From assembly GCA_963749155.1 (NCBI GenBank), contig CAVVLO010000002.1, forward strand, positions 1,376,001-1,440,000: 64,000 nucleotides of DNA, in the 5' to 3' direction. This DNA is from an uncultured Armatimonadia bacterium (lineage in GTDB: Bacteria > Armatimonadota > Zipacnadia > CAVVLO01). Made by a program: the position numbers and the translations under genes. How positions within the stretch are numbered: position 1 is the first letter of the stretch; each line of letters opens with the position of its first letter. Below the pieces are notes generated by a model that saw only the letters and a list, made by a program, of their open reading frames with translations, searched no databases and was not told the DNA's origin. Shown piece by piece: positions 1-64,000 of the stretch.

Positions 1-942
1 CGATATACTGGGCGGCGTGACAGGCGGTGCGGAAACGGTCCTCGGTGGATAGGACCAGCTCATCCCCGCATCACAGGCGATGGGATAATCCGGCCCCGGC
101 TCGAAATCCAGCACCGGGAGTACGCCAAGACTGCGACTGGTTGTAGCGGGGGCAAGGCCTTCGCCTGTGGCCTCTAGCAGCACTTCAAAATAGCCGGTTG
201 GCTGACCTGGCAATTCGATTGGAGCCTGCCCGCTACCCGCCCCAAGCGTAATCTCGACTTCGGTCTCAGCAAGCTGCTGGCGCTTGTAATCCACCAAACG
301 GGCGACGACCTTCGCGCCTTCAAGCTCCTGGGGAGCGCCTTCGAGGCCAACCGTATATTTTATCGCAGCCAGGGGCGCATAGAGAGCCGCTTCTGCAGTG
401 CTACTAGCCCAAAGTGAGAGGCTGGCTGCAATCGAAGGCGCGGCAAGAGAGAGCTGGCCACTGGCGCCACTGGTCGCAAAAAAGCCGGAAGGGGTGACTT
501 GAGCGGCTAAGGCTGCCTGGGTCGCTCCCTCTGGCGCTTCAGCCCAAAGCCCCTCCGGCGCCCAGTCACGGCCGAGGAAAAGCAAAGGGCCCCAGGCCTC
601 GCCCACCTGCTCGCCAGCGGCATCCAGCCAGACAAGCCCTAGTCGTCCATAGGCCTGGTTGAGGGAAGTCTTCACCAGCGCCTCGCCCCGATACGTCCGG
701 CCTGGAATCACCGGGGTGAAAACCAACTGGCCGGCGCCAAGTTCCCAGCGCCCTGCTGTCAGCACCAGAGCAGTGCTGCCCCCTGGCGCAGCTGCTTCTT
801 CCACCCAGGCCAAATCAGCCAGATTTCGGTCCTCTGGCCCAGTGATGAGCCAGTCGCCTCCAGGTCCCGCCAAAGTCATCGAGAATCCCACCCCCGCGCT
901 CAAGCCCAGGACGATTAGAAGAAACTCCAAAACGTGCCTCAT
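1..942 (-). CDS. Exported protein, 5' part only (runs off the window); possibly a carbohydrate-binding module plus Ig-like domain of a glycoside hydrolase
   Basis: Hand-translated open frame from ATG at 942 (MRHVLEFLLIVLGLSAGVGFS... signal peptide) to position 1 with no stop; GAGGAG RBS upstream; segments PGRTYRGEALVK, WLDAAGEQVG, VVARLVDY, GYFEVLL. Missing from the ORF track because its stop is outside the window. Confidence 0.6.
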   Translation of the reverse strand, partial: MRHVLEFLLIVLGLSAGVGFSMTLAGPGGDWLITGPEDRNLADLAWVEEAAAPGGSTALVLTAGRWELGAGQLVFTPVIPGRTYRGEALVKTSLNQAYGRLGLVWLDAAGEQVGEAWGPLLFLGRDWAPEGLWAEAPEGATQAALAAQVTPSGFFATSGASGQLSLAAPSIAASLSLWASSTAEAALYAPLAAIKYTVGLEGAPQELEGAKVVARLVDYKRQQLAETEVEITLGAGSGQAPIELPGQPTGYFEVLLEATGEGLAPATTSRSLGVLPVLDFEPGPDYPIACDAGMSWSYPPRTVSAPPVTPPSIS

Positions 943-1041
943 AACGATGCTCCTCTGGTGGGGGGCGAGGGTAACACTCCCGCACTTATCCAGCCCTTGA
1001 TTTGCTTCGCCTTTGGTTGGCCAGTTCCCCCCACGACCACC

Positions 1042-1073
1042 CAAAACAAGACCCCGGGCCTAAGCCCGGGGTC
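1042..1073 (-). terminator. Intrinsic terminator of the SLH-porin gene
   Basis: 10-bp stem GACCCCGGGC / GCCCGGGGTC with a 4-nt loop, followed on the minus strand by TTGTTTTG, just downstream of the stop. Confidence 0.75.
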
Positions 1074-1099
1074 CAGTAGCGGTCGGATTGGTTGGTCGT

Positions 1100-2866
1100 C
1101 TAGAACAGGACGTCGATGGAACCCGAGAAGTAATCGCGGGTATCGTCGAACATATCGAAGTCTGCCCGGCCATAGGTAACGGTTGCGTCCACACCCTCCG
1201 CAAGCGGATGGGTGAGCTGGATCTGATAGATGTTTACGTTATCAGTCTGCGCGGGACCCCACGGAGTGAGCTGTACCGTAGAGTCATCCCAGGGATTGTA
1301 TTGACGCCAGCCAAGCATGACATCGGTGTTGCCGAAGCGCTTGTTGAATTCCGCGGCCCAAATCTGGCTGCCAGCAATTGGCATTGCGTCGTTGAACAGC
1401 AGATAATCCCAGTTAAGCCCGCTGTATTCGACGTACCAGTTGTAGGGAACGATGGAAGTAAGCTGCGGGATGTAGTTCTCCTGCGCCTGGCCCCAGGACA
1501 AGGTCAAGCAGGCATCGCCCGGCTCCTTGTCGCCCTTGTAAAGCCCAAGGCGGGCCAGCATAGCCTGGTTCTCATTGTCGGGCTCGTAGCCGTTGGTGTC
1601 CTTCTGCAACTCGCCGAATTCGAAGCAGGCATCGGCCTTGAGGCCGAAGAAGGGGATACTCATCCCAGTATACTGGGCATCGAGACCCCAGCGCTCTTCA
1701 CTGTTAACCGCGTTGGGAACATAGCTTGCGCCTACGTTGAAGCGGCTGGAAACCTGCCAGCCAAGCCGACCATAGCCGATAGGATCGTTGTTGTCGTAGA
1801 TGGTGCCCCACATTGCTGTAAGGTCCACATCACCGAAGTCGAAGTTTGCTTTGGCCGACTCGAGCGGGTACAGGTCGTTGTCGAAGACTAGGCCGCACAG
1901 CGACTTGTGGAACTGCTGGCCCATACGGATGTGCGTGTCACCGAGCCAGTTGTTGTCGAATTCGAGCCACGCTTCGTGGATGTATGTGCCCCTGGTATCC
2001 CAGTCGTAGGTGCGGTCAGGACGCCAAATCTGGATGTGACCAGGCACACCCTCGGCGATGAAACCATCAACATTGATTTTGACATCCATATTGCTGAACC
2101 GCTCCCAGCCATATGGGAAGAAGCCCTTCGAAGGCGCGTTTCCGACCTCTTCGATCCACCGGAAATCATACAGTTCAGCCGAACCGGCGCGCCAGATGAT
2201 ATTGCCAGTTACTTTGTCGGGCTTGTTCTCGAGGGCGGTAACGCGGCCATCAAGAGCAGCCAGTCTGGCTTCGAGTTGATCGACCCGGTACATCAGGTCA
2301 TCGACGTCTACGCCAAGCTGCTGCAAGTCTCTGCGGAACTCGGTTACGAGCCCGTTTACATAATCCTGAGTGACCAGATTGCGCACCGCTGCATCAATCA
2401 TCGCTTGCGCTTCGGCTTTGGTTACGCCAGGGCTCATACCCGCCAGAGCATCTTTTGCGGCCTGCGCGCCAGCGGCAGCGGCAACCTGCTTTACCTGGTC
2501 GAGGGTCATGTCAAAGGTGGGCAGCTTGAGGCCTGCAACCGCTTTGGCAGCCTCGTCTCGCGCGATTGCACGAGCGGCGGCGGAGTCTACTCCAGCCTCC
2601 AGGGCCGCGGTCTTCTCGTCTACGTAGTTCTCGAGATAGTGAAGCAGCTTCACCGTGGCTTCTGCAAACTCGTACCGGGTAAGCGTCCGCTGGCCCCCGT
2701 AAGTTCCATCGGGGTAACCCTGGAGAATGCCGATGTCGGTGAGTTCGTCTACCGCATCGTAGGCCCAGTGAGTAAAGGGCACATCAGGCATATCCTTTGC
2801 GAAGGCAGGCACGAGGAGGCAAAGCACGGTAATTACGAGGAGCAGTGAAAGCACTTTGGCTTTCAT
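1100..2866 (-). CDS. SLH-domain outer-membrane porin (OmpM-like): signal peptide, SLH, coiled-coil stalk, beta-barrel
   Basis: DVPFTHWAYDAVDELTDIGILQGYPDGTY..LTRYEFA is an SLH motif; coiled coil LVTEFRRDLQQLGV..LEARLAALDGRVTALE; amphipathic strands ending in C-terminal Phe (GSIDVLF); GGAGG RBS. Confidence 0.88.
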   Translation of the reverse strand: MKAKVLSLLLVITVLCLLVPAFAKDMPDVPFTHWAYDAVDELTDIGILQGYPDGTYGGQRTLTRYEFAEATVKLLHYLENYVDEKTAALEAGVDSAAARAIARDEAAKAVAGLKLPTFDMTLDQVKQVAAAAGAQAAKDALAGMSPGVTKAEAQAMIDAAVRNLVTQDYVNGLVTEFRRDLQQLGVDVDDLMYRVDQLEARLAALDGRVTALENKPDKVTGNIIWRAGSAELYDFRWIEEVGNAPSKGFFPYGWERFSNMDVKINVDGFIAEGVPGHIQIWRPDRTYDWDTRGTYIHEAWLEFDNNWLGDTHIRMGQQFHKSLCGLVFDNDLYPLESAKANFDFGDVDLTAMWGTIYDNNDPIGYGRLGWQVSSRFNVGASYVPNAVNSEERWGLDAQYTGMSIPFFGLKADACFEFGELQKDTNGYEPDNENQAMLARLGLYKGDKEPGDACLTLSWGQAQENYIPQLTSIVPYNWYVEYSGLNWDYLLFNDAMPIAGSQIWAAEFNKRFGNTDVMLGWRQYNPWDDSTVQLTPWGPAQTDNVNIYQIQLTHPLAEGVDATVTYGRADFDMFDDTRDYFSGSIDVLF

Positions 2867-3059
2867 AAGCGATCAGCCTCCCAAGACTAATAACTGAGGG
2901 TCTCCGCTTTCCAAAGCAAACTTGCCAGAGTTTCCAGGTTGCCTTTGGTTCGGCTTGCTTTGAATCTGGTCACAGTACAAGTAACAAACAAGACGCTCTC
3001 TCCTCCGAAAAGGAGGGTGCCTTACTGCCACCAGTCGAAGCCCTTGTTCTTACTATTAA

Positions 3060-3088
3060 AGTTTATTGCGGAATCGCAACTTGGTCAA
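3060..3088 (-). promoter_or_regulatory. Sigma70-type promoter for the porin gene
   Basis: Minus strand TTGACC-17 nt-TAAACT, implying a 5' leader of about 185 nt. Confidence 0.5.
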
Positions 3089-3235
3089 CCGAGTTTGCGC
3101 CCATATCACAAACAAATTGACTTTATATCGGCCTATTTGTTTTCCTTCGAGTTTACCCAGACAGGAGAAGTCGCCAGGTTCGCTAATATGGTAATATATA
3201 TTGCTGTGTTTATCTCATGAATTGCGAGGTGGAGC

Positions 3236-3886
3236 ATGCAACGCCGCCGCGGCTTCACGTTGATCGAGCTTATGGTAGTCATCGCCATTATTTCCATCCT
3301 GGCGAGTATTTTGTTTCCAGTCTTCTCCAAGGCCAAGGACAAGGCGCGCAGTACCGCGTGCCTGGCTAACCTGAAGCAGATTGGCACTGCCACCTTGATG
3401 TATACCCAGGATTGGGATCAGACCTTCCCCCTGTCCTGGAATACGGAATACAATGGCAGTTGGGTGAATACCTGGCGTCATGGGGTGCAGCCCTATATAG
3501 ACAACTACGATATTTATACCTGCCCAGGGCAACCTGACCTTGCGTATGACCTCAATACTTACAATGGCCCTGACTTCACCGGTTATGCCATCAACAATAC
3601 TTATGCCGGCTTCGGCGATGCCCGTTCGGGCCCCGCTGGCAAGCACGAGGCCGCCATCCACCGGCCTTCTCTTACCATCCTTTATATGGATTTTAATGGC
3701 TGGTTTGAGGTGACCTGGCAATACCAGGCGCTCGAGGTCTGGAGTTATCTGCCCAGGCGCCATATGGATGGGCTCAACATCACTTTCTGTGATGGGCACA
3801 CCAAGTTGCTGAAACCCGAGCAAATCCAGACTGACGAGATTGGCAGTAGTTATCTGTCCAACTGGTGGACCATCGAGGAAGACTAA
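3236..3886 (+). CDS. Prepilin-type N-terminal cleavage/methylation protein with H-X9-DG motif (DUF1559-like)
   Basis: RRRGFTLIELMVVIAIISILASILFPVF..ARSTACLANLKQIG; C-terminal RHMDGLNITFCDGH. Confidence 0.9.
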   Translation: MQRRRGFTLIELMVVIAIISILASILFPVFSKAKDKARSTACLANLKQIGTATLMYTQDWDQTFPLSWNTEYNGSWVNTWRHGVQPYIDNYDIYTCPGQPDLAYDLNTYNGPDFTGYAINNTYAGFGDARSGPAGKHEAAIHRPSLTILYMDFNGWFEVTWQYQALEVWSYLPRRHMDGLNITFCDGHTKLLKPEQIQTDEIGSSYLSNWWTIEED

Positions 3887-4788
3887 TGGCCTCTCCCAAA
3901 GAGGCGTCTGGCCAAGGCCGCCCTCCTTGCTGGCTGGTGGAGGCCCGACCTCGTCCAGTTGTAAATCCCAAAACCGCCGAGCGCCTGCATCAATATGGTA
4001 TCGCCACCATCTGCGAGGCTGCTCTCTGTCCAAATCTGGGCGAATGCTCAAGCGCTGGCCAGGCGACTTTCCTCCTGATGGGCCCTGCCTGCAGTCGAAA
4101 TTGCGGATTTTGCTCTGTGCCAAAAGGCGCCCCGGCTCCACTTGATGAGACCGAGCCCCAGCGCGTTGCCCAGGCTGCTGTCGAACTCGAACTCGATTAT
4201 GTCGTCCTTACTTCCACAACGCGTGACGATCTGCCTGACGGGGGCGCATCGGTTTTTGCCCGGACACTGGCTTGTCTGCAGAAGCAATTGCCCAAGGTGC
4301 TGGTGGAAGTGCTTGTGCCAGATTTTCAGGGAGATGAAACTGCCCTGGATACGGTGCTGGAAGCTGGCCCGGTAGTACTCAATCATAATGTCGAGACTGT
4401 GCCTGCCTTGTATCCGACAGTCCGGCCTGGCGCAGATTTTGACCGCTCCCTTCGCTTGCTTGCCCAGGCCAGGCAACTGCGCCCCGATATTATTGTCAAA
4501 TCAGGACTGATGGTCGGCCTGGGTGAAAGTGAAGCCCAGCTCTGTCAAACTTTCGAGGCCCTGGCCCAGGCGGGCTGCCAGATTGTCACTATCGGTCAAT
4601 ATCTAAGACCCACCGCCAGGCAGCTTCCTGTGGTCAGATACTATGAACCTGAAGAATATCCACGCCTTGCAGAACTAGGCCGGGCCGCGGGTCTGGAGGA
4701 AGTACTGGCTGGCCCCTTCGTGCGCAGCTCGTGGCGGGCGAAACAGACTTTTGAGAGCCTCGCGCGCAAGGGGCATCCCACCTGCTAA
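3886..4788 (+). CDS. lipA: Lipoyl synthase
   Basis: CEAALCPNLGEC (CX4CX5C), CSRNCGFC (radical SAM), NHNVETV, TIGQYL, FVRSSW; ATG overlaps the upstream TAA. Confidence 0.95.
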   Translation: MASPKEASGQGRPPCWLVEARPRPVVNPKTAERLHQYGIATICEAALCPNLGECSSAGQATFLLMGPACSRNCGFCSVPKGAPAPLDETEPQRVAQAAVELELDYVVLTSTTRDDLPDGGASVFARTLACLQKQLPKVLVEVLVPDFQGDETALDTVLEAGPVVLNHNVETVPALYPTVRPGADFDRSLRLLAQARQLRPDIIVKSGLMVGLGESEAQLCQTFEALAQAGCQIVTIGQYLRPTARQLPVVRYYEPEEYPRLAELGRAAGLEEVLAGPFVRSSWRAKQTFESLARKGHPTC

Positions 4789-4797
4789 ACTGGAGTT

Positions 4798-7700
4798 ATG
4801 GCGCGCAAGTTTCGACTGCTTATCAACGCGCTACTCGTGCTGGCAGCCTTCATGGTGGTGCTGGCGCTTACTTTGCTGGCCAATCGCGAGCGACTTTTCG
4901 AGCTTGCCACCAAATCGCTTATCACCGCGCTCCAGCAGCAGGGGGGCCTGAGGGTCTCGTATTCTGCCCTTGAGGGCAATCCCCTTACTGGACTAACTCT
5001 GACCGATCTCGAAATCCACTCTGACCTGGGCACGACCCCTAGCCTCACCGCGGGCCGGGCCAAAATCCATTATCCCCTGGCTAATCTGCTGCGCGCCGAA
5101 GCGCCTGGGCGGCTTGCTCTCGAACTGGAACGTCCTCAGCTTCAGCTCAGGCGGTTGGCCGATGGACGTCTCCAGGGCGCCGAATTATTGAAACGTTTCC
5201 AGCTTGGCGAAAAACCTGCTCGCCCGATGGAACTCTCCTTCCAGCTCAGCGAAGGCTCTCTTATCTTGCTGGATGAGCAACTTGGGACTCCCAGGAAACC
5301 AGCCCGCCTTGTACTGACCAAATTGGCGGGAGGCTTCAGCCTGGCCCCTGAGGGGGGCTGGGAGATTGACCTTTCTCATGCGAATTTCGAAGGCGCCGAG
5401 CTTTCGGCGGATGCCTTTGGCGACCTGCGCACCGGCGCGGGCGCGACCAGTTTCCGAGTCAGCGACCTGGCCGCGGGCGACTGGTGGCGCTTCGTCGATT
5501 TGCCCCAAGAGCTGAAGATTACCGGAGGACTGGTCACTGGCAAGGGTTCGATTTCCTGGCAGGCAGGTGCCAGGCCTGTCTATTCTGTCGAGGCTAGTGT
5601 CCAGAACGCTACAGGTAGCTATGCCGGCTCTCGGACTGAAGGGCCGGATACGCGCTGACTTTGCGCTGACGCCAAGCGCTCTTCGCCTCTCGCGCCTCGA
5701 AGTAGCAACACCTCAAGGCAACGCGCTTGCCAGGCTGCAGTTCCAGTTTGGCAAGCCTTTTGCGCTGGAGGGCACCGCCCAGCTTGCCTCGGTAGAACCC
5801 GCCTGGGCGCTTGCTCAGGCCAGGGGCTGGGGACTGGATACCGCTCTCTATGCCCCCAAGTCCACTGGCAAGTTACGCGGACTAGCGAAGTTCTCCTATG
5901 GCCCAAAGGGGCTCCAACTAGAGCTTGATACTACGCTGCCCCGCACTGACTTTTCAGTGCGCCAGGTCGGCTCGCTTCGCCTCGAGTCGACACAGGCTGC
6001 GTTAAGTCTTGGCTGGCGCCAGGGCCAGCCGGTGACCTATGCGGCAGGCTTGCCAGCCATCAAAGTGCGCGCGCTCGGGCTGGAGGCTCAGCGGCTTCAC
6101 CTGCAGCCGACCACCCGGCCTTTACTCGAAGGGAAGCTGCTGATTGGCAGTTCTCCCAGTGGGCCGAAGCTTCGGTTTGATGGGAAACTCAAAGGCCTGG
6201 CTACCGAATATGGTTCGGTGCGGGCAGTTGAACTGGAGGGAGAACTGATCGCTGGCCGGCTGGCGCTGAACGCAAGCAAGCTGGAAGGCCTTGCCTTCGG
6301 GGGAACAATCGAGGCTCGCGGTACGCTTGCCTTGGCTGATATCAACGACCCCCATCCTGTCGTCGAAGCGGCTTATACCCTCGAAGGGGGACAGCTCGAA
6401 CGCGTTGCAGCGCGCTTTTGGCAAGAGGGGGAGCTGGTCGGACGCGCCAGAGCCGAAGGGGTTTTCTCACTGGATGGCAGCCAGTGGGAACTGGATTTCT
6501 CCGCTGCCGCCGATGAGACAAAACTCCAGCAGCTTGCTCTCAGCAAAGTGACAGCGCTTGGTCAGCTAACCAACTACGGGCCTGCTGCTTACAGCTTTCG
6601 ATGCCAACCTCGACCAGGCGAGGCTAAGCGCCGAGGGGAGTTATGCCTTTTCGGGCGATTTCGCCGGCAAGGCGCATTTCCAGCAATTACCTTTCGAGGC
6701 TCTCGCACCTCTCTTCGAGGCCCCCTCTCAGGCCCAGAAGGACCTGAAGGGCCTCTTCAGCGGCACGCTGGAGGCTGCCGGCCAGGCTGAAGAGTGGCAG
6801 CAGGCCGCGGGAACTTTCTCCCTGGCTGGCCTTCAACTCGACTACCAGGGCTACAAGCTCGATGCGATCTCGCTCGCTGGCAAGCTGAGCGAAGGCACAG
6901 CCGAACTTACCGAAGGCAAGCTGGTCAAAGGGCTTTCTCAGGCTACAGTACTGGGGACACTCGAGGACCTGTTCGCAGGCAAAGAGGCGACTCGGCTCGA
7001 TCTGACTGTGACCTCGCCAGCGCTGTCGGTGAGTGAACTCTTGTCGATCAGCCTCGAGGACAAGCCTCTGCCTGATGTAACCGGCGTGCTGGAGCTAGCG
7101 GCTACCATCAGTGGCACTCTGGCCAGACCCGTTGGCGAGTTAACTGCCCAGGCCAAAGGGCTACAGGCATACGGAGAAGTGTTTAGCCTGGCCAGGGCTG
7201 CCTTCGACTTCAGCCCTGCCGAGGTTGTAGTGAAGGAAGTTTTCGCTGAAGCAGTCGGGGGAGGCTCCCTTTCGGCTGAGGGACGTATCTATTATCCACT
7301 GGACGACTTCGCCAATGTAAGTGTGGCCTTCGATATAGAAAAGTTGTCACTAGCTGGACTCTCGATCCCTCGCCTTCAAGAGTATTCGCTTGCCGGCGCT
7401 GTTGAAGGCGAAGGCCGGGTCGATGGTCTGCTGCGCGAGCCCGAAGTCACGGCCAAACTTGCAGTGACAGAGCCTGCCGTCCAGGGCGAACGGTTGCCCC
7501 TCGTGACGGCTGACCTGCTTTGGAAGCCCGTCCAGCAGACCCTGGTGGCGAAGAGTCTTGAGGCCGAAGTGGGCTCTGGCCAACTTATCAAGTTAACCAC
7601 TGGTCAGGCTGATTTCAAGACAGAACAATTGCTTCTGGAAGGCAGCCTGGCTACCTTGCGAGAAGACGGCCTGGAGCGGCTAGTTCGCTTTTCGACCGCT

Positions 7701-9845
7701 ACCCTTAAAGGGGTTCCGACAGGGCTTGGCCTGCCCTCAAAGGCCAGGCTTGAGCTGAAGGGAGAGTTTCATCTCGAAGGCGACTTCGCTTCGCCTGCAG
7801 CGAAGGTGCAAATCGCCTCCCTCACCTCGGCTGTTGGCGAGGTGCTATTGCCGCCACTGGCAGGTTCTCTGACTCGCGTCGCCTCGGGCCAGGTAGAGAC
7901 CGAGTTGCACGCGCAGGGGCTGCGCGCCCTGGCCGAGGTTAAGGCGACACTGCGTCCTGATGGGGGCTTGCTCGGTTCGACCAGTGTCGCCGCGCTGGAC
8001 CTGGCTTTGCTGCGAGAACTCTTCGGCCTGTCGGTAAGGGGGATGGTCAAAGTCGATGGCCAGCTTGGGGGCTCTCTGGAGCGTCCCCGCCTCGAGCTTG
8101 CGTTGCTCTCGAAAGGACCGAGTTTCCGCGGGGTGCAGGTTGACGAAATCAGAGTTGGCAAATTGATTCTGTCGGAGGGAAAGCTGCAAGTAGACGAGTT
8201 GGTCACGAGCCTGGAAGGGGGCCAGGTTCGCCTGAATGGAGAGACAGATTTCCACTGGGGCGCGCCCTGGGTACCCAAAGAGGCGCCACTCAAAGCCAGA
8301 CTCGTCGTCGACAAACAACCGATATATCCCATCTTGCAACGACTTGGGCAAAGCACTCTCTATGCCGGCGATCTTAATGGAGAGCTGGTAGCAGGGGGCA
8401 CGGTCAGGCATCCGAGCGCCGCGGGAGAGCTGTCTTTGACCGATGGGCAGGTGCTCATCAGTGATATTGGCGCGCTCTCCCAGGTGGAGGCCCATCTGGC
8501 CGTAGAATCACTGGGAGGCGCCTCGACTGAAGGCATCCCTCAGCACAGGATAAAGCTGGTCAAAGGCCAGGCCAAACTTGGAGAGGGCCTGTTCGAGGCC
8601 GAAGGCAGCACTGATTTGCTTCACTTCGACGAGGCGTCCCTGCTGCGCAATCCAGTGCAACTCAAAGTCACAGGACGCAGGCTCTGGTTTCCCATTAACA
8701 GCAGTCCTTATGTGACCAATGGCCAGTTTGAGCTGACCGCCGAAGGCAAGGGAGAAGGTCTGGTTACAGTGGCACTGAAGGAGCTGACCGGCAACCTGGG
8801 CGAGGGCACAGTGCGCGCGGGCGGCCAGCTTCAGCTAAGCTCGCTTGAGCCCGTGAAGATATGGAGCAACAAGGTCCAGTTGCTGGCCGAACTTAAAAAC
8901 GCCTCCCTTGCGCTTGGCAATTATGGCAGTGGCAAACTGACTGGCCAGATCGGTCTCGAGACCGTCTTCGCTGGAGAGCGCCCTGTCATCGGCGGCGACC
9001 TGGTGGTGGATGATTTCCAGGCGAAGCTGGGTACTAAAGCCGAGATTGAACCCGCGCCCTGGCCTTTTGCCAGTCTGAGACAGTCACCCAATCTGGATAT
9101 CACTCTGCATACTGGACAGCATGTCGGCTTGAAGCATCAAAGGCTCGAGGTGGCCTTCATTGACTCGGTAGTGCGAGTTACTGGCTCTCTGGATGAGCCG
9201 CTTGTGACAGGCGAGTTGAAGGTCTCTGGGGGAAGAGTTATCTATCCTGTCACTGACATCGAGCTGGAACGCGGCACCGTCCGCCTTGTCGAAGCCCGAC
9301 CCAACACCAACGCCCCTGGCTGGGAGTCTCTGCTTCAGCTCGATTTATTTGCCAGGGCCAGAGTCAGCCAATACCGGATAGAGATGCACCTTTATGGTCC
9401 ACTTGAAGATATGCAGGTGGCGATGACTTCGAATCCGCCTCTTTCTCAGGAGCAGATTTACGCCTTGCTAGGCGGAGCAGCCAACCTCGAGAACCTGCTT
9501 TCGGGCGATTTGGGGGGTAGTCTTGAAAATGAATTGGCGATGTTGCTTGCCAGTGAGGTGCAACTACGCCTTTTCAAAGGAGTCGAAACAGCTCTGCAAG
9601 AAGTACTCGGGCTGGAAGAATTCCGTATAAGATATGATTTCAACCAGAACGCCGAAATCGTAATTGGCAAAGAGTTATTCGACCGGTTCAGAGTACAATA
9701 CACCCGGCTCATAAGCCATGGCACTCTGCCTTCAACCGAGACTTTCAGGCTTTCGTATGAACTTACGCCTAAAATTACCGTCTCCTTTGAGAACAGCGAA
9801 CTGAACCGCCAGACCACTTTTATCGAATATAACAGTCCTTTCTAG
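4798..9845 (+). CDS. tamB: TamB/AsmA-like translocation-assembly protein, split by two +1 frameshifts (~5625, ~6572)
   Basis: N-terminal TM helix, beta-rich body, C-terminal DUF490-like region (MTSNPPLSQEQIYALL, IVIGKEL). ORFs starting 4798, 5567 and 7008 step through consecutive frames and join into about 1680 codons; lies upstream of bamA. Confidence 0.85.
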
Positions 9846-9873
9846 TAAAAAGGAGTCGCAACTGAGCGGGGCC

Positions 9874-10539
9874 TTGGCTGTCAAAGAGTTGAAGCTTCTA
9901 GGGAGTCTAGTCTATGATAGCCGCACGACAGTTATGACGCCTGCCGATAGTATCTCTATTGCTGCTGCCCAACGTAGTGGCGTGGTTGCCGTGGCGGATA
10001 AACGACGTCTCTTTGACTCTCTAGTCACAGAATACGAGCGTAAGATCTACAACGTCGCCTACCGCATGCTGGGCGACGCGGAGACTGCTGCCGACGTAAC
10101 GCAAGAAACTTTTATCAATGCTTACCGTCATTTTGAGCAGTTTCGCGGCGATAGCAGCATCAGCACCTGGCTTTATCGGATAGCTTCCAACCTGTGCAAG
10201 AACAAGCTCAAGCAGCGAAAGCGCAGGCAGCAGTTCGAGACACACTCACTCGATGAGACCTTCGAGACCGAAGACGATTATTTGACCACCCAGGTTGCAG
10301 ATAGCAGTCAAGCGCCCGAGACAATTATCAGGCGCAAGGAACTCGGCAGGCAGATAGCCGAGAACCTTTTGAAACTAAAGCCCGAATTTCGTGAAATGGT
10401 AATACTGAGAGACTTGCAACACCTGACCTACGAGCAGATCTGTGAAGTAACCGGACTCAGCCTGCCTGCCGTGAAGTCGAGGTTATTAAGGGCCAGGCGC
10501 GAGTTGCAGAAACTGCTATTACCCTACCTGAGAGGTTAA
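9874..10539 (+). CDS. ECF (sigma-24/RpoE-like) RNA polymerase sigma factor; start may be 9934 or 9991
   Basis: AADVTQETFINAY, STWLYRIASN (region 2); LTYEQICEVTGLSLPAVKSRLLRAR (region 4). Confidence 0.9.
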   Translation: MAVKELKLLGSLVYDSRTTVMTPADSISIAAAQRSGVVAVADKRRLFDSLVTEYERKIYNVAYRMLGDAETAADVTQETFINAYRHFEQFRGDSSISTWLYRIASNLCKNKLKQRKRRQQFETHSLDETFETEDDYLTTQVADSSQAPETIIRRKELGRQIAENLLKLKPEFREMVILRDLQHLTYEQICEVTGLSLPAVKSRLLRARRELQKLLLPYLRG

Positions 10540-10544
10540 CTAAA

Positions 10545-12311
10545 GTGAACCGGATTACAGGCGGTATCGTAGCTTCACTGCTCGCAGTGGCCCTGCTACT
10601 TTCGATCGGGGCCGGGGCTGGCTGGGCGCAATTTGCCAACCAGCCAATCATAGCTCTGGAGGTAGCAGGCAATTCTCACGTGCCAAGTGACAACATCCTG
10701 GCTATCTCTGGGCTCAAGATTGGCGATCTGGCAACTGACCAGGCTCTGGGTCAGGCTGCCAAAAATATCGCCAATATGGGTTTCTTCGTTCCGCGTAGTG
10801 TCATACCCGGCCTGCTGCCCATCGAGGGCGGCGTAAAGGTCATCTTCAACGTGGTCGAGTACCCGGTAGTCAGCGCAATAAAGTTCATAGGTAATGCCCA
10901 CGTATCAGCGGCCGACCTCGAGTCTCAGATGGAGACCAAAATCGGTCAGGTGCTCAATGAGGCTGCTTTGCGCCAGGATCAGGACAATATCCAGGTCTTC
11001 TACCAGTCGAAGGGTTATATTGCGCTGATCACGGGCGCTCCCGTTGACCCCGAGACCGGCGTTATCACCATCGAACTGGTAGAAGTCAGCGTGCGCGAGA
11101 TCAAGATTGAGGGCAACCGAAGGACCAAATCCGATGTTGTCCTGCGCGAACTGACGACCAAACCTGGCCAGGTGCTCAACACCAAATCCGTTCAGGAAGA
11201 CCTGCGCACTCTGCGCAATCTGGACCTCTTCGAGGAAGTCTCGGCCAGGTATGACCCCATCCTGACCGAGGACGGCCTGGCTGATCCCGACCAGATAGGT
11301 TTTGTGGACTTCGTTGTGGTCGTGAAAGACAAGCGCACCGGCAACCTGGGCCTTGGAATTGGATACAGCCCGAGGGATGGCATCGTTGGCTTCGTCAGCG
11401 TCTCGGAGCAGAACCTGTGGGGCCGTGGTCAGCAAGGGAAAGTCTATGTCGAACAGGGCGGCCGGCAGAGCTATGACTTGTATTTCAAAGAGCCCTGGTT
11501 CGACAAGAACAAGACCAGCCTTTCGGTAAGCGTATATGACCGAGTCTCAGACCGGGACCTTTATTACACTGATGTAAGTGACGAACAGGAATCCTACGAA
11601 GAGCAGCGTCGCGGTTTCACCCTGGGCGCCACAAGGCCTGTAGGCAAGAATCGCAGTATGGGCCTTACCTATAAACTGGAAGAAGTCGAGCGCAGTGGCG
11701 ACATAATTGATGATGTATATCTCTTCGAGCCACTCGGCAAGACTTCGACAATCTCGATGTCGTATCTGGAAGACAGCCGGGACTTCTATGCCTGGCCGAC
11801 CAGCGGCTCCAGGCTGAGGATGGCCTGGGACCAGGGCCTCTCGTTTCTTGGCGGTGAGTACTCGTATGGTAAACTCACTTCCGAATACGCCAGGTATATC
11901 TGCCTGAGGCGCAAAGATACCGAAGCCGAATCTACAGTCCTGGCCTTGCGCGCGATGTACGGCACCTCAAGCGGCAATGTCCCAGTCTTCGAGTCCTTCA
12001 TCGTGGGCGGCGCCGATACCTTGCGCGGTTATAAAGAAGAGCGTTTTTGGGGCGAGCAGATGTTTCTTGCCACCGCGGAATATCGTTTCCCGATGGGCAA
12101 GGAACTCCAGGCTGTCGCCTTTGTGGATATCGGTGACGCCTGGGGCGGCGATTGGGCCGATCCGTATGCGGTGCCTGATGACAGTATGAACTTGCACGTT
12201 GGATATGGGGTCGGCATCCGCGTCAACACGCCGATTGGGCCTATCCGGATAGACTATGGCCTGGGCGAAGATGGCGCGCGCACCCATTTCAGCATCGGCC
12301 ACGCTTTCTAA
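10545..12311 (+). CDS. bamA: BamA/Omp85 outer-membrane assembly factor (three POTRA domains plus barrel)
   Basis: POTRA starts EVAGN, KFIGN, KIEGN; EQNLWGRGQ; GGADTLRGY; TPIGPIRIDYG; C-terminal Phe. Confidence 0.93.
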   Translation: MNRITGGIVASLLAVALLLSIGAGAGWAQFANQPIIALEVAGNSHVPSDNILAISGLKIGDLATDQALGQAAKNIANMGFFVPRSVIPGLLPIEGGVKVIFNVVEYPVVSAIKFIGNAHVSAADLESQMETKIGQVLNEAALRQDQDNIQVFYQSKGYIALITGAPVDPETGVITIELVEVSVREIKIEGNRRTKSDVVLRELTTKPGQVLNTKSVQEDLRTLRNLDLFEEVSARYDPILTEDGLADPDQIGFVDFVVVVKDKRTGNLGLGIGYSPRDGIVGFVSVSEQNLWGRGQQGKVYVEQGGRQSYDLYFKEPWFDKNKTSLSVSVYDRVSDRDLYYTDVSDEQESYEEQRRGFTLGATRPVGKNRSMGLTYKLEEVERSGDIIDDVYLFEPLGKTSTISMSYLEDSRDFYAWPTSGSRLRMAWDQGLSFLGGEYSYGKLTSEYARYICLRRKDTEAESTVLALRAMYGTSSGNVPVFESFIVGGADTLRGYKEERFWGEQMFLATAEYRFPMGKELQAVAFVDIGDAWGGDWADPYAVPDDSMNLHVGYGVGIRVNTPIGPIRIDYGLGEDGARTHFSIGHAF

Positions 12312-12340
12312 TTAGCAAAAGAAACGAGGAGACTGGACAA

Positions 12341-13069
12341 ATGAAGATCGAAATCAAAAGCTTTTCAATTCTGCTGATTACTCTGATACTCGGGCTGGGC
12401 CTGCTTACGACTGGCGCCTTCGCTCAGGGCGCTATTGGGGTAGTAGATACCCAGGCAGTCGAGAGTGGTTATGACAAGCTCAACGATCAGCTAATGGCGC
12501 TCCAGACCGAGGTTCAGGCCAAGCAGGCCGAGATGGAAGCGCTTGGCGGCTACCTGTTGCTTCCTGACGCCGAGTGGGCCGAGTTAAAAGCCTTGCTGAC
12601 CAAGCCCCTGGCCGAGCGCACCGAGGCGGAACTTGGCCGGATAGGCGCCCTGGCTCAGCAGATGAACACCATCCAGGGCGAATGGCGCCAGCTAACGGCC
12701 AAGCAGCCTGCCACCATGACGCCGGAAGAAAAGACCAACTTTGATGCCATCAATGCTCGTGGCAGCACCCGTTCAGCCGAGATGGGCCAGATGGAGACCA
12801 GTTACAATGCCATCTTCAAAGAACGCGCCCAGACTATCTTCACCAACGCTCGTACGCAGATTCTGGCTGCCGTGGCTCAGGTCGCCCAGCAGCAGCAGAT
12901 GAGCATAGTCGTAGAACGCGGCGCCGTGCTTTATGGTGGCACCGATATAACTGATCCAGTAATGAAGTTCATCAATGATGCCTATGCTCTTGAAAAGGCA
13001 GCTCCCCCTGCAGGCGCAACCACTGAGCCTGCGCCTGCGGATGGAGGGGCTGGTGGTGGGCAGGGTTAA
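12341..13069 (+). CDS. ompH: OmpH/Skp periplasmic chaperone
   Basis: Signal peptide, IGVVDTQAV, long helical region, VLYGGTDITDPV; follows bamA. Confidence 0.85.
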   Translation: MKIEIKSFSILLITLILGLGLLTTGAFAQGAIGVVDTQAVESGYDKLNDQLMALQTEVQAKQAEMEALGGYLLLPDAEWAELKALLTKPLAERTEAELGRIGALAQQMNTIQGEWRQLTAKQPATMTPEEKTNFDAINARGSTRSAEMGQMETSYNAIFKERAQTIFTNARTQILAAVAQVAQQQQMSIVVERGAVLYGGTDITDPVMKFINDAYALEKAAPPAGATTEPAPADGGAGGGQG

Positions 13070-14168
13070 TCTCTGTGCCCCAAAAGGCCGTTTCCAGGGG
13101 GCGGCGTGGCTTTGCGCCGCCCTCTTTCTTGTCTCGTGGTCGCTCTCAGGCTGCGGGGTAAAGCATCAGACACCGTATGCCAGGCCCGCCCCCGAAGCGG
13201 TTTGGGTTGATGTGGAGCGACTCACTCAGGAGCATCCCCTGCTTGCAGGATTTGCGCGCGCCGCTCCTGGCAAGCTTCGTGTCATTTTTCCGGCGAAGGC
13301 TTCAGTCGTCGAAAACACCCCTCTTGCCTATATGCCGGTGGCCACGAGGCCTGGTTCAGCCAGTTGTCCTACCTCTGAAAAGGCTCTGGCGGAGGCGCGC
13401 CAGCTTCACGCCCAGTTTGAATCGGCTATCGGCAACTGGCTGGTCACAGCCGAGCAGCTTATGAGTCGCGAGCTTGAAGAAGCCACTTATCCCTGGTTGA
13501 TTGACCTGGATTACCGCTCTGCGCTGGCCAGGCAGGAGCGCCTGCAAGAGTTGCTGGCGGAGAATCGCCTTCAGCTTGTCAGGCTTGCTCTCGAAGCTGA
13601 AGAAAGTAAAGTGGCCCTTGAGCGAGCTGAATATTGGCGCCAATATGACGAACTGCGCGAGAGCCTGATTGCCGAAGCCGATGAGGCTGCCACAAGGACT
13701 CGCACCGAGGCGGTCTTCAGTGCCCAGCTAATGGCCCAGGAAAGCGTGCGAGGTCTGCAGGAAGACTTTGAGATGCGCGAACTGGCTCTGGTCGACGAAG
13801 CCGATGCCTTAAAAGTACGCCTGAACAGGCTGGCTGAGGAATCCGGGCAGACTGTACAAAACCTTTGCGAAAGTTTTGAAACATATTCGCCCCCTTCGCG
13901 CGAAGGGGAGTCAAGGCGGATTTTTACGCAGGCGGCCCTTTCGGAAGGCCAGCCAGGCCAGGTGGCTTCTCCAGGAGCCGCGGTCAGAGCCCAGGCGGTT
14001 CGCGAGACGCGGCAAGCAATCGAACGATTGTGCCGTGCCACGGGCCGTACGTCGTATACTGATGCGCAAAGCCGTGCCAGCCTGCCTGATGTGACCGAGG
14101 AACTTCGGCCCTTGCTCAGGCGTTTCTGGGCTGGGGAGCTGGAGGTAGAGCGCCCCTCATCGGGGTGA
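13056..14168 (+). CDS. Putative lipoprotein with Skp/OmpH-like ends (start uncertain)
   Basis: Lipobox LSGC; VWVDVERLTQEHP and LPDVTEEL resemble OmpH terminal motifs; coiled-coil middle. Confidence 0.55.
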   Translation: MGRVNLCAPKGRFQGAAWLCAALFLVSWSLSGCGVKHQTPYARPAPEAVWVDVERLTQEHPLLAGFARAAPGKLRVIFPAKASVVENTPLAYMPVATRPGSASCPTSEKALAEARQLHAQFESAIGNWLVTAEQLMSRELEEATYPWLIDLDYRSALARQERLQELLAENRLQLVRLALEAEESKVALERAEYWRQYDELRESLIAEADEAATRTRTEAVFSAQLMAQESVRGLQEDFEMRELALVDEADALKVRLNRLAEESGQTVQNLCESFETYSPPSREGESRRIFTQAALSEGQPGQVASPGAAVRAQAVRETRQAIERLCRATGRTSYTDAQSRASLPDVTEELRPLLRRFWAGELEVERPSSG

Positions 14169-14187
14169 CTCCCAAGGCGGTGCCAGG

Positions 14188-15253
14188 ATGCCCGATATGA
14201 AGCTTTCAGAAATCGCAAATTTGGTCAGTGGCCAGGTTATTGGTGAAGACATCACCATAACCGGCGCTAGCGGCTTGCCCGAAGCCAAAGAAGGCGATAT
14301 CGCCTTTCTTGATCAATTTCGCTATCTGCCCGCTCTTGCAGAAAGCAAAGCTTCGGCAGTGATAGTCTCTCCCGAATTTGCTGACTCTGCCCTTGACCGC
14401 CCTGCAATCCTGTGCGAGGCGCCGCGTATTGCCTTTGCCAAGGTGCTGGCTACCTTCGCTCCTGTCTGGGAGCTGGACGAGGGCATCCACTCCACTGCGG
14501 TCGTTGATCCCTCCGCCGAACTGGGCGAGGAAACCCGTATCGGAGCCCTCTCCTATATCGGCAAGCGTGTGAAGATAGGCAAAGGCGCGCGGATTTATCC
14601 CCATGTCGTCATCGGCGATGATGTCGAGATCGGCGATGACGTCGAACTGTTCCCACTGGTCTGCATCTATCATGCCTGCAAACTCGGCAGTAAGGTCCGC
14701 ATCCACAGTGGTTCGGTCATCGGCAGTGACGGCTTCGGTTATGCGCAGGGGCCGACTGGCCTCGTCAAGATACCGCAGGTGGGTATCGTCGTAATTGAAG
14801 ACGAAGTCGAGATTGGCTCGAATACGTTCAGTCGACCGCGCCACCACTGGCGTGACGCTCATAAGCAAAGGCACCAAGCTGGACAACCTGGTCCAGGTCG
14901 CCCACAACGTCCGGATCGGTCGCAATTCCATCGTCTGTGGTCAGACTGGAATCGCGGGCAGCAGCCAGGTTGGTGAAGGAGTCATTCTCGCTGGTCAGGT
15001 CGGCGTCGGCGACCATCTTACCGTGGGCGATGGCTCTCAGGTCGGCGCGAAAGCCGCGGTGCTAAGCGATGTGCCCGCTGGCGCTTCTTACCACGGTTAT
15101 CCTGCCCGCCCCCATCGCGAACAACTGCGCATCTGGGGTAATGAGCCCAAGCTTGCACAACTCGTCAAGACAGTGCGCGAGCTGGAAAAGCGCCTGGCCG
15201 AACTCGAGGCCAGAGAGGACATACCGCAGTTTACGGAAAGAGAAAAGGCCTGA
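14188..15253 (+). CDS. lpxD: UDP-3-O-acylglucosamine N-acyltransferase, +1 frameshift near 14828
   Basis: Hexapeptide repeats, GSDGFGY, KIPQVG, DRATTG, TKLDNLVQVAHNV; two ORFs join into 355 codons. Confidence 0.92.
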
Positions 15254-15277
15254 TTTACCAAGTCATGCAAATTAGCT

Positions 15278-15312
15278 GACGCGTCCGGCCCTGGGCCGGG
15301 CGCGTTGTGTTT
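15278..15312 (+). terminator. Probable terminator after lpxD
   Basis: GACGCGTCCGGCC-ctg-GGCCGGGCGCGTT followed by GTGTTT. Confidence 0.55.
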
Positions 15313-15369
15313 AGGCAGTCTCTTCGGGTAAACTCTAGCGAGTCGCGGCAAGGCCGCACGGAAAGAGAG

Positions 15370-17193
15370 ATGCCAATGAGGTTCACTCGCCAATTGCTCG
15401 GGGCCCTCTTGCTGGCCTTGAGCCTGTCGCAACTGGCGCTTGCTTACAGCACCGTCGATTGCCAGGTAACGCCCACCCAGGTTGGGGGGAAAACCGCGGC
15501 TAGACTTGTCGGCGCTGCTGGCTCCACCTCACCTTTCACCTTGCTTACCCTGGTCAAGAGCGATTATGTGCCCGATCCCCTGGCTACCGCGCGCGAAGCC
15601 TGTACTCGCCTGAATGCCCGGCTTTGCAAAGCGCCGGCTGCCAAAACTCTGACGGTGCAGCTTGCTGGCGCCAGGTTGATTGTTGGAGAAGCTAGCGCGC
15701 CGCTTTTTTCCTTTGATGCAAAGCATGCTTACAAAACTGGCTCCACTCCAGAAGCGCTGGTCAAGCAGTGGAATGCCTCTTTCAAGAAGTTGTTTGCCTT
15801 GCCCAGGCTGGCTGCTGACAAAGATTCACTGCTCGTGCCCGTCGGTGAGAGCCGCGACTTGACCGTCCTTTGGACTGGGGCTTCCGCCTCTCCCCTTTCT
15901 CTTGAGGCCAACCAGCCTGGACTGGAGACGACAATCTCTGGTTCTACCGCCTGGATAAAGGCTAGCACCACTGGAGATTGGGAACTCGCCCTCGTAGCCG
16001 AAAGCAAGCGCCTGGTAATGCCAGTCGAGGGACGTTACTGGGCCGCGCAACTCGTCAGCGCGCCTCAGGCCAGAGTCACGAGTTATGACCTCGCTAGCGA
16101 TGTCCTCAGACTGGCAGGCATCAGTGCTTTGTGGGAGAAACTCGTCCGGCGACCTGAGGCGACTACCAGCCTTGGAGCGACCAGCTTGCGCTCCGGCTCA
16201 CTGATGATGAACGTGCAGACGGACATCACCGGCAGCAATCTGATTACTTTCAGCCGCGATGTGGAGATAACCTTTTCGCGTCAGCAAGCGCCCCTCTCAA
16301 CGCCGCCTGACCGCCTCTATATAAGCAACTCTCCCGAAAGCGTCTCGCAGCCTCAGGTGCTTTGCGCGGCGCTTCTGGAGCCCGGCTCCAACTCGCGTCT
16401 GCTGTATCATCATCGCTCTATCAGCAGCAAAACGCTCTATTTTGAGATGAGCCTTGAGAATCCAGGCTCTGAGCCAGTCAGTGTCTTCCTGAAATCGCGC
16501 GCAGCGGGTCCCAGCGAACACGAAGCCTTCGCCGGCCATGTGGCGGCTTCGGCTGCCCTGGCAGATGCCTTCCAGCAGCGCGGCGCCTTCATCACCATAC
16601 CGGCTGGTGGCGCTGTCAGCTTCGGCCGGATAAAGACAACCAAGGGGCTCACTTCAAGCGCTGTGGCCGAAGTCGCGGTACTCACTGGCGGGCCTCTTTA
16701 CTGGTTGACCTCCGCACTGGAGAGCGCCCCTGTGCCAAGTTGGCAACCGCGCGCCTCCAAACCACTGGCCACACTTGAACGCTGGAAGCTCGCGCCAAGT
16801 TACCCGGCTCTTCTCGAGACAACCTTCGAAGCTGATCTCAGCGGTAAATGGTTGTTCGTGCCGATTGGTGGCGCCAACGTAAAAGGCAGTGATGACAGCA
16901 CTCTCCTGATGGGTGATTATGGGGTGCTGCATCGCATCCAGATCACCCTTGCCAACTCGCTGCCGAAAGCTACCGAGGTCGAAGTGATGCACTACGCGGG
17001 GGCGGGTTATTGCACTGCAACTTACAGTCTGCAGGGAGTATTCGCCGAATTGCCAGGCTGCCAGGGCTCGACCCAGACCCCTGTCGCCCGGTTCACGATG
17101 CCTGCCAATTCATCGCGCCAGTTCACAATCTACACGATGCCGGAATCTGGCTCGCACTATCCGGCCACGCTTATCTTGCGTAAGGCGCAATAA
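15370..17193 (+). CDS. Exported hypothetical protein (SNSPE ... GDYGV motifs, possibly DUF3370-like)
   Basis: Signal peptide MRFTRQLLGALLLALSLSQLALA; LYISNSPE and GDYGVL motifs; about 607 aa. Confidence 0.6.
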   Translation: MPMRFTRQLLGALLLALSLSQLALAYSTVDCQVTPTQVGGKTAARLVGAAGSTSPFTLLTLVKSDYVPDPLATAREACTRLNARLCKAPAAKTLTVQLAGARLIVGEASAPLFSFDAKHAYKTGSTPEALVKQWNASFKKLFALPRLAADKDSLLVPVGESRDLTVLWTGASASPLSLEANQPGLETTISGSTAWIKASTTGDWELALVAESKRLVMPVEGRYWAAQLVSAPQARVTSYDLASDVLRLAGISALWEKLVRRPEATTSLGATSLRSGSLMMNVQTDITGSNLITFSRDVEITFSRQQAPLSTPPDRLYISNSPESVSQPQVLCAALLEPGSNSRLLYHHRSISSKTLYFEMSLENPGSEPVSVFLKSRAAGPSEHEAFAGHVAASAALADAFQQRGAFITIPAGGAVSFGRIKTTKGLTSSAVAEVAVLTGGPLYWLTSALESAPVPSWQPRASKPLATLERWKLAPSYPALLETTFEADLSGKWLFVPIGGANVKGSDDSTLLMGDYGVLHRIQITLANSLPKATEVEVMHYAGAGYCTATYSLQGVFAELPGCQGSTQTPVARFTMPANSSRQFTIYTMPESGSHYPATLILRKAQ

Positions 17194-17250
17194 GATTCCA
17201 GGCCCTTCGGCCCTCACCAGGCCTGAAGGGCTTCAAAAGGCCCACCTGCA

Positions 17251-18153
17251 ATGGAAGAGGCTCCAACTATCACGTCCTGGGAGCGCAGGTCGACCGACTG
17301 GCTAAGGCTCCACGGTCAGTTACTGGTTCTTGCCGCCCTCGGAGTCGCCCTCTACTGGCCAACTTGCGGCTATCTTCTTCACTACTGGCTAAGCAATGAC
17401 TATATGCAGTTCGGCTTGCTGATGCCTCCAGCCATCGCTTATCTTGTCTATTCGCTCTGGCAAGAGCACGGCAAGACTTTCACTCCCAATCCTGCCTCGC
17501 TTCGGCTTGGCGCAGGGCTACTCGGCTTCAGCCTCCTGGTCCATCTGGCTGCCTGGCGAGCCCAGTCGCCCGATATCTCGGCCTTCAGCCTTATCACCTT
17601 TGTCCTGGCGCTGATGGCGCTCTTCTGGGGTACTCTGGCAGCGCGCAAATCCGCCCCTTTGCTCGCGATGTTAATACTGGCCGTGCCCAATCCCACGTTA
17701 TTATTCGCCGAAGTGACGACCTGGCGCTGGCAAGTCTATTCCTCAACGCTGACGGCTATTATCGCCTCTATCCTGGGCTTGCCCCTGGAGAAAGAAGGCG
17801 TAAACCTGGCTATCCCGGGCCATTGCAGTATAACGGTCGCGGCGGTGTGCAGTGGCTGCAAGACTTTCCTTGGGCTTCTGGCTTTCGCCTTTATCTATAT
17901 TGGAGTCGTGCGCGCCGTCTGGTGGAAGAAAGGTCTGCTCGTGCTTGCCACGGTGCCCATCGCCATTGTCAGCAACGCCTTCAGGCTTGTTGCGATTTTG
18001 ATTGTGGGGCGCTTTTGGGGACAGGAAGCCGCGATGGCCTTCCACGATCATAGCGGGCTAGGCCTCAGTCTTACGGCCTTGATACTGCTGCTGCTGCTTG
18101 GGAGGTGGCTTGGATGCGGCCGCTCCGAACCGGCCCCTTCGCCCTCCTCCTAA
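17251..18153 (+). CDS. Exosortase/archaeosortase family protein (EpsH-like)
   Basis: Multi-TM protein with the catalytic-type residues in VAAVCSG (Cys), NAFRL (Arg) and FHD (His). Confidence 0.88.
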   Translation: MEEAPTITSWERRSTDWLRLHGQLLVLAALGVALYWPTCGYLLHYWLSNDYMQFGLLMPPAIAYLVYSLWQEHGKTFTPNPASLRLGAGLLGFSLLVHLAAWRAQSPDISAFSLITFVLALMALFWGTLAARKSAPLLAMLILAVPNPTLLFAEVTTWRWQVYSSTLTAIIASILGLPLEKEGVNLAIPGHCSITVAAVCSGCKTFLGLLAFAFIYIGVVRAVWWKKGLLVLATVPIAIVSNAFRLVAILIVGRFWGQEAAMAFHDHSGLGLSLTALILLLLLGRWLGCGRSEPAPSPSS

Positions 18154-18762
18154 CGCTGCTTGGACTGGCCTTGCTCATCCAGTATGCCTGGGCGCCAGCG
18201 CCTGAGGACCCAATGGCAGTCTATGAACGCGCCGTGGCCCGGATGGAGAAGGCTCTTCCGTTGAACTGTCGGTGACTGGGAGCGCAAGCCCAAGGCCCGC
18301 CAGGTGGTCGTCGCCCCCGGACGCGACGTCAATGCAACTTATTTTCGCGAAGATGGCTTCTGGGCTGACGTCATCCTCAGCACTCGCAGTGCCAAGCAGG
18401 AGTCTTGCTTTGTAAACGCCGGCACCCTCGTGCTACGCGGCCCCGAGTCCCTGGAGATCACCGCTCCCGATGGCGCCAGGCTGAAGGCGAAGCTCCTTAT
18501 TGTGCGGGCGCGCGCAGGAGGGGCGCCTGCCATCGTGGTATACACCTACCTGGACGCAAGCGGCGCCACCACGCGCATCTGGTGGTGGGCGTTGCTGCGC
18601 AAGAAGGCCGTCCAGATATACAAAGGCGAGGTGGAGAACGTCTTCTTGCGGGTAGCCAGTTATCCCACCAGGATCGAGCAAGGGATAGAACTGCCTCTTG
18701 AGGCGGCAAAAGAGTTGCTGGGGGCGCTTTCCGTCGAAATAAAGGCCGGATTGCGCGAATAA
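18114..18762 (+). CDS. EpsI-like exosortase-associated protein, +1 frameshift near 18264
   Basis: ATG at 18114 with GGAGG RBS; N-terminal TM; removing one A gives LPLTVGDW (EpsI-like) in frame with the 18304 ORF (NATY, SCF, VVYTY, FLRV). Confidence 0.65.
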
Positions 18763-18829
18763 AGGATCAGTTATAAAATAGAAAGGAGGGCGCAAGGGAA
18801 GTTTCCCATCGGAAAGTTCTCTGGTTCCC

Positions 18830-18858
18830 TTGACACTGCGGCTAGACGCTGGTAGTAT
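18830..18858 (+). promoter_or_regulatory. rRNA promoter (sigma70, extended -10)
   Basis: TTGACA-17 nt-TAGTAT preceded by TG-N, about 175 nt upstream of the 16S. Confidence 0.7.
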
Positions 18859-19032
18859 AGCCGTTGCCGAGGGGCAAGAGCTGGTTGACAAGGGAATAGG
18901 GAGAAGAACGCCAAGCTTGTGCAGGGCTTGAAAAAATAGCTTTGCCCGTCTGGGGCCCAAGGGCCCTGGACATCAGCAGGCAAACTCGAAAACAAAAGCA
19001 ACCCACTGGCCAGTGGCTGGTGGGTAAATATT

Positions 19033-20566
<1,534 letters not shown>

Positions 20567-20774
20567 AAGGAGCATTTTTGGCCGACTCAGTCGGTCGCTC
20601 CAGGTCGATCTACACAAGCAAGCGTTCTTTCAGGAAGCTAACACTTCCCTCCCAGAGAGTTCTCCCGATGCCCCAAGCCGGCCTCGGTGCTTACCCTCTT
20701 CCCTTGTCAACCACGCCCTCCGGTACGTCCCGTCCGGCCAGGCTGCACAGCCAGCGGCCGGATTTTCTGCGTAA

Positions 20775-20851
20775 GGGCGTGTAGCTCAGGCGGCTAGAGC
20801 GCGTCCCTGATAAGGACGAGGTCGGTGGTTCAAGTCCACCCACGCCCACCA
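20775..20851 (+). tRNA. tRNA-Ile (GAT)
   Basis: Acceptor stem GGGCGTG/CACGCCC, anticodon arm CGTCC-CTGATAA-GGACG, GTTCAAG T-loop, encoded CCA. Confidence 0.97.
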
Positions 20852-20991
20852 CTTTCCTTACCCCGCGCTCATTCATTTTGTCTTGCTTGCCTCATCAAAA
20901 GGTATCTTCGAGGCTCCGCCGGCTGGAAACCGGTCGACGCTTCGTGTAGAATAGCGGCGTTCCCGCGGAGATTTGAGTTGGAGGATAGCTG

Positions 20992-21564
20992 ATGAAAGTC
21001 ATAATGAAAGAGGACGTCGAGCGCGTAGGTTACGCCGGAGACGTGAAAGAAGTAGCCGACGGCTTCGCGCGCAACTTTTTGCTGCCGCGCGGGCTTGCCC
21101 TTAAAGCGACCCAGGGCGCCCTTAAAGACCTCGAATTGAGGAGAGGCGCTATCGAGCGCAAGCATGCCGACGCTGCCAAGCGCTTTGCTGCCGTGCTTAC
21201 CAAAATATCTGCCGAACCGCTGGTGCTTACTCATAAGACGGGCGAGGAAGGCAAACTCCATGGCGCGGTCACCACGACCGCCATCGCCGAAGCGCTGCAG
21301 GCCAAATATGGGGTCGAGATTGGCAAAGAAGTGCTCTCCCTGCCCGAGCCCATCAAGGCTGTCGGCAAATATGCCGTGCATGTAAAACTCCATCGCGATG
21401 TCACTGGCCAGGTTGAGGTGCATGTGCTGAGCGACCAGCCCGTCGTTAAAGCTCCTGCCGCGCCCGAGCCGGAAGTGGTCGAGGCTGCAGCTGCACCAGA
21501 AGTTTCTGAGGAAGTTCCAACCCCGGAGGAAGAAGGAGCCGGGGAAGCAACTGACGAAGAATAA
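20992..21564 (+). CDS. rplI: 50S ribosomal protein L9 with acidic Ala/Pro-rich tail
   Basis: MKVIMKEDV..G..GDVKEVADGFARNFLLPRGLA; GKLHGAVT; PIKAVGKYAV. Confidence 0.96.
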   Translation: MKVIMKEDVERVGYAGDVKEVADGFARNFLLPRGLALKATQGALKDLELRRGAIERKHADAAKRFAAVLTKISAEPLVLTHKTGEEGKLHGAVTTTAIAEALQAKYGVEIGKEVLSLPEPIKAVGKYAVHVKLHRDVTGQVEVHVLSDQPVVKAPAAPEPEVVEAAAAPEVSEEVPTPEEEGAGEATDEE

Positions 21565-21639
21565 CAGTGTATCCAGAGGGGCCCCAACCGGGGCCCCTTC
21601 GCAATTTATCACGACACCAGGCGCGCCGGGGTGGGCAGT

Positions 21640-23109
21640 ATGACGTCAGGCGACCAGCCACAAGGGGCCCTCGACAGGCCCTTCCCCCAAAGTAGCGAAG
21701 CGGAGCAGGCCACCCTCGGGGCGATGCTGCTGGACGGCCAGGCAGTGGTCGAAGTTGCTTCGCTCCTTTCCGAAGAAGATTTCACCAACCGGGCTCATCA
21801 ACTTATTTATCGAGCCATTTTTACGCTGAACGACCGCGGCCAGGCTGTAGACCTCACTACCGTCACCGAGCAACTGCGCGCCAGCAATCACCTCGAGCAA
21901 GTTGGCGGCGCGGAATATCTGATGACGCTTACCGACCGCGTTTCGCGCACCTCCAACGCAATGTATTACGCGCACATCGTCGCCGACAGGGGCATCGCGC
22001 GCAAGCTCATCAAAGCCTCCCAGCAGATATCCGAACTCGGCTTCAAGGGCGAGATAGAAGTCGAGGATATGCTCAATAAAGCTGAGGAGATTATCTTCAG
22101 CATCGCCGATGGCAAACTTAGCGGCGACTTCACTCCGGTGCGAGACCTGGTTACCCAGACCTTCGATCGAATAGACCAGCGCAGCAAAGCGCCAGGCCAG
22201 GTAATGGGGCTGGAGACAGGCTTTATCGACCTCGACCTTATGACAGGGGGATTCCAGTCATCCGACCTGATTATCGTGGCTGGGCGCCCTTCGATGGGCA
22301 AGACTTCCCTCGCAATGAATATCGCCCAGTTCGTCACGATGGAACGCGAGAAGCCAGTTGGCATCTTCAGCCTCGAGATGAGCTCGGACCAGCTTGTCGA
22401 GCAACTGCTTTGCGCGCATGCCAGAGTCAATGCCCATCATTTGCGTATGGGCACGCTCAGTCCTCAGGACTGGCGCCGGTTGATGAAATCCATAGATGCG
22501 CTCTACAAGGCGCCCCTTTTTATCGACGATACCCCGGGCCTGTCAGCCGCCGAGATGCGCGCCAAAGCCAGGCGTCTCAAAGCGCGGGAGGATGTCTCGC
22601 TTATCGTGATTGACTATGTCCAGCTCATCAGCCCTCCTCAGACAAGAAGCGAAAGCCGCGCCACCGAGATAGCCTATATTGCGCGTCAGCTCAAGCAGAT
22701 GGCCAGAGAGCTCTCCTGTCCGGTCATTGCCATCTCGCAGCTTTCGCGCGCGGTCGAGCGCCGCGAGAACAAGCGCCCAATGCTCTCGGACCTTATGGAA
22801 TCCTCCGCGCTGGAGGCCGAAGCCGATCTGGTCTGCTTCGTTTACAGGCCCAAATATTATGAACAGCGTGATGAAAGCGAGGCCGAAGAATCGCGCAAGC
22901 GCGATGAAGATATGGCTTCTCTCAGTGCTGAGGACCGCCGTAAAGTCAGGATGGAGGAACAGACCCAGGCCGATGTGGCAGAGCTGATTGTTGCCAAGCA
23001 CCGCACTGGCCCAACTGGCACCGTCAACTTGACCTTCATCCCGAAATACCGTTCCTTCCGCAGTTACAGCAAAGAAACCGACGCGCCTCCGCCCCCCTCG
23101 GAGGACTAG
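21640..23109 (+). CDS. dnaB: Replicative DNA helicase
   Basis: PQSSEAEQATLGAML, AGRPSMGKT, FSLEM, IVIDYVQL, SQLSR, AKHRTGPTG; no intein. Confidence 0.97.
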   Translation: MTSGDQPQGALDRPFPQSSEAEQATLGAMLLDGQAVVEVASLLSEEDFTNRAHQLIYRAIFTLNDRGQAVDLTTVTEQLRASNHLEQVGGAEYLMTLTDRVSRTSNAMYYAHIVADRGIARKLIKASQQISELGFKGEIEVEDMLNKAEEIIFSIADGKLSGDFTPVRDLVTQTFDRIDQRSKAPGQVMGLETGFIDLDLMTGGFQSSDLIIVAGRPSMGKTSLAMNIAQFVTMEREKPVGIFSLEMSSDQLVEQLLCAHARVNAHHLRMGTLSPQDWRRLMKSIDALYKAPLFIDDTPGLSAAEMRAKARRLKAREDVSLIVIDYVQLISPPQTRSESRATEIAYIARQLKQMARELSCPVIAISQLSRAVERRENKRPMLSDLMESSALEAEADLVCFVYRPKYYEQRDESEAEESRKRDEDMASLSAEDRRKVRMEEQTQADVAELIVAKHRTGPTGTVNLTFIPKYRSFRSYSKETDAPPPPSED

Positions 23110-23129
23110 CCCCAAGGGAGTGAAAGCTG

Positions 23130-24407
23130 TTGAAAGTGCTTGTAATCGGATCGGGTGGGCGCGAGCACGCCCTGGTCTGGAAACTGGCCCAGAGCCCGCA
23201 GGTGACCAGGCTGTACTGTGCGCCTGGGAATCCTGGAATTGCAAAACTGGCAGAGCTTGTCGCTCTTGAGGTGCTGGATGTCGACGGCCTGGTGGCCTTC
23301 ATCCAGCAGCAGGCGATCGACCTTGTAGTGCCTGGCCCCGAAGCGCCACTGGTCGCAGGACTGACCGACCGCCTGACCCCTCTTGGCATCCGCTGCTTTG
23401 GTCCGACGGCTGAAGGCGCTCAGCTCGAAGGCAGCAAAGTCTTCGCCAAAACTGTGATGGCCGAAGCGGGTATCCCAACCGCTGATTTTGAAGTATTTTC
23501 CGATGCTGACAAGGCGCTAGCCTATATTGAGAAGCAAGGCGCGCCCATCGTGGTGAAGGCCGATGGTCTGGCCGCGGGCAAGGGCGCAATCGTGGCACTG
23601 ACCCTCGAGGCCGCCCGGAAGGCTATCGAACTCATAATGGTAGATAAAGCCTTCGGCGAGGCCGGCAATCAGGTTGTAATTGAAGAGTGTATGTCCGGGC
23701 CTGAGTGCTCGATAAAAGCTTTCTGTGATGGCTCGACTTTCGTCCCGATGGCGCCTTCGCAAGATTACAAGCGCGCCTTCGATGGCGATGCGGGCCTCAA
23801 TACGGGGGGGATGGGCGCCTACTCGCCCGTGCCGCTTCTCTCCGATGAGCTTTTCGCCCAGATCCGCCGCGAGGTGCTCGAGCCCCTGATGACGGCGATG
23901 GCCGACCGCGGTCTGCCCTACAAGGGTGTCATCTACGCCGGCCTTATGCTCACGCCAACAGGCCCGCGCGTGCTGGAGTTCAACTGCCGGTTTGGCGATC
24001 CCGAGACCCAGGTCGTGCTGCCGCGCCTCGACAGCGACCTCCTAGATTTGTGTCTGGCTGGCGCTGAAGGGCGGCTTGCGGAAATCACCCCTCGCTGGTC
24101 GCCGCTCAAGGCCGTCACTGTTGTAATGGCCTCTGGCGGTTATCCCGGTAACTACGCCAAAGGCAAGTTAATCACTGGTATCGACGAAGCAGAGCAGCTC
24201 GAGGGAGTCACTGTCTTCCAGGCCGGCACAAAGCTGGATGAGGAGGGCAGGCTGGTCACGGCAGGGGGACGGGTGCTCAATGTCACCGCGCTGGCGCCAA
24301 CTTTTGCCCAGGCGCGCCAGCAGGCCTATGAAGGGGTCGCGAGAATCCGCTTCGATGACGTTCACTTCCGCAAGGATGTCGCCTTGCGCGCTGTGGAGAA
24401 AAACTAA
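23130..24407 (+). CDS. purD: Phosphoribosylamine-glycine ligase
   Basis: KVLVIGSGGREHAL, KADGLAAGKG, NTGGMGAYSP, EFNCRFGDPETQ. Confidence 0.98.
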   Translation: MKVLVIGSGGREHALVWKLAQSPQVTRLYCAPGNPGIAKLAELVALEVLDVDGLVAFIQQQAIDLVVPGPEAPLVAGLTDRLTPLGIRCFGPTAEGAQLEGSKVFAKTVMAEAGIPTADFEVFSDADKALAYIEKQGAPIVVKADGLAAGKGAIVALTLEAARKAIELIMVDKAFGEAGNQVVIEECMSGPECSIKAFCDGSTFVPMAPSQDYKRAFDGDAGLNTGGMGAYSPVPLLSDELFAQIRREVLEPLMTAMADRGLPYKGVIYAGLMLTPTGPRVLEFNCRFGDPETQVVLPRLDSDLLDLCLAGAEGRLAEITPRWSPLKAVTVVMASGGYPGNYAKGKLITGIDEAEQLEGVTVFQAGTKLDEEGRLVTAGGRVLNVTALAPTFAQARQQAYEGVARIRFDDVHFRKDVALRAVEKN

Positions 24408-24874
24408 TGAGTAAAGTCGCCCTCCTGATGGGCAGCAAATCAGACTCTGACATCGCCGCCAAGGCCGCCGAGACACTGGCTGGACTGGGCATTGAGAGCG
24501 ATACACTGGTGCTTTCGGCGCATCGCACACCCGATGAAGCGACAACTTTCGCCAAGCAGGCGGCCGAGCAAGGTTATTCGGCCATCATCGGCATCGCGGG
24601 CCTTGCGGCTCATCTGCCGGGCGTACTGGCCTCTCATACACTGCTGCCAGTCATCGGCGTGCCGCGTTCTGCAGGCCCGCTGAACGGTGTAGATGCGCTC
24701 TATTCGATTGTGCAGATGCCCCCTGGCATCCCTGTAGCCAGCGTTGGGATTGACAACGCGACCAACGCGGCGCTGCTCGCGGCCAGGATTATCGCGCTTT
24801 CGGATGAGGATGTCCGTGCCAAACTTGAAGCCTATGTGAAAGCGATGCATGACAAGATTCTGGCCGGCGGCTAA
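24407..24874 (+). CDS. purE: N5-CAIR mutase
   Basis: LMGSKSD, SAHRTP, AAHLPG, PVIGVP, SIVQMPPGIPVA. Confidence 0.97.
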   Translation: MSKVALLMGSKSDSDIAAKAAETLAGLGIESDTLVLSAHRTPDEATTFAKQAAEQGYSAIIGIAGLAAHLPGVLASHTLLPVIGVPRSAGPLNGVDALYSIVQMPPGIPVASVGIDNATNAALLAARIIALSDEDVRAKLEAYVKAMHDKILAGG

Positions 24875-24888
24875 GGAGCTGCAACACA

Positions 24889-26376
24889 GTGATTCGGATA
24901 GAGGGTGACGAGGTAGTCTTCGAAAGCGAGCGCCTGCAGCACGAATGCGGCGTTTTTGGCCTTTATGCGCCCAATGAAGATGTCTCTCGAACCACCTATT
25001 TCGGCCTTTTTGCCCTTCAACATCGCGGCCAGGAAAGCGCCGGCATCACGGTCAGCACGGGCTCCGAGCTGAAAAGCCACCGAGATATGGGGTTGGTGGC
25101 GCAGGTCTTCTCTGAAGAGCATCTCTTCGAGCTGCAGGGCGTTGCCGCCATCGGGCATGTGCGTTATTCCACGACCGGCAGCTCGGTGCTGCGCAACAGC
25201 CAGCCGCTTACCATCCGCGCAGGTCACCAGCCTTTCGCCATCGCCCACAACGGCAACCTGGTCAACACCGACGCGCTTTCCGAGAAGTACCAAAGACTCG
25301 GTTATCGTTTTGCCACTACCTCTGACAGTGAAGTGCTGGGGGTCGCCATCGCGCACGCCTGGCAGAGGGACGAACCCATCGAACAAGCCGTGCTGCGCGT
25401 GATGGAAGAGCTGCGCGGCGCCTACTCCGTGGTGCTGCTGACGCCTGACCGGGTCGTCGCTTTTAAGGATCCCCAGGGCTTCAGGCCTCTGTGCCTTGGT
25501 CAGCTCGAACAGGGAGACGGCTATGTGGTCGCCTCCGAGACCTGCGCGCTCTCGCCGATTGGCGCCAGGTTCCTGAGGGAAATCGAACCAGGCGAGGTAG
25601 CGGTCCTTACCCAGAGCAAGGTAGAGTTCCACAAGCCCCCTATGCCAACCAGGTCGGCCGGCTGCATCTTCGAGTTCATCTATTTTGCCCGCCCGGATAG
25701 TTATATTTACGGCCGCAACCTGCATTTCGCCCGCAGGCGGATGGGCAATGTGCTGGCCCAGGAGCATCCGCTCGAGCACGATGGGCCCAGCCTGGTCATC
25801 CCCGTGCCCGACACCGGCATCCCCGCCGCCATCGGTTACGCCGAGGCCTCGGGCCACAAGTTCAACGAGGGCTTTATCAAGAACCGGTATATCCAGCGCA
25901 CCTTCATCCAGCCCAACCAGCGGATGCGCGAGCTGGGCGTGCGGATGAAGTTGTCAGTCCTCAAAGAGGCGGTCTACGACCGCGCTGTGGTGATGGTGGA
26001 CGACAGCATCGTCCGCGGCACGACGACTGGCCCGACGGTGAAATTGCTGCGCGAGAACGGCGCTCGCGAGGTGCATGTGCGCATCACGGCGCCCCCGCTC
26101 AGGTTCCCGTGCTTCTACGGCGTGGATATGGCCACCCAGGATCAACTGATCGCGGCCAACCTCAGCGTGGACAAGATCCGCGACCACATCGGCGCCGACA
26201 GCCTGGGCTATCTCTCACCCAAGGGCCTCATCAAAGCCATCGGCATCCCGCGCAGCAAGTTCTGTATGGCCTGTTTCGTGGGAGAGTATCCGACCGAATT
26301 GCCCAAAGGCACTTGCGTGGCCAACTGCCGCGTGTGCGAGGGCGACCCCGAGGCCGACGGCGTGGATATGTGGTAG
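24889..26376 (+). CDS. purF: Amidophosphoribosyltransferase (propeptide and Fe-S type)
   Basis: ECGVFG, QHRGQESAG, GHVRYST, CIFEFIYFARPDS, VDDSIVRGTT, PCFYG, CMAC. Confidence 0.98.
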   Translation: MIRIEGDEVVFESERLQHECGVFGLYAPNEDVSRTTYFGLFALQHRGQESAGITVSTGSELKSHRDMGLVAQVFSEEHLFELQGVAAIGHVRYSTTGSSVLRNSQPLTIRAGHQPFAIAHNGNLVNTDALSEKYQRLGYRFATTSDSEVLGVAIAHAWQRDEPIEQAVLRVMEELRGAYSVVLLTPDRVVAFKDPQGFRPLCLGQLEQGDGYVVASETCALSPIGARFLREIEPGEVAVLTQSKVEFHKPPMPTRSAGCIFEFIYFARPDSYIYGRNLHFARRRMGNVLAQEHPLEHDGPSLVIPVPDTGIPAAIGYAEASGHKFNEGFIKNRYIQRTFIQPNQRMRELGVRMKLSVLKEAVYDRAVVMVDDSIVRGTTTGPTVKLLRENGAREVHVRITAPPLRFPCFYGVDMATQDQLIAANLSVDKIRDHIGADSLGYLSPKGLIKAIGIPRSKFCMACFVGEYPTELPKGTCVANCRVCEGDPEADGVDMW

Positions 26377-26408
26377 CCCCACCAGGCCTGCAAACGAACC
26401 GAAACACC

Positions 26409-26446
26409 CAGGGAGGCCCCGCAAAGGGCCTCCCTGTTTTGTTTTT
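26409..26446 (+). terminator. Intrinsic terminator after purF, probably also serving the convergent gene
   Basis: CAGGGAGGCCC-cgcaaa-GGGCCTCCCTG followed by TTTTGTTTTT. Confidence 0.85.
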
Positions 26447-26470
26447 CGTCCGCGCACAATTCACGAGCGT

Positions 26471-27455
26471 CTACCTCTTCCTCAGCTTCACGACGAGGAA
26501 GACGACCAGCAAGCACCGCCAGGGCGGCGAGGGCGTAGGCCAAGCCCTGTCGCGCCCCAGGGTTTATGTTGCCAAGCAATCCGGGAGTACTACCTCCAGC
26601 AAGTAGTGGTGGCCCACCTAATACCTCGCCACTCATGGCGTCTACACCTAGAGCGCGCCAAGGGGGATAGTAGTCGTTGGTGTTAACGGGTGGAGGAAGC
26701 TGTCGTTCATAGCGAACACTCCAAACCAGCCTTCCAGGTGCTGAGATGCCTGGGCCATCTGTCTCGTAGAGCAACAGGGGTGCCCCGTTGGGCTGGTAGT
26801 CTGCATCTGCCTGCACCTGCGCAGGCGTGACACCAAAGGTCTCGGCAATCTCGGCCAGGATTGCTGTCAGCGCAATGGCAGCAGCCTGCTCAGACGAAAT
26901 AGTGGGTGTTGCCAAAGCTGGCTCGAGTTGGCTCTTGTCAAGCGGGTACCCCGATACCGCGAAGTAGACAGGCTCGCCAGTAGCTGGGAGCACATCCAGT
27001 ACCAGGTAAGGCGGGAGCGTCCTGTCAACACGCGCATCCGCAAAGACCAGCGTGCAAGTTCCAAAAGCATCATCTCTGAACTGTGTACATGTCAGCCCAG
27101 CGACGTTGAACTCTGAGGGCAGGTAATCCGCAAGCCAAACATGCGCGCGAGTGATAAGCTCCTCTTCAGAGAGGTGAGTGGTCACCCTATGCGTCCCAAA
27201 TGCATCCTCACGCCCTACCTGCGCTGCGCAGGTTCCACTCGGACCGAGATATACGAAGCCCTTTGCACCGGTGCTGGTCGAAGTTACCTGGTATTCGCCA
27301 TCCCAATCGGGCGAAGACCATTCGAAGGGACCTGCTCCGAGTATAGGCGAAAGAGCAGAATCTGGCAGGGGATTGGCCTCTGCACCGATGAATCCAGTCG
27401 ATGGAAGCGCTTGTAGCATAAGGAAGAAAAGCCCCAGCAGTAGTCTTCTTGTCAT
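26471..27455 (-). CDS. Exported PepSY-like protein with C-terminal TM+KLRKR anchor (paralog 3); one extra base near 26511
   Basis: Signal peptide MTRRLLLGLFFLMLQ; ISSEQAAAIAL..LVWSV..VDAMSGEVL. Removing one A at 26511/26512 restores AYALAALAVLLVVFLVVKLRKR-TAG, matching the neighbour, and removes the implausible overlap with purF. Confidence 0.75.
26472..26533 (-). repeat. Direct repeat copy A of the anchor-coding segment (copy B 27542-27602; diverged copy C from 28503)
   Basis: 61 bp TACCTCTTCCTCAGCTTCACGACGAGGAAGACGACCAGCAGCACCGCCAGGGCGGCGAGGG, identical between A and B except one extra A in A. Confidence 0.95.
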
Positions 27456-27540
27456 CTCATTCACCCCACACCAGGTCGGCGCCGCTCGTTGTGTCGAGAC
27501 ACTCCTGTCCCGATACCAGGGCCGAGGTCCTGCCCCCTTC

Positions 27541-28452
27541 TTACCTCTTCCTCAGCTTCACGACGAGGAAGACGACCAGCAGCACCGCCAGGGCGGCGAG
27601 GGTGTATGCCGCGACAGGCGGAGAGGCAGTATCAGTTGCCGGCGGGGCTGCAGCCGGCTGCGTTGTCGGTTGGCCGGGCGTAGGAGCGGCAGGGGCAGGG
27701 GGCCTGTATCCATTTTCACCTGAAAACAATACTTCCCCCGTAGTCGCGTCAACAGCGCCAACAAGGCCAGTAACTTCTGATGCTGTGGGCTCAAGCTCCA
27801 GCACCCAAGCCAAGGCATTACCGCCCTTCTGGTCTGGGACAACTTTCAGTTCACTGTAACTATAGGTAGCGCTGCCACTAAGGCCTCTTGATTTTAAAAG
27901 CGCATCTCGAGCTTCATCCTGGGTAAGCGTCGGCTCCTTCGCCACGGTATTCGCAAGCGGTAGGTACATTAAGCCCACCACAGCGCCACTTCGATCAACC
28001 TTAGCGTTGTACATGGGATAACTCTTGTGTCCGTTGTCTATTGTATACACTGATACCTCCCAGCCCGAGTAATTGTGCCCGCTACGCTCTTGCACATCAA
28101 CCTGGACCATGTCCCCGACTGGAGTAATACCAAGGGGGCCACTTACCTTGGAGACGAAGGCCTTGGTACGCGCCACAGCGCCCTTGGCTGACCATACCCG
28201 TTTGCGATCTCGGTTCAACTCGGAATCTGGCCTTGTTCTAAGCACTAGGGTGCCCGCCATCGCGCCACCATACTCCAGCGCTAGCCCTTCTCCGCTGTAT
28301 ACCGTGGAACCTGACGGAGTCGTGCTATGGAACTGCAATTCGCCTGTAAACCCCATTGCCTTGGCCGCCTTTTGAGCGTCTTCAAGGGTCTGGGCAGACA
28401 GGGCTGTCCAAAAAGCGAGTGAGAATAATAGGACCCAAGCAAGGATTCTCAT
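27541..28452 (-). CDS. Exported PepSY-like protein with Pro/Ala linker and TM+KLRKR anchor (paralog 2)
   Basis: AGGAG then ATG at 28452 (MRILAWVLLFSLAFWTALSA); LTQDEARDALL..LAWVL..VDATTGEVL; ends AYTLAALAVLLVVFLVVKLRKR. Confidence 0.8.
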   Translation of the reverse strand: MRILAWVLLFSLAFWTALSAQTLEDAQKAAKAMGFTGELQFHSTTPSGSTVYSGEGLALEYGGAMAGTLVLRTRPDSELNRDRKRVWSAKGAVARTKAFVSKVSGPLGITPVGDMVQVDVQERSGHNYSGWEVSVYTIDNGHKSYPMYNAKVDRSGAVVGLMYLPLANTVAKEPTLTQDEARDALLKSRGLSGSATYSYSELKVVPDQKGGNALAWVLELEPTASEVTGLVGAVDATTGEVLFSGENGYRPPAPAAPTPGQPTTQPAAAPPATDTASPPVAAYTLAALAVLLVVFLVVKLRKR

Positions 28453-28502
28453 ATCTCGCATCTCCTTTTGCCAACTACCAAAGCGTAAGTCCTGTGCCTT
28501 CC

Positions 28503-29405
28503 TTATCTTTTCCTCAGCTTCACGAAGACGATGATCAGGAGGACTGCCAGCACTGCCAGGCCGATGAGGGCCCAAAGAGGCAGCTCTACTGGTTCCGCAG
28601 GGGGAGCCCCGCCTCCCCCAGGTGAGGGCATCGGTCCTTCGGCGTTGGTCTGCACCAGCACCTCGCCCGAGACCGCATCCACGACACCGATCGCCAGCGC
28701 CTTGCCCGCGCTGAAGACCGTCAGCTCCCAACCGAGCGCAGGGGGCTTGCCAGCCCAGCGAGCGATGCGCAACTCGGCCTCCAGTCGCTCTATCGGGTCG
28801 GTCTTCCCCAGAGCTTTTAACAGCGCCTCGGCGGCTTGCTCCTTCGTTATCTTGGGCTGAAGGCTGGCAGGCTCGCCCGGCGGGCTGTAGCTGAGGTTGC
28901 GCAGGGCGCCTCCTTCGTCAAACTGTAGCTCGCACTCTGGCAGCGCTGGCACCTCTCCCACAAACCTGACCAGGCTCACGAACCAGTCGGTATCCTCGCG
29001 CTCGAGGGTTATCTGCATTTCCGCCAGGGGAAGCTGCAACCCGAGTTTGGGGCCGTAATCGGCGATAAACTTGCGCGCGGCTTTCTCGGCAGCAGACTTC
29101 CGCGAGATGCCCCTGGTACCTTGATTGAAGGGAGCCTCGGCTGAGGCGGCCAGTTTCATCGAGCCGTCCGAGAACACCATCAGACTGAAAGTGTCGCAAC
29201 TGCCGGCTAGCCCGGACAGCGTCGGACCGCCCATCCCCGGAGGCGCCTGGGAGATTGTCACCTCGCCAGGGGCGCCCAGCGCGGCACACAGCGCCTGCAG
29301 TTGGGCTTCCGGTGTTGCGGCTGGCGCGCTTGAAGCCATAAGGCCGAAGGACAATACAGTGAGCAGGAGGCAAGCTCCAGCAAGCAGGTTCGCGCGAGGT
29401 GTCAT
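28503..29405 (-). CDS. Exported PepSY-like protein with TM+KLRKR anchor (paralog 1)
   Basis: Signal peptide; ITKEQAAEALL..LGWEL..VDAVSGEVL; ends PPAEPVELPLWALIGLAVLAVLLIIVFVKLRKR. Confidence 0.8.
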   Translation of the reverse strand: MTPRANLLAGACLLLTVLSFGLMASSAPAATPEAQLQALCAALGAPGEVTISQAPPGMGGPTLSGLAGSCDTFSLMVFSDGSMKLAASAEAPFNQGTRGISRKSAAEKAARKFIADYGPKLGLQLPLAEMQITLEREDTDWFVSLVRFVGEVPALPECELQFDEGGALRNLSYSPPGEPASLQPKITKEQAAEALLKALGKTDPIERLEAELRIARWAGKPPALGWELTVFSAGKALAIGVVDAVSGEVLVQTNAEGPMPSPGGGGAPPAEPVELPLWALIGLAVLAVLLIIVFVKLRKR

Positions 29406-29616
29406 CAAGAGCCCTCCAACAGGCTAAGTATTTCAATAACTGGAAAGGTGTTGCCTTCAGTTTAACAGATGTTATCGGTTTTCAAGGTGGGGCGCGGGAG
29501 GGAGAAACCTCTCCCGGGGAAAAGGGTTATCTCCAGTCAGAGTTTTTAAGAGGAAAACGCTGCAATCAAACGAAATAGCACAGGTCCGATAGCTTACCCT
29601 ATAAAGGTGATTTTCA

Positions 29617-30441
29617 ATGAAGGCATCAATGAGTATCTGGAGTTTCCCAGGCGACTACAGCCTCGAGCAAGTAGCCGACCTGGCCGCCGCAGCCGGGTTC
29701 GATGGCGTCGAACTCGCAGTCAGTGAGACGGGCCGGCTTGGCCTGGATTCGTCTCGCGCCGAAGCGGAGAAAGTCCGCGCCCTGTTCGAGTCGAAAGGCC
29801 TTGGCATCGCCAACTTCGCCAATGGGATGGGCTGGGCCGCTCACGCCATCTCGACCGATGAAGCCGTCCACGCGAAGGCCAAGCGCATTTTCACAAAGGC
29901 CCTTGAGCTGGCCGCTGGCCTGGGCGCCGATTGCCTGCTGGTCGTGCCGGGCGCCGTCAGCCAGGATATGCCCTACGATCTGGCCTACAATCGCACAGTC
30001 GAAGTCTTCAAGAGCTGGGGCGACATCGCCGCCGAGTATGGCGTAACCATCGGCCTTGAGAATGTCTGGAACAAGTTTATGTTGTCTCCCATCGAGACCA
30101 AACGCCTTATCGAGGACATCGACCACGATTTCGTGAAAATCTGGTTCGATGTGGGCAACATCCTGCAGTTCGGCTTCCCCGAGCAGTGGATACGCATCCT
30201 CGGCGACAAAATCAAGATGATCCACGTGAAGGATTTCAAGACGTCCGTGGGCAACATCACGGGCTTCTGCAGCCTGCTCGAAGGCGATGTGAACTGGCCC
30301 GCCGTGCGCGAGGCGCTAATCGGCATCGGCTACACCGGCTGGCTGTCGGCCGAGCTTGGGCAATATCCTCACACCAAGGAGCGCCTGGCTTTCGACACCG
30401 CGGGCGCGCTTAAGGCCATCATCGAAGGCAAGCTGGTATAA
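29617..30441 (+). CDS. Sugar phosphate isomerase/epimerase (xylose isomerase-like TIM barrel)
   Basis: GFDGVEL, IGLENVWNKF, FDVGN, IHVKDF, GDVNW. Confidence 0.9.
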   Translation: MKASMSIWSFPGDYSLEQVADLAAAAGFDGVELAVSETGRLGLDSSRAEAEKVRALFESKGLGIANFANGMGWAAHAISTDEAVHAKAKRIFTKALELAAGLGADCLLVVPGAVSQDMPYDLAYNRTVEVFKSWGDIAAEYGVTIGLENVWNKFMLSPIETKRLIEDIDHDFVKIWFDVGNILQFGFPEQWIRILGDKIKMIHVKDFKTSVGNITGFCSLLEGDVNWPAVREALIGIGYTGWLSAELGQYPHTKERLAFDTAGALKAIIEGKLV

Positions 30442-31437
30442 ATGAGCGGACTCAGAGTAGCCGCTTATGGCTGTGGCGGTATGCAGCGCGGGCTACTTGG
30501 GGGACTGAAGGGCTGTGGCGGCGGCGAACTTGTCGCCGCCATAGACTCTGACCTCAACGCAGCTCAGCGGATGGCCGAGGAGCTGGGCGGTCAGCCTTTC
30601 ACTTCTTTCCAGGCAGCTCTCGAAGTTGCCGATTTCGATTCCGTCTTCGTCGCCACACCCGGCTTTCTGCACGCCGATAATGTGGTTGAAGCCTTCGCGG
30701 CGGGCAAGCATGTCTTCTGCGAGAAGCCGATGGCTTTCACCGTCGCCGACTGCGACCGGATGATCGCGGCGGGCGAAGCGGCGGGCAAGAAACTGATGGT
30801 TGGCCACGTGCTGCGGTATCTCCCGGTCTTCCAGAAGATGCTCGATTTGGTCGAATCCGGTGAATATGGCACCCCCTATGCCGCCGAAATCACCCGCACC
30901 TGGGAAGGTTGGGGCGGTTCTCATCGCAGTTGGAGGGACCTTAAGACCCAGGCCGGCGGTATCCTGTATGAAGTAAGCATTCACGAACTCGACTTTATGC
31001 GCTGCCTGATGGGCAACGCCACGCGCGTTTCGGCCGAACAACGGCGCACTGGAGTAGTGCCTGCTGATTACAACGATGTCGTCCAGGTAGCGGTGGGCTT
31101 CGAGCGGGGGCAGGGCGTAATGACCGCGCTGCTTTCTGCGGCGCTTGGTTATTACGATGGGCGCATCTGGCTGACCGAGGGGTTCTTCTGGTTCGATATG
31201 AGCCAGGGCACTCTGGTTTTGAAGAAGCGGGGGGGCGAACAGCAGAAGCTCTCCACTGCCGATTTCTCAGCCGATTATGAGCCTGGCGTCCAGCGCGAAA
31301 TACGCGAATTCGTCGAAGCAGTGCTTGAAGACAAGCCTTGCGCCATTCCGGGTAGCGAAGGCCGTGCCAACATCGAGGTCTGCGAGGCTGCTGACCTCTC
31401 CGCAGAGCGGGGGGCGGTAATCAAGCTGCCTCTCTAG
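30442..31437 (+). CDS. Gfo/Idh/MocA family oxidoreductase
   Basis: GCGGM, VATP..H, GKHVFCEKPMA, GGILYEVSIHELD. Confidence 0.92.
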   Translation: MSGLRVAAYGCGGMQRGLLGGLKGCGGGELVAAIDSDLNAAQRMAEELGGQPFTSFQAALEVADFDSVFVATPGFLHADNVVEAFAAGKHVFCEKPMAFTVADCDRMIAAGEAAGKKLMVGHVLRYLPVFQKMLDLVESGEYGTPYAAEITRTWEGWGGSHRSWRDLKTQAGGILYEVSIHELDFMRCLMGNATRVSAEQRRTGVVPADYNDVVQVAVGFERGQGVMTALLSAALGYYDGRIWLTEGFFWFDMSQGTLVLKKRGGEQQKLSTADFSADYEPGVQREIREFVEAVLEDKPCAIPGSEGRANIEVCEAADLSAERGAVIKLPL

Positions 31438-31449
31438 GCCGGAGGGCCA

Positions 31450-33508
31450 ATGAAGGTAGATAACGTACTGGGGCCGGCGAAGCGCTTCTACGACCGAGAG
31501 AAATGGCATATGCCTCTCGGTTGCAGAGGCGAGCGCCTGTTCGCTAGCTGGCTTAAATGCGAGCCAGGCTTCGCCGGCCTTGTAGGATATGCCTACCATC
31601 TTGAACGTGCCCAACCTGTTCCAGATTCACCTGCGCCTCAACAATGAGCCAATCAAGTGGGATTCGATCAAAGCTTTCTGGTATCCCAGCCACATCCTGG
31701 TGACCTATCGCCACAAGATGCTGCTGCTCGAAGAACGCAAGTTCATCACTCACTATGATGCGGCGGTATCCGACTTCACGATGAGTAATCCCGGCACCGA
31801 GCATGTCCAGGTCTCGGCCTGGGTGCACAGCGCGCTTTTCCCTGGCCGGATGTTCACGGGGGGGCTTGGGCTTTCGGAAGAGTCGATGCTCGGGCGGGAA
31901 TGGACAGTGGTGCTGTCACTTTCGGACGAATTTGATTTTCCGAGGTATGTCCCACCTGGCGACAAGTGGAACTTCCGGCTCTCCTGCCTTTTCGCGCGCA
32001 ACAGGGAAGAAGCCCAAATCACTCACAAGCGCATTGCAATCTCCCAGACCTTATTCGAGCGGCACAAGCGCGATTATGAGGAATGGTTCGACCCAGTTCC
32101 CGATTTTCAGTGTTCTGACACGCGCCTCACTCGCCTGTGGCAATATCGTTGGTGGCTTCTGAAGGCCTGTCTCAATCGGCCCGAGGTCGGCAATCTGCGC
32201 GACTGGTGTTTCTACGAAGGCATCGCCCGGCCCGAATCCTTGCGCGTCGATCCCTTCGCTGCCTGTATGCAATTGATGGAAGCCCGCTGGCATCCCGATC
32301 CTGTTTATGCCCGCGACCTTATCGAGACACTGGTGAAGAACGACTTTCTGGCCACTCGGATCTTCCGTCACGAAGATACCGAGCCCAACTGGCTGACCCA
32401 TGCCCTGGTAGAAGCCTGCCATGTGCGGCCCGAACTCAAAACTACGCTCTCCGAGCATTTTGACCGGCTGGCCTGGGATGTAGATTCTTATGAGGGCGGC
32501 TGGGATGGCATTGGAGTATTGCCCGCTTCTGGTTTCCCTCTGCCTGTGAACGCAGGTATCCTGGGCGAGAACGGCAGGCGCATCCTTGCGGCAGATGATT
32601 TTGATGGTGTCGAGTCAGTGAGGCAAGAGGGTGAAGAGGGGGAAAGGCCCCACCGTCCAGTAATGGCGGTAGAAACAGCCAGCTATTATGTGGCCAACCT
32701 GAAGGCGCTAGCCACAATGGCTGGCTGGCTTGGTGACACTGGGCGTCAGCTCGGCTTCGAGGAGCGCGCCACAGGGGTTCAGCAGGCTTTGCTCGAACAT
32801 ATGTGGGATGATGAGCGGGGCTTCTTCTATGACCTCAAGGCCTACCAGTCCCCCTCTGATGAGAGACCAGCCAAGGCCAGGTCTCGCACTCTGGCGAGTT
32901 TGCTGCCTTTTTGGGCTGGCGCCGCGGGGCTGCGCCATCTGCGGGTGCTGGAACAGCTTCGGCGTGGTAAAGGCTTCGTCGGCAGAAGGGCTTATGTAAC
33001 CTTGCCTGACGAGGACGAGGACCAGACGGTCCAGGTGCCGTACTGGGAAACGATGGCGGCCTATGCCTTGCTTGCGACACGTGACCTGTGGCCGAACGCA
33101 GAGGGCGAATTGGTGCGCCTGATGGGGGATTATGCCGAGTTGCAGATGCCCTCCAAGGTGCCAACTGTCCATCGCGCTTACGATGCGACCACTGGAGAAC
33201 CAACTCAGGAGGGCAACGAGCAGGATCATTTCTGTTCTGCCTGGATAGATTTGATTTTGCGCACGGTTATTGGCCTGGTGCCTGATGCGCCTGGTCTTGA
33301 GCTTAGACCTGTAAACTTCCATCTGGACTGGTTCCGCCTAGAGAAGCTGAGCTTTCGAGGTCACGAACTCGGTGTGACCTGGCTCAAGGTGGGCGCTGTT
33401 ACTCCGGTGCGCGGCACCAATATCGAGCCGGGATTTCGTGTGTTCGTTGATGGCAAGCTCCAGCATCACAGTGCGACTATCCAGCCAGTCAGTTTGTTCC
33501 TGGATTAG
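31450..33508 (+). CDS. (alpha/alpha)6-barrel glycoside hydrolase-like protein (GH63/MGH1-like), +1 frameshift near 31586
   Basis: ORF 31450 (GGAGG RBS) joins ORF 31589; PDFQCSD..LWQYRWW, VETASYYVANL, MWDDERGFFYDL, HFCSAWIDLI. Family assignment is approximate. Confidence 0.6.
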
Positions 33509-33531
33509 CTCCTTCCCCGGAGGTAGAGGTT

Positions 33532-35922
33532 GTGAAGCGCTTCTCCCTGGCCTTGGGTCTACTTGCCGCGCTAGTGCTGGTTGGCCATACCGCTGTCTGT
33601 TTCTCCGCAAAGCTGAATTTGGAATTGACCTGCTCTCAGCCTTCCTTTGTGCCTGGCGGCGCGCAGGCGCCCGAGCTTGTCGCGAAGCTGCTGGATAGCT
33701 CGGGGGCGCCCATCGCCCAGGCTGAGATCGAGCTTTCGCTGGCCAGGTTGGTGCCCTGGCTGTCGCTTTCGGTCACCTCGGCCTCGACGATGGCTGACGG
33801 GCAGGCGCGCTTCCCGCTTGCGGTCTCTTCCTCTTTGGCAGAGCTTGATCTTGCTACTCTGCCGCTATCTGCCCTGTTTATTGCGCGCACCAGTGTCGGC
33901 GCCCAGGCGGCTACCTGCCGGCTGGAGGTGCCTCTTGCGGCAGCGCTGCTGTCAGGCAGTTATGTCGATAGCGCAATGAGGCTTCGATCGCTTTCAGTGC
34001 TGCCCCAGGTTACTCCTCGTACAGCTTTGCTTGCTGCTGATACTGCGGGTGGAAACTTCCACTTGCTGGTCACGCCAACTGAAGGCAACCTGCTGCTCGA
34101 ATGGCCGCCCGAAGCCCCCTGTCCGCTGCGTTACACGGTGGCCGGGCCGCTTGCCGCTGGCAGCCAGGCGCGACTTGGTCGGTTCGACCTGCTCACTCCG
34201 GAAGAACACCGGGAACGTCTTTCCAGCCTGCTGTCCGAGCTGATGCAGCATCTGCCGCTGAGCGCTACTGGCAGGACCCAGGGCTTTGCTGCCGCCAGAG
34301 AGCTGAGCTTCGAGCCTGGCTCGGGCTATGCGCGTCCAGTCCTTGGCCCAGGTTCGCTCATAAAATTGCCGGGCAGCGAAGGAGAGTTCTGGGCCGCCGA
34401 TCCAGGCGATCCTGAAGCGCCTGCCCCTTACCCCTTGCTGCTGCGAGCTTTGGGCGATTTGTTGTGGGAGCGACTGGTAGAACCAGGGGCCTTCACCCGA
34501 GGCCAGCAACACGAGCTTGCAGAACTCCAGTGGAGCCCCTGGGCTGCGCTCGAACGGCCCGAGACCGCCTTTGCCGCGACCCGCAGCGAGGTTGTGGCTT
34601 CGCTTGTCCTGGCTTTTGCGCGGCAGGCCCATCCGGAGTGGGATGATTCACTTTACTTCCGAGATGCCGACCTGGCGGCTTATAAAGATGATGCCAAAGC
34701 GCTCCAGTTGCTGACCAGGCCTGTCATCGGCAGTCTGATACCAGGGCTTTCGGCTCGTGCAGTGCTCTCGCTTTATGGCGAGCTGCCCAAGAACTCTTCC
34801 GCCCAGGTGTTGGGCGATTTCCTCGCCACGGCAGCGCGTTATGCAGAGCTTTGCCCCTTGCGCCCCCACCCGGCCAGGACCCTTGCCGACTGGCTTGGCG
34901 CGCGTAGCGCCCTTGGCTCCCCCTACAAGCTGCCCGAAACCGGCAGCGCACAAAATCTGGCCGCCAGCTACAAGCTGTTTGGTGACACTGAACAGGTCAG
35001 TGCCTGTTATCTGGAGCCTCTGTCCCAGGCCGCCACCGCCTCTCTTGATGGCGCTCCGGTTGACTTCTCGGCGGGAGCGGTACGGCTTTCGACGGGCGCT
35101 ATCGCTGTCGAAGGCGGCGCGGTTGCGCTGTGTTGGCCAGGCGCAACTGGGGTTGGCAACGTTGCCGTGCTGGGGCCGGGAGCGGCAGGCAGTGTGGATG
35201 GGACCGCCCGGATGCAGGTTAACCGCGGCCAGGCGGCGGGTTGCCGACTGAAGGGACTCTGGACCCCTCCGGCTGCTTTCGCGCTGGCCGAGGGCGCGCT
35301 GTTTGCCCAGGTCGAGTCCTCTGGCGTCACTAAAGCGCTCGCAGAGCAAGGGCAGGTCAGTCGCTATCTGCAGGCAGGCCAGCAGCAACCAATTGCTGAA
35401 GGCGCCGGGCTGCTCCTCACCGGCGTCGACCAGCAGCAGGCCTTGCCGGCCGAAGAAGCCTCCGAGTTGCGCTCTCAGGTGCTGGCGCTCATTCCGCCTT
35501 ATGTCTCGAGCTTTGTTTGGGAAGGCCAACAGCAAAGCGGGGCGCCCGTGGCCGGCACCGACCTGTCTCCGGAAGGCTGGCTCGAAGTCGCCGGCGCTGG
35601 CCCTCTGGCTCGGATTAGCCTCTGTCGCGCGCTGGGGGCGGACTTCACCCCTGAGGGCGCCGCCTGGAAGTTTCCCTCCACCCTCACTGCGCTGGTGCTG
35701 GCCTTCGAGATGCGCGGTGTGCCCAGTCCGCTTCGGGTTGAGGTGCAGCTCGCTTACGAGGGTAATGTCCGGTATCGCCTCACTGCGCAGGTTCACGAGG
35801 CGGGTCAGTTCAAAGTGGATATCGCTCCCTCTGGCGGCGAACGCTTTACCGCGGGTGAATACTCGCTTCGCTTTCTCATCGACGGGCAGGAAGTGTTGCT
35901 TCACCCCTTCCGCATTCTCTAG
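33532..35922 (+). CDS. Large exported hypothetical protein with N-terminal Ig-like (Big_1-type) domain
   Basis: Signal peptide; LVAKLLDSSGAPIAQAEIEL..STMADGQARF; 796 aa. Confidence 0.6.
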   Translation: MKRFSLALGLLAALVLVGHTAVCFSAKLNLELTCSQPSFVPGGAQAPELVAKLLDSSGAPIAQAEIELSLARLVPWLSLSVTSASTMADGQARFPLAVSSSLAELDLATLPLSALFIARTSVGAQAATCRLEVPLAAALLSGSYVDSAMRLRSLSVLPQVTPRTALLAADTAGGNFHLLVTPTEGNLLLEWPPEAPCPLRYTVAGPLAAGSQARLGRFDLLTPEEHRERLSSLLSELMQHLPLSATGRTQGFAAARELSFEPGSGYARPVLGPGSLIKLPGSEGEFWAADPGDPEAPAPYPLLLRALGDLLWERLVEPGAFTRGQQHELAELQWSPWAALERPETAFAATRSEVVASLVLAFARQAHPEWDDSLYFRDADLAAYKDDAKALQLLTRPVIGSLIPGLSARAVLSLYGELPKNSSAQVLGDFLATAARYAELCPLRPHPARTLADWLGARSALGSPYKLPETGSAQNLAASYKLFGDTEQVSACYLEPLSQAATASLDGAPVDFSAGAVRLSTGAIAVEGGAVALCWPGATGVGNVAVLGPGAAGSVDGTARMQVNRGQAAGCRLKGLWTPPAAFALAEGALFAQVESSGVTKALAEQGQVSRYLQAGQQQPIAEGAGLLLTGVDQQQALPAEEASELRSQVLALIPPYVSSFVWEGQQQSGAPVAGTDLSPEGWLEVAGAGPLARISLCRALGADFTPEGAAWKFPSTLTALVLAFEMRGVPSPLRVEVQLAYEGNVRYRLTAQVHEAGQFKVDIAPSGGERFTAGEYSLRFLIDGQEVLLHPFRIL

Positions 35923-35959
35923 CCTGGCGAACTGAGGCAGGCGTTCTCGTCTGGGGGCA

Positions 35960-35988
35960 TTGACAGGAAGGCGCGGCCCTTCTACAAT
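35960..35988 (+). promoter_or_regulatory. Promoter of tRNA-Leu
   Basis: TTGACA-17 nt-TACAAT ending 12 nt before the tRNA. Confidence 0.8.
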
Positions 35989-36000
35989 TCCCCCTGCCGT

Positions 36001-36088
36001 GCCGAAGTGGCGGAATTGGCAGACGCGCTAGGTTCAGGACCTAGTGAGCATTGCGCTCGTGGGGGTTCAAGTCCCCCCTTCGGCACCA
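36001..36088 (+). tRNA. tRNA-Leu (CAG)
   Basis: Acceptor GCCGAAG/CTTCGGC, anticodon arm CTAGG-TTCAGGA-CCTAG, long variable arm, GTTCAAG, CCA. Confidence 0.97.
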
Positions 36089-37386
36089 GGCTCTACTTCT
36101 ACTCTTTCGACTTCCCGGGGCAAAGCCGCAATCAGGCTTTGGCTTGCCTTGACGATAAACACGCCGCCCTCCTGGCCATACTCCTCGCTCAGTATCTCCA
36201 TCTGCTCCCGGGCCTGCTCTAGCAAACCAAGGCGCGCATAAGGCACTGTCAATTGCCATAGGCGATGACTGGCAGAGGCTTCTCGGTCCAGCAGGGCAAG
36301 CAGTCGGTCGAGTCCCTCGCCCGTTTTCGCAGATATAAACAGCGTAGCAAGCCCATCGCCAGGCAAGGTAGCCACCAACTCGCGCCGTTCGTCCCCCTCC
36401 AGCACGTCCAGCTTGTTGAAAAGCGTCACGATGGGCAGCTCGCCCGCGCCAAGCTCTTTCAAGGTCTTTGAGACCGCGCTCTGCTGCGAGGGGAAATCAG
36501 GATTGGAAAGGTCTACCACATGCAGTAGCAGGTCAGCGTGGAGGGTCTCTTCCAGGGTCGAGTGGAAAGCCGCCACAAGCTGGTGCGGCAGGTCGCGCAG
36601 AAAACCGACCGTATCAGTAATCAGCACCGTCCGGCCCGAAGCCAGCTTCAGGGTGCGAGTGGTTGGGTCAAGCGTCGCGAACAACCTGTCATCCGCATAG
36701 AGGTCGCTACCCGTCAGCGCGTTGAAAAGCGTCGACTTGCCCGAGTTGGTGTAACCGACTAGCGAGATCAGGAAAAGGCCGCTCTCAAGGCGCTGTTGAC
36801 GCTTGTTCGCGCGGGTGGCTTCGAGCTCTGCCAGTTTCTGTTCGAGGCGGTTTATCTGGTCTCTCACCTGGCGCCTGCCCACCTCAAGCTTCGTCTCGCC
36901 AGGGCCTCTGGTGCCTATACCGCCACCAAGCCTGGAGAGCATCTCACCGAGTCCTTTAAGCCGAGGTAGCGAATACTTCAGTTGCGCCAGGCTTACCTGC
37001 AACCTTCCCTCGCCAGATTTGGCCCGTTGCGCGAAAAGGTCGAGTATGAGCTGGTTGCGGTCAATGACTTTGCAGTCCAGCGCGTCTTCAAGGAAGGCAA
37101 GCTGACTCGGCGAGAGCTGCCCGCCGACGATGACGAGGTCTACAAGATAGGCTTTGGCGGCGTCTTCAACCTCTTCTACCTTGCCCTTGCCAAAATAACC
37201 TCTGACCGAGGGCCTGTCGCGGTGCTGCACCAGCACATCAACGATGTCAGCGCCCGCCGAATCGGCAAGCGCGCCCAGCTCCTCGACTTGGAGAGTTGGG
37301 TCTTCGCCCTGTTTCAGCACCAGCGCAAGCAGGGCTTTTTCGCGGCCACCTTCCAGGTTAAGCTCATTGTCTACTCGATCCGGCAT
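36067..37386 (-). CDS. hflX: Ribosome-splitting GTPase HflX
   Basis: GGIGTRGPGETKLE, VGYTNSGKSTL, LFATLDPT, DTVGF, NKLD, ISAK; ATG at 37386 with GGAGG. Confidence 0.96.
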   Translation of the reverse strand: MPDRVDNELNLEGGREKALLALVLKQGEDPTLQVEELGALADSAGADIVDVLVQHRDRPSVRGYFGKGKVEEVEDAAKAYLVDLVIVGGQLSPSQLAFLEDALDCKVIDRNQLILDLFAQRAKSGEGRLQVSLAQLKYSLPRLKGLGEMLSRLGGGIGTRGPGETKLEVGRRQVRDQINRLEQKLAELEATRANKRQQRLESGLFLISLVGYTNSGKSTLFNALTGSDLYADDRLFATLDPTTRTLKLASGRTVLITDTVGFLRDLPHQLVAAFHSTLEETLHADLLLHVVDLSNPDFPSQQSAVSKTLKELGAGELPIVTLFNKLDVLEGDERRELVATLPGDGLATLFISAKTGEGLDRLLALLDREASASHRLWQLTVPYARLGLLEQAREQMEILSEEYGQEGGVFIVKASQSLIAALPREVERVEVEPGAEGGT

Positions 37387-37471
37387 AATCGCCTCCCCTT
37401 CCATCGTAGCACACAAACGGAAAGGGCGCCCCCGAAGGGACGCCCCTTTCGCTTGGTGTCCACTTGCTTCT

Positions 37472-40400
37472 CTAGTCGACAATCAGCTCGATAGGCTGAG
37501 CTATCCGGTCCTCGTCAGGGTTGTAATACTGCCAGGCCCGCGAAGCCGGCGTCTTGGCCTTGATTGGATATTTGGCCTGCAGGCGATACTTCAGTTTGAT
37601 TTCCTGACCGCCTGCAATCTTGTCAAAGTACAGTGTGACTTGCCGCCCGTAGACGGTGTATTTCTGGATGACCTTGCTGCCCACCAGTTCGGCCAGATCG
37701 TCGCTCTGCACCTGGAAGCCTGGCGGCAGGCCAAGGTCTACCATAACCATCGAAAGCTCGGCGTTGGTGACATTTTTTACGGTTGCCGTGCAGGTGACGA
37801 AGTCGTCCTTGGCCAGGCGTGTCTTGTCGTAGGCGACCGAAAGATCCAGCACCTCGGCGGCTTCGATTGGTGCGTTCTGCCAGGGCAGCCAATAGCGCGT
37901 AACTACCTGGTAGAGCAGCGTACCCTTGCCAGCGAGTTTGAGCTGGATGTTGCTGCTGCCCTCCTTCACGAACTGGGTCACGTTGAGCGTCTGGGTGACG
38001 TCCGAAGTCTCGGGCGTTACCACCATATTGCCTGCCAGCTTGCCATCCACCAGCACCTGGATTTCGGCGTTGGTAGTGGTCTCGCTGCCGCTGTAGCCCA
38101 TCATCAAGGCCTTGAGCGCGAGGATGGTGGGCGTGGTGCTATACCAGCCTCCGCCTGGATCCTTCTTCTCCAGCAGCCAGTTCATCGCTCGCAGTGCCAA
38201 ATCGAGCTGGCTGCCTTTCCTTCAGCAAAGCCATTGCGGCAAGTGAGGTCGCTTCCACATCGGCGCCGTTGCCGCTGGAATAACTGGCGGTCGCCATCCC
38301 GGCTTCCCAGTGGGTAAGCTGCCCCTCGTCCTTGCGACGCTCTGCCAGCATCGTTGCTGCGCGCTTCGCCTCGGCGCTTTCGGGCCGCGCCCAGATGATC
38401 GCATTGGCGCAGAGGGTAAGCTCGTAGTTGGTTTTGGCCTGGTCCAGATGTTCGACCACATAGTCTACTGCCTTGCCGACCTCGGGCCGGTCAACGCCCG
38501 TACTCGCAAGTGCCCAGGCGATATAGGCTGTCGGCAGCAGATTGCCGTTCTGCAGACTGGCCCAGTGTTCGGCATGGTAGTATTCCTGCTCGGGGTCGAA
38601 ACTGCCGTCGGGTTTCTGCTGGCTGATGAGCCAGTTCTGAGTGCGCTCGATGATGCGCTCATCCACCGGGAACACCTTCGCCATGTCGGTGAAGGCCTGC
38701 ACTCCCCAGGCGGTCAGCAGCTTGTTGGCCGGTGGATTGCCGAACCACTCGAATCCGCCTCCATCCACCTCGTAGCTGATCATCCGCTGATATCCGACGT
38801 TGAGATACTGCTCTGCCTGCATCGCAAGCTCGGGATTCACTTTGCCGCTGGATTCGAGATACTGCAGCACCAGCGCATTGGGGTAGGTGACCGAGGTTGT
38901 CTGTTCAAAGCACCCATAGGGCATCTGAAGCAGCTTCTCGAGGCCCTCGACCGCCTGGCTGAGCATCCCGGGATAGAGCCGCACGAGCACCTGCGAGGCG
39001 CCGTCAATCGCTGCGGTCGGTACATTCACGGCGACCTGGGTGTCGGCCGAGAGGCGCCCATTGGCGACGCTCTCGATTTGGGTGCCATCGGGCACTATCT
39101 CGATGCTGCGCCTGATGGCGTCCGACAGCTTGGTCCCATATGCGAAGACGGTCAGCTTCTGGTTGCCAAGCTGCTTTGCCTTCAGGCGGAAGTAAACCAC
39201 CTGGATGTCATCCGGGCCTATCTGAAGGGTCTTGGTAGAATTGTCCAGCAGTTCGTACCAGTCCGCCGCTTCGAGTTGCAGCTTTACGCTCTGGCTGGTC
39301 TTGAGATAGTTGTAGACGGCGACCGGCACCGACACCTCATCGCCCTGGGTAAGCGCGACCGGCAGGTCCAGGTCCACGAAAAAGTCCTGGAAGACCTTGA
39401 TAGGCGTCGTGAGACTGCCGAACAGCCCGTTCGCGCTGTTGGCCAGCGCCGTGAGTCGCCAGGAGGTGATCGAGTCGGCCATCTCCAGGTTAACTTCGGC
39501 CTTGCCGTTAGCGTCAGTAACGAGCGCCGGATTCCAGTACATCGTCTCGGGGAAGTATTCCCGCACGTGCACTGGCTTGCCGGCTGGCGCGCCTGGCCCT
39601 GCGCCCATACCATTAGCCATACCTGATGCCGCGGCCATCGGCATCATAGCGCGATCTTCCATCACACCGGCTTTGAACATAACTCCCTCAGCGAGCATCC
39701 CGCCTCCGCGTCCGCCGCCGAAGCCACCGCCGAATTCGTCCAGGCCGAAGGCGCGCCCAGCGGCCAAATCGCCGGCAATCCGCTGAACATCCATCTCGCC
39801 TTCAAGTTCGCCCCAACGCATAACCCAGGCAGGCACTGGACCGAGGTCGTCCGAGGTCTCGAGCCGTCCGTCAGGCCCTGCCGACGTGAAGGCCAGATCC
39901 CAGGAACTGCTTCCTGTTACCTGATAGCGCTTGCCCCAGGGGTCAAGCAGTTGGGCTTCCTTCAGCTTGCCGGCCTTCAGCAACCGGTCGACTACTTTGG
40001 TGGCGTCCTGGTCGTTGTCGCCCCAGCCAGCCTCTACGACAGGCAGCACTTCTTCGAGCTGCGCGGTAAGCTGCTTCAGCAACTCCGGCACTTGCTGGGC
40101 GTAATCGTCCAGATAACTGCTGGCCGTCAGGCTGAATTCGGGCGCTGTGGGCGAAGCGGCCGCCATTAGCGCCTCGGCCAGATGCTGGGTGCCAGGCTGC
40201 TCGAGCACCGGAACAGGCTTCTCCAGCAGGTCCGGCAACTCCATCCCGTGGATCTCGAACTTCGGCTCCATCAGTTCTTTCTCGAGCAGGAAGTAGATTT
40301 TCGCAAGGCCGCTCTGCGCCTCGGCCAGCGCGAATACGCTCTCATCTACGATAGCCACGCCAAGACAGGCCGGGGTGGGAAGGCCAGAGGCTTGCTCCAC

Positions 40401-42071
40401 CGCGAACCGCAACACCGCCTGTTCGGCTGGTTTGTATTCGTCCCGGTCGGCGCGGACTTCAATCTTGAGGTCTTCGGCTGGCATCACTACGACCAGCTTG
40501 GTCGCGCTGACGATGTTCATATCCGGCTGGATGACATAAGCGTGCAAGGTAACCGAACCGACCAGATCAGCCGTCAGAGGCAACTCGACCTGAGCCTGAC
40601 CCCCTTCAGTGCGCATCGCTTCGGTCAGCACGGTCTGGCCGTCCTTGACCGCGTCGAAATAGAGATAGCGCCCCTTAAGCGGGGTCAGCGCGGTAAGCGT
40701 GAGCGAGTCTCCAACCCGCGCTATCGACTTGCTAACCCGCAGCAGCAGAGGGGTCTCGGTCGCCTCGGCGCCCCAGGAGAACTCCTCTGTGGCCTCCTGT
40801 CCCTGCGAATCTCGAGCGCTGGCGGAGTGAGTCACTTCTCCCGCCTTCACCATCGCTTCGTATTCGCCGTAGCCGGTCTCATCGGTCTTGACCTCGGCCT
40901 TGCCGAAGTCCCCTTTTACATTGACTGTGCAACGCGCGGGCGATCCGTCGGGATAGGTCGTCACGAGGAAGAAACGGTTGACGATACCTGCAACTGGCGC
41001 GCCAGCCTCGGGGATTATCTGGACATCCAGCGGCGAGGGCACTACCGCGCGCGACTGGCTGGCCTTCTCCTCGTGCTGGGCCAGATCAACGACCGTCGCC
41101 TCAAGCTCTACCGAACCCTGCCCCTGCAGGAAAGGCTGCCCTACAAAAGTCGCCGGCAAGGTGAGGGTTGCGCTGAAATGGCCCTTCTCATCGGTCTTGC
41201 CCTGTTCTGTATGGAAGACATCGCGCCCGACATCGAAGGTCGAGAAGTCGAGTTTTATGGTGCCGCCCGCCACCGGCTTGCCGAAGAAGTAATCTACCTG
41301 GGCGTCAACCTTCATCTGCTGGCCGGGGAGATACCAGTCCCGGTCGGTGGACAGGTTGATTTTGTATTTGGGCAGCACGTAACGCTTGACGGTGACGACT
41401 TTCTCGGTCTCGCCCGCGTCAAAGGAAGCCTTCACGCGATATTCGCCGAGGTTGACTTCATCCGCGAGCTGGAAATCTGCTGCCGCGACGCCGTATTCGT
41501 TGGACTTGAAGGTCTGTTTGAAAACCCGATTGCCCTTGGGATCTTCAACAGTGAAGAGGCAATCTTCCCCAGCAAGCGCCTTGTTAAGGCCGCTCTTCAA
41601 AGCTACCGCCCTGAGGTGGATGAGCTGCCCAGGCTGATAAAGCGGCTTGTCAGTCACCAGGTAGACCTGCGCCTGGCGCACCAGCCGCACATCGCGCTTG
41701 ACTGTGGCCGTGGCGCCCGAGCCCAGGGCTCGTACCATAAGGTGGTAGTCACCTGGCTCCAGGTCCGGCACGTGGAAGGCGCCCTGGAAAACTCCCGAGC
41801 GGTCTGTCTTGCCACTCGCAAGCAGCTTGAACAGCCCCTCTTCATTGGAGAGCGACACCCGGACGCTCGCGCCCTGGATGGCTTCCTCAGTGTTGTGATT
41901 CTGGAAGACGATCCGGAGCGATGCCGCGCTGTCACTCAGCCAGTCGCTCTGGCCGAAGACAAGCAGTTCCTGCGGGATAAGCCCCCCTGCACCAACAGGC
42001 TGAAAGCCTGCGACGGCGAGTAAAGCAATCAGTGGCACCAGGAGCGCCATTATTTTCAGTAGTCTGGCCAT
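37472..42071 (-). CDS. Alpha-2-macroglobulin family protein with thioester motif, +1 frameshift near 38216
   Basis: Signal peptide; TDKPLYQPG, YVLPKY, VREYFPET, DSITSW, PYGCFEQT (38901-38912), GGWYST, MVMVDLGLPPGF. ORFs 38139-42137 and 37472-38200 join. Confidence 0.93.
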
Positions 42072-42148
42072 TGCCAGGTCCCTCCTTAAAATAGAAGCTG
42101 CCCGTTGGACTTGCTCCTCCCCGGAAAAGTTCCCCAAGAGGGAGAGAG

Positions 42149-42195
42149 TTGCATGACGTACTCAAAAAGAGTACAATTGTACCCAAGATGAGTAC
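42149..42195 (+). promoter_or_regulatory. Promoter with tandem palindromic operators for the MNT/HEPN pair
   Basis: TTGCAT-17 nt-TACAAT (42149-42177); GTACTC-N5-GAGTAC (42158-42174) and GTACCC-N5-GAGTAC (42179-42195). Confidence 0.7.
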
Positions 42196-42811
42196 ATTAC
42201 TGACTGATGAAGTAGCCCAGACCTTATTCGGTAGAATTCGACGCGAGGTGCTAGGATTACTTTACACCAATCCTGAGCGGTCCTACTACCTGCGCGAGCT
42301 TATGCGGTTTGCCAATACCTCTCCGGGGGCCATCCAGCGCGAACTTGCCCAGTTACATAAAGCAGGACTTGTCATGCGCTCCCGGCGCGGCCACCAGGTT
42401 TTCTTCCAGGCCAACCTGCAGAGTCCCGTCTTTGAAGAATTGCAAAGCCTGCTTGCCAAGACGGCAGGGCTTGCTCAGATTTTGCGCGAGGCGCTCTTGC
42501 CGCTTGCCTGCCAACTGGAACTGGCAGCGGTATTTGGCTCCTTTGCTGCTGGCTCTGCGCGGGACGAGAGTGATATAGATTTGCTGGTTATCGGTCAGGT
42601 CAGTCTCCGTGAAGTGGTCACGGCTCTCCAACCTGCTCAAAATCGTCTGGCCAGAGAGATAAATCCTGTGGTATATGCTAGGTCAGAGTTTGTGCGCCTG
42701 TTATCCGAAGGCCAGCCTTTCCTCACCGCTGTTCTGGAAGGCCCGCTGCTGCCGATATTAGGAGACAAAGATGAGTTTCAGCGATTGGCTGGCCAACGGT
42801 TGGCTGATTGA
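42188..42811 (+). CDS. wHTH plus minimal nucleotidyltransferase (MNT) antitoxin
   Basis: YYLRELMR..SPGAIQRELAQL HTH; FGSFAAG..SDIDLLVIG NTase motif. Confidence 0.85.
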   Translation: MSTLLTDEVAQTLFGRIRREVLGLLYTNPERSYYLRELMRFANTSPGAIQRELAQLHKAGLVMRSRRGHQVFFQANLQSPVFEELQSLLAKTAGLAQILREALLPLACQLELAAVFGSFAAGSARDESDIDLLVIGQVSLREVVTALQPAQNRLAREINPVVYARSEFVRLLSEGQPFLTAVLEGPLLPILGDKDEFQRLAGQRLAD

Positions 42812-43214
42812 GCATAGGCCAACTCGAAGTGAGATAACAGGCTTACTCACTATCATCGACCGAGATCTGGCCGAATGTGAGCTTGCTGGGCTTTCAACTG
42901 ATTGGCGCTTCAACATCGCATATAACTCGGCTTTGCAGTGTGCCTTATGTGCTCTGGCAGCTTCTGGCTACCGACCTGCGCGTGAGGCCCATCACTATCG
43001 GGCACTGCAATCACTTTTGTATACCCTTGAGCTTGCCAACGATGAAGTGGCTTTACTGGATACTTGCCGTAAGAAGCGCAACCTCAGCGAATACAACCGA
43101 GCTGGTGCAATATCGGACAAAGAGGCATATGAGATACTGGACTTCGCAGTCTCGTTGCGAGCCAGACTTCTAGGCTGGCTTCAAGCTAAATACCCGATGC
43201 TACTGGACCTGTGA
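42771..43214 (+). CDS. HEPN-domain protein (putative toxin)
   Basis: Overlaps the MNT gene; AYNSALQ..AL..GYR..HH; RKKRNLSEY (RX4Y variant). Confidence 0.75.
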   Translation: MSFSDWLANGWLIEHRPTRSEITGLLTIIDRDLAECELAGLSTDWRFNIAYNSALQCALCALAASGYRPAREAHHYRALQSLLYTLELANDEVALLDTCRKKRNLSEYNRAGAISDKEAYEILDFAVSLRARLLGWLQAKYPMLLDL

Positions 43215-43309
43215 CTGGTACTTTGCCTGCCTTCCCTCCTTGCCTCACCTGCCCTCGTAGGCAATAATGACACTGCCTTTTGTGCGCCCAAATTGACGAG
43301 GTGAGTTTT

Positions 43310-44431
43310 ATGGCTTCTCTGAAAGAACTGACCGCTGGATATATTGTCCCCTTGCAGAATCCCAAACCCGATGCCGAGCGTTTCATCGCGACGCTTATGG
43401 GGAAAGCTCAGCCCGAGCGTCCCCCCCTTATCGAGTATCTGATTGATCCCTTCGTGATGCGGCCTATCCTCGAAGAGCTGATGGGACGCAAGTGGGTAGA
43501 TCCAAATCCCGCCGAGCCAAACACCGTTTCGGCTTACCTCGATAACTTCATCGCTTTTTGGGAAGCGATGGGCTATGACTTCGTGCGCTTCGAGATGGCC
43601 TTGCCTTTCAGTTTCCAGACTTTGCTGGCGCACGACACCGCCCCAGGCACCAACAAGGACCGCGGTTGGGCCGACCAGCATCGCGGGCCGATTATGAGCT
43701 GGGAAGATTTCGAAACCTACAAGTGGCCGACCCTGGAGCAGTTTGACTGGAGCTGGCTCGAATATATCAACTCCCACCTGCCCGAGGGGATGGGTCTTAT
43801 TTCCTGCCACGCGGGGGGCGTATTCGAGCATCTCGAATATCTGATGAGCTACGAAGGCCTCGCTCTGGCGCTGTTCGATGACCCTGACCTGGTGCAAGCC
43901 ATCACTGACAAGCTTGGAGAGCTTTTTGTCTCCTTCTACAAGCAGTTGCTCAAACTGGACAAGCTGATTGCAGTCTTCCCAGGCGATGATATGGGCTTCA
44001 AGACGGGTACCCTTATCAGTCCTGACGACCTGCGCAAATATATCCTGCCCTGGCACAAGCGCTTTGCCCAGCTCACCCACGAGGCAGGTCTGCCTTACTT
44101 CCTGCACAGTTGCGGCAACATACTGGACCTGATGGAAGACTTCATTACCGATGTGAAGATAGACGCCAAACACAGCTACGAGGACGTAATTATCTCGGCC
44201 CCCGAGTTCCAGGCGCGTTATGGTGACCGGATCGCGGTGCTTGGTGGCATAGATGTGGATATCCTGACCCGCGGCACGCCTGATGAGGTGCGCGCCTATG
44301 TCAGAGGCTATATTGAGCAGTGTCACCCGCGAGGCAGATATGCAGTTGGCGCGGGCAACTCCGTACCGAGTTATATCCCTGCGATCAACTATCTGACAAT
44401 GCTGGACGAGACGCTCAAGTATCCAGGCTAG
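43310..44431 (+). CDS. Uroporphyrinogen decarboxylase (URO-D/MtaA) family protein
   Basis: GDDMGFKTGTLISP, LHSCGN, IAVLGGIDVD, GTPDEV. Confidence 0.85.
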   Translation: MASLKELTAGYIVPLQNPKPDAERFIATLMGKAQPERPPLIEYLIDPFVMRPILEELMGRKWVDPNPAEPNTVSAYLDNFIAFWEAMGYDFVRFEMALPFSFQTLLAHDTAPGTNKDRGWADQHRGPIMSWEDFETYKWPTLEQFDWSWLEYINSHLPEGMGLISCHAGGVFEHLEYLMSYEGLALALFDDPDLVQAITDKLGELFVSFYKQLLKLDKLIAVFPGDDMGFKTGTLISPDDLRKYILPWHKRFAQLTHEAGLPYFLHSCGNILDLMEDFITDVKIDAKHSYEDVIISAPEFQARYGDRIAVLGGIDVDILTRGTPDEVRAYVRGYIEQCHPRGRYAVGAGNSVPSYIPAINYLTMLDETLKYPG

Positions 44432-44444
44432 GGGGAAGTCCCAA

Positions 44445-46572
44445 GTGAAAGAGTTGCCCTTCATCGTGGGTTCGCAGTATTACCGGGCGCCAACGCCCGT
44501 GAAGCAGGACTGGGATAGGGATCTGGCGCTGTTCGCGTCCAAGGGGCTCAACACCATAAAGATTTGGGCCCAATGGCGCTGGAACAATCCGGCCGAAGGC
44601 GTCTATCAGTTCGATGATGTGCTCGAGCTGCTTGACCTGGCGGGCAAGCATGGGCTGCACGTCGTGGTGAATACCATCTTCGACGTCGCCCCCGCCTGGG
44701 TCTTCCGCAAGTGGCCCGAGTGCCCGATGGTCACGGTAACTGGGCGCGTGCTCGGGCCGCAGACACTAGGTCACAGGCAAATTGGCGGTACGCCAGGCCC
44801 CTGCCTGCACCACACCGCCTTCGATGGAGGTCGCCCAGGAGTTTCTTGCCGAGTGCGCCAAAGCTCTGCGCGATGCCCCGGCCCTTCTGCTTTGGGATGC
44901 CTGGAACGAGCCCGAGCTGACCTGCGCCGTCGCCAGAGAGCCGAAAATCGACAACCTGGTCTGCTACTGTGACCACTCGATCGCCAAGTTCGGCGACTGG
45001 CTGCGCGCCCGGTACGGCGAAGACGTTGCGGCGCTCAACTACGCCTGGGGACGCAACTATCAGAACTGGGAAGAGGTCGAGGCCCCGGCTTCCTTCGGCA
45101 CCTTCCGGGACCTGATAGACTGGCGCCTTTTCTTCGTCGACACCATCACCGAAGAGCTGCGGACCCGCGTCCACATCCTGAAAGAGCATGACCCCACCCA
45201 CGCGGTAATGGCCCACACTGTACCCTTCCCGATTTTCAACCTGGTGACCTGCGCCTCTGACGACTTCGAACTGGCGGCGACCTGCGACCTGTTTGGCAAC
45301 AGCGCGGGCTCCAGCGCGCAAGCGGCCGACCTGCTTTCCTCCGCCGCCGACGGCAAGGTAGTCTTCAATGCGGAAGTCCACGCGATGGGGGGCAGCACCT
45401 GGTATCAGAACAAGCCTCTTGCAGACGCCGAGATGGACAGGTTCCTCCTGGCGCCGCTTGCACAGAATATGAAGGGCTATCTCTTCTGGCAATATCGGCC
45501 TGAGCGCCTGGGCCTGGAATCGCCCAACTGGGGCCTCACTGACCTCTCAGGTAACACGACCCCCTGGCTCGAGCGCCTTGCGAAGGTCAACGGCGAGTTG
45601 CAGCGCCGCAAGGACTTCCTGCTTCGCGCCAGGCCGCGCAAGGCCGAAGTCGGTCTGCTGCTGGATCCGGAGAACGAACTTTTCAACTGGTCTATCTCGC
45701 AGTCAATGGACTTCTACGCGAGTGCTGTCCGGGGCGCATACGATGCCCTGCACCGCGCGGGGTTTCAGGTGCGGTTCGTCCATCCGACCACCCTCTCGGA
45801 GGCAGGCGACCTGCCTGTTATTTATGCGCCCTGCCCCTATTGGCTGCAGCAGCGCACGCTGGACGGCCTGAAAAAGTATGTTGCCCAGGGCGGCCTGCTG
45901 GTGGCAGAACCCTACTTCGGCGGGATGGATCCGTCCACCGGCCTGCATGAAGAGGTCGTCCCCGGCCTTGGCTGGGATACTATCTTCGACACCGTGCAAG
46001 GCCTGGTGCTGCAACCCAGCACGGCCAGTTTCGATGCCTATGCCAACTGGGCTGGTGACTCGAGCCAGGCTGGCGACAGGCTGACGGTGAGGTTGGGCGA
46101 CCGCACCTTCGCCACTCCAGCCTTCCACCAGATGGTGGAACTAAAACCGGTCAGTAGCCTTGCAGCCGGGCAGTTTGGCAACGGCTGGACGGGGCTGACC
46201 TTCGCTCAATATGAGCAAGGCCAGGCGGCCCTTGTGGGCACATATCTCTCCGCTGCGGCAGCGCGGGGCTTGCCTGGCGCCGCCGAACTTATCGCGGCTT
46301 TGTGCGAGCGCGGGCCCAACAAACTGCGGCCCAGATCGCAAGGCGGCACCGTGCGCGTAGATCCCCTGACCGATGGCCAATACTATATGGTGATCGCTGC
46401 CTCGCTGGCAGGGGGTCCGACCGAGGACTTCCTGAGGTTGAATATGATTCCAGGTCGCTTGCTGGTGGACATAATGACCGGGCAAGAGTTCCCGCTCCGG
46501 GCCGAAGGCGACTGGAGTGTGGCGCTGGTGCCCTTCGAGACCGGCCAGGTACGCGCGCTTGAGGTAGTCTGA
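44445..46572 (+). CDS. GH42-like beta-galactosidase, +1 frameshift near 44820
   Basis: GSQYY, GLNTIKIW..W..NPAEGVYQF, WDAWNEP, CYC, ALNYAWG, DWRLF, AEV, FWQYR. Confidence 0.82.
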
Positions 46573-46586
46573 CTTGATTTTTGGCG

Positions 46587-47400
46587 GTGGAGAGCGCTTT
46601 GCGCCTCGCTGACGCCCACATCCATCTGACGGATAAAGCCTTCGAGGGCCGACTGGAGTCGGTCCTCGAGGTGGCTCGCGGCACCGGCATCCAGCGATTT
46701 CTCTCCTGCGCGACCGAGCCTGCTGACTGGCCCGCCCTTCGCCAGCTTGCCGAGAGGGTACCCGGGGTCACGCCCGCCTTCGGACTGCATCCCTGGTTTA
46801 TCGAAGGGCAGCCGGACGACTGGCTGGCGCAGCTTGAAGACTTCCTTACTGCGATGCCCTCGTGTCTTGGCGAGGTGGGGCTGGACCACATCAAAGCCAA
46901 AGGCGAGGCGCGGCAGGCCCAGGCGGAAGCGTTGAAGGCCCAACTCTGCGCTGGCGCGGAAATTGCAGCGCCCTGTAATCCTGCACACTGTGCGCGCGCT
47001 TGGCCTTGTCCTCGATCTGGTGGAAGAGGCCGGCCCGCTGCCTGGCTTCAGCCTGCACGCCTTTGGAGGCCCGCCGGAGCTAATCGCCCGCGCAGTTAAA
47101 CTTGGCGGATATTTCTCAATCGGCGCCGCTCCGCTGAATCCCGCGCGAGCTCACGCCCGAGAGGCCTTCCTGGCTGTGCCACTCGACCGGTTGTTGCTTG
47201 AGACCGATGCCCCCTGGCTGATACCGCCCGAGGAATATCGAGCCTTTCCGCTTCAAGACGCCGACGGCTCGATATGGAACCATCCTGCCAACCTGGCCCC
47301 CTGTGCTGAAGGGTTGGCTGCGCTACGCGGGCTGCCGGTGGAGGAATTCACCGAGGCCGTCTGGGCCAACTTCCACCGCTTGCTTGGAGGTTTCCAGTGA
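46587..47400 (+). CDS. tatD: TatD family hydrolase, +1 frameshift near 46948
   Basis: DAHIHL, FGLHPW, GEVGLD, PVILH, LHAFGG, LLLETDAP. Confidence 0.88.
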
Positions 47401-48159
47401 GCAGCCACCGCTTCAGTCGGCTTGCCCAGCTCATCGGAGAAGAAGGCCTTGCGCGCCTGACCGCCAGCCACGTGGCAATCGTGGGACTGGGCGCTGTTGG
47501 CAGCTATGCGCTGGAGGGCCTGGCCCGCTCGGGAGTAGGCCGGCTGCGCCTGGTCGACTTCGATGAAGTGCGCGAGAGCAACTTCAATCGCCAACTGCTG
47601 GCTACCGAAGCCAGTCTTGGCCTTCCCAAAGTCGAAGCCGCCACCGAGCGCGTATTGTCCATCAATCCTGACTGCCAGGTCGAACCGCTCAAGCTGTTCG
47701 TCCACGCTGAAAGCCTGCCGGCAGTGTTCGGCCAGCCCGCCGGACCTGGTGCTGGACTGCATTGATTCCTTCAGGCCCAAGGTGGAATTGCTGTCGGGGG
47801 CACTCGAAGCTGGGGTGCCGGTGGCGAGTTCGATGGGCGCGGCGCTCCGCAGCGATCCAGCGCGTGTGCATACTGGCTCGCTTTCGGCAACGAGAGTCTG
47901 TCCCCTGGCTCGCAGGCTGCGCGCCGAACTCAGAAAACGGGGTCTGCCAACCGACCTGCCCTGCGTGTGGAGTGATGAGCCTCTGGACCCATCCTATATG
48001 CGCGAGCCTGAGGAAGAAGAGGCCTCGGGTGAGTATCAGCGGGGCCGACCGCGTCGCGTGCTGGGCAGCCTGCCTACGCTGACGGGATTGTTTGGCCTTA
48101 CCCTCGCCAACCTGGCGCTGGAATTATTACTGGGCGACCTCTGGCCGGGCCGCCACTAA
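47397..48159 (+). CDS. tcdA: tRNA threonylcarbamoyladenosine dehydratase (ThiF family), +1 frameshift near 47730
   Basis: VGLGAVGS, ARSGVG, DFDEV..SNFNRQ, DCIDS, SSMGAA, CPLARRLR, WSDE. Confidence 0.88.
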
Positions 48160-48970
48160 TCCTGGCGAGTGAAAAACTCCACCTGGGCGTCCTCGACTGC
48201 GGCCAGTTTCGCCTCGATAATCGGGCGGAAATCAGCGTTCAATTCGTAGCCAATCCCCTTGCGCCCTGTGAGTGCCGCCGCAAGCAGGCTCGTGCCGCTG
48301 CCACAAAACGGATCGAGGATAGTCTCCCCGACGAAGCTGTACATCCTGATTAGCCTCTCGGGTAGCTCAAGTGGGAACATCGCCTGGTGCTCCGCCTGCC
48401 GGTCGGGTTGAAGCCGCCACACTCCGCGAAACCATTCGCTGCGGTGCGCCTTCGCCAGCTTGCTTGCCTCTTTCTGTTCTGCGCTGACTTTGGGGCCGCG
48501 TCCAGGTTTCTTGAACAGCAGGATATATTCGTGTTCGTAGGTTATATGCCCATCGCGCGGCCAGTAGGTAGAACCCATCCAGCTTCCGCCGCCCGTGGTT
48601 TTGGTCGTCGAGATTTTGTGCCAGATGATACTGCCCATATAGTCGAAGCCTAGCCCCGTGCAGGTGGCAATCGTGTCGGCCCCGATGGGCGCCAGGCGAT
48701 ACCGGCCGTGCTCGGTGGCGCGCAGATACTGGTCTCCGATGTTGATGGCCAGCCGGCAACCGGTGTGAAGGGCGCGATGGCACTCCTTCCATACAAGCCC
48801 AAGGTCGGAAGATAGGCTTCATAGCTCTGGCCAAAGCCTATCTGGCCTTCATCCCCATAATCCTTGATAGACCAGTAGGGGGGAGAAGTGACGATGAAGT
48901 GGACGGAGCCATCTTCAAGCTCCGGCATCCCCCGCGAGTCGGCCAGCCAGATAATATGTCGCGTGTTCAT
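48156..48970 (-). CDS. Orphan beta-class amino (N4-C/N6-A) DNA methyltransferase, -1 frameshift near 48810
   Basis: VTSPPY followed by HQAMFPLELPERLI and ILDPFCGSGT; adding one base near 48810 gives one ORF via DLGLVWKECHRAL..INIGD. Confidence 0.88.
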
Positions 48971-49000
48971 AACCGCGAGGATTATAACAGCCAGCCGCGG

Positions 49001-49029
49001 TTTACGCTTTCAAGGGCCTTGTATATAAT
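49001..49029 (+). promoter_or_regulatory. Promoter of the thiC leader (back-to-back with an extended -10 for the methyltransferase at 48981-48989 on the minus strand)
   Basis: TTTACG-17 nt-TATAAT; minus strand TG-T-TATAAT. Confidence 0.65.
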
Positions 49030-49041
49030 GTAAGGCAGTCA

Positions 49042-49140
49042 GCCGCTGGGGGTGCTCCCGCAAGGGGGCTGAGAGCAAACCCTTCGCACCTGAGCCGGGC
49101 CGCAAGGCTCCCGCTGGATAATGCCAGCCAGGGAAGTGGT
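49042..49140 (+). ncRNA. TPP riboswitch aptamer (variant with an inserted hairpin)
   Basis: P1 GCCGCT/AGTGGT, GGGGTGC..CTGAGA..ACCC, ACCTGA, CTGGATAATGCCAG, AGGGAA; directly upstream of thiC. Confidence 0.88.
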
Positions 49141-49156
49141 AAGTCCGAGTCTAACA

Positions 49157-49187
49157 GGCGCCGCTCCGCACTCTGGGCGGCGCTTTT
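49157..49187 (+). terminator. Riboswitch expression-platform terminator
   Basis: GCGCCGCTC-loop-GGGCGGCGC followed by TTTT, between the aptamer and thiC. Confidence 0.7.
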
Positions 49188-49222
49188 ACTAGTGGCCTGC
49201 TTTACGGGCAAAGGTGATTCTG

Positions 49223-50509
49223 ATGACCCAACTCGAAGCCGCGCGTAGCGGTCAGATAACAGACCAGCTCCGACAAGTGGCTGAAGCCGAAGGCCTGCAA
49301 ATTGAACAGGTTCTCGGTGTCGTGGCTACCGGTCGCGCCGTAATTCCGGCCAACTCGACCTATGCTTTACCAAGTCCTCGGGGGGTCGGCAAAGGCCTTA
49401 CTACCAAGGTAAACGCCAATATCGGCACCAGTATGCATTATCCGGACGTCGAGACTGAAGTCGAGAAGCTCAAAGCTGCTGTCGAGGCGGGCGCCGACGC
49501 CGTGATGGATCTTTCTACCGGAGGCAATCTGAGAGAGATCCGGGCGCGTATCCGCGAAGCCTGCCCGGTGCCCCTTGGCACAGTGCCCATCTACGAGGCC
49601 GCCGCTCGCGCCAAGCGCGAAGGTCAGGGCCTGATAAATATGACCGCCGACGAATTGTTCGATGTCATCGAGACCAACGGCAAGCAGGGGGTGGATTTTA
49701 TAACCGTCCATTGCGGCGTAACGCAGAATTCGGTCGACCAGTTGCGAAGGCAAGGCCGGCTGATGGATATCGTCAGTCGCGGCGGGGCCTTCCTCACCGC
49801 CTGGATGGTCGCCAACGAGGCCGAGAATCCCCTTTACGAGCAGTATGACCGTCTGCTTGAGATATCTCGCAAATACGATATGACCCTCAGCCTGGGCGAT
49901 GGGTTGCGGCCTGGGTGCCTGGCCGATGCCACTGATCGCGGCCAGATAAGCGAACTCGTCGTCCTGGGCGAACTTGTGAAGCGCGCGCGCGAAGCCGGGG
50001 TGCAGGCGATGGTCGAGGGGCCAGGTCATGTGCCACTGAGTCAGGTGCCGACAAATATCCTGCTGCAGAAATCCCTCTGCGAGGAAGCGCCCTTCTATGT
50101 GCTGGGGCCGCTGGTGACCGATGTCGCGCCTGGCTACGACCACATTGTTGGCGCAATCGGGGGCGCGCTGGCCGCCCAATATGGCGCGGATTTTCTCTGC
50201 TATGTCACCCCCGCCGAACACCTCGGCCTGCCGACCGCCGAGCATGTGCGGGAAGGCGTCATCGTTAGCCGCATCGCCGCGCATGCTGGCGACATCGCCA
50301 AAGGCCTGCCAGGGGCGCGCGACTGGGACGATGAGATGGCCCGGGCCCGTAAGGCGCTCGATTGGCCGAAGCAACTCAGCCTTGCCCTCGATGAGCCCAA
50401 GGCCCGGGCTATCTACGAGGCGCGTTCTTCCTGTGAGGAAGAGGATGTCTGCTCGATGTGCGGCGAATTCTGTGCCGTGAAGCTGATCTCGGAGGTCCTC
50501 CAGAAGTGA
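49223..50509 (+). CDS. thiC: Phosphomethylpyrimidine synthase
   Basis: [55 protein letters not shown]. Confidence 0.98.
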
Positions 50510-51517
50510 ATCTCGGCGATCTGGGCGAGCTTGCGCTGGTCGAACACCTTGGTCGGTATCTGGCCGAAGAGGGCGGCCCACTGCTGCTCGGGCCAGGTCA
50601 TGATGCAGCGGTTGTCCTCCCGCTTGAGGGCAACCTGGTCTTCAAGGTAGATGCTCTGGTCGAAGGCCGGCACTTCGATTTGGCTTTCTCGACCCCCCAG
50701 CAAGTCGGTTGGCGCGCCCTGGCCAGGCCTGCAAGCGATATCGCCGCGGTTTCGGGCGCCCCGGATTATGCCCTGATAACTCTATTTGCGCCTGCCTCCT
50801 GCCCCGTAGAAGTGGTTGAGGGCCTCTACGAGGGCCTGGCAGAAGCCGCGAAGGCCTTCGGCACGAAACTGGTCGGTGGCGAGACCACCTCGGCAGAGGA
50901 ACTGGCTTTGTCGGTAGCTATCCTGGGCAGTGTCGAACCTGGCGAGTCGAAAGGGCGCTCAGGCGCGCGCGCAGGCGACAAGATATGGATAAGCGGCTTT
51001 CTCGGCGATGCGGCCGCGGGCCTTGCGATTTTGAAGGCCGGAGGCGTAACCGAGCTTGCAGCCAAATTTCTCCTTTCATCTGAAGAATCTGCCGCCCTGG
51101 CCACTTGCGTGGAACACCACCAAGCGTCCCCGCCCGCGACTCGCGCTGGGCAAGGCGCTTGGCGCCAATCCAGAAATTACCGCGATGATGGATGTGAGCG
51201 ATGGCCTGGTTATCGACTTGCACCGGCTTGCGAAGGCCAGCGGCCTCGTGGTGCGGCTTCAGCTCGAGGCTCTGCCCCTCTCCCCTGGCGCTCTCCTCGC
51301 CGCGCGGCTGCTTGGGCTTGATCCCCTGGCCCTGGCTTTGGGCGGCGGAGATGATTACGAGTTGCTAGTTTGTAGTACCCAGGACCTGCTGGATTGCGAT
51401 ATACTAAAAAAGCTGCTCCCAATCGGTCGTTTAGAGGAAACCGACGGGCTGGGTGGAAACGTATTAAGAGAGACTGGAGAGGTGCTGCCCCTTACCGGGT
51501 GGGACCACTTCGCGTAA
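50506..51517 (+). CDS. thiL: Thiamine-monophosphate kinase, +1 frameshift near 51121
   Basis: [50 protein letters not shown] overlaps the thiC stop. Confidence 0.92.
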
Positions 51518-51598
51518 TACAGCCTGCAAAGGTTTTTCGCCTCCCGCAAGAGGAGGCAAAAAGGTCACGCAGAAGCCTTAAAGTGGCGCTGGGCTTGA

Positions 51599-51628
51599 TT
51601 GACAGTGCTTTTTTACGCGTGCTATACT
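51599..51628 (+). promoter_or_regulatory. Sigma70 promoter
   Basis: TTGACA-18 nt-TATACT with extended TG. Confidence 0.65.
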
Positions 51629-51685
51629 GCACCAACCAAGCTGACTGGTTCGGAAACGCTTGTTAAGAGGGGGCACTCCTCGGAA

Positions 51686-52123
51686 ATGTCTGCCAACAGC
51701 GATAAGAGGATCCTGGTTTGCGACGACGAGAAGCACATCGTACGCCTCGTGCAGATTAACCTCGAGCGTGAAGGTTATACAGTGCTTACGGCTTACGATG
51801 GCAAAGAAGGCCTGTCCAAGGCCGAGGCCGAAAAGCCCGACCTCATCGTCCTCGACGTAATGATGCCTTATATGGACGGGTTCGAAGTACTTCGCAACCT
51901 CAAGAAGAACCCCGACACCCGGGACATCCCCGTCATCATGCTGACTGCGAAAGCGCAGGATGCTGACGTGTTCCGGGGCTGGAAAGAAGGCGTAGACACG
52001 TATCTGACCAAGCCCTTCAACCCGATGGAGCTTATCAGTTTCGTGAAGCGCATCTTCCAGAGCCTCGATGAGGGCTTCCTGCCCGGCGAGGACGATATGG
52101 GGGAGACCACCTACCGCCTCTAA
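51686..52123 (+). CDS. Stand-alone response regulator receiver protein
   Basis: ILVCDDE, PDLIVLDVMMP, MLTAK, YLTKPF; no output domain. Confidence 0.92.
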   Translation: MSANSDKRILVCDDEKHIVRLVQINLEREGYTVLTAYDGKEGLSKAEAEKPDLIVLDVMMPYMDGFEVLRNLKKNPDTRDIPVIMLTAKAQDADVFRGWKEGVDTYLTKPFNPMELISFVKRIFQSLDEGFLPGEDDMGETTYRL

Positions 52124-52159
52124 AGGTTGGTCGGTGCTTTTGAGCCTGCAGGGTAAACC

Positions 52160-52202
52160 AAGACCTTGCACGTCCCCTCCGGGGTTGTGCAAGGTCTTTC
52201 TG
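52160..52202 (+). terminator. Terminator after the receiver gene
   Basis: AAGACCTTGCAC...GTGCAAGGTCTT followed by TCTG. Confidence 0.6.
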
Positions 52203-52227
52203 TGCAGGCTTGGGGGGAGTTGTCTAG

Positions 52228-52815
52228 ATGGGCACTGAAGAGCTTTTCGAGATTCTCGACCGGCTAGAGGTGCGCCTGCAAGGGCATTTTTTGCTCTCCT
52301 CGGGCAACCACAGTGACACCTACTTGCAATGCGCCCGCCTTTACGAGTGGCCCGATGAGGCAGCGCGCCTTTCAGAGGCCCTTGCGGCCAAGCTGAGGGA
52401 CCAGGGTTACATGCCCGCTACGGTCGTCGGTCCCGCACTCGGAGCTATCCTGGTCGCTTACGAACTCTCTCGCGCGCTTGGCGTTCGCAATCTTTTTGCC
52501 GAACGCAGTCCTGAGGGACAGCTTGGCCTGAGGCGTAGTTTTACCGTCGAGCCAGGCGAAAAGATTGTCGTCGTCGAGGATGTCGTTACCACTGGCAAGT
52601 CCGCCAAAGAGACGCTGGAGTTGCTCCGCTCTCTTGGCGCAGAGCCAATCGCGGTAGCTTCCATCATCGATCGCAGTGGCGGTAAAGCCGATTTCGGTGT
52701 GCCTTTCGTGCCCTTGCTTCAGGTAGAGGCCAACCTCTGGTCTCCTGAAGAATGTCCCCTTTGTAAAAAAGGTATGGAAGTTGTGAAGCCGGGAAGCAGG
52801 AAGTTGGCAGGCTAG
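52228..52815 (+). CDS. pyrE: Orotate phosphoribosyltransferase
   Basis: GHFLLSSGNHS..YLQC, VVVEDVVTTGKS, CPLC..KPGSR. Confidence 0.95.
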   Translation: MGTEELFEILDRLEVRLQGHFLLSSGNHSDTYLQCARLYEWPDEAARLSEALAAKLRDQGYMPATVVGPALGAILVAYELSRALGVRNLFAERSPEGQLGLRRSFTVEPGEKIVVVEDVVTTGKSAKETLELLRSLGAEPIAVASIIDRSGGKADFGVPFVPLLQVEANLWSPEECPLCKKGMEVVKPGSRKLAG

Positions 52816-52882
52816 GCCGAATCCTTCGGGGCAAGTGTATGACCAGCTCTTAGAAAGTGCCCGGAAGCCCGATGCAATCGGG

Positions 52883-52911
52883 TTTACGGTGTACTAGGGC
52901 TGTGGTATACT
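52883..52911 (+). promoter_or_regulatory. Sigma70 promoter
   Basis: TTTACG-17 nt-TATACT with extended TG. Confidence 0.55.
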
Positions 52912-52990
52912 GCAACAAGTTAGCAAGCATATAATGAAGCCGCAGAGGGGAACCTACTCTCTACCAAGAGTTAGGAGGACGCTGGTGGCA

Positions 52991-54030
52991 ATGAAAAAGC
53001 CATTAGGTAAGATTGTTGCGCTACTTCTCGTCTTGGGACTGTCCATCGCGCTCGCTTCGGTGAGTTACGCCTATGAGGTGCAACTGGCCGGTATCAGGCT
53101 TGGCGATTCCGCCACACGCCTCCTTGCGGTCTATGGCACCCCTGATGGACTCATTATCGGTGGTGGCGGTGGCAGTAGTGGGTCCGCTGGCGCCTCGATG
53201 ATGATGCCCGGTATGTCCGGCGGAATGATGATGCCCGGAATGCCAGGCGGAATGACAATGCCCAGCATGCCTACCATGCCTACAATGGGTCCAATGCCAG
53301 GAATGCCTGGCGCTTTGCCGACCCCGGCGCCGGAGGTATGGGCGGGGGCCTGCCAATGATGGGCCCAATGCCTGGTATTATGCCCCAGGCGCCTCCGATG
53401 CCACCTGGCGCGCCCGGCTCAATGGCCGGTAATATGGGTGGCGGTGCTCCTGGAGGACCGTCCTTGCCTATGATGCCTGGCCCAAGTGGAGCTGGCGCAG
53501 GTCCGGGGATGGCAGGGCCGATGCCCGGTGCCCCCTCAATGCCCGGTATGATGCCCGGTATGCCCGGTATGGGTGGTATGGGCGGGGGCGCATCCAGCGG
53601 CGGTGGCGCCGTCAACTCCATTATGCAGACGATTCAGGATATCGCGTCTTTCCGTCAGACCATGGAAAGCGCTATTATCGATTCTGCAACCGTACCGCTC
53701 AACTCTGGCGAGGTCGAGTGGCTCTATCTCCGGCCTAACGGAGTTGTCCTGGGCTTCGTCATCAACCAGGAAGGTCTGGTCACTGTTATCGTCGTGACTG
53801 GCCCCAAGTGTGATTACGCTCGCTCTGCCCTCGGCAAGGCGGGCAAGACCATCAAACTGAACGACGGCTTCAAGACTGTCATCTATCGCTACGGCGTGCC
53901 AGATGCTTTCGAGAATATGGATGGCCGCCCAACTACCGATATGGTGTTGCGGTATACCAACAAGAACAACATCGCCTTCACCTTGATGGATATGAAGGTG
54001 ACCCGCATCCACATTTGGCAGCCCGATTAA
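52991..54030 (+). CDS. Exported protein with a Met/Pro/Gly-rich insert, frameshift near 53320
   Basis: AGGAGG RBS; signal peptide MKKPLGKIVALLLVLGLSIALASVSYA; MPG repeats continue across the two ORFs. Confidence 0.75.
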
Positions 54031-54135
54031 CAACTGGCTGCCGCAACCGGCCTGAATCAAACCGCCTGGCCCGCTACTGACCGTGGCGGGCCGGTCTGTT
54101 CTTGATAGTGGGCTTTTTAGTGGAAGTGGACCCCC

Positions 54136-55953
54136 TTGGACGCCAAAGATCAGGTCAAGGAGCGCATCGACATCCACGCTGTTATCTCTCGCTACGTCAC
54201 GCTGCGGCGGACCGGGCGCAACTGGGTGGGGCTTTGCCCCTTCCATGAGGAGAAAACAGGTTCTTTTACCGTCAACCAGGAGAAGCAGCTTTTCAAGTGT
54301 TTCGGTTGCGGGGTGGGCGGGGATGTCTTCGAGTTCATAATGAAGATAGAGGGCCTTTCCTTCCGGGAAGCCCTCGAGCAACTGGCTGCCGAAGCCGGCG
54401 TGAAGCTGGAGTTCTCTCCTGAACAGTCTCGCCAGCGCAGTGAGAAGGAACTTATCACAGAAGCCAATGAGCGCGCGGTGCGAGCTTTTCTTGCTTCGCG
54501 CAAACAGGGCGGTCTGCCCGACTGGGTGAGGGCCTTTCTCGAGGAGCGCTTCGCTCCCGAGACGCTTGAGACCTTTGATATCGGTTACGCCCCTGCCGAG
54601 GGCAAGTTGCTGTCGGGAAGATACGGCGACAAAGCCGCTGCCGTCAAAGCTTTACGACTGGCTGGCCTTGTGCGGGGCCAGGGAAACGAGTTGTACGATT
54701 ATTTTCGCGATCGCGTTATGTTCCCAATCCGCGATGCGCGCGGCAAGGTTATCGCTTTCGGGGGCAGGGCCGGGCCCGAGGGTAAACCAAAATACTTGAA
54801 CAGTCCAGAAACTCCGGCTTTCAACAAGTCGTCTACTTTGTATGGCCTCGATCGCGCAAGCCAGGCCATCCGCGAAGCGGACCAGGCAGTGCTCGTTGAA
54901 GGTTATACCGATGTGATCGCCTGTCATTCCGCAGGGCTGACGAACGTTGTGGCAACCCTCGGCACGGCTATGACCGAGAGCCACATCAGGCAGCTCAAGC
55001 GGTACACGACCAATGTTGTGCTTGCCTATGATGCCGACAGCGCAGGCATCAACGCCGCCTTGCGAGGAGCCAGGATGTTCGACCAGGCGGGACTGGCAGT
55101 TTCTGTGGCCACGATGCCCGAGGGGAAAGATCCCGACGAGGCGCTGAGAGAGCTGGGCCTTGACCGAGTAACGCAGGCCCTGGCTGAAGCCAGGTCGCTT
55201 ACCCAGTTTGCGCTGGAGAGGGCTTTTGACGCCTTTCCGTCGAATACTGAAGCCGGCAGGAAGAAGCTTGTTGCAGCGATAAGAAGCATCCTGGCCGATG
55301 TGGTAAGCCCGGTGCTTCGCGAAGATTACCTGCAGTGGACGGCAAGTCGCTGGACGGAACGCGCGCCAGCCCGGATGCCCCAGGTACTCACCGCTTTAAG
55401 GCGCGAAGTGCAGCAGGAATTGCGCGAGCGAGTCCGGGAACGGCGTCGCACCAAGCCTTCGGAGCGCGGCCAGGGCAGCGAAGCTCAGTCTGAAGAGGCC
55501 GTGGAAGAGCTGGAATTACTGGCTCCGGGCGTGGTTAAAGCTGAGAAAGAGTTAATTGGTCTCGTCTTAGCCTCGCTGAGCCAGGCGCGTGATATAATCG
55601 AGAAGGCCCATCAGGAATTTTTTACGGTTGACCTGCACCGACGAGCCTTCAACGCGCTTTCGAAAGCGATTCAGGCTTTGCCCGCGGGGCAGGGTGATTT
55701 GCCCTCTGTGGATGATATCGCCAGGCAGGCGGATGGCGATGAGCAAGTAAAGGCTTTGGTACTCGAACTGGCTGTGCTGGCTGAGCCCGAGCCAAAACCA
55801 GAACTCGTTAGCGAGTTGCTTGCCAAACTGGAAAGAGAGCAACTCGCGCGGGCAGCGGCAGCGGCGCGTGCCGAATTCAACAAGACTGGCGCGCCAGAGG
55901 CCCTGGCGCGTTATCAGGAGCTGCAGCGCAGGCTCACGACTGGCGACCAATAG
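54136..55953 (+). CDS. dnaG: DNA primase
   Basis: CPFHEEKTGSF..CFGC zinc ribbon, FRDRVMFPI, KYLNSPET, VEGYTD, YDADSAG. Confidence 0.97.
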   Translation: MDAKDQVKERIDIHAVISRYVTLRRTGRNWVGLCPFHEEKTGSFTVNQEKQLFKCFGCGVGGDVFEFIMKIEGLSFREALEQLAAEAGVKLEFSPEQSRQRSEKELITEANERAVRAFLASRKQGGLPDWVRAFLEERFAPETLETFDIGYAPAEGKLLSGRYGDKAAAVKALRLAGLVRGQGNELYDYFRDRVMFPIRDARGKVIAFGGRAGPEGKPKYLNSPETPAFNKSSTLYGLDRASQAIREADQAVLVEGYTDVIACHSAGLTNVVATLGTAMTESHIRQLKRYTTNVVLAYDADSAGINAALRGARMFDQAGLAVSVATMPEGKDPDEALRELGLDRVTQALAEARSLTQFALERAFDAFPSNTEAGRKKLVAAIRSILADVVSPVLREDYLQWTASRWTERAPARMPQVLTALRREVQQELRERVRERRRTKPSERGQGSEAQSEEAVEELELLAPGVVKAEKELIGLVLASLSQARDIIEKAHQEFFTVDLHRRAFNALSKAIQALPAGQGDLPSVDDIARQADGDEQVKALVLELAVLAEPEPKPELVSELLAKLEREQLARAAAAARAEFNKTGAPEALARYQELQRRLTTGDQ

Positions 55954-56041
55954 TCATTCTATATACTCTTATTCCCTTGAACCAGGCTCCAAAAAATGAC
56001 CTGAAACAAGGGCTTTGCCTTCCCAAAGGGAGGGATTTGCC

Positions 56042-57136
56042 TTGGCGAAGAAGAAAAGACTTGAGACGTCGCAGGAATTCGCGGACCTTATGGTTAGAGG
56101 CCGTGACAGCGGCGCTTTGACTTATAGAGAGATCTCCGAGGCCCTTGGCGCGCGCGAGGACCTCGATACTGATGATCTGGAGCGGCTGTATCAGAAGCTT
56201 CAGGACGCTGGAGTGCAAGTGGTGCAGGAGTCCGAACAAGAAGACGAAGTCGAAACTGGCCTCAGGCGCCCAAGGCGTCCGAGAGGTTCGGAAGAAGACA
56301 TCCCCATAGAAGACTCGGTGCGTATGTACCTCCGGCGCATCGGGCGCGTGCCGTTGCTCACCTCCCAGCAGGAGGTCGAGCTGGCCAAACGCGTCGAGCG
56401 CGGTGACCGCGAGGCCAAGCGCAAGCTCATCGAGTCCAACTTCCGCCTGGTGGTCAGCATTGCCAAGAAATATGCCGGCCGCAGCGGGATGTCCTTCAAC
56501 GACCTGATACAGGAAGGTAACATAGGGCTCATCCGCGCGGTTGAGAAATTCGACTGGCGCAAGGGTTACAAGTTCAGCACCTATGCCACCTGGTGGATCC
56601 GGCAGGCTATCTCGCGCGCTATCGCAGACCAGGCGCGGACTATACGCATCCCCGTGCATATGGTCGAGACCATCAACCGGCTCGGCAAAGTGCAGCGCGC
56701 CTTGCTGCAGCGGCTGGGGCGGGAACCTTCAATCGAAGAGATAGCCCATGAGATGGAGCTGACCCCCGAGCGGGTCAGCGAGATCTTCCAGATGACCCCC
56801 GAGCCGCTTTCACTGGATGCGCCAGTGGGAGATGACCAGAGCAGCTATCTGGGCGACTTCATCCCCGATGATGAAGAGTCTTCGCCCGTCGATGCTGCCA
56901 GCAACAGAGTGCTGCGCGAGCAGCTCGAGCGAGTACTGCAGACGCTTACCCAGCGCGAGCGCGATGTGCTCAAGCTGCGCTTCGGCCTGGATGACGGTTA
57001 TCCGCGGACGCTGGAAGAGGTCGGCCAGATATTCAATGTAACCCGAGAGCGCATCCGCCAGATCGAGGCGAAAGCGTTGAAGAAGCTGCGGCATCCCAAA
57101 CGCAGTGAGAAGCTGAAAGACTACACTGAGTTCTAG
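56042..57136 (+). CDS. rpoD: Primary sigma factor (SigA/RpoD)
   Basis: [50 protein letters not shown]; follows dnaG. Confidence 0.97.
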
Positions 57137-57158
57137 CTAAAACGAGGCCTGGCAAGTT

Positions 57159-59099
57159 TTGTCAGAGTCCCTGAAACAGGCTAACTCGCCCGACAAGCCC
57201 CAGACCGCGCTGCCCTGGCGTGGCCTAGTGCTGGCGCTGGCCCTCTTTCCCCTTAATGCTTACTGGCTCATCCACACGGAAAGAATATTCTTCGGCCCTT
57301 ATGTGACCACTATCTCACTCTTCGCCAACGTGTTGTTTATCCTCATCATAGTGGCGCTGCTCAATCTGCTAATCGCCCGCCTGTGGAAACCACTGCTCAC
57401 TCCAGCTGACCTGGGCGTGTTATACGCCTTGCTTGCACTTGGCTCGGGACTTGCGGGGATGGACAATGGCCAGGTGCTGGTGCAGGTGATGGCTTGCCCG
57501 TACTACTTTGGCGATGAGACAACCCGGTGGTTGCAGCACTTCGGCGATGAACTCTCCCCCTGGCTTGTGGTAAACAACCGAGAGGCGCTGCTTGGCTTCT
57601 TCCGCGGGCAATCCAGTCTGTATACAGTGCAGCATCTCAGGGCCTGGGCCTTACCGACGCTCTCCTGGGTGGTCCTTTGGTCCTTTATATTCTGGGGCGC
57701 GCTTGCAATCAACTCGCTGCTGGCGCCCAGGTGGCTGCGCCGAGAACGCCTCACCTACCCCATCGTCCAGGTGCCGCTCGAAATAATCAATCGCCCTCAG
57801 GAGCTTTTCTCCAACCGTATTATGTGGATGGGCTTTGCAGTCGCGGGCGGCATCGGCGTCATCAATGGCCTCAATTTTCTCTACCCGGCCATCCCGGCCA
57901 TCAAGATAGTCGGTCTGGATATGGGGACGATGATCCATAACCGGCCCTGGAGCGCCATCGGCTGGACTCCAATCACTTTCTACCCCTTCGTAATCGGCCT
58001 GGGTTTCCTGATGCCGACCGACCTGATTTTTTCCTGCTGGTTCTTCTTCTGGGTGTGGAAGGCCCAACAGGTATTTTCCGCGATGGTAGGACTGGATCAG
58101 GTGCCTGACGCCCCCTGGATAACTCAGCAGACCTTCGGGGCAGTGCTTGGCCTGGCCACGGCGCTTATCTGGAGTTCTCGCCACGACCTGGCCGATGCGA
58201 TTTCACGAAAAGGCGCGCACTGGAAGGAAGACGAACAAGCCTGGCCGATGAAGCCTCGCGTCGCGGTCGGCTTGCTTGTTATCTGCATCGTGCTGCTGGT
58301 CATCGCCTGGCATCTGGCGGGCACTCGGGTCACAATGGCCCTCTATCTTTTCCTGGGTTATTACCTGATGGGCATCACCCTGACGCGCATCAGGGCGGAA
58401 TTCGGCTCACCGGTGCATGATTTCCACTGGGTGCCAGCCGATTACATGGTGGTTAGCGTCCTGGGCTCGGCGCGAATCCCCAAAGGAGACCTGGTAGGCC
58501 TTTCGTATTTTTGGGGTTTCAATCGGGCCCAAAGGTCCAACCCGATGCCCCAACACGCCGAAAGCCTGAAAGTGGCCGAGCAGACGTCCATCCCGCTGGG
58601 CTGGCTTCAGAAATGGAGCCTTGCGACAGTGCCCTTCGGAGTGCTGGTCGGCATCTGGGCCTTCACCCACCTGGGCTACCAACTGGGTATCGCAAGCAAA
58701 TTTGGCGGGGGTTGGGGCTTCGGTTACCAGTGCTGGGACAGAACCAACTCCTGGATTGCCGCGCCAACCAACGGCGACCCGAGAGCTTTCTGGGCTATCT
58801 TGACCGGCCTTGGCACCGTGCTCGCGCTCTATTCGGCCAAGCTCAGGTTCGTCGGATGGCCTTTCCATCCCATTGGGTACGCGGTGTCCAGCTCCTGGTC
58901 TATCAACCTTATCTGGCTGCCCCTTTTAATCGCCTGGCTGGCCAAGGTGTTGATAATGCGCCACGGGGGACTGCGGAGTTTCCGCAAGGTGCGTCCCTTC
59001 TTTGTTGGGCTCATCCTGGGCGATACGCTGGTGGGCTGCGTCTGGAGCCTTATTGGCGTGTTTTCCCATCTGCGGATGTACAACTTCTGGGGCGCCTGA
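57159..59099 (+). CDS. Large polytopic membrane protein, putative transporter (DUF6785/DUF6784-like), copy 1
   Basis: Many TM helices; ERLTYPIVQVP, TRIRAEFG, WPFHPIGY, PFFVGLILGD. Confidence 0.7.
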   Translation: MSESLKQANSPDKPQTALPWRGLVLALALFPLNAYWLIHTERIFFGPYVTTISLFANVLFILIIVALLNLLIARLWKPLLTPADLGVLYALLALGSGLAGMDNGQVLVQVMACPYYFGDETTRWLQHFGDELSPWLVVNNREALLGFFRGQSSLYTVQHLRAWALPTLSWVVLWSFIFWGALAINSLLAPRWLRRERLTYPIVQVPLEIINRPQELFSNRIMWMGFAVAGGIGVINGLNFLYPAIPAIKIVGLDMGTMIHNRPWSAIGWTPITFYPFVIGLGFLMPTDLIFSCWFFFWVWKAQQVFSAMVGLDQVPDAPWITQQTFGAVLGLATALIWSSRHDLADAISRKGAHWKEDEQAWPMKPRVAVGLLVICIVLLVIAWHLAGTRVTMALYLFLGYYLMGITLTRIRAEFGSPVHDFHWVPADYMVVSVLGSARIPKGDLVGLSYFWGFNRAQRSNPMPQHAESLKVAEQTSIPLGWLQKWSLATVPFGVLVGIWAFTHLGYQLGIASKFGGGWGFGYQCWDRTNSWIAAPTNGDPRAFWAILTGLGTVLALYSAKLRFVGWPFHPIGYAVSSSWSINLIWLPLLIAWLAKVLIMRHGGLRSFRKVRPFFVGLILGDTLVGCVWSLIGVFSHLRMYNFWGA

Positions 59100-59103
59100 T
59101 TCG

Positions 59104-59132
59104 TTGACAGCGCGAGCTTTCTGGGGCATTAT
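59104..59132 (+). promoter_or_regulatory. Promoter-like TTGACA-17-CATTAT right after copy 1 (similar element at 61141-61170 after copy 2)
   Basis: TTGACA at 59104 with CATTAT at 59127; TTGACA at 61141 with CATTAT at 61165. Confidence 0.5.
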
Positions 59133-59188
59133 CACTTGGCTTTCAATCCACCCAGATATTCTGCACGAGAGGCAGAGGAGAAGGTCTT

Positions 59189-61135
59189 CTGGCGACCCAA
59201 ATCAGGCAAGCGGCAGGTCCGGAGATAAAAGAAAGCGAGGCCTTCCCCTGGCGGGGCCTGGTGCTTTCGTATCTCTTGCTTCCGGCTAATGCCTATTGGC
59301 TTGTCCACGCCGAAGCCGTCGGCCACGGCCCCTTCCCGACTACTATCTCGCTCTTCCCCAACGTGCTTTTTACGCTTTTCTTTGTCGTGCTGCTCAACCT
59401 CGCGGCCGCCAAATGGTGGAAACCCTTGCTCTCGCGCATCGATCTGGCCGTGATGTGGGGCATCTTGTGTATGGGCTCCTCCCTTGCTTCACTTGACCAG
59501 ATCCAGGTACTGGTGCCAATCGCCGCCGATCCGTATTACTTCGGGGTAGAAACAACCCAGTGGCTGCAACATTTCGGCGATGAGATCTCCAGATGGCTGG
59601 TTGTGACCGACAAGGAGGCGCTGCTGGGCTTCTTCAGAGGCAATTCGAGCCTCTATGAGCTGCGTCATATCAAGGCCTGGGCCACCCCGATGCTCGTCTG
59701 GACGGTGCTCTGGAGTTTCCTGGTCTGGGGAATGATAGCCATCAACGCGCTGCTGTCACCGCGCTGGCTGAGGAAAGAGAGGCTTACTTATCCTGTTGTC
59801 CAGGTGCCCCTGGAGCTTATCAACCATCCAACCAGCCTGCTCAAGAGCCGCGTTATGTGGGCGGGCTTCCTTATCGGCGCAAGCGTGACCGCGCTGGCCG
59901 GACTGCATGCTTTGTATCCCGCGATACCGGCGCCCAATGTGCGACCTATCTCGCTGCATGAAGTTTTTACCGAGCGTCCCTGGAATGCTGTCGGCTGGAC
60001 TCCAATTACTTTTTTCCCCTTCGTAATTGGCCTGGGTTTCCTGATGCCTACCGACCTGATGTTCTCTTGCTGGTTCTTCTACTGGTACTGGAAGGCCCAG
60101 CAGGTCTTCGCCGCCGCTACGGGCCTCGATCAGTCACCCGGCGCGCCGTGGATCAATCCTCAGACTTTTGGCGCCGTGATGGGCCTTGCGCTGGCGCTGC
60201 TTTATAGCTCTCGCTTTGACCTGGGCGATATGTGGCGAAGAGCCTTGAAACGAACTCAGCACCTGGTCCCGGGCCAGCCGATGGGGGCGAGAGCCTCTTT
60301 CTTGCTGCTTTTCGTCTCGCTTGCGGTGCTTGTTGCTGCCTGGAGCGTACTCGGAGTGCGCTTCTGGCTGGTAATTGTGCTGTTTGCCAGTTATTACCTG
60401 ATGGGCATCGCCATCACCCGCATCCGGGTCGAATTCGGCTCTCCTGTCCATGACCTGCATGTCACCAGCGCCGATTATATTTTGCCAACGGTCTTCGGAC
60501 CAGGCTATTTCTACAAACGTGATTTGGTTGGACTGACCTATTACTGGGCTTTCAACAGGGCGCAGCGGGCCCATGAGATGCCTCAACATGCCGAGGCGCT
60601 GAAGGTCGCCGAGCAGACCGGCCTGCCCTTGGCGCGTATGAACAAGATTTTGCTGCTCACTGTGCCCATCGGCGTGCTTATCGGCATCTGGGCGTATCTG
60701 CATATTGCCTATGACCTGGGCTCGGCATCGAAATTTACGACGAGTTGGTGGCTCGGTTTCGAAGGCTGGAGCCGCGCCGATTCCTGGATCAACGCGCCAG
60801 CCAGGCCTGACCATAACGCTGCCTGGGGAATACTCGTCGGCTTCCTCTCGGTGTTGTTCCTCTACTTTATGAAGCTGCGCTTTGTCGGCTGGCCCTTCCA
60901 CCCGATCGGTTATCCAATTTCCAACTCCTTCTCTATCCAGCTTGTCTGGATGCCGCTGCTTATCGCCTGGCTCGCGAAGATATTTGTGATGCGGCACGGG
61001 GGCCTGCGAAGCTTCCGGGCGGTGCGGCCTTTCTTCATTGGGCTGGTGCTTGGCGATGTGGTGCTGGGCTGTTTCTGGAGTCTGCTTGGCGCCATCCTGA
61101 AGCTTAAGCTCTACAGCTTCTGGGGCCAGTGGTGA
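59189..61135 (+). CDS. Large polytopic membrane protein, putative transporter, copy 2 (start uncertain: CTG at 59189 or GTG at 59261)
   Basis: Collinear paralog of copy 1 (WLQHFGDE, WTPITFFPFVIGLGFLMPTDL, EFGSPVHD, MRHGGLRSF); homology (PWRGLV) begins upstream of GTG 59261. Confidence 0.7.
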   Translation: MATQIRQAAGPEIKESEAFPWRGLVLSYLLLPANAYWLVHAEAVGHGPFPTTISLFPNVLFTLFFVVLLNLAAAKWWKPLLSRIDLAVMWGILCMGSSLASLDQIQVLVPIAADPYYFGVETTQWLQHFGDEISRWLVVTDKEALLGFFRGNSSLYELRHIKAWATPMLVWTVLWSFLVWGMIAINALLSPRWLRKERLTYPVVQVPLELINHPTSLLKSRVMWAGFLIGASVTALAGLHALYPAIPAPNVRPISLHEVFTERPWNAVGWTPITFFPFVIGLGFLMPTDLMFSCWFFYWYWKAQQVFAAATGLDQSPGAPWINPQTFGAVMGLALALLYSSRFDLGDMWRRALKRTQHLVPGQPMGARASFLLLFVSLAVLVAAWSVLGVRFWLVIVLFASYYLMGIAITRIRVEFGSPVHDLHVTSADYILPTVFGPGYFYKRDLVGLTYYWAFNRAQRAHEMPQHAEALKVAEQTGLPLARMNKILLLTVPIGVLIGIWAYLHIAYDLGSASKFTTSWWLGFEGWSRADSWINAPARPDHNAAWGILVGFLSVLFLYFMKLRFVGWPFHPIGYPISNSFSIQLVWMPLLIAWLAKIFVMRHGGLRSFRAVRPFFIGLVLGDVVLGCFWSLLGAILKLKLYSFWGQW

Positions 61136-61211
61136 CGCGGTTGACACGGCTACGCTCGCTACTGCATTATGGACCGGGCCGGTCCGCAGCTTAAGGGAGC
61201 GGCTTGATTCA

Positions 61212-63824
61212 ATGGATTCACTCGAAACGCTAACCCCAATCCGGAAGCCGCCTTCGTCCTCCGTCGATGCCGCAAGTGGCCTCGGCGAAGGTCTGCTTGC
61301 CTTGCTTGGACTCTCGGCCGGCGGCGCTCTGGCCGCAAGCTGGCAGCAGTGGCAGCTTGCAGTTGGTCCCGACTTCCTCTCCTGGCTTGCCTGTATCAGC
61401 GCTCTGCTTGGGGTGCTGGCGCTGGTGAATCTCGCGGATGTGAACTTCCCCGCGCGCTGGCTACCGGAACAGGCTTTTGTCGGCTTGGCGCTTGCCTGGG
61501 CTTTGCTTGGAGGGGCCTTGCTTGCAAGCCTGCCCAGGTTGTTCCTTCTTTTTCGCGATTATGCCGAGGCCCAGGCCCGACTCGATCCCGCTGCCGCTGC
61601 CATCGTCGGGGGTCTGCTAGGCGCTCTGCTTGCCTGGCCCTTGCTGGCTCTCTGGCAAGCCTCGCTCGCACTCGCTTGTCCCTCGGGGGCGGATAACCAG
61701 CCTCGTCTGCGCAGGCTGCTTGGGCTGGCCGGACTGGCTGTGGTGGCTGGACTTGGCCTTGCCCGGCTCGAACTGCGCTTGCCGGGTCTTTCAGCGCGCG
61801 ATGCCCTCATCCTGCTTCAGCTTGGCCCCTTTGTGGTTGCCGCGCTGGCCGTCTGGCTTGCCAGCAAGCAGAGCCTGGTCTGGCCCAGCCGGTTCTATCA
61901 TATAGAACACCCCTCTCCAAGCGCTCCCCTTGCACTTGGGGTTGCTGCCGGGGGAGGGTTGCTGGCTGGCGCCGCGGCCCTGGCGTTGCTCAGGGCAGTC
62001 CCGCTTTTGCTGCCCTGGCCTTTCTACGGTTTTGCGCCCCTCTTCATCTGGCTGGGAGCCCTTTTCTCCCTGGGTATGTATTGGCCCCCCCTGGCGACAA
62101 GAGGCGCAACAGAGCACTCACTGGGTACTCGCTTTGCCGCCTCGGCCCTTGCTTTGCTCGTGCTTATGCCTTATTTCCAAATGGCTCCAGGGCTTGTTGC
62201 CGAGGGAAAGCCCTGGCTCGCACTGGCGCTCTGGCTGGCGCTGGCTGGCCTCCCTGCCTGGCTACTTGGTGGAGCAATTGGAGCGGGCGCCTTCCGGTCC
62301 TGTTACGGCCCAGAACGCGCCAGGCATTTTGGCCTGCTGCTGCTAACAGGTTTTCTGGTTGGAGCCTGGCTTGCCGACTGGCAACTGGTGCGACTGCTGG
62401 GTCCGCAGCTTGCTCTCCTGGTACTCGCCTCCCTGACTGCTGCGACAGGCCTGCTATTTGGCGGGCTCAGGCCTGCTGCGCGTAATGCCCTTTCTCACTG
62501 GCCACTATTGCTTGCCGCGCTCTCCTGCCTGGTCTTGTTTCTGGCGCCCAGATGGGCGCTTGATCGCATAATATTGCCCGAGGTAGAAGGCGTCCAGGTA
62601 GCCAGCCAATCGGCTTCGATGCGAGGCTGGCTGGTTGTCTGCTCCGAAGAATCCGGCGCAATGACCCTTTCCTATCAGGGGGAGACGCTAACCCGGCAGG
62701 ACGGCAATTCGCCCCCGGCGCTGGAATTTGCCGAGGTGCTGGCCCAACTGGCAAGCGATGAGGCAGGCGCGCGGGCCGTCTATCGCACCCTTTGTGCGGA
62801 GGAAGCTCTCTCCCCCTCCAAGGCGACAACAGGCTGCTGGGATGTCTTTACCGAATCGGCCGATACGGCGCCCAGGCTGCTGCCAGGGGGACCTGTGCGA
62901 CTGGCCGAGGAAGTCTTGCCCACGGTGCTTGGTTATGGCGCAGGCCGGCTTCGGCTGGATTCGGGCGACCCGTGGGAACTGACTTCCGAAGATTACGCCA
63001 GGCTCAAAGAAGTGTTGGGTCCGCAAGGGATTTTTACTCGCGTGATTTCACTGGACCGGCTTGATCGCGACAGTTTTGGCCGGCTTTGTCAGACCCTGAA
63101 TCAGGCCTTCCCTGAGGGAGAGTTCTGGTTCGCTGGCCAGGATCAGCTTGTTTTTATTGGCGGGCCAGGTTACCAGGGCCTGGCTACTGAAACACTGGAG
63201 CTTGAACTTACTCTTGATGCGACCGTGCAAGAGCGGATGCAGAGCTTTGGCCTCACCAATGTGGCGGCGCTGCTTGCGTGCCGGATTGGCAAGGTCAGCG
63301 AATTTGCGGTCGGTTCGCCTTTTACTTCGGCCAACCTGGCCACCTGGCGTCCGAAGCCCTCCGCTACGCCACTTTTTGCCGCGCTGATTGCCCCGAGGCT
63401 GAACTTCAGCCAGGTGATCTCTGAGCTGAGTCTTGCCGAAGAGGACTCCCTTGTGCGGGCCGAAGCGCTGAGAGACCTGGCTGGCTTTTACTGGAAGCGA
63501 GGTCTGCCCGAGGCGGCCCTTGGCGCCTGGCGCGCTGCCTGGCAGGTGGATACTGACAATCTGCTGCCGGCCCTCGAACTCATCCAGGCCCAGCTTGATT
63601 TGAAACTGCTGGCTGATGCGCGCGCGACCCTCGAGCAAGCTGACCGCGCTTCGCGTCGCAACACGGAGCTGGATTTCCTCTGGGGCAGACTGCACGAGGC
63701 CGAAGGGGAGCTGCCTGCTGCTGAAGCCAGTTACAAGCGCGCGCGCGACGCTGCGCCCACCATCACCAAATACCGGGACGCGCTCTGGGAAGTCCGGAAG
63801 AAGCAGGGCAAGTCGCCCTGGTAG
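61212..63824 (+). CDS. Multi-TM membrane protein with degenerate spermidine-synthase-like domain and C-terminal TPRs
   Basis: About 12 TM segments; DPWELTSEDYARLKEVLGPQGIF..TLNQAFP resembles the spermidine synthase C-terminal part; TPR-like AEASYKRARDAAP. Confidence 0.55.
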   Translation: MDSLETLTPIRKPPSSSVDAASGLGEGLLALLGLSAGGALAASWQQWQLAVGPDFLSWLACISALLGVLALVNLADVNFPARWLPEQAFVGLALAWALLGGALLASLPRLFLLFRDYAEAQARLDPAAAAIVGGLLGALLAWPLLALWQASLALACPSGADNQPRLRRLLGLAGLAVVAGLGLARLELRLPGLSARDALILLQLGPFVVAALAVWLASKQSLVWPSRFYHIEHPSPSAPLALGVAAGGGLLAGAAALALLRAVPLLLPWPFYGFAPLFIWLGALFSLGMYWPPLATRGATEHSLGTRFAASALALLVLMPYFQMAPGLVAEGKPWLALALWLALAGLPAWLLGGAIGAGAFRSCYGPERARHFGLLLLTGFLVGAWLADWQLVRLLGPQLALLVLASLTAATGLLFGGLRPAARNALSHWPLLLAALSCLVLFLAPRWALDRIILPEVEGVQVASQSASMRGWLVVCSEESGAMTLSYQGETLTRQDGNSPPALEFAEVLAQLASDEAGARAVYRTLCAEEALSPSKATTGCWDVFTESADTAPRLLPGGPVRLAEEVLPTVLGYGAGRLRLDSGDPWELTSEDYARLKEVLGPQGIFTRVISLDRLDRDSFGRLCQTLNQAFPEGEFWFAGQDQLVFIGGPGYQGLATETLELELTLDATVQERMQSFGLTNVAALLACRIGKVSEFAVGSPFTSANLATWRPKPSATPLFAALIAPRLNFSQVISELSLAEEDSLVRAEALRDLAGFYWKRGLPEAALGAWRAAWQVDTDNLLPALELIQAQLDLKLLADARATLEQADRASRRNTELDFLWGRLHEAEGELPAAEASYKRARDAAPTITKYRDALWEVRKKQGKSPW

Positions 63825-63831
63825 AAGCTAG

Positions 63832-63867
63832 GCGTATATGTGCATATGTGCATATGCGCATATGTAC
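63832..63867. repeat. Four 8-bp GCATATGT-like units forming a 36-bp alternating purine-pyrimidine tract
   Basis: gc-GTATATGT GCATATGT GCATATGC GCATATGT-ac between convergent stop codons. Confidence 0.85.
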
Positions 63868-63883
63868 CCAGGAAGAAGACTGG

Positions 63884-64000
63884 CTACAGCAGCGACTCTT
63901 CCTGCCGGAAATGCGCGGGGACGCTGACCTCGGCATCGTCTATGCCGCTTGTGCGCACCCACTCATAGGTCGCCGTGGCATCCAGCCATTTGCCCGACTG
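63884..64000 (-). CDS. C-terminal fragment of a gene entering from outside the window
   Basis: QSGKWLDATATYEWVRTSGIDDAEVSVPAHFRQEESLL-TAG with host-like codons. Confidence 0.45.
   Translation of the reverse strand, partial: QSGKWLDATATYEWVRTSGIDDAEVSVPAHFRQEESLL

Follow-up and report, generated by a model that had tools for sequence, protein, structure and literature searches.

The RNA leader of thiC in the 64,000-nucleotide stretch of DNA analyzed here (the window) is a TPP riboswitch by descent and architecture, in which the guanine of J5/4 has been lost and a 20-nt insert lies between P4 and P5. It is the lost guanine, not the insert, that sets the element apart, and it is unique among the sequences examined. 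Continued function and choice of ligand are both inferences of ours, and with moderate confidence we read the RNA as an OFF riboswitch of TPP (THI-box) descent that would act on thiC and a thiL-like gene and would discriminate little among thiamin, TMP, and TPP. The features on which this reading draws are collected in Table 1.

Table 1. Features of the thiC leader and the genes that follow it (window coordinates)
Feature	Position	Strand	Basis
Promoter-like site, TTTACG-17 nt-TATAAT	49001..49029	+	10/12 matches; 1 site vs 0.1 expected in shuffles
Anti-terminator 5′ arm (5′ strands of P1, P2, P3)	49042..49055	+	Predicted pairing with 49168-49181
TPP-type aptamer, P1 5′ strand to P1 3′ strand	49043..49139	+	RF00059 alignment and base-by-base helix check
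P1	49043-47/49135-39	+	Base-by-base check
P2	49048-51/49080-83, plus U49053-A49077	+	Base-by-base check
P3 hairpin, 6 bp, GCAA loop	49054-59/49064-69	+	RF00059 alignment, base-by-base check
CUGAGA pyrimidine-sensing junction (J3/2)	49069-49074	+	Sequence, RF00059 alignment
P4, 5′ strand CCUG	49089-92/49129-32	+	Includes Watson-Crick G49092-C49129; pair probability 0.745
Insert between P4 and P5, 20 nt	49094..49113	+	Sequence, folding; favored hairpin P4a inside
P5/L5, CUGG-AUAAUG-CCAG	P5 49114-17/49124-27, L5 AUAAUG 49118-49123	+	Extendable by G49113-C49128 pair
Missing J5/4 guanine (G78, E. coli thiM numbering of PMC3764141)	site 49128..49129	+	Reads CC
Intrinsic-terminator-like hairpin and UUUU	49158..49187	+	9 bp, 49158-66/49175-83, GC-rich, 8-nt loop
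Shine-Dalgarno-like AGGUGA	49212..49217	+	5 nt before ATG at 49223; sequence
thiC (phosphomethylpyrimidine synthase), 428 aa from ATG	49223..50509	+	PF01964 642.7 bits; NF009895 646 bits, cut-off 410
thiL-like gene (thiamine-phosphate kinase), two frames	50458..51517	+	Best matches thiL models, 154.6 and 146.9 bits

Architecture of the thiC leader aptamer

A permissive local scan with RF00059, the alignment that the preliminary description of this DNA had proposed, placed the full model (positions 1-105) on nucleotides 49038-49151 and identified the RNA as a TPP-type aptamer with a score of 38.7 bits (E 2.7e-6 in a 351-nt search), the gathering score of the family being 54.3 bits. At the gathering threshold, an Rfam scan of the whole 64-kb window reported no TPP match, and over 48950-49300 no other Rfam family was found besides two chance-level matches (E 2 and 2.2). 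All helices from P1 to P5 could be confirmed base by base, with P1, P2, and P4 joined at the junction, and P3a is absent. The pyrimidine-sensing half had been described as canonical, and sequence and helix check bear this out for P2, P3, and CUGAGA, with the CUGAGA motif and the conserved P2 both present as RF00059 requires. In TPP riboswitches the U-turn loop of L5 (UAAU) docks on P3, and this loop, a further feature of the family, is present within AUAAUG. The position is likewise that of the family, in the leader of thiamine genes, with thiC and a thiL-like ORF 3′ of the aptamer. What is incomplete is the conserved pyrophosphate pocket: the equivalents of G60 and C77 are retained as G49092 and C49128, and the equivalent of G78 is gone. 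Because of the incomplete pocket and the score below the Rfam threshold, we class the element as a variant rather than a canonical member of the family.

Absence of the J5/4 guanine

In the TPP family J5/4 has CG and then one nucleotide, and in the thiC leader aptamer it reads CC, in agreement with the earlier observation that the conserved G is missing. J5/4 starts with CG in all 167 distinct TPP cores from other organisms among the matches listed, a deduplicated set drawn from class relatives (26), the genome scan (86, among the matches listed), and the metagenome scan (59), and a count that has to be read with the caveats that both scan patterns fixed the C and that the regular expression needed AGG within four nucleotides. 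Passages of one paper on the TPP riboswitch (PMC3764141) name G78 as the sole residue in direct contact with the pyrophosphate and give U59, A80, G60, C77, and G78 as highly conserved positions of the arm, and a passage of another (PMC5882874) gives a 'GCG' motif as the pyrophosphate contact.

The preliminary description had allowed that the missing guanine might be a one-base error, though the insert could not be. Twenty public runs, which belong to 13 studies of sediment, wastewater, sludge, digesters, lake water, and other sources, contain the sequence of 48950-49350. Contigs from three different studies, at a depth of 3.4-3.6, cover 48950-49272 (X2), all 401 nt (X4), and 49009-49265 (X9), so that the site of the missing guanine could be checked in each; a fourth run, X1, which may be the source, yielded no contig here and is uninformative. 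All three carry the insert and the CC with zero inserted or deleted letters, their aptamers are free of substitutions, and the sole difference from the window that they have in common is A>G at 49204, 3′ of the terminator. Because these contigs of three independent studies agree without an indel, the insert and the CC are real and not an assembly error. If the guanine were nevertheless missing through a sequencing or assembly artefact, the real RNA would be an ordinary insert-bearing TPP riboswitch; the frame splits of thiL and thiD described below do look like indel errors, and a G added after 49128 gives the CGC form of four class relatives (L015, L025, L029, and L031). The three contigs with zero gaps over the site largely refute this explanation, the site is not a homopolymer, and we regard an artefact as highly improbable.

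A second contig of X2 shares 34 nt with the window (49060-49093, with 3 differences) and then continues into the TPP aptamer of another organism, which is insert-free and has a CGC J5/4.

The insert and the predicted fold of the P4-P5 arm

Between CCUGA and P5 the thiC leader has 20 nt (49094-49113), where canonical aptamers have one. About 19 extra nucleotides had been thought to fold as a hairpin extending to C49096-G49113; an insert is indeed present, at 20 nt, but that register is disfavored: its pair probability is 0.002, and the arm so folded comes to -15.4 kcal/mol as compared with -20.0 kcal/mol for the minimum free energy (MFE) structure. The favored RNAfold structure of the arm (49086-49136) consists of a 4-bp P4, a hairpin P4a (49097-49101 with 49106-49110, closed by a GCAA loop), and a P5 of 5 bp that includes a predicted G49113-C49128 pair (probability 0.98), leaving six junction nucleotides unpaired at 49093-49096 and 49111-49112. 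In this fold the 3′ strand is predicted to be fully paired, with no J5/4, so that the internal loop for Mg2+ and pyrophosphate would become a three-way junction; the energies leave out tertiary and ligand contacts, and the G49113-C49128 pair is itself a prediction. Taken alone, the insert folds no better than shuffled sequences (z -0.64), and P4a has no sequence variants in the contigs examined.

Hairpin inserts at the same site in other bacteria

Relatives sharing the insert, for which the preliminary description had proposed a search, did not emerge from the class or from a sample of the phylum. None of 29 TPP matches from 26 of 40 class-level relatives has an insert between P4 and P5, the extra length in those aptamers sitting in P3, P3a, or J2/4, and the insert pattern was found in the own genome only, both among 79 genomes of the class (own included) and in a 401-genome sample of the phylum. 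Two class relatives, G022 and G028, have aptamers (L024 and L028) with an extra hairpin in J2/4, between the 3′ strand of P2 and P4, and these are also under the Rfam threshold, at 47.9 and 42.9 bits.

The insert recurs in other lineages. Its site, after ACCUGA and before the CUGG...CCAG P5, was used for pattern scans that returned at least 119 stretches from genomes sampled at one per species and 83 from metagenome contigs. Many of these matches are false, with ACCUGA sitting in P3a or J3/2; 64 other loci were judged true by eye, 7 of which the regular expression did not parse, and the rest amount to 47 distinct aptamers among the matches listed. All 47 have extra sequence at the exact P4/P5 site, and they belong to Actinomycetota, Bacillota, and metagenomes, with record titles that include many Thermoleophilia and other Actinomycetota MAGs, Desulfotruncus arcticus, a Desulfocucumis MAG, Desulfitispora alkaliphila, and several Bacillota MAGs. 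Inserts fold better than shuffled sequences (z below -1.5) in 36 of 48 sequences among the matches listed, the window included, with a median z of -2.6; folding of each sequence against its shuffles was preferred for the single-hairpin inserts because their variety in length and sequence makes a MAFFT alignment unreliable. Covariation, which had been suggested as a check, supports the insert helix in a Thermoleophilia-type group of 23 sequences with two inserted hairpins, where 98.7% of cells are paired, four pairs have compensatory double changes (17 cells), and the covariation score was reached by 0 of 500 shuffles and was far lower in all slid controls; it does not bear on the own P4a, which is without variants.

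Thiamine genes account for 21 of the 28 ORFs tested downstream of insert-bearing aptamers (ThiT/YuaJ 13, ThiM 5, ThiC 2, and a thiamine-binding protein 1), and the other 7, which have no Pfam match, are probably wrong automatic choices of ORF. J5/4 is CG[N] in 47 of the 47 other insert-bearing aptamers among the matches listed. The Rfam scores of 20 insert-bearing aptamers range from 32.4 to 54.5 bits, with 19 of the 20 below the gathering threshold, and because these aptamers with canonical pockets also fall short of it, the low RF00059 score of the thiC leader stems mainly from the insert. The presence of 47 other distinct aptamers with the same site among the matches listed means that the insert is not unique to this genome, and two expectations of the preliminary description change with it: length variation is not limited to P3, because P4/P5-site hairpins recur elsewhere, and the idea that the insert makes the RNA special is not supported, given same-site hairpins elsewhere that go with a canonical pocket and ordinary thiamine genes. 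The metagenome pattern scan found no element like that of the thiC leader, a result that says little about close relatives. Searches of the running text of papers found no description of a P4-P5 hairpin insert, and Barrick and Breaker (2007) discuss P3a alone.

These comparisons bear on whether the thiC leader might be a normal TPP-selective switch after all, with junction nucleotides (G49094, or C49112 together with an unpaired G49113) holding the Mg2+-pyrophosphate in place of the lost guanine. Strains share a conserved leader, as described below, G49092 and C49128 are still present as the G60 and C77 equivalents, and TPP would be the logical feedback signal because the last gene of the operon is the kinase that makes it. 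However, in the 47 other insert arms among the matches listed the junction nucleotides vary freely and the CG is always kept, so the insert does not normally stand in for the pocket, and the predicted MFE structure pairs both G49113 and C49128. We therefore consider a compensated pocket of this kind unlikely.

Every insert-bearing aptamer of the genome scan has a CUGG...CCAG P5, though the pattern left the two outer P5 pairs free, and P5 differs in sequence among the canonical aptamers recovered with them; the three-way junction may thus place a constraint on the base of P5. Some aptamers have, between P4 and P5, inserts of 14 nt (L072, L159, L165, L173, L210, and L212) or 12 nt (L157, L168, and L179) that do not fold as hairpins. 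The 14-nt insert includes GGUAAUGC, similar to a portion of the neighboring P5/L5 in the manner of a partial duplication, and in a metagenome contig (L209) the extra sequence before P5 looks as if CUGGUUAAUG, with which P5/L5 starts, had been duplicated in tandem. ThiT lies downstream of the short-insert aptamers L159, L173, L210, and L157 (4 of 4 tested), and the ORF behind L072 has no Pfam match.

An acquisition of thiC together with an insert-bearing leader was considered and dropped. Over its first 100 aa the protein has ~52% identity to the ThiC of L068, which is insert-bearing, and ~50-52% to those of canonical-aptamer loci, and identities so alike are uninformative.

Expression platform

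The promoter-like site would put the start of transcription just 5′ of the aptamer. Control of thiC and the thiL-like gene through a terminator had been proposed, and a hairpin with U4 does stand at 49158-49187 with both genes 3′ of it, which is consistent with such control. A simple consensus scan for terminators flagged nothing in the leader, and the U-tract is of four U only; the terminator call is kept on the explicit 9-bp stem plus UUUU. In the unconstrained predicted MFE structure of the leader (-68.5 kcal/mol), 49042-49055 pairs over 13 bp with the terminator loop and 3′ arm at 49168-49181, and the aptamer plus terminator amounts to about -51 kcal/mol. Such pairing of 5′ aptamer strands with the terminator is standard in OFF switches. 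In the mechanism that we propose, the 5′ strands of P1, P2, and P3 would pair with the terminator loop and 3′ arm when no ligand is bound, giving read-through, and a thiamine-type ligand would close the aptamer and so occupy these strands, allowing the terminator to form and turning the operon off.

Downstream genes and the thiamine pathway

ThiC is intact, and the BzaB exception model is under its own cut-off. The thiL model matches of the next gene are below cut-off and cover the N-terminal two-thirds only, and there is a frame shift near 51110-51130, in C-rich sequence with a CCCC run at the shift point, such that the frame of 50458-51321 encodes the AIRS N-domain and that of 51050-51517 encodes AIRS_C and the C-terminal continuation. 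The gene is as likely to be split by an assembly indel as to be a real pseudogene. The thiD gene (Phos_pyr_kin) is split as well, into two open frames 2 nt apart (G000:C2:358913-359622; L237 and L238) that match profile positions 1-95 and 97-242, with C-rich sequence at the break, and this is possibly a second assembly indel or a broken gene. If the thiL and thiD splits are real, the pathway and the switch might be decaying.

Elsewhere in the genome, contig 1 has thiM next to thiE, with no riboswitch match upstream of them; no ThiT was found in the whole genome, and ThiG and Thi4 gave weak matches only, none of them convincing. From this inventory (thiC, thiM-thiE, and no convincing ThiG or Thi4) the organism seems to produce its own pyrimidine moiety, by de novo HMP synthesis, and to obtain the thiazole by salvage. 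The genome has no TPP-like element besides the thiC leader, if an 18-bit RF00059 match taken as noise (E 0.9) is set aside.

On the other side of the leader, a DNA methylase ORF (160 aa) at 48156-48970 on the minus strand matches positions 78-219 of PF01555 only, and a 106-aa ORF without a family match lies 11 nt upstream of it; the methylase gene may be interrupted.

Conservation between strains

The X4 strain has seven listed differences from the window, all in 49263-49297 and six of them at third-codon positions; 5 of the 6 changed thiC codons leave the amino acid as it is, and the sixth replaces D14 by A. Differences number 1 in 245 nt for the leader, 0 in 97 for the aptamer, and 6 in 33 (~18%) for third-codon positions of thiC, so that Fisher tests against the third positions give p 1.2e-5 for the leader and p 1.9e-4 for the aptamer, figures that rest on one X4 contig of depth 3.6 with its differences clustered in 35 nt. 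A recombination boundary could mimic such conservation of the leader. The loss of the guanine predates the divergence of X4, because all three independent contigs are without it, and as far as comparison between these strains can tell, the pattern points to continued selection on the aptamer after the loss and thus argues for retained function.

This conservation is a reason to doubt that the aptamer was simply killed by a one-base deletion, in which case the leader would be left in an anti-terminated ground state with constitutive thiC, as a recent loss and perhaps within a decaying pathway. The missing residue is near-invariant and ligand-contacting, according to passages of PMC3764141, the MFE structure of the ligand-free leader is the anti-terminator, both thiL and thiD are frame-split, and ThiG or Thi4 was not convincingly found, all of which speaks for a dead aptamer. 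But the aptamer has 0 substitutions in 97 nt at a third-codon divergence of ~18%, all of its other features and those of the platform are intact, as is ThiC, and the frame splits fall in C-rich runs and may be assembly errors. We therefore judge a dead switch to be unlikely.

Ligand recognition and comparison with known systems

In the reading that we favor, that of an OFF switch with little discrimination among thiamin, TMP, and TPP, the P4a hairpin would be a peripheral decoration of the kind that recurs in other bacteria, and the functionally important change would be the loss of the J5/4 guanine, the direct pyrophosphate contact. Together with the G49113-C49128 pair, that loss would turn the pyrophosphate-binding internal loop into a three-way junction, and with the guanine gone and the 3′ strand fully paired, the ligand would be recognized mainly via the intact pyrimidine pocket, with thiamin, TMP, and TPP barely told apart. 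On this reading, the element may no longer distinguish thiamine from its phosphates. Altered specificity had been proposed in the preliminary description, and it is plausible because of the lost guanine only; the larger adduct, thiamine triphosphate, and the HMP derivative named there as ligands find no support.

A truly new specificity would require that the remodeled junction bind an HMP derivative, thiamine triphosphate, or an adduct. The pocket is remodeled, with six unpaired junction nucleotides in the favored fold, and since thiC makes HMP-P a signal from the pyrimidine branch is conceivable. However, the thiamine-pyrimidine pocket and the elements of L5-P3 docking are unchanged, no other Rfam family matches here, and the variant was not found in relatives and so provides no gene-association signal; the HMP-PP riboswitch, moreover, is a different, terminator-embedded RNA as described in part of PMC6478431. 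A new ligand is very unlikely, and in our ranking of the alternatives to the favored reading it stands behind the compensated TPP-selective switch and then the dead switch. It is also unlikely that the insert and the loss of the guanine belong together as a single adaptation, by which the internal loop was rebuilt as a three-way junction with either a new phosphate or ligand pocket or no reading of phosphate, placing thiC-thiL under a ligand set different from TPP alone.

The closest known system is the TPP riboswitch or THI element (RF00059; E. coli thiM and thiC leaders), which the thiC leader RNA resembles in P1 to P5, the GGGG...ACCC P2, CUGAGA, the AUAAUG L5, its position upstream of thiC, and its terminator-type platform, and from which it differs in the 20-nt P4-P5 hairpin insert, the missing G of J5/4 with the remaining C probably paired, the absence of P3a, and a score of 38.7 bits where the gathering score is 54.3. 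With the other insert-bearing TPP aptamers it shares the insertion point, where ACCUGA ends and a CUGG...CCAG P5 immediately follows the insert, and the low Rfam scores (32-54 bits), but those keep the CG[N] J5/4 and mostly precede ThiT or ThiM and not thiC, among the matches listed. The HMP-PP riboswitch (thiS motif), in the part of PMC6478431 that describes it, regulates the same pathway by transcription termination, and yet it is an unrelated small aptamer embedded in the terminator stem, whereas the thiC leader RNA is plainly TPP-derived.

The comparison most relevant to function is with TPP variants mutated in the pyrophosphate core (P4-P5), which, according to a passage in McCown et al. 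2017 (PMC5473149), bind thiamin about as they bind TMP and TPP; the same passage has them in many bacteria and cites them as Roth et al., in preparation. The thiC leader element has the mutated P4-P5 pocket by which those variants are characterized, a likeness drawn to a brief mention that comes without a consensus, sequences, or gene associations, and our literature searches found no full report on them.

TPP aptamers with a P4-P5 hairpin are a recurrent structured subclass, and because 19 of 20 score under the threshold of the Rfam model, real thiamine riboswitches of Actinomycetota, Bacillota, and other groups go unreported in routine annotation. The thiC leader element joins the insert with the loss of the guanine that contacts the pyrophosphate, and yet selection appears to maintain it ahead of a biosynthetic operon. 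If the insert and the loss were one adaptation, the element would be a case of natural pocket re-engineering by insertion. If it still switches, it would add a thiC-thiL operon to the known range of the 'thiamin-reading' TPP variants mentioned in brief by others, and it would offer a simple natural test of how far the recognition of TPP needs the J5/4 guanine.
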